A DNA stretch of 64,000 nt, taken from positions 248,001 through 312,000 of the forward strand of contig RSEE01000007.1 in the NCBI GenBank assembly GCA_003971905.1, read 5' to 3'. Positions within the stretch are counted from its first letter, which is position 1; each line of letters opens with the position of its first letter. The notes under the pieces were generated by a model. The model worked only from the letters and a program-made list of their open reading frames with translations, was not told the DNA's origin and did not search any database. The DNA comes from Moniliella sp. 'wahieum'. Its lineage: Eukaryota. Below, piece after piece: positions 1 through 64,000 of this stretch. The position numbers and the translations under genes are program-made.

Positions 1-56
1 CCTAGCCAAAACAATGCACCAGCGCCAAGGGGCGTGGCAGGCGTGGCAACGTGAGA

Positions 57-1002
57 TCAGACATAGTCCTTGGTAAGATCGATGCCGAGATGGGTGTTTT
101 GAATTTTGGGTTGCGGGAAGAAGATTGGGCGGCGCCGCGTCCGCGACCCCTTCCGCGGCCGCGCGCCCTGCCCCCCCGCGCGCCGCGAGCGGCCAACGCC
201 TTGCTCTTGTCTCCGTGCATCATGCCCCCCGTGCCAAATGCGCTGATGGGCACCGAGGAGCTGGTAGAGGCCATCTCGGGTTCGGCATCCGCTGCCTGGA
301 TCGCCGCTTGGGTCACATGAGCCCGTACGAGCTCTTTGGGCAGTGTGAGGGAATGCCACAGTTCCTTGAATTCTGGTCGGAAGCCGAGTTAGTACCGGGG
401 CACAGCACACAAGGGCAGGGGGGTGCAGCGTGCCCGCACACCAACTAACTAACCTTCTTCCGGCGCCTTACATTCGGGGCCGCGGATGGGATTGTAAATG
501 ACGCTCTTGATCGCCGCCTCCTTGGGCTGGGAGTTGGTCAGACGTACGTCCCGCGCTTGCGGTGGCTGCCGCCACACCAAGATCGGTCGATCTTGACGCG
601 GCTCAAATTTGTCCAGCTGTTCTACCGCCTGCTTGGCCTCGGCCACGACTCGCGCAGATCGCCCAGTTTGATGGCCGGTTTGAGCGGCAGACGGGGACGT
701 TTGCGTGGGTCTCCCGAGCCAGGCGCCTCGGCGTAGCTGTCCCACCGCGACTTGAGCAGCTCCGCAATGTCCTGCGCTGATTTGATCGCATAATCCGGCT
801 TGTACGTCAGTGTGCCGTTGATCGGGTTGACCAGCACCCGCTCGTGGGCCACAAAGCGCTGGTACAGCCGCGACTGGCGCTGCAGCAGCGGCTCAAACCC
901 GGACCCTAGCTCCAGCGCAAAGTCCTCCAGCCGAACCGGGTTCGTCTCCGCCTTGAGTGCCTGCACAGCGCTGGCTAGCTGCACATTCTCGTTGAGATCC
1001 AT
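57..1002 (-). CDS. TFA2: Transcription initiation factor IIE beta subunit
   Basis: Stitched frames give MDLNENVQL...TYKPDYAIKSAQDIAELLK...IKLGDLRESW...EFKELWH...KIQNTHLGIDLTKDYV*, matching TFIIE-beta motifs (YKPxY-I-S, LxDLxESW, C-terminal NTHL...KDY). One intron near 370-455; several indels. Confidence 0.85.
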
Positions 1003-1753
1003 CACCGCCAGCGCAACGGAGAGCAGGGGCGGTGGTGGCACTGCCGGCAACGAGTGACGATGATACCGAGGAGGATACGAAATCCAAGCAGCAGCGGACG
1101 GGGGGCCTTACATATACTCTCATCCGCTGGTCGGATTGGCCAATGGATACAATGCTTGCTCTCGGCATAACCCTGGGGGCGTTCTGATCTAGGAAAGGGC
1201 CCCAAGTCAACAAAGCCACCCTTTTGCCCCCGCCTCAGGTCTTGCGCCCTCGGCCTTCAGATCCTCAGACCCCCAGGTGCCTCTAGCTGCCTCAGTTGTG
1301 TCTCTACATTGCATCAAGAGACTAGAAAAATGAAATGGTGAATGGGGGGCTCTACTCGTTGGTGAGGTGCGGCCTGGTCGTCCTGCAGTTGACGTTGACA
1401 ATCAGCACTGCCGTGTCAGACTACAGTTTGCCTCTGGCGCTCCGTCCTTCCTTGCCCTCATTCCGCTGCTCAAGTTGATGACGATGGCGGCTCTATTTCC
1501 CGAGCCTGGAGCGTCTGACCTGCGACATGGTGGAAACTATTAAAGCCTATAACCGACCTTGATCCCGCAGCTGGCACAGGAATGGCCAAGGCCAGAACAG
1601 CCGCTCTGGGCAGCAAAGCCAACAAAGGACAGGGAAGGTAGGTGCGAAGAAAAGTACGTTGAACTTAGGAGACCCATTCTAGATTGTTGCAAACATGCGA
1701 CACCTGGGCAGCCATCCAACGATAAACCGATTCCGGAGTAGGGAGCGCATACC

Positions 1754-3488
1754 CTAGAGGATGAAGGTAAGCGAAAGATCAATCGGGTGGCTCGAGGACA
1801 GCTGACATTGTTCACACACACCCATGTCAGTAGCAGCACCAAAGAGTAGCAAGGAAAGCCACGTACCTGGGGCTTTTGCGAGTACTTGTTGACCAACTCG
1901 TCACGCACTGCATTGAGTAGTTGCGAGTAGGTCAGGCGAGGGTACTTCTTCATCACGGTGATGAAGGCCCAAGAGCATGCACCGGTAGCCTTGTTGGCCT
2001 CAACGGCGTCCGCAGACGTTTGCGAATCTTTGCATCCCGAAAGCATGACCACATCGGCGCCAGAAGAACGCGTCTTCTTCGTAATACCCTCCGCCGATGA
2101 GGTGTTCTTGGCAGTCATCGCGGTCGATAGCAGGCCCTTGAACACACCGGTCATGTCTCCGCGAGCATAATCCATCGCGGCGCTCAGGACACCCTTGCCA
2201 ATGCCGGCCAAAACGTTGGGCTCCTTGATCTTACCGCTCGTTGCGTATACATAGGGCAAGTCCAGCACCGTGCCCGAGTGGCAAGAGTCAAAAATCGCCG
2301 TCAAGCGGCATCCAACAGGAAGAGGAGACACCAGGAGCTTGTGAAGCTCGTCGTCCTCCATCTGCCCAGCCCGCTCATAGTCCAAGGGAATGATGGTTTC
2401 GTTCATCCCGTCTGGTCACGCACGCCATTTTATCAGTACCAATTCCACTGCGCCGATAAGAGCAACATGACAACGTACCATCTTCGTCGCCGTCTTTCGC
2501 CTCGGCCTGGCCACCATGGCCAGAGTAGTGGAAGAACAGGGCATCGCCCGACTGTGCGCCGTTGACGAGCCAGTGCATGGCGGCGGTCATGTTGGAGCGA
2601 GTAGGCTTGTTGCGCGGGTTCTGGTCACGGTCGGTCAGGATGACCATGTCCTCCTGCTTGTACCCCCTGGACATGATGAACTTGATATTGTCCACGTCAT
2701 TCCAACAGCCTTTCAGCGCTGCACTGGACCCAGCGTAGTTGATCCCAATCAACAGCGCCTTGGCTTACCCGTCATGCTCGAGTATTCGTACTGCATACCG
2801 TTCTCCATCTTCTGCCCGTGGGGCGCTGGGTGTGCACTTCCTGGTTCTGGTAGGCCTCGGGACCAATGGGGCCGTCGCTGCAAATCCATGTCAATTATCG
2901 CTCCTAGCACGATCGCAACGTGAGGGATGATGCACTCACATCTGGTCACCCCAGCCAGGCGGAGGCCCAGGCGGAGGAGCGAATCCTCCGCCACTGCTGT
3001 GATGCTGGCCATATCCACCACCACTTTGCTGGCCATATCCACCACCACTTTGCTGGCCATATCCGCCACCACTTTGCTGGCCATATCCGCCGCCACCTTG
3101 CTGGCCAGGCGGAGGCCCAGGCGGCGGAGCGAATCCTCCGCCACTGCTGTGGTGCTGGCCATATCCGCCTCCGCTCTGCTGGCCATATCCGCCGCCAAAC
3201 CCGGGGGGTGGTCCCGAAGGCGGCGCAAATCCGCCGCCGGCACCGTACCCACCACTGGGGGCACCGTAGCCGCGGATGAGTTGGAGTAGCTGTCAGGCGG
3301 AGGTCCGGAAGGAGGGGCAAAGAAGCCGGGGTTGTCGTCATTGGCACGGTGGCTGTGCTGCTGGTGGCCGTAGCCTTGGGGAGCGTCTGAGGAGGAGCCC
3401 AGAAGCCGCTGGGTGCGGGGGAGGGGGGAGGGTCAGCCGGAGCCAGGGGGAGGAGAGAGCCGTGTACGAACCCGCCGCCGTAGGACAT
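1754..3488 (-). CDS. MCA1: Type I metacaspase with G/Q/Y/P-rich prodomain
   Basis: IGINY...LKGCWND, FFHYSGHGGQ (catalytic His), AIFDSCHSGTVLDLPY (catalytic Cys), SGCKDSQTSAD, YSQKPQ|intron|LSSSHPIDL...FIL*; start MSYGG at 3488. Confidence 0.95.
2955..3200 (-). repeat. Coding 24-bp tandem repeat (GGGYGQQS) within a larger duplicated block in the MCA1 prodomain
   Basis: Repeated tgctggccatatcc(a/g)cc(a/g)cc units; block encoding GQHHSSGGGFAPPPGPPPG present twice. Confidence 0.9.
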
Positions 3489-4110
3489 GGTGAAGTTGGT
3501 GGTTGCAAGACGGGGAGGTTAGGGGGTGCTTCTGGGGTGCCACGTCGGGGGGGGGGGGGGGGGGGCGAGTAGGAGGGGCATAATGGGCAGGAATGTGGTT
3601 GAGCATGGGCACTGGGCGAGTATGAGGGCGCAGTGGGCTGCTGCGCACGGGCCTGGGTAGCGCCCACCACACACTGCGCTGGTACCCGGTGGGCACCGCC
3701 AATCGGCGCTGCAGGGGGCGGCCGCCGAGTGGCTGCACCACACCCTTGCGCCTGCCCGCCGCAGAGGCCGCAGTGCGCGCAGTGCGGGGAGCGTGGGTGT
3801 GTGGGACACGTGACGCACAGCCCCCTCGCTACCCGGCACAAGCCCCTGTGCCACGCGCCTGTGCCGCCAAGCTTCACGCGTGCCGTGCGTCACGCCGCCC
3901 TGCCTGCTCTCCCAGCGCCAGGCCCGCGTAGTGCGCAGCGTGTTGCTCGCCGCTTCTCTGCGCTAGAAAGAAGGCACCTCTGTAGCATGCAGCAGACAGC
4001 ACACCTCACCAGAAAGAACCAACCCAGCGTAGCAAGACGTCGTTGGTAGTTGTGCCCTCGCCCCCCTCGATCCTCCCACCGGATGGCATCCAGTCGCAAC
4101 AGACGTGATG

Positions 4111-4330
4111 CATGACGCGTGACGCGTGACGCGTGACGGTACACGCTGTACATCCGGCTACATCAGAGGGGTCGCGTCAGGCACTAACCCTACGCGTGGT
4201 GCCGTCGATGCCCGACGCGGCGAACCCTAGCGCAGGCTAGAGTACATTTCAAAGCCAGCGGTGGGCGTGGCTGGCGCTCACAAGCAGAAGCCAGACGTTG
4301 CGGGCGTCGCGTCGCGTCACGTCGCGTGCG
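4111..4330. promoter_or_regulatory. Cluster of MCB-like ACGCGT/ACGCGA elements in the divergent MCA1-ELG1 intergenic region
   Basis: ACGCGT at 4115, 4122, 4129 (7-bp tandem) and 4192; several TCGCGT at about 4306-4327. Confidence 0.5.
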
Positions 4331-4421
4331 GCGCCGTGCCTCAGCAGCACGCCGTCACGCAGCCACACCGCCCGCCGGCCACCGCTGCTGCCCAGCCTCC
4401 ACTGGCGGGTGCCCACACCCC

Positions 4422-7400
4422 ATGTCCACCTCGACGCCCTCTGGGCCGCCGGCGCGCCCCGCCGCCCACACCCGACCCCCCGCCTCCCCGCCCGCCTTCC
4501 GCCCCGCCGCCCCCATCGCCCGCACCTGCCTGCCATCCGCACCTGCACTTCCATCTGCGCCTCCATCCGCACCCGTCCTCCATCCGCTCCCGCTCCCGCT
4601 CCCCGCTCGCCCCTTGGCCCAGCCGAGCGATGGCCCATGTCCCTCCTTTGCCTCCGCCTCCCCATCTCCCGGGCCTCGCCCTCCTCCCTTGCCCCGCCGG
4701 CTCCCTGCTCCCCATCGGCCCCGTGTTGACCAGCACCTCGCGTTCCCCCGGGTGGCCCGCCCGATGTCTCTCTCCCCCTCGCCCTACCATGCTGTCCCTG
4801 CCTCAGGCTCCCTGCCCGCACCCCCGCACCCGGGCCAGTCTTTCACCCCCCCCCCTGGCGCCGAGCCTGACCCCCTCGCCTGGCTCTGGCCCTTGCTCTC
4901 CTCGGCCATCGACCCGCCACCCAGCTCGCTGTCGCCGCGCCTGGTCCCACCCCGCGTCCGGGCCGCCTGGTTCTCCGCCGTCCAAGCCAATCTGGAAAGC
5001 CCCTCTCACCCACCCCGTTTGGTCTTCCTCCTTCCAGTCCAGTCCTGGGCCAACGTGGGTGTTCATCCGATCTCCTAACCGACAAGTGGCGGCCCCTTCA
5101 TGCCGACGAATGCCTCGCCAACGAAACGGCCGCTCATTTCTTGGCCAAGGTTCGCTTCGGCCCGTGTGCAACCCCAATCTGGACTGGAATCAGTCCTGCC
5201 TGGCTTGGACAACGGCGCTGCACCCTTCCTCTCTTCCCCAGCACTTGGCCCTGCCAACTCCTAATTGGGCAAAGGAAACGGATGCGAACTCACAAGCAAA
5301 CACCTCCTGCCTCCTCTAACGCGTCGCCACTTCGTCTCGTTGGGGCCCGACCAACTTGTAGGGGACACAGCTGAGTCGCCTGGCCTTCCCTTGCGCCCCC
5401 CTCGTCTGAGAAGGGCACGTTCCCGCACTTTCGGTGGCGGGGCCGCCGTCGTCTCTAGCAGCAGCGATCGTCCCTCAGCTTCCCAACTCCCCCACCCCTG
5501 ATCGGGACGACTCACTCCCGTACCCCGACACCATTCACCTGACCTACTCACCCCCATGTCCTCCCCATCGGCCCCGCAGTTCCCCGGCCGTTCTGAAAGG
5601 GAAGAATCCGTGCCTCCCATCTCTGTGACTCGGGATCCCAGCCCTATGTGGAGAATGCGAGACCTACTGGTCGACCTACTCGCCGAGCTCGTCAACTGGC
5701 TGCCGAACGACAATCCGAGCTGGCCCGTCTTGATGCCGAGGCGGAGGAGGAGCGCATGGCCATGGCGAGGAAGAAGCGCACTCACGGACTGAAGGGCGGG
5801 GCGGTAGTTCTAGTTCTAGTTCTAGGCGCAGCCCCCCGAGTCACCCATGCGCCCACCATCTCAACGCTCGCTGCTTCAACGCCCACGCCCACCAACCTAC
5901 TTCCACTCTTCCCCTTGATCCGTTGGACGACCCAAAGATGAACACTGTTTGCTCCGCGGCAGAAGATGCGGTCTCCCGGATCAAAAAACGACGAACAGTG
6001 AGCGACTTGGTCAGGCACCTTTGTCGGAGGCAGTGCCCCCCGTACCTTCTATCGTGCCTGAGGAGACTGAGGAAGTGACCATCGTCGAGACGAAGGGAAC
6101 GCCTTGCCGTGGCACCGAGTCCTCGCCACCTCCACGCCTTCGCGAAGAACAGGGTGCGACTTCACTCCAGCCAGTCCAATCGGACCCGCTTACGTCTCCC
6201 TTGATCCGAGCCACTCGACCTGCACGTACCTTCCGCCTTGTCCCTAGCAGTGCCGAGCCAAGCAGCGATCCGGCTGGTCCAAGGTCCGAGCAGGAATTGG
6301 GAGGATCCCATTCTCCCATCAAACCCAGCACCCCTAGGCCCACAGGCGAGGCACCCGCCTACCTACCACCACTACTTCGCCTTTGCCTCCCGCCCAGCGC
6401 CCGGGCGTCGCCGTTCTCTACGGTCCCTCTGGGGTGGGCAAGAGCGCGTTGGTGTATGCAGCGGCGGCACAGGAAGGGTTTGAAGTGCTTGAGCTTGGCC
6501 GGGCATGGGACGTCGGACGGGCCAAGCTCTGGATGCAATGTTGGGCGAAGCAACTCGCAACCATGTTCTTGGCCCGATTGGCAGAAGGGGGTTCACTCCC
6601 ACACCCCTTTCGTCCCGTACCAGTCGCGCCTTCAAGCCTGGTACCTCGGCCTCCGTTGCGCCTCTTAAAAAGGGGGCATTAATGGCAGCCTTTGCCAGAG
6701 CCCAAAAATCCGCACCTGCATCGACTCCCGCCTCGCACTCCTCCACCCCCGCCCCGCCTCCCTGCAGCCGGCCCGCCCAATGCAAAACCGGCGACTAAGA
6801 ACTTAATGAGCTGGTTTGGCAAGAGCAAGAGCCCAGACACCTTGTTCCTGGTTCCGAACTGCGCGCGGATCTGCTAGGCCGCAGGAGAACGAGGATCTGC
6901 CCCCTCGTTCTGCTTCTCGGGAATTGGGCCAAGCCGACTCCCCCATCGAAGTGGATCGCCCGAAGAGGTAGACCCTGTGGATGAGGCCCAACCAGACCCG
7001 CATGCTGCCAAGCGGAAGAGAAGATAAGGAAGGAGGTGGTACGTTGGGCATGTCAGGGCGTCGCAGCATCCCTCTGTGACTTCTTCCGACGACGAGGGCC
7101 CGGTCGGCCGGAATCGCCCAAGGTGAAGCAGGTCGTCTTTCTCCTCGATGAGGCGGACATTCTCTTTGATGACGATCGCGGCTTTTGGGCCGCGGTGGCC
7201 GACTTGACCACCAAGTCCCAGCGGCCCGTAGTGATCACCTGCAACAGTCTGGAACAAGTTCCTCTCGGCCTGCTCTACCGTCCCCAGCTCATCCCCATCC
7301 ACGCCCCCGCTGAACCTGTGGGGCGAGCGTACTTGGCAGCCGTGGCGTTGGCTGAAGGCAAGCGGCTCCCCGACGCTGTGGCCTCGCTTGTGGAAGGCCT

Positions 7401-8705
7401 GCGCTCCCTATCCCGCTGACGCGGCGGCCTATTTAACTGCTCTTCCTCATGATGGGCTCTTGTCGGCGGGCACGACGTTTTATGCCGACGTTCCCGGGGG
7501 CGTGGACCTCCGCAAAGCTGATGGACTTGCAGTCTCGCCCGCCAGCCTCGGCCCCTAGTATCCACCCCGACCGCGTCCAGGCACTGTACCTCCCTCTTCC
7601 CCGCCACCGACCTCATTTCCTTGGCGAAGCAGGCAGACCAGGTATCTTGGGTTGATGCCACGATGACCCTTCCAGCTGATATGGAGCTTGAGGTATGTAG
7701 AACCATTCCATTCTTCTCCTGTGGGATTCTATGACTACACGGCACTGCTCACTCAGTTGCAACTGGGCCAAGCGGCCCCGCTCGCTCGCAATGCCGCCGA
7801 GGTGACGGGTAGCGATGTTCCTACGGGCGGAGCCGATGAGGTCACTCTCCGTCACGGCCAGTGGCTGGTCGAGATGGAAGAACCGGTAGAACGAAAGTTT
7901 CTTCTGCTGCCCGAGCTGCCCAGGTGGCAAGCGATTCGCTCGGCGCAAGCGTACGCGGCTCAGGCTGTCCTTGGGCCATGCGACTGGGACAGTGCGGGAT
8001 TGCGATTGATGCGATCGCGATGGATCCAGCAGGTTGTGCAGGCTCTTCGGGTTCCGATAGCTTCCGCTTCACCGCAGCGGAAGCGGCGACGGAGTATATG
8101 CCTGTGCACCGGTTGGCCCAGCTCGACACGCAGCAAAGCGACCTGGCCCAGGAAGCGGTTTGGATTCTGGACCGTGCGCTGATGCTCGTCACGGGCCCGC
8201 GTACCAACCCGGCGCGGAGCATGCGCGCCAAGGCGCCGTCCCCGCCGTCTTGGTCGCTGCCTCGCTCCGGCACCATGAGCGCAAGATGGCCCCGGGCTGC
8301 CTCAGCGTACCGACCGAGTCGAATGTACCGTCCCTACCGGGCCCGTTGGCGCGGATCGTTGCCGTGGCGAGCCAGCGCGCTGCCCGGCCCGGACGGGGCA
8401 CGCAGCGTGCGCTCCTTGCCCGTCTGACCGGATGGAAAGCCGAGTGTTACCCCTACGTGCCGCACCTCTGGCTCGATGGTGCGCCACCGCAGCGCGCGAA
8501 TGGGCCGGGCGGGCCGGGCGCGGCGGCGCACACCGCCGAGTTGGACTTGGAGACCAAACGTACGCCCTCGCATACGCCCGCGGACGATTGGGGCGAAGAA
8601 GAAGAGGACCGACGAGCTCACGAGGAGGAGGTGGCGTGGCTTCGTCGCTTGGCACAGCAGGCACAGTGGCGCGAGGAGATTGTAAACTGTGCGCTGGTGC
8701 TGTGA
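4422..8705 (+). CDS. ELG1: ELG1/ATAD5-like RFC clamp-unloader large subunit (AAA+); start uncertain
   Basis: Walker A VLYGPSGVGKSALVYAAA-QEGFEVLE, GEATRNH, Walker B FLLDEADILFDDDRGFWAAV, RPVVITCN; C-terminal EYMP...LAQLD motif; many indels. The 5' part (4422-5550) could be a separate gene. Confidence 0.8.
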
Positions 8706-9209
8706 TAGCCCATGCGAGCTCCGTCTGCTTGCCTGGTTGCCATGGCCGCGTTCCACTCGGAAGGTGCGTGGGCGTGTTTGCTGGCGCCTTTTTTGGTAAT
8801 GCCTATCATAATCTTGGCGCTTGCATGTCCGAGAGTGCGTGGGTCTTAGATCGTAGATCCCTCCGCCACAGAGCGCCTGGCCTCCATCCCACTCTGTCTT
8901 GCTTCTTCCAGCTCGGTTGTACGGTGGGCTGCGACAGCGTCTGTATTAGTTTCTCGCCAACGAGCGCTCGGAAAAGGTGCATATATATCCTGGCAGCGCC
9001 CCATGGCAGCGCCCAGCCCTCACCAACGTCAAGTTTAACGTTTAACTCATTAAACTCCCATTCCGCCCGGGCGGAAACGCGTGGGGCGGCTGTGGCCTCG
9101 TCAGCGCGTCAGCTGGGCTGCCTTGGCTGGTTGCCTTGCCCCGCCGTCAGCGTCAGCCCGCCCCCCCCCACCGCCTTCCCCCCCGCCGCACAGCCGCACA
9201 CCCGCCACG

Positions 9210-9885
9210 ATGAGTATTATGGAGTACAATGGAGGCTCGGTCATTGCGATGACCGGCAAAAACTGTGTGGCGATCGCGACCGACTTGCGTCTGGGCAACC
9301 AGGCGCTCCTCGTGAGCAACACTTTCCCCAAGGTGTTTAGCATCACGCCCAAGGCCTATGTTGGCCTCCCTGGGCTCGCCTCCGATGTCGACACGCTCAG
9401 GACATTGTTCCGGCAACGCACCAATCTGTACACCATGAAGGAGAACCGGGAGATTGAGCCCTACACGCTTGCCAGCTGGTTAGCTCCACCTTGTACGAGC
9501 GCCGGTTCGGCCCTTACTTTGTCGAGCCCGTCGTGGCGGGTTTGGACAAGGACAACAAGCCCTTCATCACCTCTATGGACTTGATTGGCAACATGACCTT
9601 GCCCAAGGACTTTGCCGTGGCTGGCACCGCATCGGAAACCATGTTTGGCATGGCTGAGGGCTTGTGGGAACCCGATCTCTCGCCCGACCAGCTGTTTGAG
9701 TCCATCTCCCAGACCATCATGGGCGCACTGGAGCGCGACGCGCTCTTGGCTACGGGATCTTGGTCCGAGTCATGTACGTTTTTTTTCACGCTCTTGCTCT
9801 TCTCTGCATTGTGGGACTGACTTTGGGTTTCGGTAGCACCCCGGACAAGGTTATTGAGCGGACACTCAAGTCGCGGCAAGACTAA
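9210..9885 (+). CDS. PUP3: 20S proteasome subunit beta-3
   Basis: MSIMEYNGGSVIAMTGKNCVAIATDLRLG...LYERRFGPYFVEPVVAGLD...DLIG...EGLWEPDL...|intron|TPDKVIERTLKSRQD*. Confidence 0.97.
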
Positions 9886-10680
9886 GCCTTGGATCGTTGT
9901 CCCCTTGCCCCCGACAATCATACTGCATATTGAAGCATACCCATGCCCCATTATGGGGATAGTCGATAGCGTCGATTGCAAAACCAAGGTGGTTGATCCT
10001 TCGGATCTCTCTCCAGCGGTGCATGCTTGTCTTATGAGCCGAGGATAAGGTCCCTCCCATGAACTTTCAGATGGTTGGAGGGTAGCAGAGCCTCACTTGG
10101 GACAGGGCTCCATTCGACTTCCCACACCCATACTTCGCCCCCCTTGGGCCTGGCCAAGGAGTGCGTCTACTGCTCGGCTGTCCCTTCTCGTAGAGGCCAC
10201 GGCCAAGCCACAACTATTACCACAGCAAGATGGAGGTCAGTTCAAACACACCGCCGCAGTGGCGGCGGCGCACTTCCACCGCGCCTTGAGCAAAGCCGCA
10301 ACAGCCGTGAGATCATAGCCAGCCCAGCGCCGAGATCAGGTTGCCGGGGGAGGCGGAAAGTGAGTAGCTGTGCAATGAGGAATGAGGGTAGCGATGTTCG
10401 AGCGAGAGCGAGTACTCCGATGGCCGATGGCATAGCAGGCCCAATAGTTGAACATTGAAAGTTGAATGTAATCTCTAAAGGCGAAGTTGAAACTTGCAGA
10501 TGGCTCCGCAGCGCCAGGGCCACCGCCACTGCAGGTGGACGCGACGCGGCCCATTTATTTCATCGAATTTCCAGGGCCACCCGCACCGCTCTTGACCCTC
10601 TCATCTCATCGTCATCGCACCCCTCCTCGTGTCTTCCATCGGGGCAGGCAGGATCCTCGCCTCGTCTCTCCTCCCGGCCC

Positions 10681-12698
10681 ATGTCGCAGCTCCTGTCGCC
10701 TTCGGCGTCCCTCGCCCCCCCTACACAGGACAGCCAGGCGCCCCAGTCCTCTACCGGCCAGCGGTACCCGGCCATCAAGGGCTACCACCTCACCCGTCTT
10801 CTCGGTGGCGGTGGCTTCAGCCGTGTGTACAAGGCGGTCAACCCGGCCGCACGCCCCCCCGAGGCGGCATGCAAGGTCGTTTCGTATGCGCCCATCGTTC
10901 CTGGCAGATCCGGCCCCCGGCACGCACCGAACCCCAAGCGCTGCAGAAGGAGGTACAGATCCACTCGCTTCTGAAGCACGTCCATGTCCTCCGCTTCTCG
11001 GCGCAGAGGAATATGGAACCAAGTCGGCGCGGCGGCAGCTACGTTCCAGGACTCTACATGCTTCTTGAGTACGCTGCGGGTGGAGATTTGTTTGACAAGA
11101 TCTCCCCTGACGTTGGCGTCCCTGAAGAACTTGCCCAATTTTACTTCCGCCAACTCGTGGCGGGTTTAGAGTATATCCATGGTCAAGGTATCGTCCATCG
11201 GGACATCAAACCCGAAAATTTGCTCCTCTCTGCCGATGGTGACTTGAAGATTGCCGACTTTGGTCTGTGCAGCGTCTACCGCTACAAAGGCAAGGAACGC
11301 GCGCTCAAGGGTGCATGTGGCTCGCTGCCCTACATTGCGCCTGAGATGAATGGAACCCCGTACCATGGCGAGGGTGTCGACGTGTGGTCTGCCGGAGTTG
11401 TTCTCTTTGCCCTTCTGGTGGGAAACACACCTTGGGACGAGCCAACCAGCTATGCTCCGGAATACAAAGCCTATGTTCGCGGTCATCTACTCAAGCATGA
11501 GCCTTGGTGCAATATCCCTGAGGTACCATTAGGTATGTTTCTTTTGGCTCATTACCTCGCCGTGCTGCTGCTGGTCCCCACCTGACTCTTAGCTCTCCAG
11601 ACTTGCTCACATCCATGTTGGATCCCAATCCCGCGGCGCGCCTCACGTTGGCCCAGATTCAGCAGCACCCCTGGTTCGTACGACCCAACCCTTTGATCGA
11701 AGGACGACCAGCCAGGAAGAACGCACGGGAACTCTTGTTGAGGCTTTGATGGGTTCCTTGATCCAAGGAGGGAATTTGCCTTTGACACTGGATCTTCATC
11801 CAGATGGACAACGTGCCCAGCCCATTGCCATCCCCGCCGCCTCGCAACCCAGTGCGCTCAGCTCGCATCACCACCCGCTCGGTTCCCACGCGGAGGATGC
11901 GATGGATCTGGATACCGAGTCGGCTCCGTTGCCATTGCCCCCGGCCAGTATGTCTCTGGCGGGCTACGGCTCCTTGTCCCAAGGGGCCCCGGCGGTGGGG
12001 TGGCCATGAGTCAACTCGGAGCCCGCCGCCGGGCAACGTTGACCCAGAACCCGGGGGCGACCCAGTTCCAAGCCCTGTGGGCTGGTATGACCCAATGGAC
12101 TGAGGTGGCTGGCCACGCGGCGCGCTTCAGCGCCCAGACCACTCGCTTCTTCTCGGCCAGTGAGTCGTGGCAGGTGGTTTCGGCTGTGATGCGGGTCCTA
12201 CGGGACAAGAAGGCAGAGACCAAAGTCTACGCCTTGGACCCTCGGCCCTCTGCTGACGGGGAGGAAGATCTGCCTGGCTCATCTGAGCATCAACGGCGAA
12301 TCGACTTGCAGCATCAAGTGGATATGGAAGGTTTGGTGACCAGCATGCGCGCTCTCACTCCCCCAGCTTTGCCACCTCACTCGGAGCAGCTTACCCAGGA
12401 AGAGTTGGCGTGGCGCCGTTTGCTCGACGCCTCGTCCTCTTCTTCTTCGGAGGAAAGCTCATCCGCCCCAGGCTCGTCCTATCGACCTCGTGGTGCGCGT
12501 ATCATGGTGGCCCTCACCGACCAGCGCAAGTGCCACCTAATGGGAAACGTATGGGTCGACCCGCGGGCCCGCGTCAACGTGGCGTCATCAAATCCCTCGT
12601 TTTTTGATAGGTCGTCCGGATCGCCGCTCGAATGGCGCCGTTTGTTCAAGGCCATGCTGGACGACCCGGCCATCGCCCAGTCACTGGTACCCATGTAG
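10681..12698 (+). CDS. CHK1: Checkpoint kinase Chk1
   Basis: GGGGFSRVY, GGDLFDKISPDVGV, HRDIKPENLLL, DFG, GACGSLPYIAPE, TPWDEPT; C-terminal RFSAQTTRFF and GSPLEWRRLFK motifs typical of Chk1. Intron about 11533-11600. Confidence 0.93.
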
Positions 12699-13028
12699 CT
12701 GCGACCACAATATCTCACTTCAATATTGGTATCTACCTCACTTATCGGCCGGGCGGTGCCACTGTAGATCGGAAGGGGAAAGGAGGTACGGACTCTCAGG
12801 CGCCCGCCGAAACTTGTAGGAGCTGTAAAAAGCTACCACCCTGGTAGTTGTGGTATGGGGCATGGATTTGAATGTGGCCAAGCCCAATATAGATAACGCG
12901 TGGAAGAGGCGAATGAGCCCCATGGCAGGACGTGGGGGAAGGAGGAGCTGGGTTAGTCTCAGAGATTGAGGGAAGCAATGGGAGAAGCACAGGGAGCACA
13001 CTGGGATATATAATCAACATTGGGTTTC

Positions 13029-15065
13029 TCAGGCCAAGTGGCCGAGCCCAATGGTGTTCTTGGCCGCATTGGTGGCCAAGTACACGTTCTTGAGGAAGGT
13101 TGCGCCGACAAGCCATTGCTTGTCTGACCCCCCACCTGAGATGGCGCTCACACACCTTCCCTGGAGATTGGACTTGTCGACTGGCAACCAAGTCAGGTCA
13201 CGGGGGTCAATGGCAAATGTAGTCCCCCCCACCGTTAGAGCAAGGGAGGCGGAGGTAGTGCAGGGAACAGTCCAGCCTCCCTGCCCATCTGGGATTGAAT
13301 CGGGGATGGCGTCGTGGTACGCTTGTGCATCCGCAGTGGGCAAAATCATCAGACTGGTGCCGGTATCTAAGATGGCCGTTCGGCCCGACAAGTTGAGATC
13401 CGTCCCATTCACACTGATCTTGTCCAGGGTAGCCTCCCAAAAGCCAGTTTGAGACACATTGGGCACCTCGACAAGCGAGCCTTGAATCGAACTCCCGTCC
13501 ACTCCCCCAAAGGAGACAACACCATGGTTGTTATTCGGGCCATCGGCCACACGGCCCAGACGGTACCCCATGACGGGGGCAGCAACCAAGCCAGCTGAGT
13601 GCAGAGCATCAATCGGCGTGGGACCGCCATAGGTGCAGAGAGTTTGTTTGGCGAGACCCATCAGACCATCAAAGGGAACGGACGAGTCGCTGAACTCGGT
13701 ACTGGTCTGGCTGGCCAGAGCAAAGGTAAAATTTTCGAGGTGCATGCCTCCGATGACGAGTGTGTCGCTGGCGACACTACCTGACATTGAACCTGTACCA
13801 TAGCGAATGTTGACTGACTGCGAAGGGAAGTCGCAGGTGAGGTAGAGTCGGCCTTGACGAGGCGGGTATGCCCACTCCCACAGGCTGTACATCCCTCTCC
13901 GGGGAGCCAGGTATCGGCACTCCCGCTGTCGATGAGCAGACGGAAGACCTTGGCCTTACTTCCCATGCTGACGGTAGCCACATACCCCACATCATTGCCC
14001 TCGATTGCCAAGCCCAATGAATCCGGCGCCACGTTGCCACTGTTGTTGGTCAAGTTGCCCGCCTTGGCCGCCTCGAGGTCAAGGGGCGAAAACCCACTGA
14101 CGGACGCTTGGGAGGACGACTGGGGTGCGTCCGCCCACAAGCGATTTCGAGAAACGGTGCCCACCACCACTGATGCGCTAGAAGGCCCGCTCAAGGTGGG
14201 GAAGACGGCGGCACTGGTCGCTTTGGATATAGCCGTAGACGACAATGCACCGGAAGCTCTTGCTGTCCTGATCTTGTGCTTAGATCCATGGTGGGACTTG
14301 GACCGGCTGGATGGATGTGGGAAGACCAGCGTTGATGGCCAACTGACGAAGTAGGGGTTGATGGGGTAGCAACTGCCAATTGTTCCGGCACCGCAGTGGT
14401 AACAAAGCTGTCACTGTAAGTGTTCCACACCGATGAAGAATCAGCGGTTGGGCGCACAGGCGCCGCAAGCAGCTGTAAGCCACCTCCCGCCCCTTTCATC
14501 GAACTTGTACCACCGCGACCGAGTTCGGCTCCAATTCGGCCGTGAGGCAAAACCAAGTCTCTTCGTTCGTGAACCCTGCTCACGTTGTACTCATCCACGG
14601 TCCTACGACGCAGTTCTGCCCCCTCAAGAAGGGATCGACGTTGCAAGATAGAACGAGAGCGTCGTTGGAGGTGGGAGAACTTGGTTTCGGCCAGCGAGAC
14701 GTGGTACTCCAACGCCTGCAAGCGCAAGGTGTGGTTAATATCTGTTTTCGCATATCTGAGAACAGATCGAGAAGGAGACGCACCACAAAGGCATCTACAT
14801 GATCAGGTAAGTCGATCCGCTCGAGAGGTGCATGCACAACACGACTGTCGTCTGTGATGAGGGGAAAGGAAGTGGACTGTTCCGCTCGTTCATACACCGA
14901 CGCTTCCTCCACTTGCCCTTGCACCCCGATTCGTGGCGGGCGATAGCGCGCCGAGGGGGCACGGCCAATGGGAACAGCCGAGATGCCTTGTAGAGTCGCC
15001 GCTACGGCCAGCGCAGCGACGACCCAGGCAAGCAAGCCATTGTGGTACCTGTTGGGGAGGGACAT
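13029..15065 (-). CDS. Secreted pepsin-like (A1) aspartic protease with long prodomain
   Basis: Hydrophobic N-terminus (LLAWVVAALAVAATLQGISA), catalytic motifs LLIDSGSADTW and AILDTGTSL, IRYGTGSMSG flap, FDGLMGLA, WLVGATFLKNVY. Confidence 0.92.
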
Positions 15066-17726
15066 GATGGGCAGGGGCTGTGGGGGGAACGGGAGAGTCA
15101 AGGCCAGCTCGACGATTCAAGGGAAGAGGGGCAGTAGGCCGGCTACTGCTCCAAGTGGTGAGCGGAGAGGGCGCCAGGCCAGAAGATGCGGGCGGAGGGA
15201 GTGGTGAGGAGAAGAAGGGCCAGCCGTGGGAAGGGGAGGGTGATTTTGCGCATCAGCGCTGGATTTATACCACGCACGCCCGTACTCACCGTCCGTAGAA
15301 ACCGAGTAAACATTGCGGAACAGGTACACTGGCCCCGTGCGGTGATGATCGATGATGGCAGTGTGGACGGGGTTCAGGCACAAGGGCAGAGCGCGTGCTC
15401 TGACGGCAGAGAGGCTGTGGGGGCTGGGAGGGTGACGCATGACATGGGATGACACTGACACTGGCGTTCCGCCCGAAGTCTGATGCCTGATGTGGTCTGA
15501 AATCTGAACGGTGACGGTGATCGATGGTCGATGGTCGATGGTCGATTGTCCTGCCGCTTTTCTTTCCCGACATGGCAATTGGCAGGCTGGAGTGAATCGC
15601 TCGCTCAACTACTTTATACTCTGCACCTCCTATCCACCTCGAATCCCGCAGCACTGCAAGAGTATACGCCCCTGCTCTCTGGAAGATGAATTTTTTCCAT
15701 CTTTCTTCACAGCTTCACACACCCTACACACGAAACTCTCTCTCACTCTCTCACCGGCCGAGAGATGTACTTTTTGCTGTACTGTTGCACCCGCCGGGAT
15801 CCCATCTCCCAATATCGCGTTCTTTCTTTTTGGCACATGGGCCCATGATGCATGAGCACCCAGGCTGAGCGGCGCTGAGCGAGAATTGTGAGATTGTCGC
15901 ACAGCTGAAGAGCACTGAGGGTGTTGAAACCACCACACACACCTATTGTTGTTGGTGTGGTATGTATAAGGAGTGTGAATGACGAGACGAAAAGTGAACG
16001 GGGGAGAGACGAGGGTGCTTCAACCCCACAACGGCGAGTAACAACAGGAGATGGAGATGGGGGAAAGGATGAGGATCATATTCATTGAGTGGAAAGAGGG
16101 CGAGGTATATATGCCTCAGAGAAGAGAACATGCGAACTAACTCACACAGAGAAGGATAGAAAGGGGAGCATGGTCAAGGGGGAAAACAGGGTCTAGAACA
16201 AATCAGGGACCAGTCCACCTGGTGACTATCGAAGTGTGACCAGAGGTGGGTCTGATCCCGACATCATGCAACAGGACAGGATTCCCTCTGACACATGCAG
16301 CCAACAGTGGTAAGTGGGACGCCTCTATCTCAGACCTCATGTCGCTAACGCTCAATACCCGGGTCTAGGCATCATATGTTGAAGTGAAGATGTGATGGAC
16401 GAAATGAAGCACGCGTTATGTGGCCCATCCCTGAATGGTGTTGGCATCATTAACCACGAGAAGAAGAGTGTTATCCGATGATTTTATTAGCGCCGCTCAT
16501 CCACCTTGCGTTTGCCGCCGCAGGGGGATGAACAGGCGGGGTTTCAGTTGATATATGCCCTGGCCATTGGCGCTGTGGTTGCTCCCTCGGGTGGCGGCTG
16601 GGATACCGTCCCATCCCCACAGCCAACAGGGAGAATGGCCTCGACGCGATGTAGACACTACCCTGTGCAACCATAGCATGGTACCGCGACCTGAACGCGG
16701 ACCATGATGTGGTCAAAAACATGACAAGTTTTGTGATGGCAGAGCTTTGGTTACTAATTCGGGCGTTGTTTTCATGCAACGGCCGAACGCCCACCCTCGG
16801 TCTTGAAGGTACGCAACTGCTCAGCAGCAACAACATTGGGAAGGTGTAGCTTGAACTGGCCTGTGGGTGAGGGAGGCATTATCAGCAAATAAGGGGAGTA
16901 ATGTGCGAGGGGGTAACACATATCATCATCAAGGGGCCAAGCCCAGTCCGTCATGAAAAAGGAACGCAACGGGTAGTCAAAAAGGCAGAGGAAATAAGAT
17001 GGGCCCCGGGCTTTATCAGTGACAGGAGTATTGCAGGAGCAGAGCGCATACCCTTGGGCACAATCTGCTGTAGGACATATGCGCTGCCGGTGGTAAAGGA
17101 CATGTCTTCAGTCCTCCGTATAGGGGTTGCTGTGACAGGCAATTGAGCCTGTGCCGGGGAAGAGGGCAAAGTGGTTTGGCATGGTCGTAAGTGCGCGCAG
17201 GGGGGGCGGTGCGGTGTAGGGCGGAGCAGAGGCTAGGCAGAGCAAATGTTGGACCGCCGGGGCCGCCCCCTACAAACGCGTGACTGAACAGGGCGGCGAT
17301 ACTGAGCGCTGCTGAGCGGAGGGGCTCAGAAGCTTGTGGTCACGTGATGTATGGTAAGATAGCTAGCCAAGCCAGTTACACGCGCACGCAGCCCCTTTCT
17401 CTCAAAACATACATGCCCCCTTCTTTCTCAGCACCACCCTCTCTCCCCTTTCCTTCTCTTTCGCTCGACTTGGCGCTTGAACCAATCTCCGGCAATTGGT
17501 TTGCTTCCTAGAGATTAGGTGTCTCCATGGTAGCGCCTTCTGCGTCGCTCCACAGGCTTCAGACTGAGAGATGGCTGGATATCAGTGTGGATCGGTGCAA
17601 CACAAAGACCCTCGCAGCACTTTCTTAGGCCAATTATCTCCGATCCAAGTACGGGCCCCCGCACCCGCCTTATAGTGAGTGCCTCTCTCTATCTTCAACC
17701 ACCACAGACCGATAATTGGTTCCGTC

Positions 17727-19206
17727 ATGCTTCGTCCGTTGCTCCCAGCCATGCCCCACATCGATGGCCCCGTCGTGCTCGCCCTAGCGGCTGGGCTTGT
17801 GGGCGCCCTTGTTCTGCTCCTGCTTGGACACCGTGCTTGGCTGCGCCAAGCAGCGCAGCGGGACGTGTATGGTAGCCAAACCAAAGACGTGCGCATCCAG
17901 TCGCTCTTTATCCATCCCATCAAGTCCTGCCGCTTCATTTCCGTCCAGGAGTCCGCGTACGATGCAAGTGGCCTGCAGTATGACCGCACCTGGCTCATTA
18001 TCAATGCGGACAACCACAAGTTCAACACCGCCCGTGATCTTCCCCAGATGGTGCTGATTCAGCCCAGTATCCACAAGGATACCAACGAGCTCCGAATTCG
18101 CATTCCGCTCTCCTCGGATCCCGGCGAGACTGAGGCCGTGGTGGTGTCCACCCCTCTTGACCCATCCGAAGAGTTTTTGTCCCATTGCCAAGTATTGGAA
18201 AACATTGAGATCTGGGGACACAAAAATCAAGATGGCTACGCTGTCAGCACCGAGGCTGACACAGCTTTGACTCGCTTTTTTGGTCGAGCGGTCAGGTTGG
18301 TGCGCAAGGGGCCGACTCCGCGAGACGTGGTAGGTGAAGATGGGGACCCGGAGGGTGTGTTGACCCGCGTCGGATCCAAAGTCAGTCCTCCTGTCCAAGG
18401 ACTAGACACCCGCTCGGTACGGTTTCAAGACTTCCTTCCGTTTTTGATTACGACCGATGCAAGCCTCGAGCACCTGCGTCAATCTCTCTTACGATCTGTT
18501 TACCCTTCGGATACGACGCTCAAGGAGGACGATGCCGTGGCTGCCCAGCTCAGCCAGGGTGGATTTGAGGTCCGCTCGTGGGCAGTACCGCTCGACAAGG
18601 TGGACAAAACTGTTTGGACCTGTACGTTGCTTTCTGCCTCGTGATGAAATGAGAGGCGAAACAGCTAATATGACCTTTTGGGATGCATCTGCAGCGGATT
18701 ACATTCACCATTTGTCAATCAATCGGTACCGACCGAATGTGCTGCTGACTACAGGCCAGGGTCCCAAGCTAGTAGGATTTGAGGAGGACAATTGGACCCA
18801 CATTGAAATCTTCTCTTCAGCCGAAGCGGGGACAACGGCTGTGCCCTACGGACAGAAAGCCGAAGGCAAAGGCAAAGGCATCTTCTGTCTCGCTCGCTGT
18901 GGCCGCTGCACCGTTCCCGGGATTGATCTGGAAACCGGTGTGCGCGACGCCATCTTGCCAGCTCGCGTGCTGCAGCGTTACCGCATGGTCGAGAAATATC
19001 AGCCCTACTCGCCTTGCTTTGGAATGCTTTCCACACCGCGCGAATCGTGTATGTTACCCCATCCCCCCTAACCCCTTTCTGCCTGTGTTCGAGCACTATT
19101 GACACAAACAACCCTCCTCGTAGCCGGGATTCTCCGTGTGGGAGACACCGTGCGTGTCACTCGCACCGGCCCTCGTCCCATCTTCAAGAAACCGAGCCCC
19201 GCCTAA
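17727..19206 (+). CDS. MOSC-domain (mARC-like) molybdenum-cofactor protein with N-terminal membrane anchor
   Basis: SLFIHPIKSC, GLQYDRTWLI, RYRPNVLL, CGRCTVP, GILRVGDTVRV; two introns (about 18622-18694, 19048-19123). Confidence 0.9.
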
Positions 19207-19353
19207 GAGCACGCGACGCGAGGAGTTGAAGCTTACCGATTGAAGCTGGTCGAATAGAAAGGCAGAAGCTCTCGCCCCCAAATCCATCACTTAACTATAA
19301 GTTGTAGGAGATGGCAATATAGATGTTTTGTTTGAAGCCTCCGCTTAGAGCGC

Positions 19354-20188
19354 TTAGATGCGCACCGACAGGTTCGCACGGTTCGCCAGAGCGTTCTTGT
19401 GGGCCTCGAGACGCTTCTGTAGCACGCTTGAGCGACCCTCGACGACTGCAAGTAGTTCTTTGGCGATACGGTCCTCGTATCGCTTGTCTGTCCTGCGGAA
19501 CGCAGCCCTGAGGATGGCCTTAATGCCTTTATGGGCCGACGCAGACTCGGTGAGGGGACGCGGGGTGTGAATGACCTTTGCACCGCGCTTGGTAGAGACT
19601 GTATCGACGTTGGGGCTCGCTTGCTTCACCGCCTCGACAAAGAGAGGGAGAGGAGAATCGTTGGTGGCAATCGCAATCCGCTGCAAGGCAGCAGCGACAA
19701 CCCGCTCCGCCTTGGTGCGGTCGCCGCGCTTGGTCATCATGCCAATCATTTTGTTGATAAGGGGGTGAACATCGGGTGCACGCTGGACCTTGTGATCAAA
19801 CAGAGATGCATCCACCTCGTACACTTCCCATGGCAGTGTCGCCACCGCCTCAGCCGGGCGGGCCCATGCACCAAAGTCGGGGGGGGCTGGCCAAGGTGGT
19901 CGAACGCATCGGGGGCGAGGCCATCGGCGAAGCTAATGGGCGTCCTGGGGTCCTGGGAAGTACGGAAGATTTCCTGGGCCTTGTCGCTCCCATTCTGGTC
20001 GACGGCAGGGAGGTGAGGGTCGCTGCCTGGTGCGACGCCAGCCTGGCGCGGTGGCGGCGCAGAGGCGCAGATTCGTCCGAGAGCACGCGTGCAGAGACGT
20101 GAAGGCTGCGAGCGGCGAAGGGGGCACGAAGAGCCGCTGTGGACACCGCACGCGGGAGCACCCGCCACGCAGCAAGACTGGGCAGCAT
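19354..20188 (-). CDS. RSM7: Mitochondrial ribosomal protein uS7m
   Basis: KMIGMMTKRGDRTKAERVV, KRGAKVIHTPRPL, RIAKELLAVVEG-S-LQKRLEAHKNALANRAN; Arg/Ser-rich presequence. Confidence 0.92.
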
Positions 20189-21233
20189 TGTCGGTGGTGG
20201 AGCAAGAACGAGCAAGATCCAGACAGGAAAGGCAAGCAGCCCAATGCGCCGCCTGCTTCGCTTCCTCCTTGCGCTGCTAGGTGCTGGGCTGTTCTGGGCA
20301 CAAGAAGAAATTGCCATGGGCCACTTACGTCATCCACATGCATCACCGGCCACCGGCATCATGCATCATGCATCACCCCTGGTCCTGCGCCAGGCAAGTC
20401 ACGTGGCATGGCTAGGCACTGCCTAGTGCCGAGCAGCTACTAGGGAGGCTCTTGGCCATGCACACCAAAACACCATCTACTCTGGATCCGCCAACCATAA
20501 TAGTATTGAGACGCACGCACACACATCTTCTTTCTTTTCCCACAGGAGGAGAGGTGCACAGCACAGCCCTTGCACTTCCCTTTGTTTTGCTTGGACATTC
20601 ATCGTCACAACCCCCCTCGGTTCCCATTCTCAGAGGCACAAGACACGCAGAGGACGATACAGCTTCCAAGGGGATCAAACGGGTGGGATCGGCGAATGAG
20701 AACCAGATTGGGGTTCGCTGCTGCCTCATCAACACACTGTTGTAGACGCAGTCTCGAGATTGGCCGAGATCCCTTCGTTGGCTGAGTGAATTTTCGGCAA
20801 GTTATATATATAGAAGAATCTCGGCAGTGAAAACGGGTGTTTACCGGACGGGAGACCTCAAGGATGTTGAGACGTTCAGCCACCGGAGATCAGCCACGGT
20901 TGGGGGGCACAGCTGAGTTAAGCGGGAGGGCGGGAGGGGGGATTAACATAATTTGTGGAGATGAGTGAAAGAGCAAAGAGAACAGGAGCATTGGAGTATT
21001 ACAATCCGAGTCCGAGAGGTGTAAGGGAGGAAGCTTTGATTATGGCGAAGCACTGCCATTGAAGGCCCGAAAGCAAAACCCATTGAAACAGTCGAGCGCC
21101 TCTATTAGTAGAAGGCAACATTGTGTTTTCTTTTACTACTGCGAGAGGATTCACACAGCCGCGAAATAGTGAAGGTCATCTATGCCGCTGTGAGCCTAAA
21201 CCGACCCGGTCATTCTCCGGCGTGTGCTGCTTG

Positions 21234-21700
21234 TTAACGCCAACCCCGTTTAAGAGACCAGGGGAATGGCCAGAGATCAAGGCCCTCTGGTGCCCGTCCT
21301 CTGTTCCCATACCCGAAGAAGCGCGTGTGGATACGGATGAACGTGGTGGACATCTGAGTGGTGAACCATCTCCATTTGGAGTCAGTAGTCAAATCCTTCC
21401 AGTGCCCAAGCATATTACCCGCTGTCTTGGTGGCATAGTATCCTCTGGTCGCGTCGTTAAAACCAAGGGGGAAAACAGTTCTTGAATACGCGTCCCTGGT
21501 ACTTGTTGGTGTTCTTGTAGCATTTTTGCTTGTTCCAGCAGCCGAAGCAGCTCCTTCTCCCGGCGTTCCAAAGGCGTGGCGGTGCTCTCACGTACCGCCT
21601 TCCAGTACGCGGACTGAAGCCCCAGCTGGCCGGTTGTAGGCCCGGTGGCCTCCTCGTAGTATAGTGTGTGTGTGGATTCACATCGCCCTCTTTTTTTCTC
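21234..21700 (-). other. Candidate small Cys/aromatic-rich orphan gene (frameshifted, 5' end unresolved)
   Basis: Stitched frames read ...ESTATPLERR...SCFGCWNKQKCYKNTNKYQGRVFKNCF-LGFNDATRGYYATKTAGNMLGHWKDLTTDSKWRWFTTQMSTTFIRIHTRFFGYG...WPFPWSLKRGWR*. Confidence 0.3.
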
Positions 21701-22410
21701 CTCTCGCTTCTTTCCTCGACGCGGAATGGGACATGTGATGGTAAAGATAACAGTCTTTCCCCCAATAATCCCATACCCCAGGCGTGCCCCACGCCCCACA
21801 CAAAAGTAAAAAAGAACAAAGTTTTGTCCTACTCAAAACACCGCACCACAGCAAAACATTCTAGGGAAAAAAGAGCTATATAGTGTGCCTACAACCAAAA
21901 TCGATAACAGAACGATACTATGGACTCTGGTCTGGCGCCGGTGCTATGATCTTGGCAAAAGCATAGATTCTGTACCTATCAACGTCATATACCACACATT
22001 TTCCCCCTCTTCCCCCTGTAATGGGAAACTGTATTCTGCTAACACTTTTTCATGATTGTTTCCCCCCTACAAAACAATCCACACAATACTGACGGTCGCC
22101 GGTCTTCCGCTTCCCCTCGCCGAGATGGGGGTCTCGGTGTGGGGCCATACTGCCACGGGGGGGAGAGGGGACACACGCATGGCACAGGGGCGCACCAATG
22201 ACCAATCTTCATGCGTCTCCCGAGAGGCCTGATTACCGGCGCCGCGGTGTTCCGAGGAAGAACTATACAATAGGATGATGGAACACATAACGCTTTGCCA
22301 TATGTGAGACACTTTTATTCTGCAACACCTCCAACTCCGAAGAGGCGGGCGCCCTCAGCGCTCAGCAAAGCAAATTTATAACGGGCGGCAACAGCAGTAT
22401 ACGGCAAAGA

Positions 22411-22419
22411 TATATAAAA
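22411..22419 (+). promoter_or_regulatory. TATA box of the cerato-platanin gene
   Basis: TATATAAAA about 140 bp upstream of the ATG at 22552. Confidence 0.55.
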
Positions 22420-22551
22420 CTGAGGTTTTTGGCCCTTCAGTATTCACGACTGCACACCTACACATCAGCTCTCAAGTCTCAAGCCTCAAGAACCTCCATC
22501 ATCTCCCCACGCCACCTGAGCCTCCCTGCACTTCATTCCTCCATCAGTGCC

Positions 22552-23005
22552 ATGCAGTTTCTCGTTGCCACTCAGCCCTTCTCCTTGCTGGTGCATTGAC
22601 CGCGGCCCCGGCCGTTTCGGCCATGCCTCGCGTTCGCGCCGACTCTACTACACTGGGCTATGACAATACGTATGACGCTTCCTCTGGCGATCTCACACGG
22701 TGGCCTGTTCGAACGCGAAAGAACGGACTGATCACCAAGGGCTACACCACCTTTGGCAGCCTTCCCAGCTTCCCCCGGGTGGGGGCGCGCCCGCGGTTCA
22801 GGGATGGGACAGTGCCGCCTGTGGATCATGCTGGGAAATCGTATACGATGGAACGAGCATGTACTTCACCGCCATTGATGTTGGAAAGGACAGCTTTGTC
22901 TCGTCCGAGGCTGCCATGAACACCCTCACCGGCGGTAACGCTGTCCAATTTGGCCGTGTTGACGTTACGGCAACCGAGGTCGATGCCTGGCACTGCGGCC
23001 TCTGA
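22552..23005 (+). CDS. Cerato-platanin family secreted protein (SnodProt1/Epl1-like)
   Basis: YDNTYD...VACSN-KNGLITKGYTTFGSLPSFP-VGGAPAVQGWDSAACGSCWEI...FTAID...AAMNTLTGGNAVQFGRVDV...CGL*; four Cys; indels present. Confidence 0.95.
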
Positions 23006-23867
23006 GAGTGATAGGGGCTACAGACACACCCTTTGCAATACACAAGGACGGACTAACTTTACACCCAAGCCGTGCTGGCTCTGTTTGCTTTTTCTTTCTG
23101 CCCAAATGGCTTTTTACATCCCTCCTGGAGGTCGAACGAACTGAGAATGACCTCCCCAAACGGACTTAACGGGTTATCGCGATGATGAATGCGACGTTTT
23201 ACATATAAATCCTCTACACGGAGTGACGCAACAGGTCTGTCACATAGGAGAGAGGAGATGGAACGTACCACCTTGCTCCTTTGGGACGCTCTAATAAACT
23301 TCTCAATATGAGTTTGGAGAGTGAAAAGAAGAGTTTGACGAGACCCATCACACCGCCCATCAGCACGCACGCCATATGCCATTACAGGCGAGCGGTGTGC
23401 GGACCGTTCCATTTCGTCGAGAGAGATAAAACACTTTTCGTTACCGCCTTAGCTACCCTTCTCGGGTCGCGCGTGTCCGTGAGCCACATTGCGGCTTAAC
23501 ACGCACGTTCGGGATTGAATACTGATGCTCATACGCGTCCGACATGGGGACTGAAAGAGAGATGCCGTCCTACCCCGGGAGACCGATGGGCTGGGAGCCA
23601 TTTGCCACCGGCGAGGTGGTGGTGGTTTGGGTACTAGGCAAGAGGTCGTGCGGCCAGTAGTGCATCAGCGCGCCCGACCCGGATCAAATTTCAAATCTCC
23701 ATTCTGGCCGCGTGCTGACCTCGCCTTGGTGGCGCGTCACGTGCTTAGCGCGGCCGGTGGAACAGGTTCCGTAGTTTTCGTTGCACCGATCCCCATTTTT
23801 TGGTTTTTGCGCTGGCGGCAGCCTTGGTCTTTGGTGCGCGGCTGTCGACTCGGTTGTTCAGGCCACC

Positions 23868-26800
23868 ATGGCGGACGCTGCGCAGACGCACAAGGAGCAC
23901 CATGCCACGCGTCTAAAGGAGCGGCGGAGGCCAAGGCGACTGCCAAGAAACAACGCGGCAACGATCCGCGCGCCTTCATCTCGGCCAACCCGCGCAGCGC
24001 CCAGAAGCAGATCCTCCGCAACGCGCAAAAGGAACAGGGACGTCTGCATGTGCCCCAGATCCATCGCGGGCCCTCGATCAATCCGACTCCCACTGGGCCT
24101 GGGTCAGCCCAAGCGCGCGCTGCTGCGGGCGATGTGGAGCCGCCGCCACCGCCCCCGCCCGTGATTGTGGCGGTGGTAGGGCCTGAGGGGGTGGGCAAGT
24201 CGACCTTGGTGCGGTCGCTGGTGCGGCGGTACACAAAGCACACTGTCGCGCACATCCAGGGCCCCGTCACTGTCGTCTCGGGCAAGCAGAGGAGGATTAC
24301 GATTATCGAGTGCCCCAATACGATTGATGCGATGATCGATGTGAGCAAGGTGGCGGACTTGGTACTGCTTATGATTGATGGCAGTTTTGGGTTTGAGATG
24401 GTACGTATGCGTCCTTCTGTGCTTCTAACCTTGCTCGATTGCGGCCGAACATGAGGGCTGACATATGGGGGTAGGAAACGATGGAGTTTTTGAATCTTCT
24501 TCAGTCCCACGGCTTCCCCAAGATCATTGGCGTCTTGACCCACCTCGACCTGATCCGCAAGCCGGCGGTGCTGCGGGCGACCAAGAAGCGACTAAAGCAG
24601 CGCTTCTGGACCGAGATCTACGATGGCGCCAAACTGTTTTACCTGTCGGGTGTCATCAACGGACGGTACCCGGACCACGAGATCCAGAACTTGTCCCGCT
24701 TTATTGGCGTGATGAAGTTCCGTCCTCTGGTGTGGCGGAACCAGCACTCGTACATGATTGCCGATCGACTGACTGACCTGACGCCACGCCAAGTGGTCAA
24801 GGAACCCCAAGTAGACCGGACCGTGACCGTATGGCTATTTGAGGGGTACCAACCTGCGTAACCCAGCGTCGGGCGGACTACGGGTTCACGTGCCCGGCGT
24901 GGGGGACCTGACGGTGCGAGCGGTGGAGAAATTGGCCGATCCGTGTCCCCTGCCCACGAGCGAGAGCGAAAAACGTCGTCGCCTGGCCGATAAGAACCGA
25001 CTGATCTATGCGCCCATGTCGGATGTGGGCGGGGTGATGTTTGACAAGGATGCGGTCTACATTAATGTGCCGGGTACCTTCTCCAAAAACCGGGCCGGGC
25101 TCGGAGGCGAGATGGAAGACGATTCGGTGCAGCCGACAAACGAGGGGGAAAGGATGGTGCTTGATCTCCAAGGTGCTGGCGAGACGTTGGATGAGCGGGT
25201 GAAAAAGTCAAAATTCCAACTGTTTGACACGCCGCGCCAGCGCCAGGCTGCCTTTGAAAATGACGTCCCCTCGGAAGAGGACCTGTCAGAGGAAGAGTCC
25301 GAAGGGAGGAGGCCGAGGAGGATGACGATGAAATGGACGAAGACGAGGACGAAGAAGAGGAGGAGTGGTCTCTTGCCCCTCAGACCGCGCGGAAGCACCG
25401 CACCGCCGCCCCCGAGGGCCGGGCCGACGACGAGGGGAAAATCTCCCAAGGCCAGAACGAGGTGGAGTATGCGGACAGTGATTCGGATCTGGGAAACCTC
25501 CTTGAGGATGAAGAGGACGAAAGCGAGGAGGAGGAGGACGATGAGGAAGAAGACCAAAACGAACCCGGGTTTGGGGGAGCTGCTCTGCGGTCTGAAGCAG
25601 CGCTGCGCGCCGAGGCCAACTTGCGAGAGAAGCGCAAGACGGCACCACAGGATCTTCAACGACTGGTCTATGAAACCGACCTCTCTCCTGAACGCATTGC
25701 GGCGGGGGACAATGGTCAAGCGTCGGACGGGGAGGCGGAAAGCGAGGAGGACGCCTTGTCAGGGTCTATGGAGGAAGAGGACTTTTTCCAGAAAAAGGCC
25801 ACCGCCAAGAAAGGGGAGGCGGAGGAGGCGGAGGAAGAGTTGTTCGACTCAACGCAAAGGCTGTACGATCCCTCGGAGCTGATCCAATGGGAGAGTGAGG
25901 CACAACTGGATTCCATTCGTGGACTCTTCATTACAGGTGGAGAGGAGGGTCAGGAGGCGGAAGCTGACGGTTCCGGTTCCGGTTCTGGCTCTGATTCTGG
26001 TGCTGATTCGGGCTCTGAGGCTGCGTCTGAGTCGGAGGCGGAGGAGGATGGGGATGCGAAAACGGCCGAACTGCGCAAGAAGAAAGAAGCACTGAAGCGC
26101 AAGTTTGATGCGCGGTACGACGACGATGAAGAAACCAAGGAGGCAGACTGGTACGACGAGCAGAAGGCCGAGCTCCTGCGGCAAGCGGAGGCCAACCGGC
26201 TTGAGCTTGCCGGTGAGGATGCAACGGTACGAGAAGCGGTGGAGGGCTTCATTGCCGGCTCGTACGTCCGCATGGAGTTGGCCAATGTACCCTGTGAGCT
26301 GGTGGAGTACTTTGACCCGCACCAACCATTGGTGGTCGGTGGTCTGCTTCCCAGTGAGGAGACCTACGGATGGATGCAGGTACGCATCAAAAAGCATCGT
26401 TGGTTCCATAAGATTCTCAAGACAAACGACCCTCTCATCTTCTCCATGGGCTGGCGCCGCTTCCAGAGTTTGCCCATCTACTCGCTCGACGATGGCACGA
26501 GGAATCGGATGCTGAAGTACACACCGGAGCATATGCATTGTCTCGCTACCATCTGGGCGCCTGCCGCCAGGCCCAACACGGGATTTGCCGCGTTCAATGC
26601 ACTGACATCCGAAACTCCTCGGTTCCGCATCAGCGCCACCGGTGTCGTGCTGGACAACGATGCTGGTGCAGCTGGGGTCGGCGCCCACCCAATTGTCAAG
26701 AAGCTCAAGTTGACCGGTTTCCCAGACCAGATCTTTAAGAAGACGGCGTTCATCAAGGGCATGTTCAATTCGCCCCTCGAGGTGGCCAAGTTTGAAGGCG

Positions 26801-27446
26801 CCCAGATCCGGACCGTGTCGGGGATCCGCGGGATTGTCAAGAAGGCTCTGGCCACGAACGATGGCAAGTTCCGAGCAACGTTTGAGGACAAGATCCTCAA
26901 GTCGGACATTGTCTTCCTCAAGGGGTGGATCAATGTGTATCCGCGCAAGTTGTATGCACCCGTGACGAGCTTGCTCTTACCGCCTCAAGAGCGGGGCGGG
27001 TGGAAGGGCATGCGGTTGACCGGTACCATCCGCCGCGAGGAAGGAATCAAGACGCCCACAATGTGGACTCGATCTACAAGCCCATCAAGAACCGGGCTGC
27101 GAAGCGGCAGTTCAATGCGCTGCGCGTGCCCCGCAAGCTGCGCGCGGCTCTGCCCGTGTCGGAGAAGAACAAGGTCATGCCGGGCCTGGGGCGGACAGTT
27201 ACCTGAAGAACCGGGCGGTGGTGATGGAGGCCAAGGACCGGGCGGCGGTCACGTTGTTGGAGCGGATGCAAGCCATCAACAAGGACCGCTTGGCCCGCCG
27301 GCGCGGCAAGAAGGAAGAGGCGCGCGCCAAGCGAGCCAAGCTCAACAAGGATGCCGAGGAACACAAGGAGGAGAAGATCAAGGAGAAGAAAGCAGGGCTC
27401 CATTCGTCTGGCGCGCGAGGACGCCAAGCGCCAAAAGACGGGCTGA
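23868..27446 (+). CDS. BMS1: 40S ribosome biogenesis GTPase Bms1
   Basis: PPPVIVAVVGPEGVGKSTL, ADLVLLMIDGSFGFEM|intron|ETMEFLN...HGFPK, RIKKHRWFHKILKTNDPLIFSMGWRRFQ, RMLKYTPEHMHC, FEGAQIRTVSGIRG. Confidence 0.97.
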
Positions 27447-27622
27447 GCGTATTCAGATGCATGCATTTGTTGGGCCACCAACTGCGACTGAGAGAGTATA
27501 CGGGGGCAGGTAGGGTGAGGTGGGAGTAGAGATGCTGTAGTGGCTATCAAATATCAGTTGCGCGACAATCGTATGCGCATATGCCCTCGTACAAGTACAA
27601 AAAGGATGGGGACAGGTAAGCC

Positions 27623-28155
27623 TTAGTTTGCACCAAAGACCAACTCATCGTCAAAGAGCTCGATGAACTGGGGCCGGGTCAGGACCGTTGCTGGCAGCGC
27701 GGAGGGGGAGGCGGATCGGGGGCGGACGCACCTGTTCGTTCATGACGCGGACTTTGGGTCCGGCATACCGCAGATACTCTTCCAGGATGGCGGACAGGTT
27801 CCACCGTTGCAGCTTGCGTAGGCAGCCAATGACGGTGCCCGTGCGGTGTCGGCCCAGGTTGCACATGACAAGCACTGGGTACGACGAAGGGACAACGAGG
27901 AGGGCGAGCGCCTGCAGGACCATCTCCTCTGTCACGGGGTCCCAGGCGTTGGTGTGGTAGAGCACACCGAGGTGGTGGAAGGTGATGCGGTTGGTGGCGC
28001 AAAAATCGAGCAAGGCCGGGTCGGGCTCGTCGGGGGAGAGGAAGATGACGCTGGTGAGCATGAGGTTCTGGAGGAAGGGGAAGCTGAGGGCCTCGGGATG
28101 GCCACTGCGTTACAGATTCTCCTCCACCATGCCAAAGTTGGGGGGGGACAAGCAT
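27623..28155 (-). CDS. OCA1: Oca1-like (Siw14/PFA-DSP family) phosphatase
   Basis: MLVPP-NFGMVEENL-RSGHP...VLVMCNLGRHRTGTVIGCLRKLQRWNLSAILEEYLRYAGPKVRVMNEQ|intron|FIELFDDELV; start could lie further upstream. Confidence 0.9.
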
Positions 28156-28753
28156 GGCGGGTGGAGGCGCAGGGGCAACTCGCTGCGCTCATAGCACGGC
28201 CGAGGCGCGTTAGGCGCGGACGAGGAGGGCGGTGGCGGCGGCGGCGGCGGCGGCGGCGGAACGGGCGGAAGGATGGATGCGGTGACGGGGCCGGTGAGGA
28301 TGGAGGAGGTGCGGGGGGACCGCAACGCAGGCGGTAGCGCCCATCTGGGCGCTGACATAAGCGGGGTGGGGCATGCGGGCGATGGCGGAGGGGGCGTGGA
28401 CGAGTGGTGGAGTGGCGGGCGAGCGGCGGTGGATCGGCGGCGGCGGCTCCAGCAGTGCCCAGCTCGGGATTGCCCAGCCGAGACGCCGCGCCGCCCACCG
28501 CCGCCGCATCCGTCCACACAGCAGCCACGCTCTTCGAGGTGCTCCGCAGCCAACCGCGTGTGGTGCCAAATGAGTGCGGCCCAGCTCATCACCCAAGTCA
28601 CGCCTGGCCAGCTGCTGGCCGCGTCTGCGCATCCCGCTCCGCCGCCTGGCCTCCGCCCGCTGCGTGCCCCCCCCGGCAGCGATGCGGTGGACGTGGATGC
28701 GCTCGAGGCGGCAGCCCACGCGGCCAGAGCGCATCTGCGCAGCCAGCAACGCC

Positions 28754-28976
28754 ATGCCCGCCTCCCTGCACCTCCCTGTCCCCTCCCATCTGCCGCCGCT
28801 CCCGCTCCCGCCGCCGCCATCCGCCGCTGCGCCGTCCGTCCCCGTCCCCGTCCCTGTCGTGAGCAAGTCTGCGCTTGCGCCTCCCCTTGCTGCGCCCTCT
28901 CCGCCTGAGCCAGTGTCTGCCCAGGCGCTCCCTTCGGCGCCTCCGTCTCAGCCCTACGCGCAGGGGCAGGCGCAGA

Positions 28977-29065
<89 letters not shown>

Positions 29066-30920
29066 GCACCGTCGCTGAATAGCGAAAGCCCCCCCTTGCA
29101 CGACCACACCACTGGTCAATTAGTCCCCAAGCCTTCGTCCGCGACCAACAAGCCCCAGAGCTCGCCCAGGCCACCCGAACGCAAGCGCAACAAGCCCGGC
29201 ATGCTCCAACGCTTGGTTCAGATTTTGACCTGTGCCTCCAACAGCAGCACTGCCACCATGGCCCACGACCACCCCCATCCCCTCCCTCCGCCCTCACCAA
29301 GCATTGTCACTCCTGCCCAGCCACGTCCGCCCGACGCTGAGGGCGAGATGGCTAGTGTCTCCACTAATGGTATGGATGAAACGATCGCCTCGACGGCGGG
29401 CAAGAGCACCAAGCGGGAGGTAGCTACTCCCTCGCCTGCAGCTGCATCTACCGTGTCCCCAGCGCCAGCATTAGGAGCCGCGTCTGGATCTGGATCTGCC
29501 TTTGCTCCTGGCTCTGCATCAGCTCCGGTCTCGGGAACTGCACCCCTGTCTGCGCCCACGGTGCCCGCCCCCAATCCTCCCAGCTCAGAGGCCACGTCGA
29601 GCCACCATGATCTCTCCTCCGACCACCCAGCTGCGCCCAGCACCGCCTCCAATACTACTCCGCGGCCTGCCCCTATTGACACGCTCGTTGCCCAGGCCAC
29701 CCGCACCCTGCCTTCCCGCCTCTCCTCCGGCCCAATCCGGACCAGCACGCCTGTTCCGCCGACCCCGACCACCGGCCAAGTCTCCACCCCCCCCACGCCG
29801 TCGGGGCTGCATTTGCCTCCCGGCACGCGTCCTCGTCCCTCGACCGACTCGCGACGGACCCAAGCCACGCGCAACAGCGGTCTCTACACCATGTTGGGCG
29901 GTAAAATTTTGCCGCGGGAAGAGACGGAGGATGTGTTGGCAGGGGCGGTGGTGCCGCCCGGCGCGACGTTTGGCCCGCCCACCAACCCGCCTACCCGACA
30001 CTCGAACAACACCCGCAAACTTTCCCGCGAATTTCCCAGTCCTCCGATCGAGTCCTGCTGGATCCTGCGGTCCTGCAGCCCGAGCAGCACGAGTTGCACC
30101 AGGAAGAGCTTGTGCCTGACATGCCCTCTGGGGCGGAAGGGTCAGGTCAGGAAGATGCAGTCGAGAATGGAGAGGAAGAAGTGGTGCAGGTCGGCGAACT
30201 GAGCCAGGACGAGTTGGATCAGCAGTGGATTCAATGGGAAATGGAGGAAGAGCAGCGCTTGATCTCCCAAGGGGGAGCTGGTATCCCTCATGACGAAGCA
30301 GGCAATCCCCATCCCCTCTTACCCCAGGCAGAGGGACACAAAAAATGCTTGGTGCTGGACTTGGACGAGACCCTGGTCCACTCTTCTTTCAAGACCATCC
30401 CCAATGCCGACTTTATTGTTCCTGTGGAGATTGAGGAGGTGGTACATGAGGTATATGTTGCCAAGCGCCCGGGTGTGGACGAGTTTCTGCGCCGGATGGG
30501 TGAGGTGTTTGAGATTGTTGTGTTTACTGCCTCACTGAGCAAGGTACGTCTCCCCCCCTCTCTCCCTCACCCTTCCCTGTGAGACAGATCAGGCTAAACT
30601 AACTGAAACTGCAGTACGCGGACCCGGTCCTGGATTTGCTCGATATACACAACGTGGTCTCCCACCGCCTGTTCCGAGAACACTGCTACCAACACCGTGG
30701 GACGTATGTCAAGGACCTTTCCCAGCTCGGCCGGCCCGTGGCGGAATCGATCCTGTTGGACAACTCGCCGGCTAGTTACATTTTCCATCCTAACAACGCC
30801 GTCCCCGTGTCTTCATGGTTTACTGATCCACATGACACGGAGTTGCTCGACATGTGCCCCTTCCTGATGGACCTGGTCCCCGTTTCGGACGTGCGGGCAG
30901 TATTGGACGCAGCACTCTAA
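28754..30920 (+). CDS. PSR1: NIF/FCP1-homology small CTD phosphatase (Psr1/Psr2-like)
   Basis: [40 protein letters not shown]|intron|[39 protein letters not shown]; long disordered N-terminus. Confidence 0.9.
28979..29062 (+). repeat. Perfect (CAGACG)14 coding microsatellite (Gln-Thr repeat)
   Basis: 84 bp of uninterrupted hexamer. Confidence 0.97.
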
Positions 30921-31416
30921 CCCATCTCTCTCTCTCCTTCCCCCCCCCCCCCCCACCTCTCACTTTCCTCTACTCCCCCATTGTATCCGCCGCCGTATGG
31001 ACTCTGTTTGTTTCTCCTCGCATGTCCAGTGCACTGTTTGTTATTCCCCTTGTTCACGATCCAAGACGCTGCTCTTCCTCCTCTGTGAGCGATGGACCTC
31101 AACGTTCTTTCTAAACCCTCTCTTGGCTTGCGTGATACCCCTCGCGTCCCGTTGGACCCGTTTCTCTCCCTTTGCCTCGGCTTCGTTCCCTCGCTCTCCA
31201 CTTCCCCGTTCATGCTGCCAATCTGGCACGCCGGCGTCCCTACTCTCGCCACTCATGACCCTGATCTACCTTGCCCCGTCTTGTCTGCCCTGCCAACTAC
31301 TTCTTGATTACACCAACGCGACAACTGGATTCATAGTACACGGGAGCCTCACGTCACCTAGCTCGGCATGAGCGTGAGGCGGGGGGAAAGAGAGCAGAGC
31401 CAAAGCGCAGGCAGTG

Positions 31417-32841
31417 TTATGGCGCCTGCTCTGGGGGAGGAGGGATGTGCATGGGTCGGCGGACCAGATTAAAGACAAAGTTCGCACCGAGATTGTTGTC
31501 CCAATACTCGGCGTCGGGGAGGGTGTAGTGCACCGCGAGTTCAATCTGCTTTTGCTCGCCTGGCTGCCAGACAAACGCCATCTCGCCCAAGCGAATGGTG
31601 AACTGGAACCGGTCCCAGCCTTCTTCCCAGCGCAACTCGCCCGGCGGCATGGTATCAATCGCGCTGGCCTCGCTCGGTGGCCACACCAACGGCGGGCCGA
31701 GGGCGGCAGCGACATCACCCACCGCCCCGACACTTCATTCGTACTCTGCCACCGATCAAACGTGTAGCGCACTGCTACCCACTTGGCAAACGCCAAATTG
31801 GCCACGCGCACATACCCTTCCACGTGGCGTGCATCCTGCGTCAGCCGCACCCCTTCCAGCAGCACCGCCCCTGCCGCACTGCCGCCGGCGCCGCCAACGC
31901 CAGCGCCAACGTAAACGGCCGCACCGGCCGATGCGCAGCAAGGCGCGCAAGCTGGCCGGCAACACGTTCGTCCCATTCCCACGCCCACAGCGTCCCGTCG
32001 TGCCGCCCCGCAGGACCTGGGACAAGCTCAAGCCGACCCGCAAGCCTTCCAGGCCCGAAGGCACTTCGTCCTCCGTCTCGGTCTCCGTGTCCGTTCCGGC
32101 GCCCGCGGCGGGTTGACGCTGGTGGGCCGTCCGTGCGGTTTGAAGACGCGGATGTCGGTCAGGTGAGTACCAAAGTGCACCGTCTTGGTCGGGTGATCGC
32201 CGTGGACGAAATGGGTGAGCGCGCTACGAGGCGCAGGCAAGCTCTTGGACCGGATCCGGGGAGGTGGTGGGGCGAGGCGGGGGCGGACCTGGACCCGGGA
32301 GCAGCGGAGGGCGGGGAGCCGTGCGTGGCAGAGGCGGGCGGAGACGAAGAGGGGGCAGAGGCGGAGACGGAGGCGGAGAGTGGAGGGGTGGGCGGGTTGG
32401 ACAGCTGGGGAAAACAAGCGGAGACAGTGGGGGTGGGGCAGGCATGGTGCGGTGGCTTGGATCGCTATCGTTGTGGGGGGAAGAGATGGAGGGAAGCGTG
32501 GTCTGCGTGGCAGGGATGGTGCAGAGGGGCGAGTGGGGGCTGTCGAAGCGCAGTCTTTGGGCTCCGGGCAGCTCCGAAGGCAAAAGGGACGCTGGGTAGC
32601 TGAGGGGTTGCGGGGCTCGGGTGAGCGCTAGTGGACGTTGGGCGCAACGCAGCCGGCAGGAGAAGCACGGGTGGAGACGTCTGTTTCCGCGTCTCGTTCC
32701 GCGGATTGCCCGGCCAGAGTCGAGTCGAGAGGGGGTGGGGGGCAGGGGAAGACGGATGGGATGGGCGTGGGCGTGGGCCGTGGGGCGTGGGCAAGAAGCG
32801 GGCGGCAAATTCCTAGTCGCACACGCGATGGATATGGCCAT
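31417..32841 (-). CDS. CBM21 glycogen-targeting PP1 regulatory subunit (Gac1/Gip2-like)
   Basis: RVxF-type motif KTVHF...IRVF; CBM21 signatures VRVANLAFAKWVAVRYTFDRWQST, WDRFQFTIRL, YWDNNLGANF. Confidence 0.88.
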
Positions 32842-33207
32842 TGCATGATGCCGGGAAATGCCCGGCGGCCGCAGGGCCCAGGCCTTAGGCTGAGGCCTAA
32901 GGAAGAGATAGGGCAAACTGGCCCCGGCGGCTGTGCCCGAACCCTGGGGCTCCGGTGGGATCGATGAGGGTGGGTGACACCGGTGACAGCGAGCGAAGCA
33001 CATACGACGTGTACATGTGACAGGGCGCGTGTGCGCTGATTCTCCGGGTAGCGCAGTTTGCCGCCGGGGCGATGCCCACACCCACGTCATCCAGCCAGCC
33101 TGCGCCCTCGATTGGCCCGCACAGCGGAGCCCTCAGCTCGGCGCTTGGACTGCCATTGGTACTTGGTGTGTGCGTTGGACCCGAGTGGGGAAAAAACCGC
33201 GTCACTC

Positions 33208-35496
33208 TGTTGACTGTGATCCTCTGGCTCCCAGTCGGTAGACCAGGTTCGCCTCGGTTCCATCGGCTTCCACGCTGACGTCCCGTGCGTGCACTGTCCC
33301 TGGCCTGCACTCTCTCCTGTTGATCACTGTCCCTGTGCCTAGTCCAGCCTCCTATATAGATGCCTCTGTAACCAGACCCAACTCTGGCTCCAATCCATCA
33401 CCTTCTCCTCATCCTTCTGCCGTCCGGCTCCCTAGGCCAACAGAGCTACAATCTGATCCCCCCGGAAGGGGAGCGCTCTTCAAGCAAGCCCACCCCCAAC
33501 CTACAAGCCCAAGCTAAGCCGCAAGCCCACAAGAACACCCGTCCTCCCGCCCAACAACCACACGCCACAATCGGCACCTTACCAGCCACAATCGGCATAC
33601 TACCCGCCACAAATCGGCATACTACCGCACAATGGACACTCGTCCCCCACAGATGGGGCAATATTTTTAGGGAAAACACGACGGAACAAAACGTGTCGGG
33701 TATCGTCAACGAGACGAAATTCCTCAACGACAAACGGCGCAGGCGAATCGCAGAAAGAGGGGGTGCTGCTCATCAAGTGCCCCACCCACGGCTACACGCC
33801 CGGATTGCCAATTCATCGGGGCACCTGGGGAAAGGATGGGGGGGGGTGGTCACCCAACTTCTCACTCCTCTTTTTCAACAACAAAGAGAACCCAAACAGA
33901 TCAAGACGGTGACGCATAGCCGTTCATTTCCCATGCCCAATGGACCCCACTGGCACCAGGCTGCGGAACCAAAAACACTACCAAACATCCAATTTTGATG
34001 CCAAACGACCTTGGACCGCATTTACTCCAAGTTTCCAATTTCTTTCACTACACCTATAACTGGGCTTTTACTTTTGCCCACCAAATCGCTTCGGGGCGCA
34101 AACCCCTACTACTTTACTTCTGTGACTGTGATCCTGCCAGTCGGTAGACCAGGTTCGCCTCGGTTCCATCGGCTTCCACGCTGACGTCCTGCGTGTCATG
34201 TCCCTGTGCCTGCACTCTCTCCTGTGGACTAACTGTCCCTGTGCCTAGTCCAGCCTCCTATATAGATGCCTCTGTACCCAGACCCAACTCTGGCTCCAAT
34301 CTATCATTCTCTCATCCTTCTGCCCGTCCGGCTCCCTAGGCCAGCAGAGCTACAATCTGATCCCCGAAGGGGAGCGCTCTTCAAGCAAGCCCACCCCCAA
34401 GCCTACAAGCCCAAGCTAAGCCGCCAAGCCACAAGACACACCCGTCCTCCCGCCCAAAACACACCACCGCCACAATCGGCCTTTACCGCCACAATCGGCA
34501 TACTACCCGCACACATCGGCATACTACCGCCACAATCGGCACACTCGTCCCCCACAGATGGGGCAATTTTTTAGGGACAACACACGACGGAACAAAACGT
34601 GTCGGGTATCGTCAACGAGACGAAATTCCTCCAACGACAAAACGGCGCAGGCGAATCGCAGAAAGCGGGGGTGGCTGCTCATCAAGTGCCCCACCCACGG
34701 CTACACGCCCCGGATTGCCAATTCATCCGGGGCACCTGGGGAAAGGATGGGGGGGGGTGGTCACCCAACTTCTTCCACTCCTCTTTTTCAACAACAAAGA
34801 GAACCCAAACAGATCAAGACGGTTGACGCATAGCGCCCGTTCATTTCCCATGCCCAATGGACCCCACTGGCACCAGGCATGCGGAACCAAACAACTACCA
34901 AACGCATCCAATTTTGATGCCAAACGACCTTGGACCGCATTTACTCCAAGTTTCCAATTTTCTTTCACTACACCTATAACTGGTGCTTTTTACTTTTGCC
35001 CACCAAATCGCTTCGGGGCGCAACCCTACTACTTTACTTCTAAGACTTCTACAAGCATCTGGCGGTCGCACAATACACCAACCACAAGCGCTCGGCTCGT
35101 TCAGGTGTCATCCTGGACAGCGGGGGTGTAGGCCAGTCGTGTGGCCATGCACAACTCCAGGCCATTCGTCCCGGTTGCCACTCAAGTCCTCCCCTCTCTA
35201 CATCCACTGGCAGGAGCTCATCCCACAACCGATGTCTCCGGGTTCCCTGGCCAGCGGGGGTGTTGACTGTGATCCTCTGGCTCCCAGTCGGTAGACCAGG
35301 TTCGCCTCGGTTCCATCGGCTTCCACGCTGACGTCCCTGCGTGTCACTGTCCCTGTGCCCTGCACTCCTCCTGTTGACTCACTGTCCCTGTGCCTAGTCC
35401 AGCCTCCTATATAGATGCCTCTGTACCCAGACCCAACTCTGGCTCCAATCCACCCTTCTCCTCATCCTTCTGCCCGTCCGGCTCCCTAGGCCAACA
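33208..35496 (+). mobile_element. Non-autonomous LTR retroelement (TRIM-like) with three LTRs
   Basis: About 235-bp LTRs at 33208-33442, 34121-34346 and 35261-35496; outer copies start TGTTG and end CAACA; internal TATA (CCTATATAGA); PPT-like AGCGGGGG before LTR3; 5-bp TSD CACTC at 33203-33207 and 35497-35501; no gag/pol detected. Confidence 0.93.
33564..33632 (+). repeat. About 21-bp tandem repeat (gccacaatcggcatactacc) inside the LTR element; second copy of the array at about 34469-34541
   Basis: Three to four imperfect direct copies. Confidence 0.8.
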
Positions 35497-35787
35497 CACT
35501 CGCCCATCCCACAGCGCGCCTCGTGCGCGCACAAGTCGGGGCGGGGTTGAACTGAACGTTGAACGTTTTACGTTGATTCAGACGGAACTCAGTGCGGCGG
35601 AGAGGATCACGTGACCAGTCCCCGCTCTCCCTTCCGCGTGCCCAACGGAGGCATCCAGATTGCCAGCCTGTCTAAATTCAAACGTTAAACGACGCGCCAA
35701 CAAACACAACGCAAAGCAAGGACCAACCAAGTTAATTAAAACACCTTCACCCTCATCACCTCCGTCCCACCATCTCCGGCCTCCATC

Positions 35788-37741
35788 ATGGCCGCTCAGG
35801 CTCCGCCATCGCTTGCCAACTTGATGGAGCAGATGGAGCAAATCCGCCAGGAGAACCGCCAACTTCAAGCCCAAAATGCTGCCATCCTTGCCCAGCATGT
35901 AGACGCGCATGCAACCGTCTCTGCGCCCCATCCACCCCCAGCCCCTTTGCCCCTCCCACTCAATCTTTGGCCAGCATCCTTAGCGCCGCATCCGCCCCTG
36001 CGTTTCCCTCGCCGGACGCCAGCTATGATGTCTCCTTCCCATCGAGCATTCTGTCTCTCACAACCCGGTCCCACACCCCAGGCCTCCGCCATGGCCATCT
36101 ACGAACGGGCCTTGGCTCGGGACCAGCAGGAGTCGCTCGAGGTCCAGCGTAAACTCAACCAGCCTCTCGGCCCCGAACTCGTCTCGACCCGAGCGGGCCC
36201 AAGTAAGTACATCTGGCTGCTCCATACCTCTCTATCGTGCCGGCCGGGTAATCCCATGCTAACTCGTCGCGCTAGACGGACGCCCCCTCACGTACTTGGC
36301 TACCCACCAGGCTGTCCGTCTTGCTAACGACGTGTTTCGCCATGACCAGTGGTCCTCCGACATTCTCGAAATCCACCCCGAGTTTCGTATGCGCTCTGAA
36401 AACACATATGACGTACTGTTGGGTACGAGTCAAGGTCACTCTGCGCAATGGAGCCTATCGCCAAGACGTTGGCGCCCATTCCCTCACCAACCAACGCGAC
36501 TTGGACTCAGCCCGCGAAAATGTGAGTTCATGCGCTGGCCACTTGGTGTCCGATCAGTAACCATGAACGAATGCTGACTTTGTTCCAGGCTATGAAGTCG
36601 GCTGTTTCGGATGGGATCAAGCGCTGCCTCAAAGCGTTCGGGGATCGGTTAGGGTACGTCCCTCGCATTGGTTTTGCATTTCGGATAGCTGACATGACTC
36701 TTTTTACGAAAGCCTCTGCTTGTATGACGAGAAATATCGCCGCTTTGCTAGCAACCTATCCAAGGTCAAAATGGTCCGTTTAACCCCCCTCACCCCCGAC
36801 ACCTTACCCTATCTCTAGTAGAACCAAGCTGACTCTGGCCTAGGATTACGACGTTACCAACGTGTACCGAGGTGATCAATTTATGGCCCCAGAAAGCGCC
36901 CCCACCCTACGGAGCGTCTTCCGCCCCTAACCAAGCTTCTTCTGCTGCCCCGAATGCTGTTGTAACTGTTGTTCCACCCCGGCCTGCTACGCCAAAGGTA
37001 TCCGCACCAACAACCGCGACCGGTTCGGCCAACGGCTCGGCCCAAGCCTCGGCCCACCGCAGTGGTTCTGCCCCCGCTGCTCAGATGTCCGCGGGGCTTC
37101 AATTTGAAGCGCAAAAGGCCAAAGCGGCGCGGGAAGCCTTGGAGAAGCGGCAACGTCACCAGCAGAAACTAAAGCAGGAACAAGAGGCCAAAAAGGAGCC
37201 GGTCGAGGCCACTGAAATCAAGCGCAAAACGGACGATGGCGACGCACGATGGGGCAAGCGAATCCATTCGGAACCACAAGTCTCGTTCTCTGGCCCGCCT
37301 GCGTTATTACCCGATGGCAAGACCGCTTCTGCCCCCACTGAAGAGGCAGAAGAAGACACCATTGACGCTGAACTCATTTCATCGCAACTCGAGTCCTTCT
37401 TCAAAGACGATCTTGAGGAGCCCGAGGGACCGGCAACTACGTCTTCGGGTGTGTTTCGTGCACCTGACACGGTAAGTGCTCCTTCACGAACCCATCTCAC
37501 CTAATTTATCCTGATTCCTGTTCTTGGTTGCATGCACCTTTCCGTCTCGCCTTTCCACCCTTTGTCCTTCCTGCTCGCATCCCATAGTGTTCTGTGGTTT
37601 GGTAGCACTGTGCTGACCCCTTTCGCGCCCCTAGTTATCGCCTCATCAACTGCTCTTGGCTTTGTCCCCAGGATGGGCCGACGACCCGTCGTGCTGGGGA
37701 CATGCCCACCCCATCGAAACCTACGTTCCCACCCCGGCTAA
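35788..37741 (+). CDS. Divergent Rad52/Rad22-family single-strand annealing protein (about 5 introns; 3' end approximate)
   Basis: Spliced and stitched: KLNQPLGPELVSTRAGP...AVRLANDVFRHDQWSSDI...VRVKVTLRNGAYRQDVG...SARENAMKSAVSDGIKRCLKAFGDRLG-CLYDEKY, colinear with Rad52 motifs [61 protein letters not shown]. Confidence 0.8.
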
Positions 37742-37949
37742 GCGACGCTCGCCATCAATCCCCCCCGGTCGCGTCCTCTGTCAAACAAACGACGGGCAAT
37801 GCTCCGCGGCGGGAAACGCCCCGGCCAGCCTTTGGCTCCTCGTCCTCTATCGAGTCGGCTGCGCTTTCCCACCGAGTGAGCAGTCGAGGGGTGGGAGTCG
37901 TACGCAGAGGCCGGTTTCGCAAGTGGGAGGCAGACGCCCTTCGCAACCA

Positions 37950-38048
37950 GTCGGGTTAGCTCAGATGGGAGAGCGTGAGATTGAAGCGATTCAATATTCA
38001 ATCCGAAAGGATTCCTCAAGGTCCCCGGTTCGATCCCGGGACACGACA
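37950..38048 (+). tRNA. tRNA-Phe(GAA) with about 26-nt intron
   Basis: GTCGGGT acceptor/ACACGAC(A), D-arm TAGCTCAGATGGGAGAGC, anticodon loop TTGAAG followed by intron (about 37987-38012), T-arm CCCGGTTCGATCCCGGG, T-run terminator. One acceptor-stem and one anticodon-stem mismatch. Confidence 0.88.
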
Positions 38049-38049
38049 C

Positions 38050-38092
38050 TTTTTGTCTTTTGTTTTGTTTTGTTTTGCTTTGCTTTGCTTTT
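38050..38092. repeat. (TTTGT)/(TTTGC) simple repeat downstream of the tRNA
   Basis: Pentamer run visible in sequence. Confidence 0.7.
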
Positions 38093-38207
38093 CCTTGTGA
38101 ACGCAAAAGAGGTACAGGCGAACAGAACCTCAAACTATTTTGTGTAGCCATGGATTCCGGCAGAAGTGCATGTCCTAGTTTGGCTGATCGCTCATCATCC
38201 GTCCCTT

Positions 38208-40339
<2,132 letters not shown>

Positions 40340-43300
40340 GCTAGAGTGCGACTTGGGAGCACTCGCGTTCCTATGGATCAGGTGCAAAGCAGCCTTCAGA
40401 CGGCCTGCTAGCGGAATGCTTCCGCTCGGCTAGGCGAGCGTCACCGATCCATTGCATTATAGCATGCTGCCTTTCCCTCCAGGAATCACAGCGGCTTCAC
40501 AAGCAACTGGGCCTAGGGTGATACTCACTCCTGTTTGACCAGATGCTCACACAACGGGAGGAGAGACTTTGCTGTTTCTGATGCAAACAAGAAAATGTTC
40601 TTTGTTCATACCTAGACTCGGTCCGTGGTATGTGCATGTTGCCCAGAAGCAGAGGCTGTTAAGAGAGCTTGGCCAATTGGACACATTGTCTGCAAAACCA
40701 TTGGCCCATCCCTCCAGCTGGAGACGGACCAGTTCTTTCGGTCACAGGCCGTGGCACTGTGAGGGTGCTGATGCCCTTCTTCATTTCCTCCCCGTCCCAC
40801 GTGCCTATGTCGTGCCAGGATGGAAGTCAGTAAGCCAAGAGTTTCCGCTGCCCGGGGTGGAGTGCACGGCAATTTACTGATGGCCGTCGTTGAGGTGCAG
40901 CTTTTGGTCATGTTCACCTAGGTAAGAAAGACGGTACGTGTCGTTTTGCATGTGTGAACTTCAGCAGTTTGGTCGTCTCGTCCTGGGCCGAGTTGGCCCC
41001 GATGTTGTACCACAAGTCACTGTCGGCGTCGTGTTTCCACAAGGCGGGAAGATAGGCGCGGTAATACCGAGCGGGTGAACAGGTTCCCCAAGGTACATGT
41101 GAATAGCCAGATCGCGTGGATGCTTATTGACCATCGGCTCAGTCACTTGTGCCGATCAGATCCCATCGTCCATTGTGTGGTTCTTCAATGAACCCGTCCT
41201 TTTGAGGGCCTGGACCATCGCCCTGAGCGACCAGGATTGGGATACTGTGACATCTTGGAGCGGATGGACGAGTCCGAGGACATGTATGAGGTGGAAAATG
41301 CGGTCTCGCCCGAAGGACCCAATGTATATCGTCTCCTGATACAAACTGCTCGATACACACAAGCTGGCACACCTTCTCGATTGCCTTTTAGTTTTGTTGA
41401 GCGAGTAAAGAGGCAATTTCCCTTCGGTCTTGCCCGCGACTTGTGCGAATGTGGTCTTCTCTCGCAACGAGATAGTTGGACTGGAGTATTCGTGCTGTAT
41501 ATAGCTGCTGTCACGACTATCTCAAGTGCACAACTAAAGAATCTATATATTAAACGCCCAGGCTGCAGGGGGGTGCCTAGAGCTAGCGGTTGGCGTGCGG
41601 GGGCAACACTGGCGCCATGCGGGTGGACCACCGGTGGTTGCGCCTATAACCGCACGCAGCTGCGACGATGCGCTTGCCTCACGACTACCACCACCAACAC
41701 CGCCACCGCCCCTCTCTCGCTGGCCACACACTGTGCTACCGGAGCTGGCGCCATGTGCCCGGCTCATTGCGCTACCATTATCTGCCCCCCCGCCGACGCG
41801 CTTGCTGTGCAAGCTCCTGACCTCGGTATGTCCACGCCCTCCGGGCGGATGCCTGTCGTACTGACTTGTCTGTGCGCAGCTGACGGAACCGAGTCGACCA
41901 CGCCTGGTGGCATGGTCTTGCTTGGTAGACGGTCGACGGTGACACGGTTGCCTCCGCTGGGGCTCGACGGTCAGTACCTGTGTTTTGTCCTTGTCCACCC
42001 ATTCACTGATAACGCCTTTGAGCAGGATGACTAGATGACTGGAGATGGCGCTCAAAAGTTCTGCAACAACGAACACGGACATGTGCAGGCTTGCGCACAG
42101 ATCGTCCACCGTATGTGTCGCCTGGCTCATCATTCTCTCTTTCTCGACCGCGATGACGCTTCACCCGCCCGTGCGACCTGGCCCTTGGATCTTGATTTTT
42201 GCCCTTCGGTCCCATTTCATCTCGGTGGCCCCATGATGTTTTCCCTTCGTGATTCAGCGACGAAGGCGAAGTCTCTGGCTGCCGCCGGCCTGAGGCTCTT
42301 ATAACAACCTGCCGTTGCCTTGGCCGCCTCTCTACTCCGTTCCGTGTCTGACCCTGGCAATGCATGCTTTGAAAAGTAATCCACTGCCTACTGATCTGGC
42401 AGTATGTGGCAGGCTATCCACCACCCTAGCCCCCGCCTGTCGGCAAGATTTTGCGACCCGTCCGGGGATCCCTGGTGGATAGATGGGGGATATCTGGTGG
42501 ATAGCTGGGGGCAACCTGGGGGCAAACTGTCGGGCAGATTGTCTCGACCTTGTGACGATCTTGCCGCCAGCGTCCCTTGTCGCGAGATTGTGGCAACACT
42601 GGTAATAGTCTGGCGAACACCACAGTTAATCTCGCGGCAAAAGGTCCGCGGCAACCTTGTAACCAGAAATTTCGATTAGCTATGTCCAATACGAGGAGAC
42701 CCCGGGCCTACGGCCCGGTCAGCTGGGGCGAAGCCCAGATGCCGTTCCCCCTTCGCCACCGGAGCCACCGTTCCACCGTCGCCAACTTCGTTCTGGCTGC
42801 AGGGGGCGTGTGGAACGTGGCACGGGGCAGCTGATGTATAAAAAGTGCACAGAGTGAAATGAGGAATAATATAATGTCCAATATTTCTTCGTTCCGAGCA
42901 TCTCGCTCATTCCCTGTTCTTCTGCTTCGCACCATATCCTCTGTTCCTGCTTCCTCCCCACGGACGATTGCTACATCCATGGCCTATAGTCTCGACTCGG
43001 GTCTCCCTCGCCTCGGCCGTTCTTGTCTCCTTTTCATGTCGGAAATCCGTGTCGTCCTCCCTCGCTCTATACAAATATAGTAGTTCTCCGGACAGACCAC
43101 CTCCGGGAACTGGAAGCTTCTTCTTCTGTGAAGGCTGGCTATGACTAGTATGACTGGCTCGGTTCGTTCTACGGTACCCTGTCTCCCGGTCAGGAAAGCA
43201 AGAAAAGAAGGCCCACAGACGCGCTCCCGGGAGGTAACAGGGGGGGGGGGGGGGGCTAGGCTAAGTAGGAGGGGGGCAGGCTCGCTCATGCTCACACTGG

Positions 43301-43750
43301 CACCAAGCTGCCGCAGCCCCACAGACACAGACGCCAGGCAGAAGATGCAGCCCCACTGGCTGCGGCCGGCTGGCGCAGTGCAGGCGACAGCTGATATATG
43401 ATGCCCTACCCACCTCCCGCATCCTACCGCTTTCCCTCGCAGCACCACGCAGCACTGCTGCCGCCGCCCAGGTGGCGCACAGGCGAGCTGCCCCGTGCTG
43501 CTCCCTATCGCCACACTGGCACCGTGCGGGTGTGTCTCAGCAGCAGCTCTCAGGCGACGGGAACCCGGCGGCCGCCGTCGCCTGGGTGGGCGGCTGTGGT
43601 GCGCCGGTGGTGCAGAGGTCGCTGCCCACACTGCAGACCAAAAACCCAACAGGAGCAGTCGTGCTTATATATCCCCTCTCCTGACCTCCTCGATCCCTCT
43701 GCCTCCACCATCCCTCCGCCACCGCCATCCGCCACCACCGTCTTCCCAAC

Positions 43751-44549
43751 ATGTCCTCCACCGATATTATCCGTCGCAAGCTGGTCATCGTGGGCGATGG
43801 TGCTGCGGTAAGACGTGTTGCTCATCGTCTTTAGCAAAGGCACCTTCCCCGAGGTCTACGTCCCGACCGTATTTGAGGTACGCTCCTGTCTGCCTCTGCG
43901 CCCACTCGCCTATATGCAGAGAAGAGAGGACTGAATGCAGAGAAGAGAGGACTGACGCACGCTCTGGCTGTCTTTGTAGAACCATGGCACGTCGATCGCT
44001 TCTTGCTGAATGCAGTGTGTCCTTGCGCGCGAGCTAACGTCCTCCCTTCCCCCTCTGCCCCCGCTGTCCCGCCTTGTTGTGGCTGCAGTGGCTGAAGTGC
44101 AGGTCGATGGCAAGCACGTCGAGCTTGCGCTCTGGGACACGGCTGGGCAGGAAGACTACGACCGTCTCCGCCCGCTCTCCTACCCCGACTCGCACGTGAT
44201 TCTCATCTGCTTTGCCGTTGACAGTCCCGACTCGCTGGACAATGTGCAAGAAAAGTGGATCTCGGAGGTGTTGCACTTTGCCGTCAACTTGCCGATCCTG
44301 CTGGTAGGGTGCAAGATGGACCTGCGGCACGACCCGCGGATTGTGGAGGAACTGGCGCCGCACCAACCAACGCCCAGTCACGTTCCAACAGGGAAGCAAC
44401 ATGGCACACAATTGGGGCTCGCGCTACATTGAATGCTCGGCCAAGTTGGGGACAGGCGTGCGCGAGGTGTTTGAGACGGCCACCCGCGCCGCCCTGTCCG
44501 TTAACATGGTAAGCGTGGTACGGGCGGTGGTCGTTGCCCCTTGCTCTAG
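43751..44549 (+). CDS. RHO1: Rho1-family small GTPase, paralog 2 (several indels: assembly error or pseudogene)
   Basis: [17 protein letters not shown]...; same exon structure with microexon AACCATG at 43980-43986; same RCPLL tail as paralog 1 after indel correction; 21-bp tandem duplication in intron 1. Confidence 0.85.
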
Positions 44550-45276
44550 CCTTGTACCTTTTTCTTCCCCTCAATATCCTCATCATGTTAGCCTCCTTGC
44601 GGGCTTGCTTATGTTTCTGTTTTTCATCCATACCTCCCTGCCGGCATCGCCCCCATTATAGCAACGCTTCCCTGTGCATTTGAATTGGTTTATATCCCAC
44701 GCGACTCGCACTGCCTGTCGCGGTAGTTCGTAGCGCTAGCGCACGCTGCACGACGAAGTGGACGTTCTCATCCGGCAATGAGAGGTGTGATTGTGGCCTG
44801 CTCTTTTGGGGGCGTGGGTACGGGTGGTGTAACGGTCATCTCGTTCCTTGTCCTATTGTATCTCAAGAGTGGGGGAATGTACACACCCTAACGGCGAAAA
44901 GGTGAAAAAAGGTATACAGAGCGGATAGATACAGCCCATGCACAGCTTCCACGCAGAAAGGCGCAGGGGAGCAGCGCCACTGGGACCGATAACCATATAG
45001 GGTAGACAGACAACACAGAGAGGAAGGAGATCCAGCCTGGACCCAAGTGGTGAGGACTTGGAAGGGGACGTCGTGGGGTGGACATAGGAGAGGCGTGGGG
45101 ACCAGGGTATCGACGTGGCGTAGGCCCTGCAAAGAGCCACCTTCTCCTAAAACGCACCAGCGTTCGACGCTCAGCGCTGGACGAGGGAGGCGTGGGAACA
45201 AAACAAAAGAGAACCAACAAAAGGGAATGCAACACAACACAAATGGTGGGGGTTGCGTGGACCCAAGGTCCCAGGA

Positions 45277-48074
45277 TCAAAAAGGGACTGTGGTGCCGCG
45301 ATAACTGCGGAGGCTTGCGGCAGAACCAAGCCAGCGGCGCCCGGGCAGTTCATGAGACGTGACGTAGGTCGTACCAGCTGGGGCAAAGAGCGCATGGGCG
45401 GCGGCAAAGTCGTGAGCCGAAGAAGAAAAAGGACCAATCTGAACTGTACCCGAGGAGAAGCCAAGATGGGCGACAAGCATGCCAGCAGAAGAAACACTGA
45501 AATGAGCACAGCCCATCCCACATGCACCACGAACCGATTGTGTTTGGGTCGCGTCTGCTCTGGCGTACGGCCTTGGCTTATGTCGGCCACAACGCGGAGA
45601 GGTCTGGGCCACCCACGCCTGGATCTGCTGGGCGAGAGAAATCTTTGAGCTTGAATGCAATCCAAGTGGGGGCAGTGGGACCAAAGCCTGCATTCGCTCC
45701 TCCAGGAGCGTGCACCGCAGCCCCAGCTGGTGACTCATCTCGGCATATTCGGTCCACTTGGCCAGACCCGGATGAGCCGCCTGAAATGCAGCGGAAGGAA
45801 GATGGTGAGGATGAAGACGCTCAGTGATCGTCCTCTCCAGTGCGGCCTCATCATACGTTGGCGGTGGCACCTCTTGCACTGACGGTTTCGGCTCAAAGTG
45901 GGTTTGAGTAGCTTGCTCGGCATACTCAATCGCACCCTTCCGTTTGAACGGCGCTTGTATCGTTTCGTGAGCATTAGTTCGACAAAAGAGTTGTCCCGGA
46001 CTCCCCGCCCTCGGGAAGGGACGCGTCCGAATCAGAATCGGGACCGGATTCCTCCTCTCCATGGGCCAAGGCCAGCTCGCGGGCCAATTCGGCGGCAAGC
46101 CGACGCGACGGCGTCCCATCCAGGGTGGCGGGGCCATTTGCGCCTCTCCCTTGGCCAAGGCCATTGGCGGTCGTGGCGGCCGAGCCCGCTCTGCAAGCTC
46201 GTCCTTGAGTTTGCTCACCGTCGTCCGCAGGGCCAATGTGTCCTGCGCTAGCTTCTCATTTTCACTCTGCAAACCCAACAGCTGTTCCACCCGCTGCTTT
46301 TCTCCTCGATTGCATGCTTGAGCCGAGCACATTCGGCTTGTGCCTGAAGTGACGTTAAATAGGGAAAGGTTAGTGGGCCGCTAGACCGATCGCATCATGA
46401 AAAGGGGAGAGACGCACCATCTCAGCTCGTTCCCGCTCGTGTCCTCGCTTTCTCTGAGACTGGACAATTGATCACGTAGCTCATCCCGTTGCCGACGCAG
46501 ATGCTCCGTCTCGACTGCGCATGCAGAAATGCTGGTTAATACATATCAACTCAGTAACAACCAAGGGAGCCACGTACCCATCAGATCCTCCATTTGTTCC
46601 CGACCTTGGCATGGATCTCTTCCAGGTCGGCATTGCGGCGGGTCAAAGCTGCGAGCTCGACCTCAAGCAAAGCCATTTGGTCGGCCACATGCGCTGCCTT
46701 AAGCAAAGCCTCCCGCTCTTCTCGTTTCTTCGTCGCAAGATTGTCTTCCGCCGCCTCAAGCTGGGCATGCAGCTCGGCAACTTGATCTTCATGCTCGTCT
46801 TCTTTCGTCTCAAGTGTGCGTTCCAACAACGTCCGCGCCCGGGCCAGCCGATCGTTTTCTCGCAGCAGCTCCGCCGTAGTAGACATATGCCTCCCGAAAC
46901 TGGCATCTGCATAGCCCATCGCCGATAGGGACATTGCTCCCCCTGGTCCAGCTCAGGGCTGAAGGAACGGTTGAGGATGTCGCTGCCGGGTGGTAGGAGG
47001 TGCGACGGATGGCGGACACCATATCGTTCTCGCTCGTATCAGGACTAGGAGGGACCACATCGGAAGAGCGGCTATGCCGGGCTGATTTGGGTCGTGCCCA
47101 AGACGTCGGGGGAGGGTTGGCCTTGCCATGCGCTCGCAGCACGTCCTCCTCCCCGGGACTGTTAGGCCCTCTCTTGCCCCCACCGACGGGTTTCAGCGTA
47201 CTCAGCCGGTGCCGTCGGGAATGGGGAGAGGAGGAGCCCAGGGCAGATGTTCTTCGAGCCGGGGTGGATGCAGTGAGAGAGGAAGGGTGATGTCGGGCCA
47301 TGCTCTGGGATGCGCTGTAGTCCAATCCAATATCCTCCTCGCTTAGCTCGTTCTCGGGCGGAGGTGAGGAGGCCAAGGCACGCTGGTACAGCCCTTCCTC
47401 TCGTCCATGGAATGGTCCTCCCAATCGGTAGGATTGGGTGGGAGGGAAGTGAAAGTTCAGGAGGTGCTGCCTTGTGCATTGAGTCGTCCTCTTCGTCCGA
47501 GGCCAAAGCCGAGGAAGCCGGCGAGGGGGGCGGGGGGAATCGGAAGTTTCTTGCTCGAATGCTCGTTGAAGGCCAAGGATCATCTCGACTTTCTCAGGTT
47601 CGATGCCGACTGAGGCATTCTGTGATGCGAACGCCTCGATCTGGGGGAGTAAGTTGGGGTGAATCAACGGCTTCACATCCACATCGGCATCGCCACCTTG
47701 CTCTTGGCGCTCAGCGCGCATGTCTTCAAACTCGCGAAAGATGGCGGGCAGGTCGCCGCAGCGCAGGTGACCGGAAGGCAAGTCACTCGTGTCAGGGTCG
47801 ATATCGGTGCTGGCATCGGGGTCAGAGGCGATGTGCTGGCTTTTGTCGACAAAACGGCGGAAAATCTCTTGGACCTGCAGCTCCACCCGACGCTCATCCA
47901 GAGTGTGCTGGCCGGGCGGCGGGGAAGGCGGGCGGGGGGCAGAGGAGGGGTCAGGGACGGCCTCGGGGATGGCATCAGGAGTGGCAGGGGAAGAGGCGGC
48001 GGCGGGTGTCGGTGTCGGGTGTCGGTGTCGGGGGGCGTAGGGGCAGATATGGGGTTGTCGGGGGCGGGCAACAT
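45277..48074 (-). CDS. Coiled-coil tail-anchored protein, KASH/Kms1-like architecture
   Basis: N-terminal helical domain (VQEIFRRF...LPAIFREFE), S/P-rich linker, long heptad region (ELLRENDRL...LHAQLEAAEDNLATKKREERE), one late hydrophobic segment (VVHVGWAVLISVFLL-MLVAHL), short tail ending TTVPF*; introns about 46330-46590. Confidence 0.6.
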
Positions 48075-48664
48075 GGCAGCAGCGCAGACCCAACAAGACA
48101 CGCAGGTGGTGGCAGCAACAACAAAAACGCGAGCGCTGGCTGGCACGTGGTCGCCGGAAATCAAGCCAACATGGGAGGGGCAAGCAACACGCAGGGCTTG
48201 AGCTTGAAATTGAACGTTCCATTGGTTGGGCGCGTGCATTTGAATTTGAACGTTCACTCTGTCCGCCGGCGCCACACTGCAAGCCACCCTGACTAATTAT
48301 TCGCGAGCTGTCCGGATGAGCACCTGTGACAGTCACCTGTGACGCCCCACCTGGACCCTCCCGCTTGGTGGCCAGCACCTCTGTCGGGCGCTCAGCGATT
48401 TTGTGGTCTGCGGGTGCTACTAGCTCATTAACCCATCGGCAATTTGTCGTCCCCAATAAATGGACTAAAGGGAGACCCCACGGGAAGAATCTTGCCCGGT
48501 ATTTCACCGCCCTGGCAATGACCGTTTGCATCTTTTCATGTGGTTTTTGCCTCTCCCCTATACACCGTGGGAATGAAAGCTAGGCTCCTAAACCAGACTG
48601 TGCTACAAGTCTCGTTCATCTGAACATGTGTACCGTTCGCTCAAACGGTCACCGAAAAATTATA

Positions 48665-51161
48665 TTATGCATGCTGCGCTTGTTCAGCCCAAACGTGACG
48701 CACCGCGTCGACTTCCTCTTGCGTAGGTACTGCCTCGGCTCCAAGCCAGGCAGTTATCCAGCCACGTAAGGCAACCTGTTCCTTGGTCCGCTCGGCTTCC
48801 AACAGCGCCAACACGAGAGTTAACCGCGTGGGTCGGAGAGAAAGATGTCGCATCCAGCCCAGGAAGCTGAGCAGCTCGTCCGGCTCGGTTCCTTGGAGCG
48901 CACCAACCCCCCGTTGCCTCGCCTCCAGTACCGTCATGCTCAGCCCCAGTTGGTAGATGGCTAGCGCATACGCTTCGCATAGCCTTGCATCCACCGTGAT
49001 GCTTTTGCCCTTCCCGATGCGTTGCCAGCGCGCCAGAACGCCGCCACCGCCTCCGATGGTACGGGGCCATCTGTGCCTTGTGGGTCTTGGGGATCAGCAG
49101 AAGACCGAGACGGAGAGGCAGACTTTTCCTTTGTCCGCGGGGGGAAGAGGGCATCAACAATCGCTGTTGTAAACCAGCGGTGGGAGGCAGGCACGGGCGC
49201 CCGTGGTCGTGCGCGTGCACGTGCCTCGGCACGCTCGTCCTCGAGAGGATGAACGACTTGGGGTAGCTGCGGTGCCTGTGCCAGCAATGCCGTACGGAAA
49301 ATTTGGGCTGCCACTGCCATGGGCGGTAGTGCGTGCCAGCCAACCCGGTTGGCCAACAAGAACGCCGATCCGGACCGGGTCAACCACGGAACGACCGAGT
49401 GCGCTAGTGGTTCGGACCACTGTGGTGTTTCGCTGGGAGGCAGGGGAAGTGACAGGAAAGGGATAGGATAATTTGCAGGCCGCTCGGAGCATGCCGTCGA
49501 GACATGACGTATCGGGTCGAATGCCGTACCGCCCCACTGCCTCGTCAAACCAGAGGAAGGCGGAGGCTGGGTCGTGCAGGACCAAGGCCTCAAAGGTCCG
49601 CTGGAGCAAGCGCGCCGTGCCCCGTATCCCGCGCGGGGGCGCGTCCACCACTTGCAGATGATCCGCTAACAGCGCCTGGGCCTCGTCCCACTGGTCCAGC
49701 CGGATCAGGGACTCAGCGGCCAACGTCACGAGCTCCAGCGTCGGGGGTACCTCGGCTTCTTCCATACGATCCACACACTTAGTGCACCATCGTGTGACCC
49801 GAGACTTTGGCACAGTTCCATCGCCCTTCTGCCCACTGGGTTAGCGCCTCATCCGCCCGGGACGGCGACGCGAGAAAATCCTGCACCGAATCCAACACCT
49901 CTTGCACCAAGTGGTCCCTTGCTGCGCTATCTAGGTCGCCATGGGAAGCGCGTTGCAGGTTAGATACAGGCAGATGAGCGGGCTCAAGAGCCGTACGAGG
50001 TGACGCGAAGCGATCGTTGGATCTGGTTCGGAGAGCTGAGTATGTTGCGCCGTAAACGCCTCGAGTTGGCCAAGCGCCTGCTCAGCTTCCGGTCCTTCCA
50101 ACCCCAACAGCGTCTCACGGACTTGGAGCAAAGTGTGGCGGGCCTGGATAACCGGCTGCTCGTGCGGGTCCAACGTATCTTGGATAGGCAGCTCGGAAAT
50201 ACCGTCGGGCGACAGTGCGAGAGACAGATCAGAAACGTCTGGTGACCCAGCTGGGGGCGCCGGATGCTCGGGCAGAGCAAGTGCCGCTGGATCATCCCGC
50301 ACCGCCTCGTCCACAGATATAATGGGCGGTCCAAAAGCGCAAGGGCTCCTCCCCCCGTCCCCGTTCCGGTCGTTTTCATTGGTGAGCTGCCTTCCTGGGG
50401 CGCAGACAGTAGCGCAATGGACTGCTGATCGCGTTGAAGGAGAGCACGACGAGTGAGACGCGTAGCTACGGTGGTGAGCCAAGGGGCGAATTCAGCCCAC
50501 TGGTGGTGGCCGAGCCAACGGTGAGCAGCAAGGCGGATGAGGTGGGTGCTGGTCACCCCGGATCCATCGCTCTCGGCGGCCAGGGTAAGCTCCAACGACG
50601 ATTGCAGGAGCAGCACGTGCGGGCGTGCGGGACAGCTCAATGGCCCGCTTGACCAGAAAAGAGGGCCAGACAATAGCGCCGGCGGTGACCAAGGTGCGAT
50701 GCAGCTGGTCAAACGTAGTGTTGGTCAGCCCCACACACCAGCCGACAAACTCGCGTTCTGGGATGCCGCGCTGCTGCAGCTCGAGCAGCAGCTCTTCAGG
50801 CGGGACAAGAGAGGCGGCGGACACGCCACCATCGGGCATTCGCTGGCCAGATTGTAGAGCTGCTCGACAGTTTCGGGGGGACGGCGGACGGAGGCAATCT
50901 GGGTGGGCTGGGGCAGAAGCGGGTGGTGAGGGCGCCGTTGGAGAGGCGGGCGAGGGAGAAGGCATGGGGGCGATGGGGCGTGTTGGAGGTGGAGGAGTGG
51001 TGAGGCGGAGTTGGCGTCGCAAGGGCGGCGGAGGGGAGGGGGCCGCCTGCGACCCGAGCCGCGGGGCGAAGGGGAGTACCGAGGCCAGCTCCGAGGCCAA
51101 CGCGGAGGCCTGCCGCAATGCGCGGCGGCCGGGCGAGCGCAGGCGAGCGCAGCACCCGCAT
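48665..51161 (-). CDS. Helical-repeat (PPR-like) probable mitochondrial protein
   Basis: Arg/Ala-rich N-terminus; PPR-like unit AFLWFDEAVGRYGIRPDTSCLDGMLRAAC; fragmented by indels. Confidence 0.55.
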
Positions 51162-51322
51162 CGCTCGCTTGGGGGTCGCCGGGGTTAGCGGGTAGGCGGC
51201 ACAAGAAGAAGAAGCGCTCCACCGGGGACGAGGCACAGATGACGTAACAGCACATGCCGCGCCGCGCACCACCACCGCCAGCCAGCCGCCGCACCGCGCC
51301 TCCCTTCCCACCCGTGGGCACG

Positions 51323-53061
51323 ATGGAGGCCATGCTGCGTGCCGAGCTCAAGCAGTGGCGCCGCGCCTTCCGCGCCGAGGTTGTGCCCCCTTCGCCTCCG
51401 CCGCCACGCGCACGCACACTGACACTGACGCTGATCCTGCCCGGCCACCCAGCATGGCCGCGACCCGCCCGGGCCGACATTGAGCAGCATGCCCACATGC
51501 GCTCCGTCTACGCCACCTGGCTGGCCCTCCAGCCCACCAGTAGCCGCCCCCGCCCCTCCAAATCCCCATCGCAATCCAAATCCCAATCCCAGTCCCAGTC
51601 TCAATCCCAGTCTCAATCCAGTCTCAATCCCAATCCCAATCAATCTCATGCTCAGCCCCCTCCCCAGCCACCACGCACCACGCACGCCACGCACGCCACG
51701 CCAGTCGACACGCGTCCTCGCTGCCGCCTCCCCCGGCGCCCCCACCCCTTCGCCTCCGCCTCCACTCCCGGCCAGCCCCATCCCCGCCCCGCTCCCGCCG
51801 TGACGCCCAGGGCAAACACCGCCTTCACCCGCGCACCAAGGCGCGCAAACGTCTGCGTGGCGAGCCCGTCCACGCACGCCTGTCCACAAGCGTCCGCGCG
51901 TTGACCTAGACCAACAACTCGGCCCCACCCGCCACCCAACCCGCCGCGCCTGCTTTCCCGCGGCGGAGGCCAGCTTGTGCCGGGGCCCCGCCGCCCACCT
52001 CACCCTCCTCCCACCGCCTCGTCCTCCCCTGCCCCACGTGGTGGTAAGCATGACGAAGAGCAAGGCAAGTTTAACTCTGAATATGAGGAAGAGGAAGAGG
52101 AAGAGGACGAAGAGGAATCCGAAGAAGAAGACGAACCTATCGAAACGGATCAAGGAGAAGAAGATCATTATGACAAGGTGCAGCATGGCCCGTCTGCCGT
52201 CCCCTTGGACCCAGTGGATGCCACCTTGGACACAGAGGACGATGGCCTAATCGTTCCTGACCCCCTCGATATGGAAACGGAGAGGGAGGAAGAAGAAGAA
52301 GAGGAGGGGGAGGAGCCACTGCAGTTCCAGGATGACCAGGTGACCCTCCAGATGGGTCGATTCCGCCGACTGAAACGGTTGGACTCCCTTCCTCAACCCG
52401 ACGAGCTTGAATGGACGTTGGGCATGGCGGCCTTCTCCGTCTCCTCCTCCTAGGTGTCCCGATCGCACTCGGGACGGGACCCGACGATCAAAGAGGTCCC
52501 CGAACCAGATTCGCCTCGCCCACCGCAACAGATTCCACCACCCCACCGACCACCACGACCGTGGTGGGAGATGAAGTACAGCACTACTTCATCGCCTTGA
52601 TTTGAGTTCCCACCGCCTCACCTCGGCGGCACGCACGCGCCCACCTTCGTCGTGAAACCCAACGCTGCGTCGAGCAGTTGCTCGTGCCTGCGAATTGCGC
52701 CCGGCTGCGTTGCCCCCAAGACCTCCTCCCAAAGTGAAGGGCAACCGCCGTGCCGCTTGGTCGCCATGGCTGCGGCCGAGGCCGAAGTAGCAGCCGAAGC
52801 AGAGGCAGCCGCCACCCAAACTCGCGCCCAGGCCAATGCCCAAGCTCAATCTCTAGGGGCGGGCGAAACGGAGTTGGTTTTTGTTACACCCGACGCCCCG
52901 GCAGTCTCTAGTTCTGTTTTTCCCGCTCAGGTCGGGTGGGTATGGCGGACGCCGAGGATACCCCCGAGGCCGAGGTCGACTCGGACGAGTGGGCGAGCGA
53001 GGTGGAAGATGATGAAAAGGGATGGGGCGATGGCGGGATGGATTGGGGGGATGTGTTGTAG
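51323..53061 (+). CDS. SLD2: DNA replication regulator Sld2/Drc1-like
   Basis: MEAMLRAELKQWRRAFRAE|intron|HGRDP-RADIEQHAHMRSVYATWLAL matches the Sld2/RecQ4 N-terminal domain; S/T-P-rich and acidic remainder ending DDEKGWGDGGMDWGDVL*. Confidence 0.72.
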
Positions 53062-53244
53062 CTACGTGCGTATCTACCTCTTCTCAGTTTCTGCCTCTGC
53101 CTCCTCTCTGCCTCTTTTTGTCTTCCCCTCGCGTCGCGCGTCTCGCGCATGTTTCTCTATACAAAAATGGCATGCACAATCTCGAGGCTTGGTGTTTGTG
53201 GTTGGTTGGGTCATGGGTCATAACATTGTTTTCGTTTGTTTGTC

Positions 53245-54133
53245 TCATCGTAAGTTGGTTACCGCACGAGTACGCAGGCTCAGGGGTGGCAGTTCCTCTC
53301 CGCTCGACGGCCGCGTTGGCCGAGTGCCGTGCTGGTGCAGCGCAGCATCCAACCCCTTGTAAGCATCGGCATAGCCCGCCCTAACTGAAGAGGAGGAGGA
53401 GGAGGCAACCAGTCGCTCCGCCTCCCCACGCCCTTCGGACGGGAGCGGCGGGCCAACACACGAAGCGCACGAAGGTGTGTGTCCTTCCCATTCAAATGGT
53501 TGGCATAGATACAGACTTGGAGTTGGTACACCCAGATGGGACGGGGGGCGCAAGAAGACCTCCTGTATCCCCCGCCCCTGTCCCTGCTTCGGCACCTGCC
53601 TCAGTCCCTGCCTCGGTCCCTGCAGCTTCGGCCCCAGCTTCGGATCCACCGGAAAGGGGGAAATGTACCCACCCTTTGCTTGGACCGAGATCACGTCGAC
53701 ATACTTCCGCTAGATCGTGGAAGTAGGTGCCAGCCTTGACGCCGATCCTCGTGGGGGTGTAGGAATCGTCAAGTGTCGCGTCTAGGTACACCGATACGTG
53801 CTACAGCCCGTCAGTTTGGGGAAACAAGGGAAGGGGGGAAACCAGGAGAAGTAGGGGGGCAAGGGGAAAGCATGCCAAAGAAGACAACAAAAGACGTACA
53901 GTCACAGCGGTTCGGCATGGAAAGAGGATATCCACCACGTGCGGTTGCACCCCATCCGATTGCCAGAGTTGGGTTAGGTCGGGATCGCGCAATGCCGCCA
54001 CCCCGGCCCCGGGCTTGTGCGAGCTCAGTTTCCATTCCGTGCCAGGGATCGAGCCTACATCCCGCTTGTTGCCCAACTCGTTGACGGAGAACACCCCGCC
54101 ATCGCTTAAATAGGTCACGCCGGGTACACTCAT
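53245..54133 (-). CDS. APC10: Anaphase-promoting complex subunit 10
   Basis: WKLSSHKPGAGVAALRD...WQSDGVQPH|intron|VYLDATLDDSYTPTRI-VKAGT-FHDL...GWVH...LQVCIYANHLNGKDTHLR; C-terminal LR tail. Confidence 0.93.
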
Positions 54134-55021
54134 CGGCTCGGCTCGGCTCGTTTGGGTGGTTGGATGGGTGCAGTGGTGGTGGGACGGGGGAAAAAGCGGA
54201 AATTCAGTTGCATCGAATAAATAAGGGTATTTTTGTGACTTCTCTGACTTGGGTTGGTATCGATTAGATTAATTGCTTCGATCGGCAGCTATTGGGACTG
54301 CTTGGCGTGGTACGCCCACCAGCGGGAAAGAAGACGGCAAAGAGCACGTGCCAGGGGTATCGAGCATGAACATTCTCGCCACTGCGGTCGGCCCATGGAG
54401 GAGATACGATCGCAGCATGCCAATCTAAGATCTAACTGCATACTAGCGCTCCCTGTACCGGCACCATGTTCTACCCCGCGCCCCGGCCCTCGGCTTGGAT
54501 GTGACCTATAGGATCAGGCCGGGTTGACCACTCCATTCACCGACCGTACAACCGCTCCCCGCCTGTTGATGGTGGGTATACAGCAGAAGACGATGGCCTC
54601 ACCCTTAAGCCGAATACCCACCCACGGCAGATGCTGTGGAGAATGATCCAGTTGGCGACAGGCAGGGCAGCGGCAGTGGTCGCGAGCAGCGTCTGATCCA
54701 GCACGAGCGCAAGGAGCCAGCCGATGGATGGGAATGCGCCCTCGACTCCTTTTGCGATTGGGCAGTCGCACAGCCGTCGCTGGCGGCGGAAAAGAAGAAC
54801 CGAGGCGCTCCAGCAAAAAGTGCAACATTTCAGTGCCTGCGTGGAGCCTCCGGGGCGCACACTGGCGCCGAGCCTGGGTGCGGCATGTGGCTTGGCGGGC
54901 GATTGGATGTGGCGCGCATGTGGTCTTTGCTTCGCACCACCTCCACCACTACCACCCTCCTAACCCCTTTCCCCCTCCCCCTCGGTCACGCCTGGTGCGT
55001 CCGACTCGCATTAGCTGCTGT

Positions 55022-56774
55022 GATGGCCACCCGCCGGTCGTTCCGCCACTCGCGCTCTGCCTCGACGCGTGCGTCGGTCCACGATGTGGCCTTGCTCTTC
55101 GCCCCTCCCTCCTCCCCCACCCACGCCAAGCGCGCGAGCCGCCATGAACGCCACGCTAGTCTCGCTGGCCAGCAGGACCTGGCCAGCATCCCCGGTAGCT
55201 ACTCCTCTGCCGATCAGCGCAAGTCCCTCCGTCTTTCCCGAGGATCTTCTGTGGCCAGCGCGTCGGTTTTGTTTGCTGCCTATGCCCAACAGCCCTTCCT
55301 CACCACCGCCAGTGAAGCCGAGTTGGACCAGGGCGATCGCCAATCCGCTTTGGACAAACTCGAAGGCCGCTCCCTACGCAACTCGCTGGTCGAGCCCGCA
55401 CAAGACAACCAACCGCACACCGATGCCGTACCAGCCGCTGCTGTTGCTGCTGATCCAGCCCCATTGCCTCCGTCTGCACAGGGACTTCACACCCTGGTTG
55501 AAGAAGAGGAAGAAGATGACGAGGACGATAACCAAGAAAAGCAAGAGCGGGGACCGTCTCGGTCAGCTCCACTTATCTTTCTCTCGCCCGCGCTCTCGCG
55601 TCACTCCCCTCGCCTTAACCCGGGACCATGCTCACCTACAAGCCCGCCTTGAGCAAAATGAAGGGAGCATGCTACCCAAGTCCAAACCTGGAAACAGGAA
55701 CGGGAGCAGATGGCCGCGCGCATTCAGTCACTCGAAGGGTCGTTGAAGCAGGCCCTGACCCTCCAAGAGTCAAGCAGTACCAAGTCCGAACAGTTGGAAG
55801 AGCTCCTCACGCTTACCCAGAACGAGCGGGATACGTATCTGGATGATATTGGTGGTTGGAGGCAACGTTGTGCTGATCTGGAGGGCAAGCTCGCTGCTGA
55901 AACGAACCGGGCTGATGACCAAGCTCGTCTCCGTGCGGGTCTCGCTGCCAAGGCACTGAAAATGACCAGCCTCCTTCCGGCTGGCAGTGTCCCACCTGAA
56001 CTCACCCCGGCCGAGTTGAGTCCGGCCTTGGTGTCTCTCCCGCGACGGTGCGAGCGCTCCTCCTCCTCTTCCACGCTTCCGGAGCCCATTCCGGTTCCTG
56101 TCGGTCCTTCTCCCGAGGCCACTGTCCAGCTCCTGGGCGCCATGCGCCAGCAAATCCTCTCCCTTGCCCGCACCCTCACCAATGAGCGAGAGGAACGTGC
56201 GAACTCCCATCCGCCTCTCCTCGGATCCACCCGAAGGTCCCGCGCCAGCAGTTCCACCACCTCAACCGCCTCGTCGGGATCGGAGTCAGACCTTCATCTC
56301 TCCATTCTCGACCGTGCCCACCAGCCGGGATGGAAGCACATCCTCTTTCTGCTTTGAATCCAAGGCAACCCAGAAGACGCCGCTCTCGTCTGGTGCCACA
56401 AGCACCCGTCCCTTCCCAGAGAGAAGGACTTTTGCCCCCACTGGACGTTTGCCTCGGCTACTGTTCACCCCGTCCAGGTCATGGTATCTTTCCCCTCCCC
56501 GGGACGGAGGGAGAAGATGTGTTTCAACTTGGCCAAGAGTTGACGCTGCCCCCACTGTCGAGGGAAGCAAAAGACTTGCCTCCCTTGGCACCAGCAGGGA
56601 GTCTATTGGAACTCACCTCGCTCGCCCTCCAAGGATTGGGAGGGTACTTCTTCTCATCCGCCTCTCACACTTCTACGCCCCGTAACCACCTGCCCGGCAT
56701 GGACTCTCGTCCCCGACCGCGTTCGCGGCTGTCACGCCATGCACGCGACCAAGGGCGACGTTGTCTTCATTTAA
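55022..56774 (+). CDS. Hypothetical coiled-coil protein
   Basis: Overlapping frames with Ser-rich N-terminus, heptad segment (LEELLTLTQNERDTYLDDIGGWRQRCADLEGKL), ending GDVVFI*. Confidence 0.6.
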
Positions 56775-57037
56775 TTTCCTTCGCTGTCTGTTTCGCTGGT
56801 CGAAACGACAAAAACTTTCTTTGCTTGGATCGTTTGCTCCGTACTTTCTCTTCCTTCCCTTTCCATACAACTCATTTCGCCTGCTTTCATACGCTTCTTG
56901 CACTACCCCGTTCTCCACAATGTTACCCTTCTTCCTTTTTCTACATTTTTCTTGTCCCATTCACCTTGACCTTCCAACGATGTTTTATGTTCACGGGTGT
57001 AGTTAGCTTAGTACAAGCCATAACATCCTACATAGTA

Positions 57038-59069
57038 TTAGGCAGTGCGGGGCTTCTTCGTCTCGCCCTCATGGTTAGGGGAGGCCTTGCGTTTCCGCGG
57101 CTCTTCCGGCAAAACCACCACCACGTCCCCCTCCTCTCCTGCCGACTCAATCCCCGAGTCGCCGCTCTCTTCCTCCTCGGCGGGAGGAGCGGGCTTCTTC
57201 TTGAGTCCAGCCACATCAAGGTGGAGGAGCTGCACAGGCACGGTCAGCGTCGCGTCCACGGCTACAAACAGGTGGGTCGCCGCCAACGGCTCATCCCGCT
57301 CGTCTGTGATTGTCAGCAGCGAGTTGGCCGGCACTTGGAGAGAGGTCAAGCTTCGAGGCAAGTTGTCGTCCATATCCACATCCAGCAAAAGACGCGTGCC
57401 ATTGTACACGCCCACCTCCCATTCTTCCTCCTCGTTGCGCTCGATCCCCAGCCCGCCTTCCGCTTGGGGACCCAAGGCCACCGTCAACACTTGCCCCAAG
57501 GTAACATCCAGGGATTGCACCTTGAGCAGCGCATAATTTTCTCCGCACGTAGGACAATGGGGGTTGGGCTTGGCGGGCTTCGCGCCACTCAGAAGCCGAT
57601 TGCCCATCCGCGTCAGGTGCACGTACCGCCCTTGCTCACCCTTGAGCACAGCAATGGCCTGCATAACCAGCTGCGCCGCCACCACCGCGTTGGTCGAAGC
57701 AATGGCAGGGATAATGTTGCCAGCCATCTCCTTGGTCTCGAAACGCGTCTTACGTTGAATCCCATACACCCATCCACGTAGGTTGGCCGCCGCAAACACA
57801 AAGTCCATCACGTCATCATCGTCCTTGTCAAACGTAATTGGCTCCGGGTCGGCTTGCTTCCGGGCAGTCAAGCGAGCAAGGCTAGTGGTAAGAGGGACAG
57901 ATGAAGGTTAGCTCATGCGCCTGCACGCACAACAAGTTCCTGCTCAAAACATTATCGATGGCAACGTACGAAGACTGAATACTTCAACCGTCTGGTCTAA
58001 ACTAAGCGTCTGGTGATCCTTCAGTCCCTGGGTCGGGGTGGAATCCGTCGATGGGGTAGCAGACCAGCTCAATGGAGTGGGCTTTGTACGCCCTGCCCAC
58101 ATGGTCGTTCGAGCTAACAGACGCTCCACGTCCGTCACATACAGCTTGGTCAGCACTCGCTCCGCTGCCCCAGGTTCCGTCAACTTTTCGCGCACCGCAA
58201 GCATCTCGCCACTTTCGGCTTGCAACTTGCTAATCTCCGCTGCATTCTCCCCATTGGCCAAAGCCTTTTTCAGCTCCTGTGCTTCGGTCTCATCGTCTGC
58301 TCCAAACAGCTGACTGGGAATAGGTGACCTACGCGTTAGCTTGGACTCCAATACAAATACAACGAGGGGGGGGGGGGGTACGTACGGAAGCAACCAGCTC
58401 TTGGCCCAGACGATGGTGTGGATTGGCTGGCTGGGGGTGGAGCGGATGGTGCAGACGGGATAGGACTTGGGCGTAGGCTTGGGCGTGCAGTCGTAACATT
58501 CGGTCTGATAGGGCAGGATGGGTTGGACCTGGCCCCAGAAGCCAGTGGTGCCCGACTCGAGGAGCGGGTGCGGGTCGCGACGCACAGACGATTCACCCAC
58601 CTACGCGCCTCGAGGTTGTCCAGCGCATTGAGCACCAGGTCAAACTGAGCAATCCACTCGTACCCATACTGGGGGCCAAAATCGTGTCATGATGCGCCGT
58701 AATGGACATGGCAGGATTGAACTGCAACACGGTGCTTTGGCAACAAGAGCTTTGGGTTGGCCAATGTGTTGCTTCTGGAAAAGAAACTGGCGGTTGAGGT
58801 TCGAGAGGTCGATTGTGTCCAAGTCAATCTGTTCAAGGGGGTTCACGTCAGTAACCGACACGGGACGCACGAAGTAGAAATGTGCACCAAAGAGAACAAC
58901 GTACAATGTCAATCACGCCCATACCCACCATGGCCAAGTTCTTCAGCAGCTCGCATCCAATCCCGCCGGCACCCACGACAAGGATGTGCGCGTTCTTAAT
59001 ACGAGCAGCTTCTGGGCGCCAAAGAGGGCAGACACATGTGCGTCGCGCGCGTCGTCGACGGGTGGGCAT
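57038..59069 (-). CDS. UBA2: SUMO-activating enzyme E1 subunit Uba2
   Basis: [107 protein letters not shown]. Confidence 0.96.
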
Positions 59070-60488
59070 GGGAGAAGCAGGTAGTGGAGCGTGCGCGAGG
59101 GCGGTGGTGTGGTTTGGTTACGCTGGGCGCGACGCGATGCTCGGGGAGCCGCTGCTGAGCTAAGCAGAAGCATCTGGTGTAACCCTGTTTCGGTGCAATC
59201 CCCAGCAGTAACCGGTAACCCTACAGCGGCCGCGGAGAAGCAGTACGCCCTGATGAGACTAAGGCACTGTGGCTGTGTATCGAGAGGCAGTCATTTAACT
59301 TCCTTCTGGACACTCTATACTTCCCGCATGCCGAGCGACGCGGCGGCCAGCGCGTCCGCCAAACCCCCCACCCCTTTCGGCGGAGCAGCCACACCTAACC
59401 CAGAAGCGCTTGTTGGTCCGGCTGGCTGGCGGTTGCAATGCTTCTGTAAGTGTCGTAGGCTGCTTCAGATCACTAGCACACGCCCCCCCGAGATCTATCA
59501 TCAGCCTCTCGTTCCGGAGGTATAAATACAAGCCTTTTCTCCCGCACCGAGAGAGTGAGCAAAGTGACCGCCACTATCCATTTCCTTTCCTTTGTTCCTT
59601 CATCGCCCTCCTGCCTCTCATCCCCGAGTTCTCCCCCGATTTAGTGGAAAGCCAACCCGTTCCCCTCTGTCCGGCCCACTTGGATCTCCCGATTCGCCCT
59701 ATCTCTTCTCTCTTCCTTTAATTTCTTTCAAGAGCGGTCCATATGTTGGCTGTATGTCACTCTTTGTAGAGGCCAGCAACAATCCCAAGTACACCATGTA
59801 CATTCATCTATACATTTCTGTGACGCCACACTGGTGTAGTAGCGCCGGTAGCCCAAGTCCGGAACCTTCTGGTTTGTTCCGTGCAATATTCCTTCCTGGC
59901 TGGCAGGAATATTCTCTAGCCTCTGTAGCTCATGTGCAATGCAATTCACTACCAACTGCCTGTCCTCTGGTCTTCAACAATTTCTTGCGACAATTCCAAA
60001 AACAGTGCGCCACCAGGAATCGTAGTCATATGAGGAAGGGGGGGTTTGGTTGGATATGCATCTATGGACGGACTGAAAACAGAAGCTAAGGAGGATCGTA
60101 TTAGGTCTTGTTGAGTTGGAACATACTGGTGCTCTGCTCCCAGCCGGGCTGCCAGCTATGCTGACAGCCAGCGTATGTTCTGCAACCTAGATTGATGGGC
60201 GGTGGTCAATGAAATCAAGGGCCTCTCAGCCACAATCCACGCAATACTTCTACCGGCCTCATCACGTGCTAGTACATCCTCTGATGGGTACCCAGTAACC
60301 TCTCGATATCATTCCTAGCGTCAACCTCTCCCCCCCCGGTACATTCCCTCCCCCCCCTGTGAACTATCAGGAAAGAGAAACTTTGAGGAAGTATAGGCAT
60401 TCCTCATGTTTCTCATCGCGTTTGCCTCTGCTATGCGCCTTTTCCTCCTTCTTACGTCACTCGCACCACACCTCTCATTCTGCTTCGG

Positions 60489-62414
60489 ATGGAGCAGACT
60501 GACCTAACAGTCATACCATTCACAGAGCGTAACATTCTTCCGGCAAGCGAATCCCCCATTACGTTCCGCTCTCGTTGGTCTGAATGGTCATACTTGTCAC
60601 GGGCCAAGGCGGGATGGCAAGCCCGGCGGCGCCGGCGTGCGCCCTTCGCCATCCTAACCCCGTCCCAGTTGGTCAATGGTTCGGATCCGACCTGATCCGA
60701 TCTGCAAGCTGAGGCCTGTCTGCTCGATCTGATCAAAGTGCCCGCTCCCAAGTCTTATTCCAAGTCCACCTCGTGGTTGGCGCAAACGCCAGCGCGATTA
60801 TCAAGTCTACGTACTCAGCGACAATAGTCGCCTTCCGCCTCAGTGAATTGAGAACCTCTCAGTTTCGTCGCTCCCCGCTCCCCCTTGTGTTTCTTGCGAC
60901 GCTAGTCGCCCCGTGCTTGTTGATCTTACTCTCGTGTCTGATAGCGACGCTAGTCGCCCCATGCCTGTTTCTCTTACCTTTCTAGGCTGTCCGTGCGACA
61001 GCCGTCCCCTTTGTTCTCTCCCCTGTTCCCCGTTCCCCCTCTGTTGCCTTGTTTCCCTTTTAGTCCCCCTGCCTGTTAGCAATGGTTCGTGGCTTTCCCC
61101 CACGGTCCATCTTCGTCAACCTTCGTACCCTTGCCTCCTCGCCTGTTCACCCTTTCACCCCCTGCCCGCTTTTCGCCAATTGATTCAGTACAGGCAACTC
61201 CTCCCGCTCTTAGTCGCCTCTCGACTCCCGGCGTAGATCGCCAGCCCTCGTCCTCGTCCTCAGCACTCAGTACTCAGTACTCAGTTCCCCTAGTCCGCGT
61301 GAGCCCTCCTCGTGCCGCGCCTCGGTCCCGCCCAGTTTAGCCGCGTGTGATACTGTCCTCCGCCACGCCGCTCCCCGTCTTAGCCCAGCCTCAGTTCAGC
61401 AGCGTGGGTCCTCCGCTGCCTTCCCCTTGCCCGAGCCCGAAGGCTTCAGACACGCTACTGCCCGCCCAAGCCGGTGCTACGCAGCCTTGCCACACTTGCA
61501 GCCGCCTCTGCTATACGCCGAGAGGCCTCTCCTTGTCCCTAGCTCCGCAGCGGACCCACCAACCAGCCCAAGCGCGTAACTACCGTGAGTCGTCCTTAGG
61601 ACCCCAAGGGATTGTACCCCTTAAAACCCCCGGGGCGGGCCCCCAGGTGGCGCCCGCCCCATGACAATACTAGTAGTGACGGAACGAAACCCCAAAAACC
61701 CGCCCAAATCTCCTTTCTCGAACGAGATGGCTTCAGTTATGGAAATGACTTCTCACGTGTGCTGTCGTTTTTGCGACTGCGGACGGCAATGGAGGGGTAC
61801 AAATACATTGGCGGAGACGTGACTGACTGTTTGGTACGTATACGAGGCTCTAATGGTATTGTGTTGAGTGTGCATCAAGGCGACTGACTAACTGGCGAAC
61901 ACATTAAGACGGAAGGGAATCTACGTTCAAGCGTCGAAGCAAGGCACAAAGTCGATCACTAGCTGGATATGGCCGTCCAGAACGACGGTCGGGTCGACCG
62001 AGCAAGACAGACGGGGTGGACGACAAGTCTTTGAAGGACGCCACCTTTCTCTTGTCTAAGTACCGCAAGATTCTGGAGGACTCGGCAGGGACAAGCAATA
62101 ACAAGAAACGTAAGAGGCCACTCCCCAATTTCATCTCCGGGCCCGGGAGCTGCTGGATGAGTTCAGGAAAGACGTAATGGGACGTCGGCGGTGGAGCGCT
62201 ACGTGCTTAACCACTTTGTCAACTGTGCCTCTCCCCACACCGCGACATCCTGTGCGACTTGCTGAATTTGCCTTTGCCACAGGACTGGCCGGTCGAGGGC
62301 GATAATGTCCCATCGACGGACGACATTGTGCGGGCAGTATCGGCATATAGCGATGGAGATGGTTCCAAATGGGCTACGAATGATGTTATGATAAGTTCTT
62401 GTATCCACCATTGA
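60489..62414 (+). other. Fragmented orphan coding-like region with a plausible intron (about 61834-61907)
   Basis: Protein-like stretches (QISFLERDGFSYGNDFSRVLSFLRL; KDATFLLSKYRKILED...KKRKRP; RDILCDLLNLPLPQDWP), no recognisable family. Confidence 0.3.
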
Positions 62415-62639
62415 TGTATACTCTTCAAGCTTTTCACCATCAGAGTCTACAAGTGTTTTTGACGGCTCTTCGTGTTTAAACAGACGTACGAATATTGGGT
62501 CAATTGATCGCGTCCACAGAGCTAGTGCTTTATGGTGAAACGGTCTAGGTGTCTACTTAGAGAGAACCGCAAGTTCGATTCAGCCTTCATTTTAACATGG
62601 ATCGAGGCTGGCCGCTATTCACAATGTTGCGAAATAGAG

Positions 62640-62897
62640 TGGCGGGCAAGATTGCGACTAGAAAATGGCGGACAAGGTTCGCTATACTAGAACGGCGGGC
62701 AAGGTTGCGACGAGCTTTATAGGGCACAATCTGGCAACAACCTCGCTGGGCAACCTTGGGACAACCTGGTCCAGCAGGTTGTGGCTAGCAGTCCTGGCGA
62801 GGCGCGACAAGATTGTGCCCCTCAAATCTATCGGCGAGCTTATGGCGAGGCCCGCAAGGCCCGATACGTTGTGGGCCAGAAATTTCGATTAACTATG
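62640..62897 (-). mobile_element. Terminus and subterminal repeats of the same CATAG TIR family
   Basis: CCAGAAATTTCGATTAACTATG (62876-62897) is 21/22 identical to 42663-42684; adjacent about 90 bp matches 40248-40339; about 26-bp repeats ggcgggcaag(g/a)ttgcgac. Confidence 0.7.
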
Positions 62898-63371
62898 CTC
62901 TCTGTGTTGTCTGTCTACCCTATATGGTTATCGGTCCCAGTGGCGCTGCTCCCCTGCGCCTTTCTGCGTGGAAGCTGTGCTTGGGCTGTATCTATCCGCT
63001 CTGTATAATACCTTTTTTCACCTTTTCGCCGTTAGGATGTGTACATTCCCCCCACTCTGAGATACAATAGGACAAGGAACGAGATGACCGTTACACCGTA
63101 CCCACGCCCCCAAAAGAGCAGGCCACCATCACACCTCTCATTGCCGGAGAGCGCTCACTTGTCGTGCAGCGTGCGCTATTAGTGCTACGAGCTACCGTGA
63201 CAGGCGGATTCGAGTCGCGTAGTGATATAAACCAATTCAAATGCACAGGGAAGCGTTGCTATAATGGGGGCGATGCCGGCAGGGAGGTATGGATGAAAAA
63301 CAGAAACATAAGCAAGCCCGCAAGGAGGCTAACGGAGATGAGGATGTTGAGGGGAAGAAAAAGGTACAAGG

Positions 63372-64000
63372 CTAGAGGATGGAGCAAATACCAGGGCCCG
63401 GAATACGGCAAATTATCATGCCTGATTTAACGGACAGAGCGGCGCGGGTGGCCGTTTCAAACACCTCGCGCACGCCCGTCCCCAACTTGGCCGAGCATTC
63501 AATGTAGGCGCGAGCCTTAATTGTGTGTGCCATGTTGCTGCCCTCTTCGAACGTGACTGGGCGTTGGTTGGTGCGTCGCAGTTCCTCCACAATCCGCGGG
63601 TCGTCCCGCAGGTCCTTCTTGCACCCTACCAGCAGGATCGGCAAGTTGACGGAAAAGTGCAGCACCTCCGAGATCCACTTTTCTTGCACATTTCCCAGCG
63701 AGTCGGGACTGTCGATGGCAAAGCAGATGAGAATCACGTGCGAGTCAGGGTAGGAGAGCGGGCGGACGGTCGTAGTCTTCCTGCCCAGCCGTGTCCCAGA
63801 GCGCAAGCTCGACGTGCTTGCCATCGACCTGCACTTCAGCCACTGCAGCCACAACAAGGCGAGACAGCGGGGGCAGAGGGGAGGGGAGGACGTTAGCTCG
63901 CGCGCAAGGATACACCGCATTCAGCAAGAAGCGATCGACTTGCCATAGTTCTACAAAGTCAGCCAGAGCGTGCGTCAGTCCTCTCTTCCCTGCATGCAGG
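63372..64000 (-). CDS. RHO1: Rho1-family small GTPase, paralog 3 (exon 1 beyond window edge)
   Basis: Microexon AACTATG (NYV) at 63944-63950, GC-AG intron, [24 protein letters not shown], tail [20 protein letters not shown]. Confidence 0.9.

Follow-up and report, generated by a model that had tools for sequence, protein, structure and literature searches.

[quoted passage not shown]

The window, that is, the whole 64-kb stretch of DNA that was analysed, contains an old, non-coding, non-autonomous LTR retrotransposon that was inserted once and forms a tandem array. It is an LTR element whose primer-binding site is not of the TGG type and stands in the register of the copia elements primed by half-tRNAs, and the structural reading of the first-pass annotation is right in this respect. 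The form of the site suggests that the minus-strand primer was probably one half of tRNA-Tyr(GUA) in its spliced form, cleaved within the anticodon stem. Priming of this type is already described for elements of rust fungi, so that the element is a new example and involves no new mechanism.

Structure and age of the element

BLAST against the window, a repeat finder and alignments delineate one insertion at 33208-35496 with the layout LTR-internal-LTR-internal-LTR, three LTRs and two internal parts within a single target-site duplication (TSD). The features are as follows.

33203-33207, plus strand: left TSD, CACTC, identical to the five bases past LTR3
33208-33442, plus strand: LTR1, 235 nt, TGTTGA...CCAACA, from the alignment
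33353-33359, plus strand: TATA-like motif TATATAG within LTR1, present in all three LTR copies
33443-33456, plus strand: primer-binding site, copy 1, GAGCTACAATCTGA, divided as GA-GC-TAC-AA-TCTGA; assigned by its form, the complement of tRNA positions 40-27 with a GUA anticodon
33443-34120, plus strand: internal part of unit 1, non-coding, from the between-unit alignment and the lack of Pfam families in its ORFs
33563-33633, plus strand: 21-nt tandem repeat CGCCACAATCGGCATACTACC in the leader of unit 1, 3.4 copies
34121-34346, plus strand: LTR2, the middle LTR, with an altered 5' end (TGTTGA short of one T, plus a 6-nt gap)
34347-34360, plus strand: primer-binding site, copy 2, the identical 14-mer
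34347-35260, plus strand: internal part of unit 2, 914 nt, non-coding; its 3' tail, 35044-35260, is absent from unit 1
34466-34545: the same 21-nt repeat in unit 2, 4.0 copies
about 35117-35132: near-copy of the purine tract, ACAGCGGGGGTGTAGG
35253-35260, plus strand: polypurine-like tract AGCGGGGG, abutting LTR3, putative plus-strand primer
35261-35496, plus strand: LTR3, the 3' LTR, 236 nt, from the alignment
35497-35501, plus strand: right TSD, CACTC, read from the sequence

The ends are of the Ty1/copia style, with a 5-bp TSD, CACTC, and the termini TGTTG...CAACA; PMC4139406 names the latter as the terminus that Ty1-like elements conserve. The alignment of the three LTRs features an invariant block, CCTCCTATATAGATGCC, that contains the TATA-like motif in the plus orientation. 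This implies Pol II-type transcription of the plus strand from the LTR, the motif being the putative promoter.

The two units are not equally complete. According to the alignment, the internal part of unit 1 lacks the last ~216 nt of unit 2, the purine tract included, and a single unit 2 is about 1,385 bp long (an LTR of 235, an internal part of 914 and an LTR of 236). Past LTR3 there is flanking DNA, with no primer-site motif.

None of the 13 stop-to-stop ORFs of the element matches a Pfam family at threshold, and the same scan finds no Pseudoviridae-type Gag-Pol (RT/IN) encoded in them. Lacking Gag-Pol, the element does not itself belong to the half-tRNA-primed copia elements and can at most depend on them. 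The combination of LTRs, a primer-binding site, a polypurine tract, a TSD and no coding capacity places it among the non-autonomous LTR retrotransposons (TRIM/LARD class). It carries no recognisable tRNA-like sequence: in 33100-35600 an Rfam search taken to E = 10 yields no tRNA, and its other matches there are at chance level; ARAGORN, with or without the intron mode, finds no tRNA within the element. The strings TGGCT...CGG and GGTTCG are only ~8 nt apart by eye, which is not a tRNA layout.

LTR1 and LTR3 are 95.0% identical over 240 aligned columns, LTR2 and LTR3 are 92.3% identical over 234 columns, and the two units are 92.2% alike over 952 columns. Over 705 aligned columns the units differ by 31 substitutions, of which 6 are transitions and 25 are transversions, and by 21 indels, each of 1-3 nt. 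The differences are not rich in transitions, unlike those left by repeat-induced point mutation. LTRs that are 92-95% alike, together with the loss of the purine tract from unit 1, indicate an old element, and a present-day function is not implied. Tandem or complex LTR arrays (LTR-I-LTR-I-LTR) are an arrangement of small non-autonomous elements, and the array is like these in having three LTRs, two internal parts and one TSD. It could have arisen by unequal exchange between LTRs or by template switching.

The primer-binding site

The first-pass annotation placed a motif other than a TGG-type site immediately after LTR1 and LTR2, and this holds to the base: GAGCTACAATCTGA starts, as the alignment demonstrates, at the first base past the terminal CA of either LTR. 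No TGG, as expected for pairing with a tRNA 3' end, is found at the site. When GAGCTACAATCTGA is searched with up to two mismatches on both strands of the window, the two sites are the only matches, the chance expectation being 0.30, and two or more matches were obtained in 3 of 100 shuffles. At that, the two copies are not independent, as they belong to tandem units of one insertion, and the 19 to 21 identical bases shared by units that are ~92% alike are no more than this identity predicts.

The reverse complement, TCAGA-TT-GTA-GC-TC, had been read as tRNA positions 27-40 with a GUA anticodon and with the pairs A31-U39 and G30-C40. We confirm this reading: it has U33, a purine at position 37 and both Watson-Crick pairs, and it is the only register that fits. 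The register test was made by reverse-complementing the 20 bases past the LTR and considering each loop of seven bases whose second base is U, which gave five loop registers. Tyr(GUA) is the sole one with U33, R37 and paired 30-40 and 31-39; the Thr(UGU) register breaks at 29-41, the CAG register fails at 30-40, and the AGC and CUG registers have a pyrimidine at position 37. If the final CA of the LTR is counted, the pairing in the Tyr register would gain two bases, making a 4-bp CAGA/TCTG stem.

As a measure of how often such an arm occurs, a generic template for positions 27-40 (U33, R37 and two Watson-Crick pairs) was applied to the window, and 772 of its 127,974 14-mers (0.60%) fitted. Ten of the 772 have GTA at positions 34-36. 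Only two 14-mers of the window combine GTA with GA at 30-31 and TC at 39-40, and these are the two sites themselves. Since the register was read after the sequence had been seen, the value to go by is that of one register alone, 0.6%.

A further copy of the element is present in a metagenome run, X1, a low-share DNA run in which most of the element has no cover. X1 was the one DNA run listed in the search of sequencing runs, and no RNA run was listed. A 151-nt contig from this run spans 33324-33463 with three differences and one insertion, all of them within the LTR, after ten unlike letters at its start. Because of these LTR differences the contig matches none of the three LTRs described here, and hence it represents another copy. 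It has the same 21 bases past the LTR, so that the site is kept, although with an identity of ~96% an unaltered stretch of this length is nothing out of the ordinary.

Search for the matching tRNA

No tRNA-Tyr gene was found in the 64-kb window by ARAGORN, with and without the intron mode, or by the Rfam scan at the gathering threshold. The Rfam scan yields no tRNA genes in the window at all, and neither does ARAGORN without the intron mode, which misses intron-bearing genes. The only tRNA gene in the window, identified by ARAGORN in the intron mode, is tRNA-Phe(GAA) at 37950-38049. It has a 26-nt intron at 37/38 and a T-run behind it, and scores 43.6 bits as an Rfam tRNA. Its arm is TGAGA-TT-GAA-G/T-CCTCA, and thus U32 with a pyrimidine at position 38 does occur in this genome. 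Two of its stem pairs, G5.A68 and A31.C39, are mismatched, so that the gene could be a copy in decay. It was rejected as a candidate primer because no more than 10 of 14 positions agree with the site.

The search was extended to sequence collections. An intron-split Tyr gene with the required arm was sought in metagenome contigs; three loci were retrieved, all of them coding-looking and none a tRNA, a result of little weight, because stem and T-loop were presupposed in the search pattern and the collection contains few fungi. A 19-mer had no matches in viral contigs. Its matches in prokaryote genomes, located in at least 119 contigs, are coincidental: no tRNA was found, without the intron mode, at any of the 20 loci tested, and at least 24 of 25 contexts among the matches listed share the coding-like frame FQSYNLI, which we take to be an ABC-ATPase motif. 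As a printed sequence in the full text of the literature, the arm or the site retrieved only unrelated primers.

Comparison with known elements

The first-pass annotation knew of no described case of priming by tRNA-Tyr. Here it was wrong, as Kojima 2024 (PMC10886601) reports that fungal Helenus families and Copia-50_PHord are primed from the anticodon loop of a spliced tRNA-Tyr-GTA. According to the same paper, these tRNA genes contain introns while the primer sites fit the spliced form, and the use of tRNA-Tyr-GTA arose several times. Hence both the mechanism and the tRNA-Tyr primer had already been described, by inference from sequence. Our literature search found no further printed cases of priming by a tRNA-Tyr half.

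In Data S1 of PMC10886601 the internal parts of ten Puccinia families open with GATTTACAGTC, whose register is that of the site considered here: Helenus-9_PSt, -6_PTrit, -9_PTrit, -5_PHord, -3_PHor, -9_PHor, -7_PCor, -8_PCor, -11_PCor and -8_PNov. Each of the ten occurrences of gatttacagtc in Data S1 stands at the very start of the internal part of a Puccinia Helenus family. The iMet-type sequence ggttatgagccc occurs there 48 times, and ten of ten among the matches listed start an internal part. The exact motif of our element is absent from Data S1, with zero occurrences of both gctacaatc and ctacaatctga.

Aligned by register, the rust site GA-TT-TAC-AG-TCT and the site here, GA-GC-TAC-AA-TCT, agree in 9 of 14 bases. 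The loop bases are GC and AA here versus TT and AG in the Puccinia sites. In terms of the tRNA, the implied loop is UU-GUA-GC here, whereas CU-GUA-AA is obtained for the rust tRNA-Tyr when its loop is derived from the ten primer sites in Data S1; the differences are at positions 32, 37 and 38.

Copia-50_PHord and the tRNA-Tyr-GTA Helenus TRIMs of Puccinia described in PMC10886601 resemble our element in the placement of the site at the first base past the LTR, in its having the form of the complement of a spliced tRNA-Tyr arm and in the common form GA-NN-TAC-NN-TCT. They also share a 5-bp TSD, the lack of autonomy and presumed mobilisation by Copia. Unlike the Puccinia Helenus elements as characterised there, however, the LTR of our element has no tRNA-like Pol III module (box A, box B), and the TATA motif is found in its place. 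As this module is lacking, the element is not a Helenus (TRIMp3). A further difference is the length of the unit, as the ~1,385 bp are more than the limit of 1,000 bp that PMC10886601 quotes for TRIMs.

The hosts differ as well: the Puccinia Helenus elements reside in rusts, whereas the genome considered here is Ustilaginomycotina-like, that is, smut-related. A BMS1-type protein is encoded in the window at 25264-27513. Its best named match is from Tilletiaria anomala (60% identity), followed by other smut relatives, and its top match overall is an unnamed protein with 74% identity.

The first-pass annotation had also assigned the site to the register of the Hemivirus-type half-tRNA sites. This assignment agrees with PMC1181622, which names the 3'-OH of tRNA nucleotide 40 as the point of priming in copia, Ty5, 1731 and Osser: our site starts at the complement of this nucleotide. 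The same register is that of the iMet-type site GG-TT-ATG-AG-CCC. The Hemivirus elements use the initiator tRNA-Met and their own Gag-Pol, whereas here tRNA-Tyr is implied and nothing is encoded.

Other tRNAs are used in a similar way. PMC6317226 describes sites for half tRNA-Met and for half tRNA-Ile in copia lineages of plants, Bianca having the half tRNA-Ile site, and in PMC4139406 the primer site of the Candida albicans gamma/Tca2-type elements matches a stretch inside tRNA-Arg(UCU). Our element is like the Candida Tca2-type elements and the plant Bianca in that its site points to an internal region of a non-initiator tRNA, and unlike them in the tRNA species and in that they are autonomous.

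Alternative explanations

The reading we favour, priming by half of a spliced tRNA-Tyr(GUA), has to be weighed against several others. The site could be a real primer-binding site that pairs with another host RNA, such as a different tRNA region, a diverged tRNA-like gene or a small RNA. The implied loop with U32 and C38 departs from the rust tRNA-Tyr loop, and the metagenome contigs gave no tRNA gene with this arm, both of which are consistent with such an RNA. However, no other register yields a tRNA-like arm, the tRNA-Phe of the window agrees at 10 of 14 positions only, a TGG that could pair with a tRNA 3' end is missing, and the published half-tRNA sites have precisely this position-40 register. 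We therefore consider another host RNA unlikely, while still giving it some weight. A special form of this idea, in which the primer is a separate RNA with a Tyr-like arm (U32, C38) dedicated to the retroelements of this fungus, the product, say, of a tRNA-like gene that has diverged or is carried by a retroelement, seems improbable. In its milder version the primer would be the host tRNA-Tyr itself with an unusual loop, which the site would mirror. The tRNA-Phe gene of the window has a U32/U38 loop, with which the milder version agrees.

The resemblance to an anticodon arm might also be fortuitous, the element being a decayed relic whose bases past the LTR do not, or never did, reflect a tRNA. 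The reading was indeed made after the fact, the element is old and ridden with indels, and the second copy of the site adds no independent observation; yet the generic template is fitted by a mere 0.6% of 14-mers, the reports of this mechanism in fungi name few tRNA types, of which the one with the Tyr anticodon is an example, and the copy in run X1 retains the site. On balance, a fortuitous match is rather doubtful.

Self-priming of the Tf1 type, raised in the first-pass annotation, would have the 5' end of the element's own transcript fold back on the site. The lack of a TGG-type site would suit it, as would a small CAGA/UCUG hairpin that spans the LTR end and the site in the RNA fold. The search for complementarity speaks against it: without gaps, the 14-mer is complementary to LTR1 or LTR3 at no more than 8 of 14 positions, the longest run being 4, and 445 of 500 LTR shuffles reach 8; the best match to internal part 2 is again 8 of 14, with a run of 5, and the whole fold of 33425-33490 is no better than that of shuffles (z = 0.15). 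Self-priming is thus largely refuted, and we regard it as very improbable. Finally, the element might be read on the minus strand, with the true primer site beside LTR3 and the motif at the 3' end. Nothing beyond the symmetry of the LTRs speaks for this, while the TATA motif and the purine tract before LTR3 fit the plus orientation, and the reverse complement of 35243-35260 is neither a TGG site nor an arm-like one. This orientation is scarcely credible.

Proposed scheme of priming

With tRNA-Tyr(GUA) as the probable primer, the life cycle of the element may be outlined from the form of the site and by analogy with the known half-tRNA-primed elements. Transcription would begin downstream of the LTR1 TATA motif. 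A spliced tRNA-Tyr would be cut after approximately nucleotide 40, and its 5' part would anneal to 33443-33456; the arm called for at positions 27-40 of this tRNA is TCAGATTGTAGCTC. The cut would lie in the 3' strand of the anticodon stem, and the 3'-OH of approximately nucleotide 40 would prime reverse transcription. A point against such pairing is that a G at tRNA position 37 is usually methylated to m1G, which is unable to pair with C.

Minus-strand synthesis would then be followed by strand transfer, and the plus strand would be primed at the purine tract abutting LTR3. Integration would generate the 5-bp duplication that is seen as the TSD. The proteins would be supplied in trans by copia-type elements of the same genome, such a helper being postulated because the element itself has no genes.

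Implications

Programs that find primer-binding sites and are limited to the TGG type will miss families of this kind, which is of value for annotation. If the match to the host tRNA-Tyr is true, priming by the arm of a spliced tRNA-Tyr extends from the rusts to a smut-related (Ustilaginomycotina-like) lineage, and it also reaches a TATA-bearing dependant element that is not a Helenus. In that case the element would support the notion that copia lineages of fungi are free to change from one intron-bearing tRNA to another for their half-molecule primers.

Internal repeats and divergence of the two units

The leader of each of the two tandem units of the retroelement contains a short tandem repeat, CGCCACAATCGGCATACTACC, with the period of 20–21 nt:

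33563–33633, 3.4 copies, leader of unit 1
34466–34545, 4.0 copies, leader of unit 2

At the 3' tail of unit 2, the purine tract together with the first bases following it is present twice, at 35117–35132 and 35250–35266, the two versions being ACAGCGGGGGTGTAGG and CCAGCGGGGGTGTTGA, respectively. A second LTR junction may once have stood here and left this doubling behind.

When the units are compared (33443–35047), the differences between them are mostly indels of 1–3 nt (21 events) and transversions (25 out of 31 substitutions). Such a pattern is unusual for decay by point mutations, and an assembly error could be its source.

Genes and repeats around the element

Features in the vicinity of the retroelement

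37950–38049, + strand, tRNA-Phe(GAA) gene interrupted by an intron of 26 nt at position 37/38, with a T-run terminator
38436–40258, 43097–45022 and 62887–64000 (inverted), three copies of a segment of about 1.8 kb, 89–100% alike

The tRNA-Phe gene lies 2.45 kb downstream of the retroelement end. Its anticodon loop is UU-GAA-GU, and the stems contain two mismatches, A31·C39 and G5·A68; the gene was found neither by the default tRNA tool nor by the Rfam gathering scan. The repeated segment carries an exon of a Ras-family GTPase (ORF 39123–39776, Pfam Ras, E-value 5.8e-35), and its inverted copy is situated at the end of the window. The copies suggest that a gene has recently been duplicated locally. 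At 28935–29090, within a stretch of 69% G+C, lies a long microsatellite of the GCAGAC type, with copies in a 12-nt register.

Matches in other sequence sets

In the metagenome run X1, a contig of 143 nt covering 35261–35367 consists of LTR bases 1–107, six other letters, and a second LTR start. Either another sample contains an LTR copy that has been rearranged, or the contig is an artefact of the assembly graph.

Across the boundary between the LTR end and the tRNA-Tyr-type primer site, a run of 19 bases matches, without a single difference, a coding stretch widely conserved in bacterial genes (prokaryote contigs L004–L122, at least 119 matches), which translates, by eye, as FQSYNLI; among the matches listed, the genes belong mostly to Oscillospiraceae and their relatives. 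This match is a coincidence, and one able to mislead scans with short patterns.
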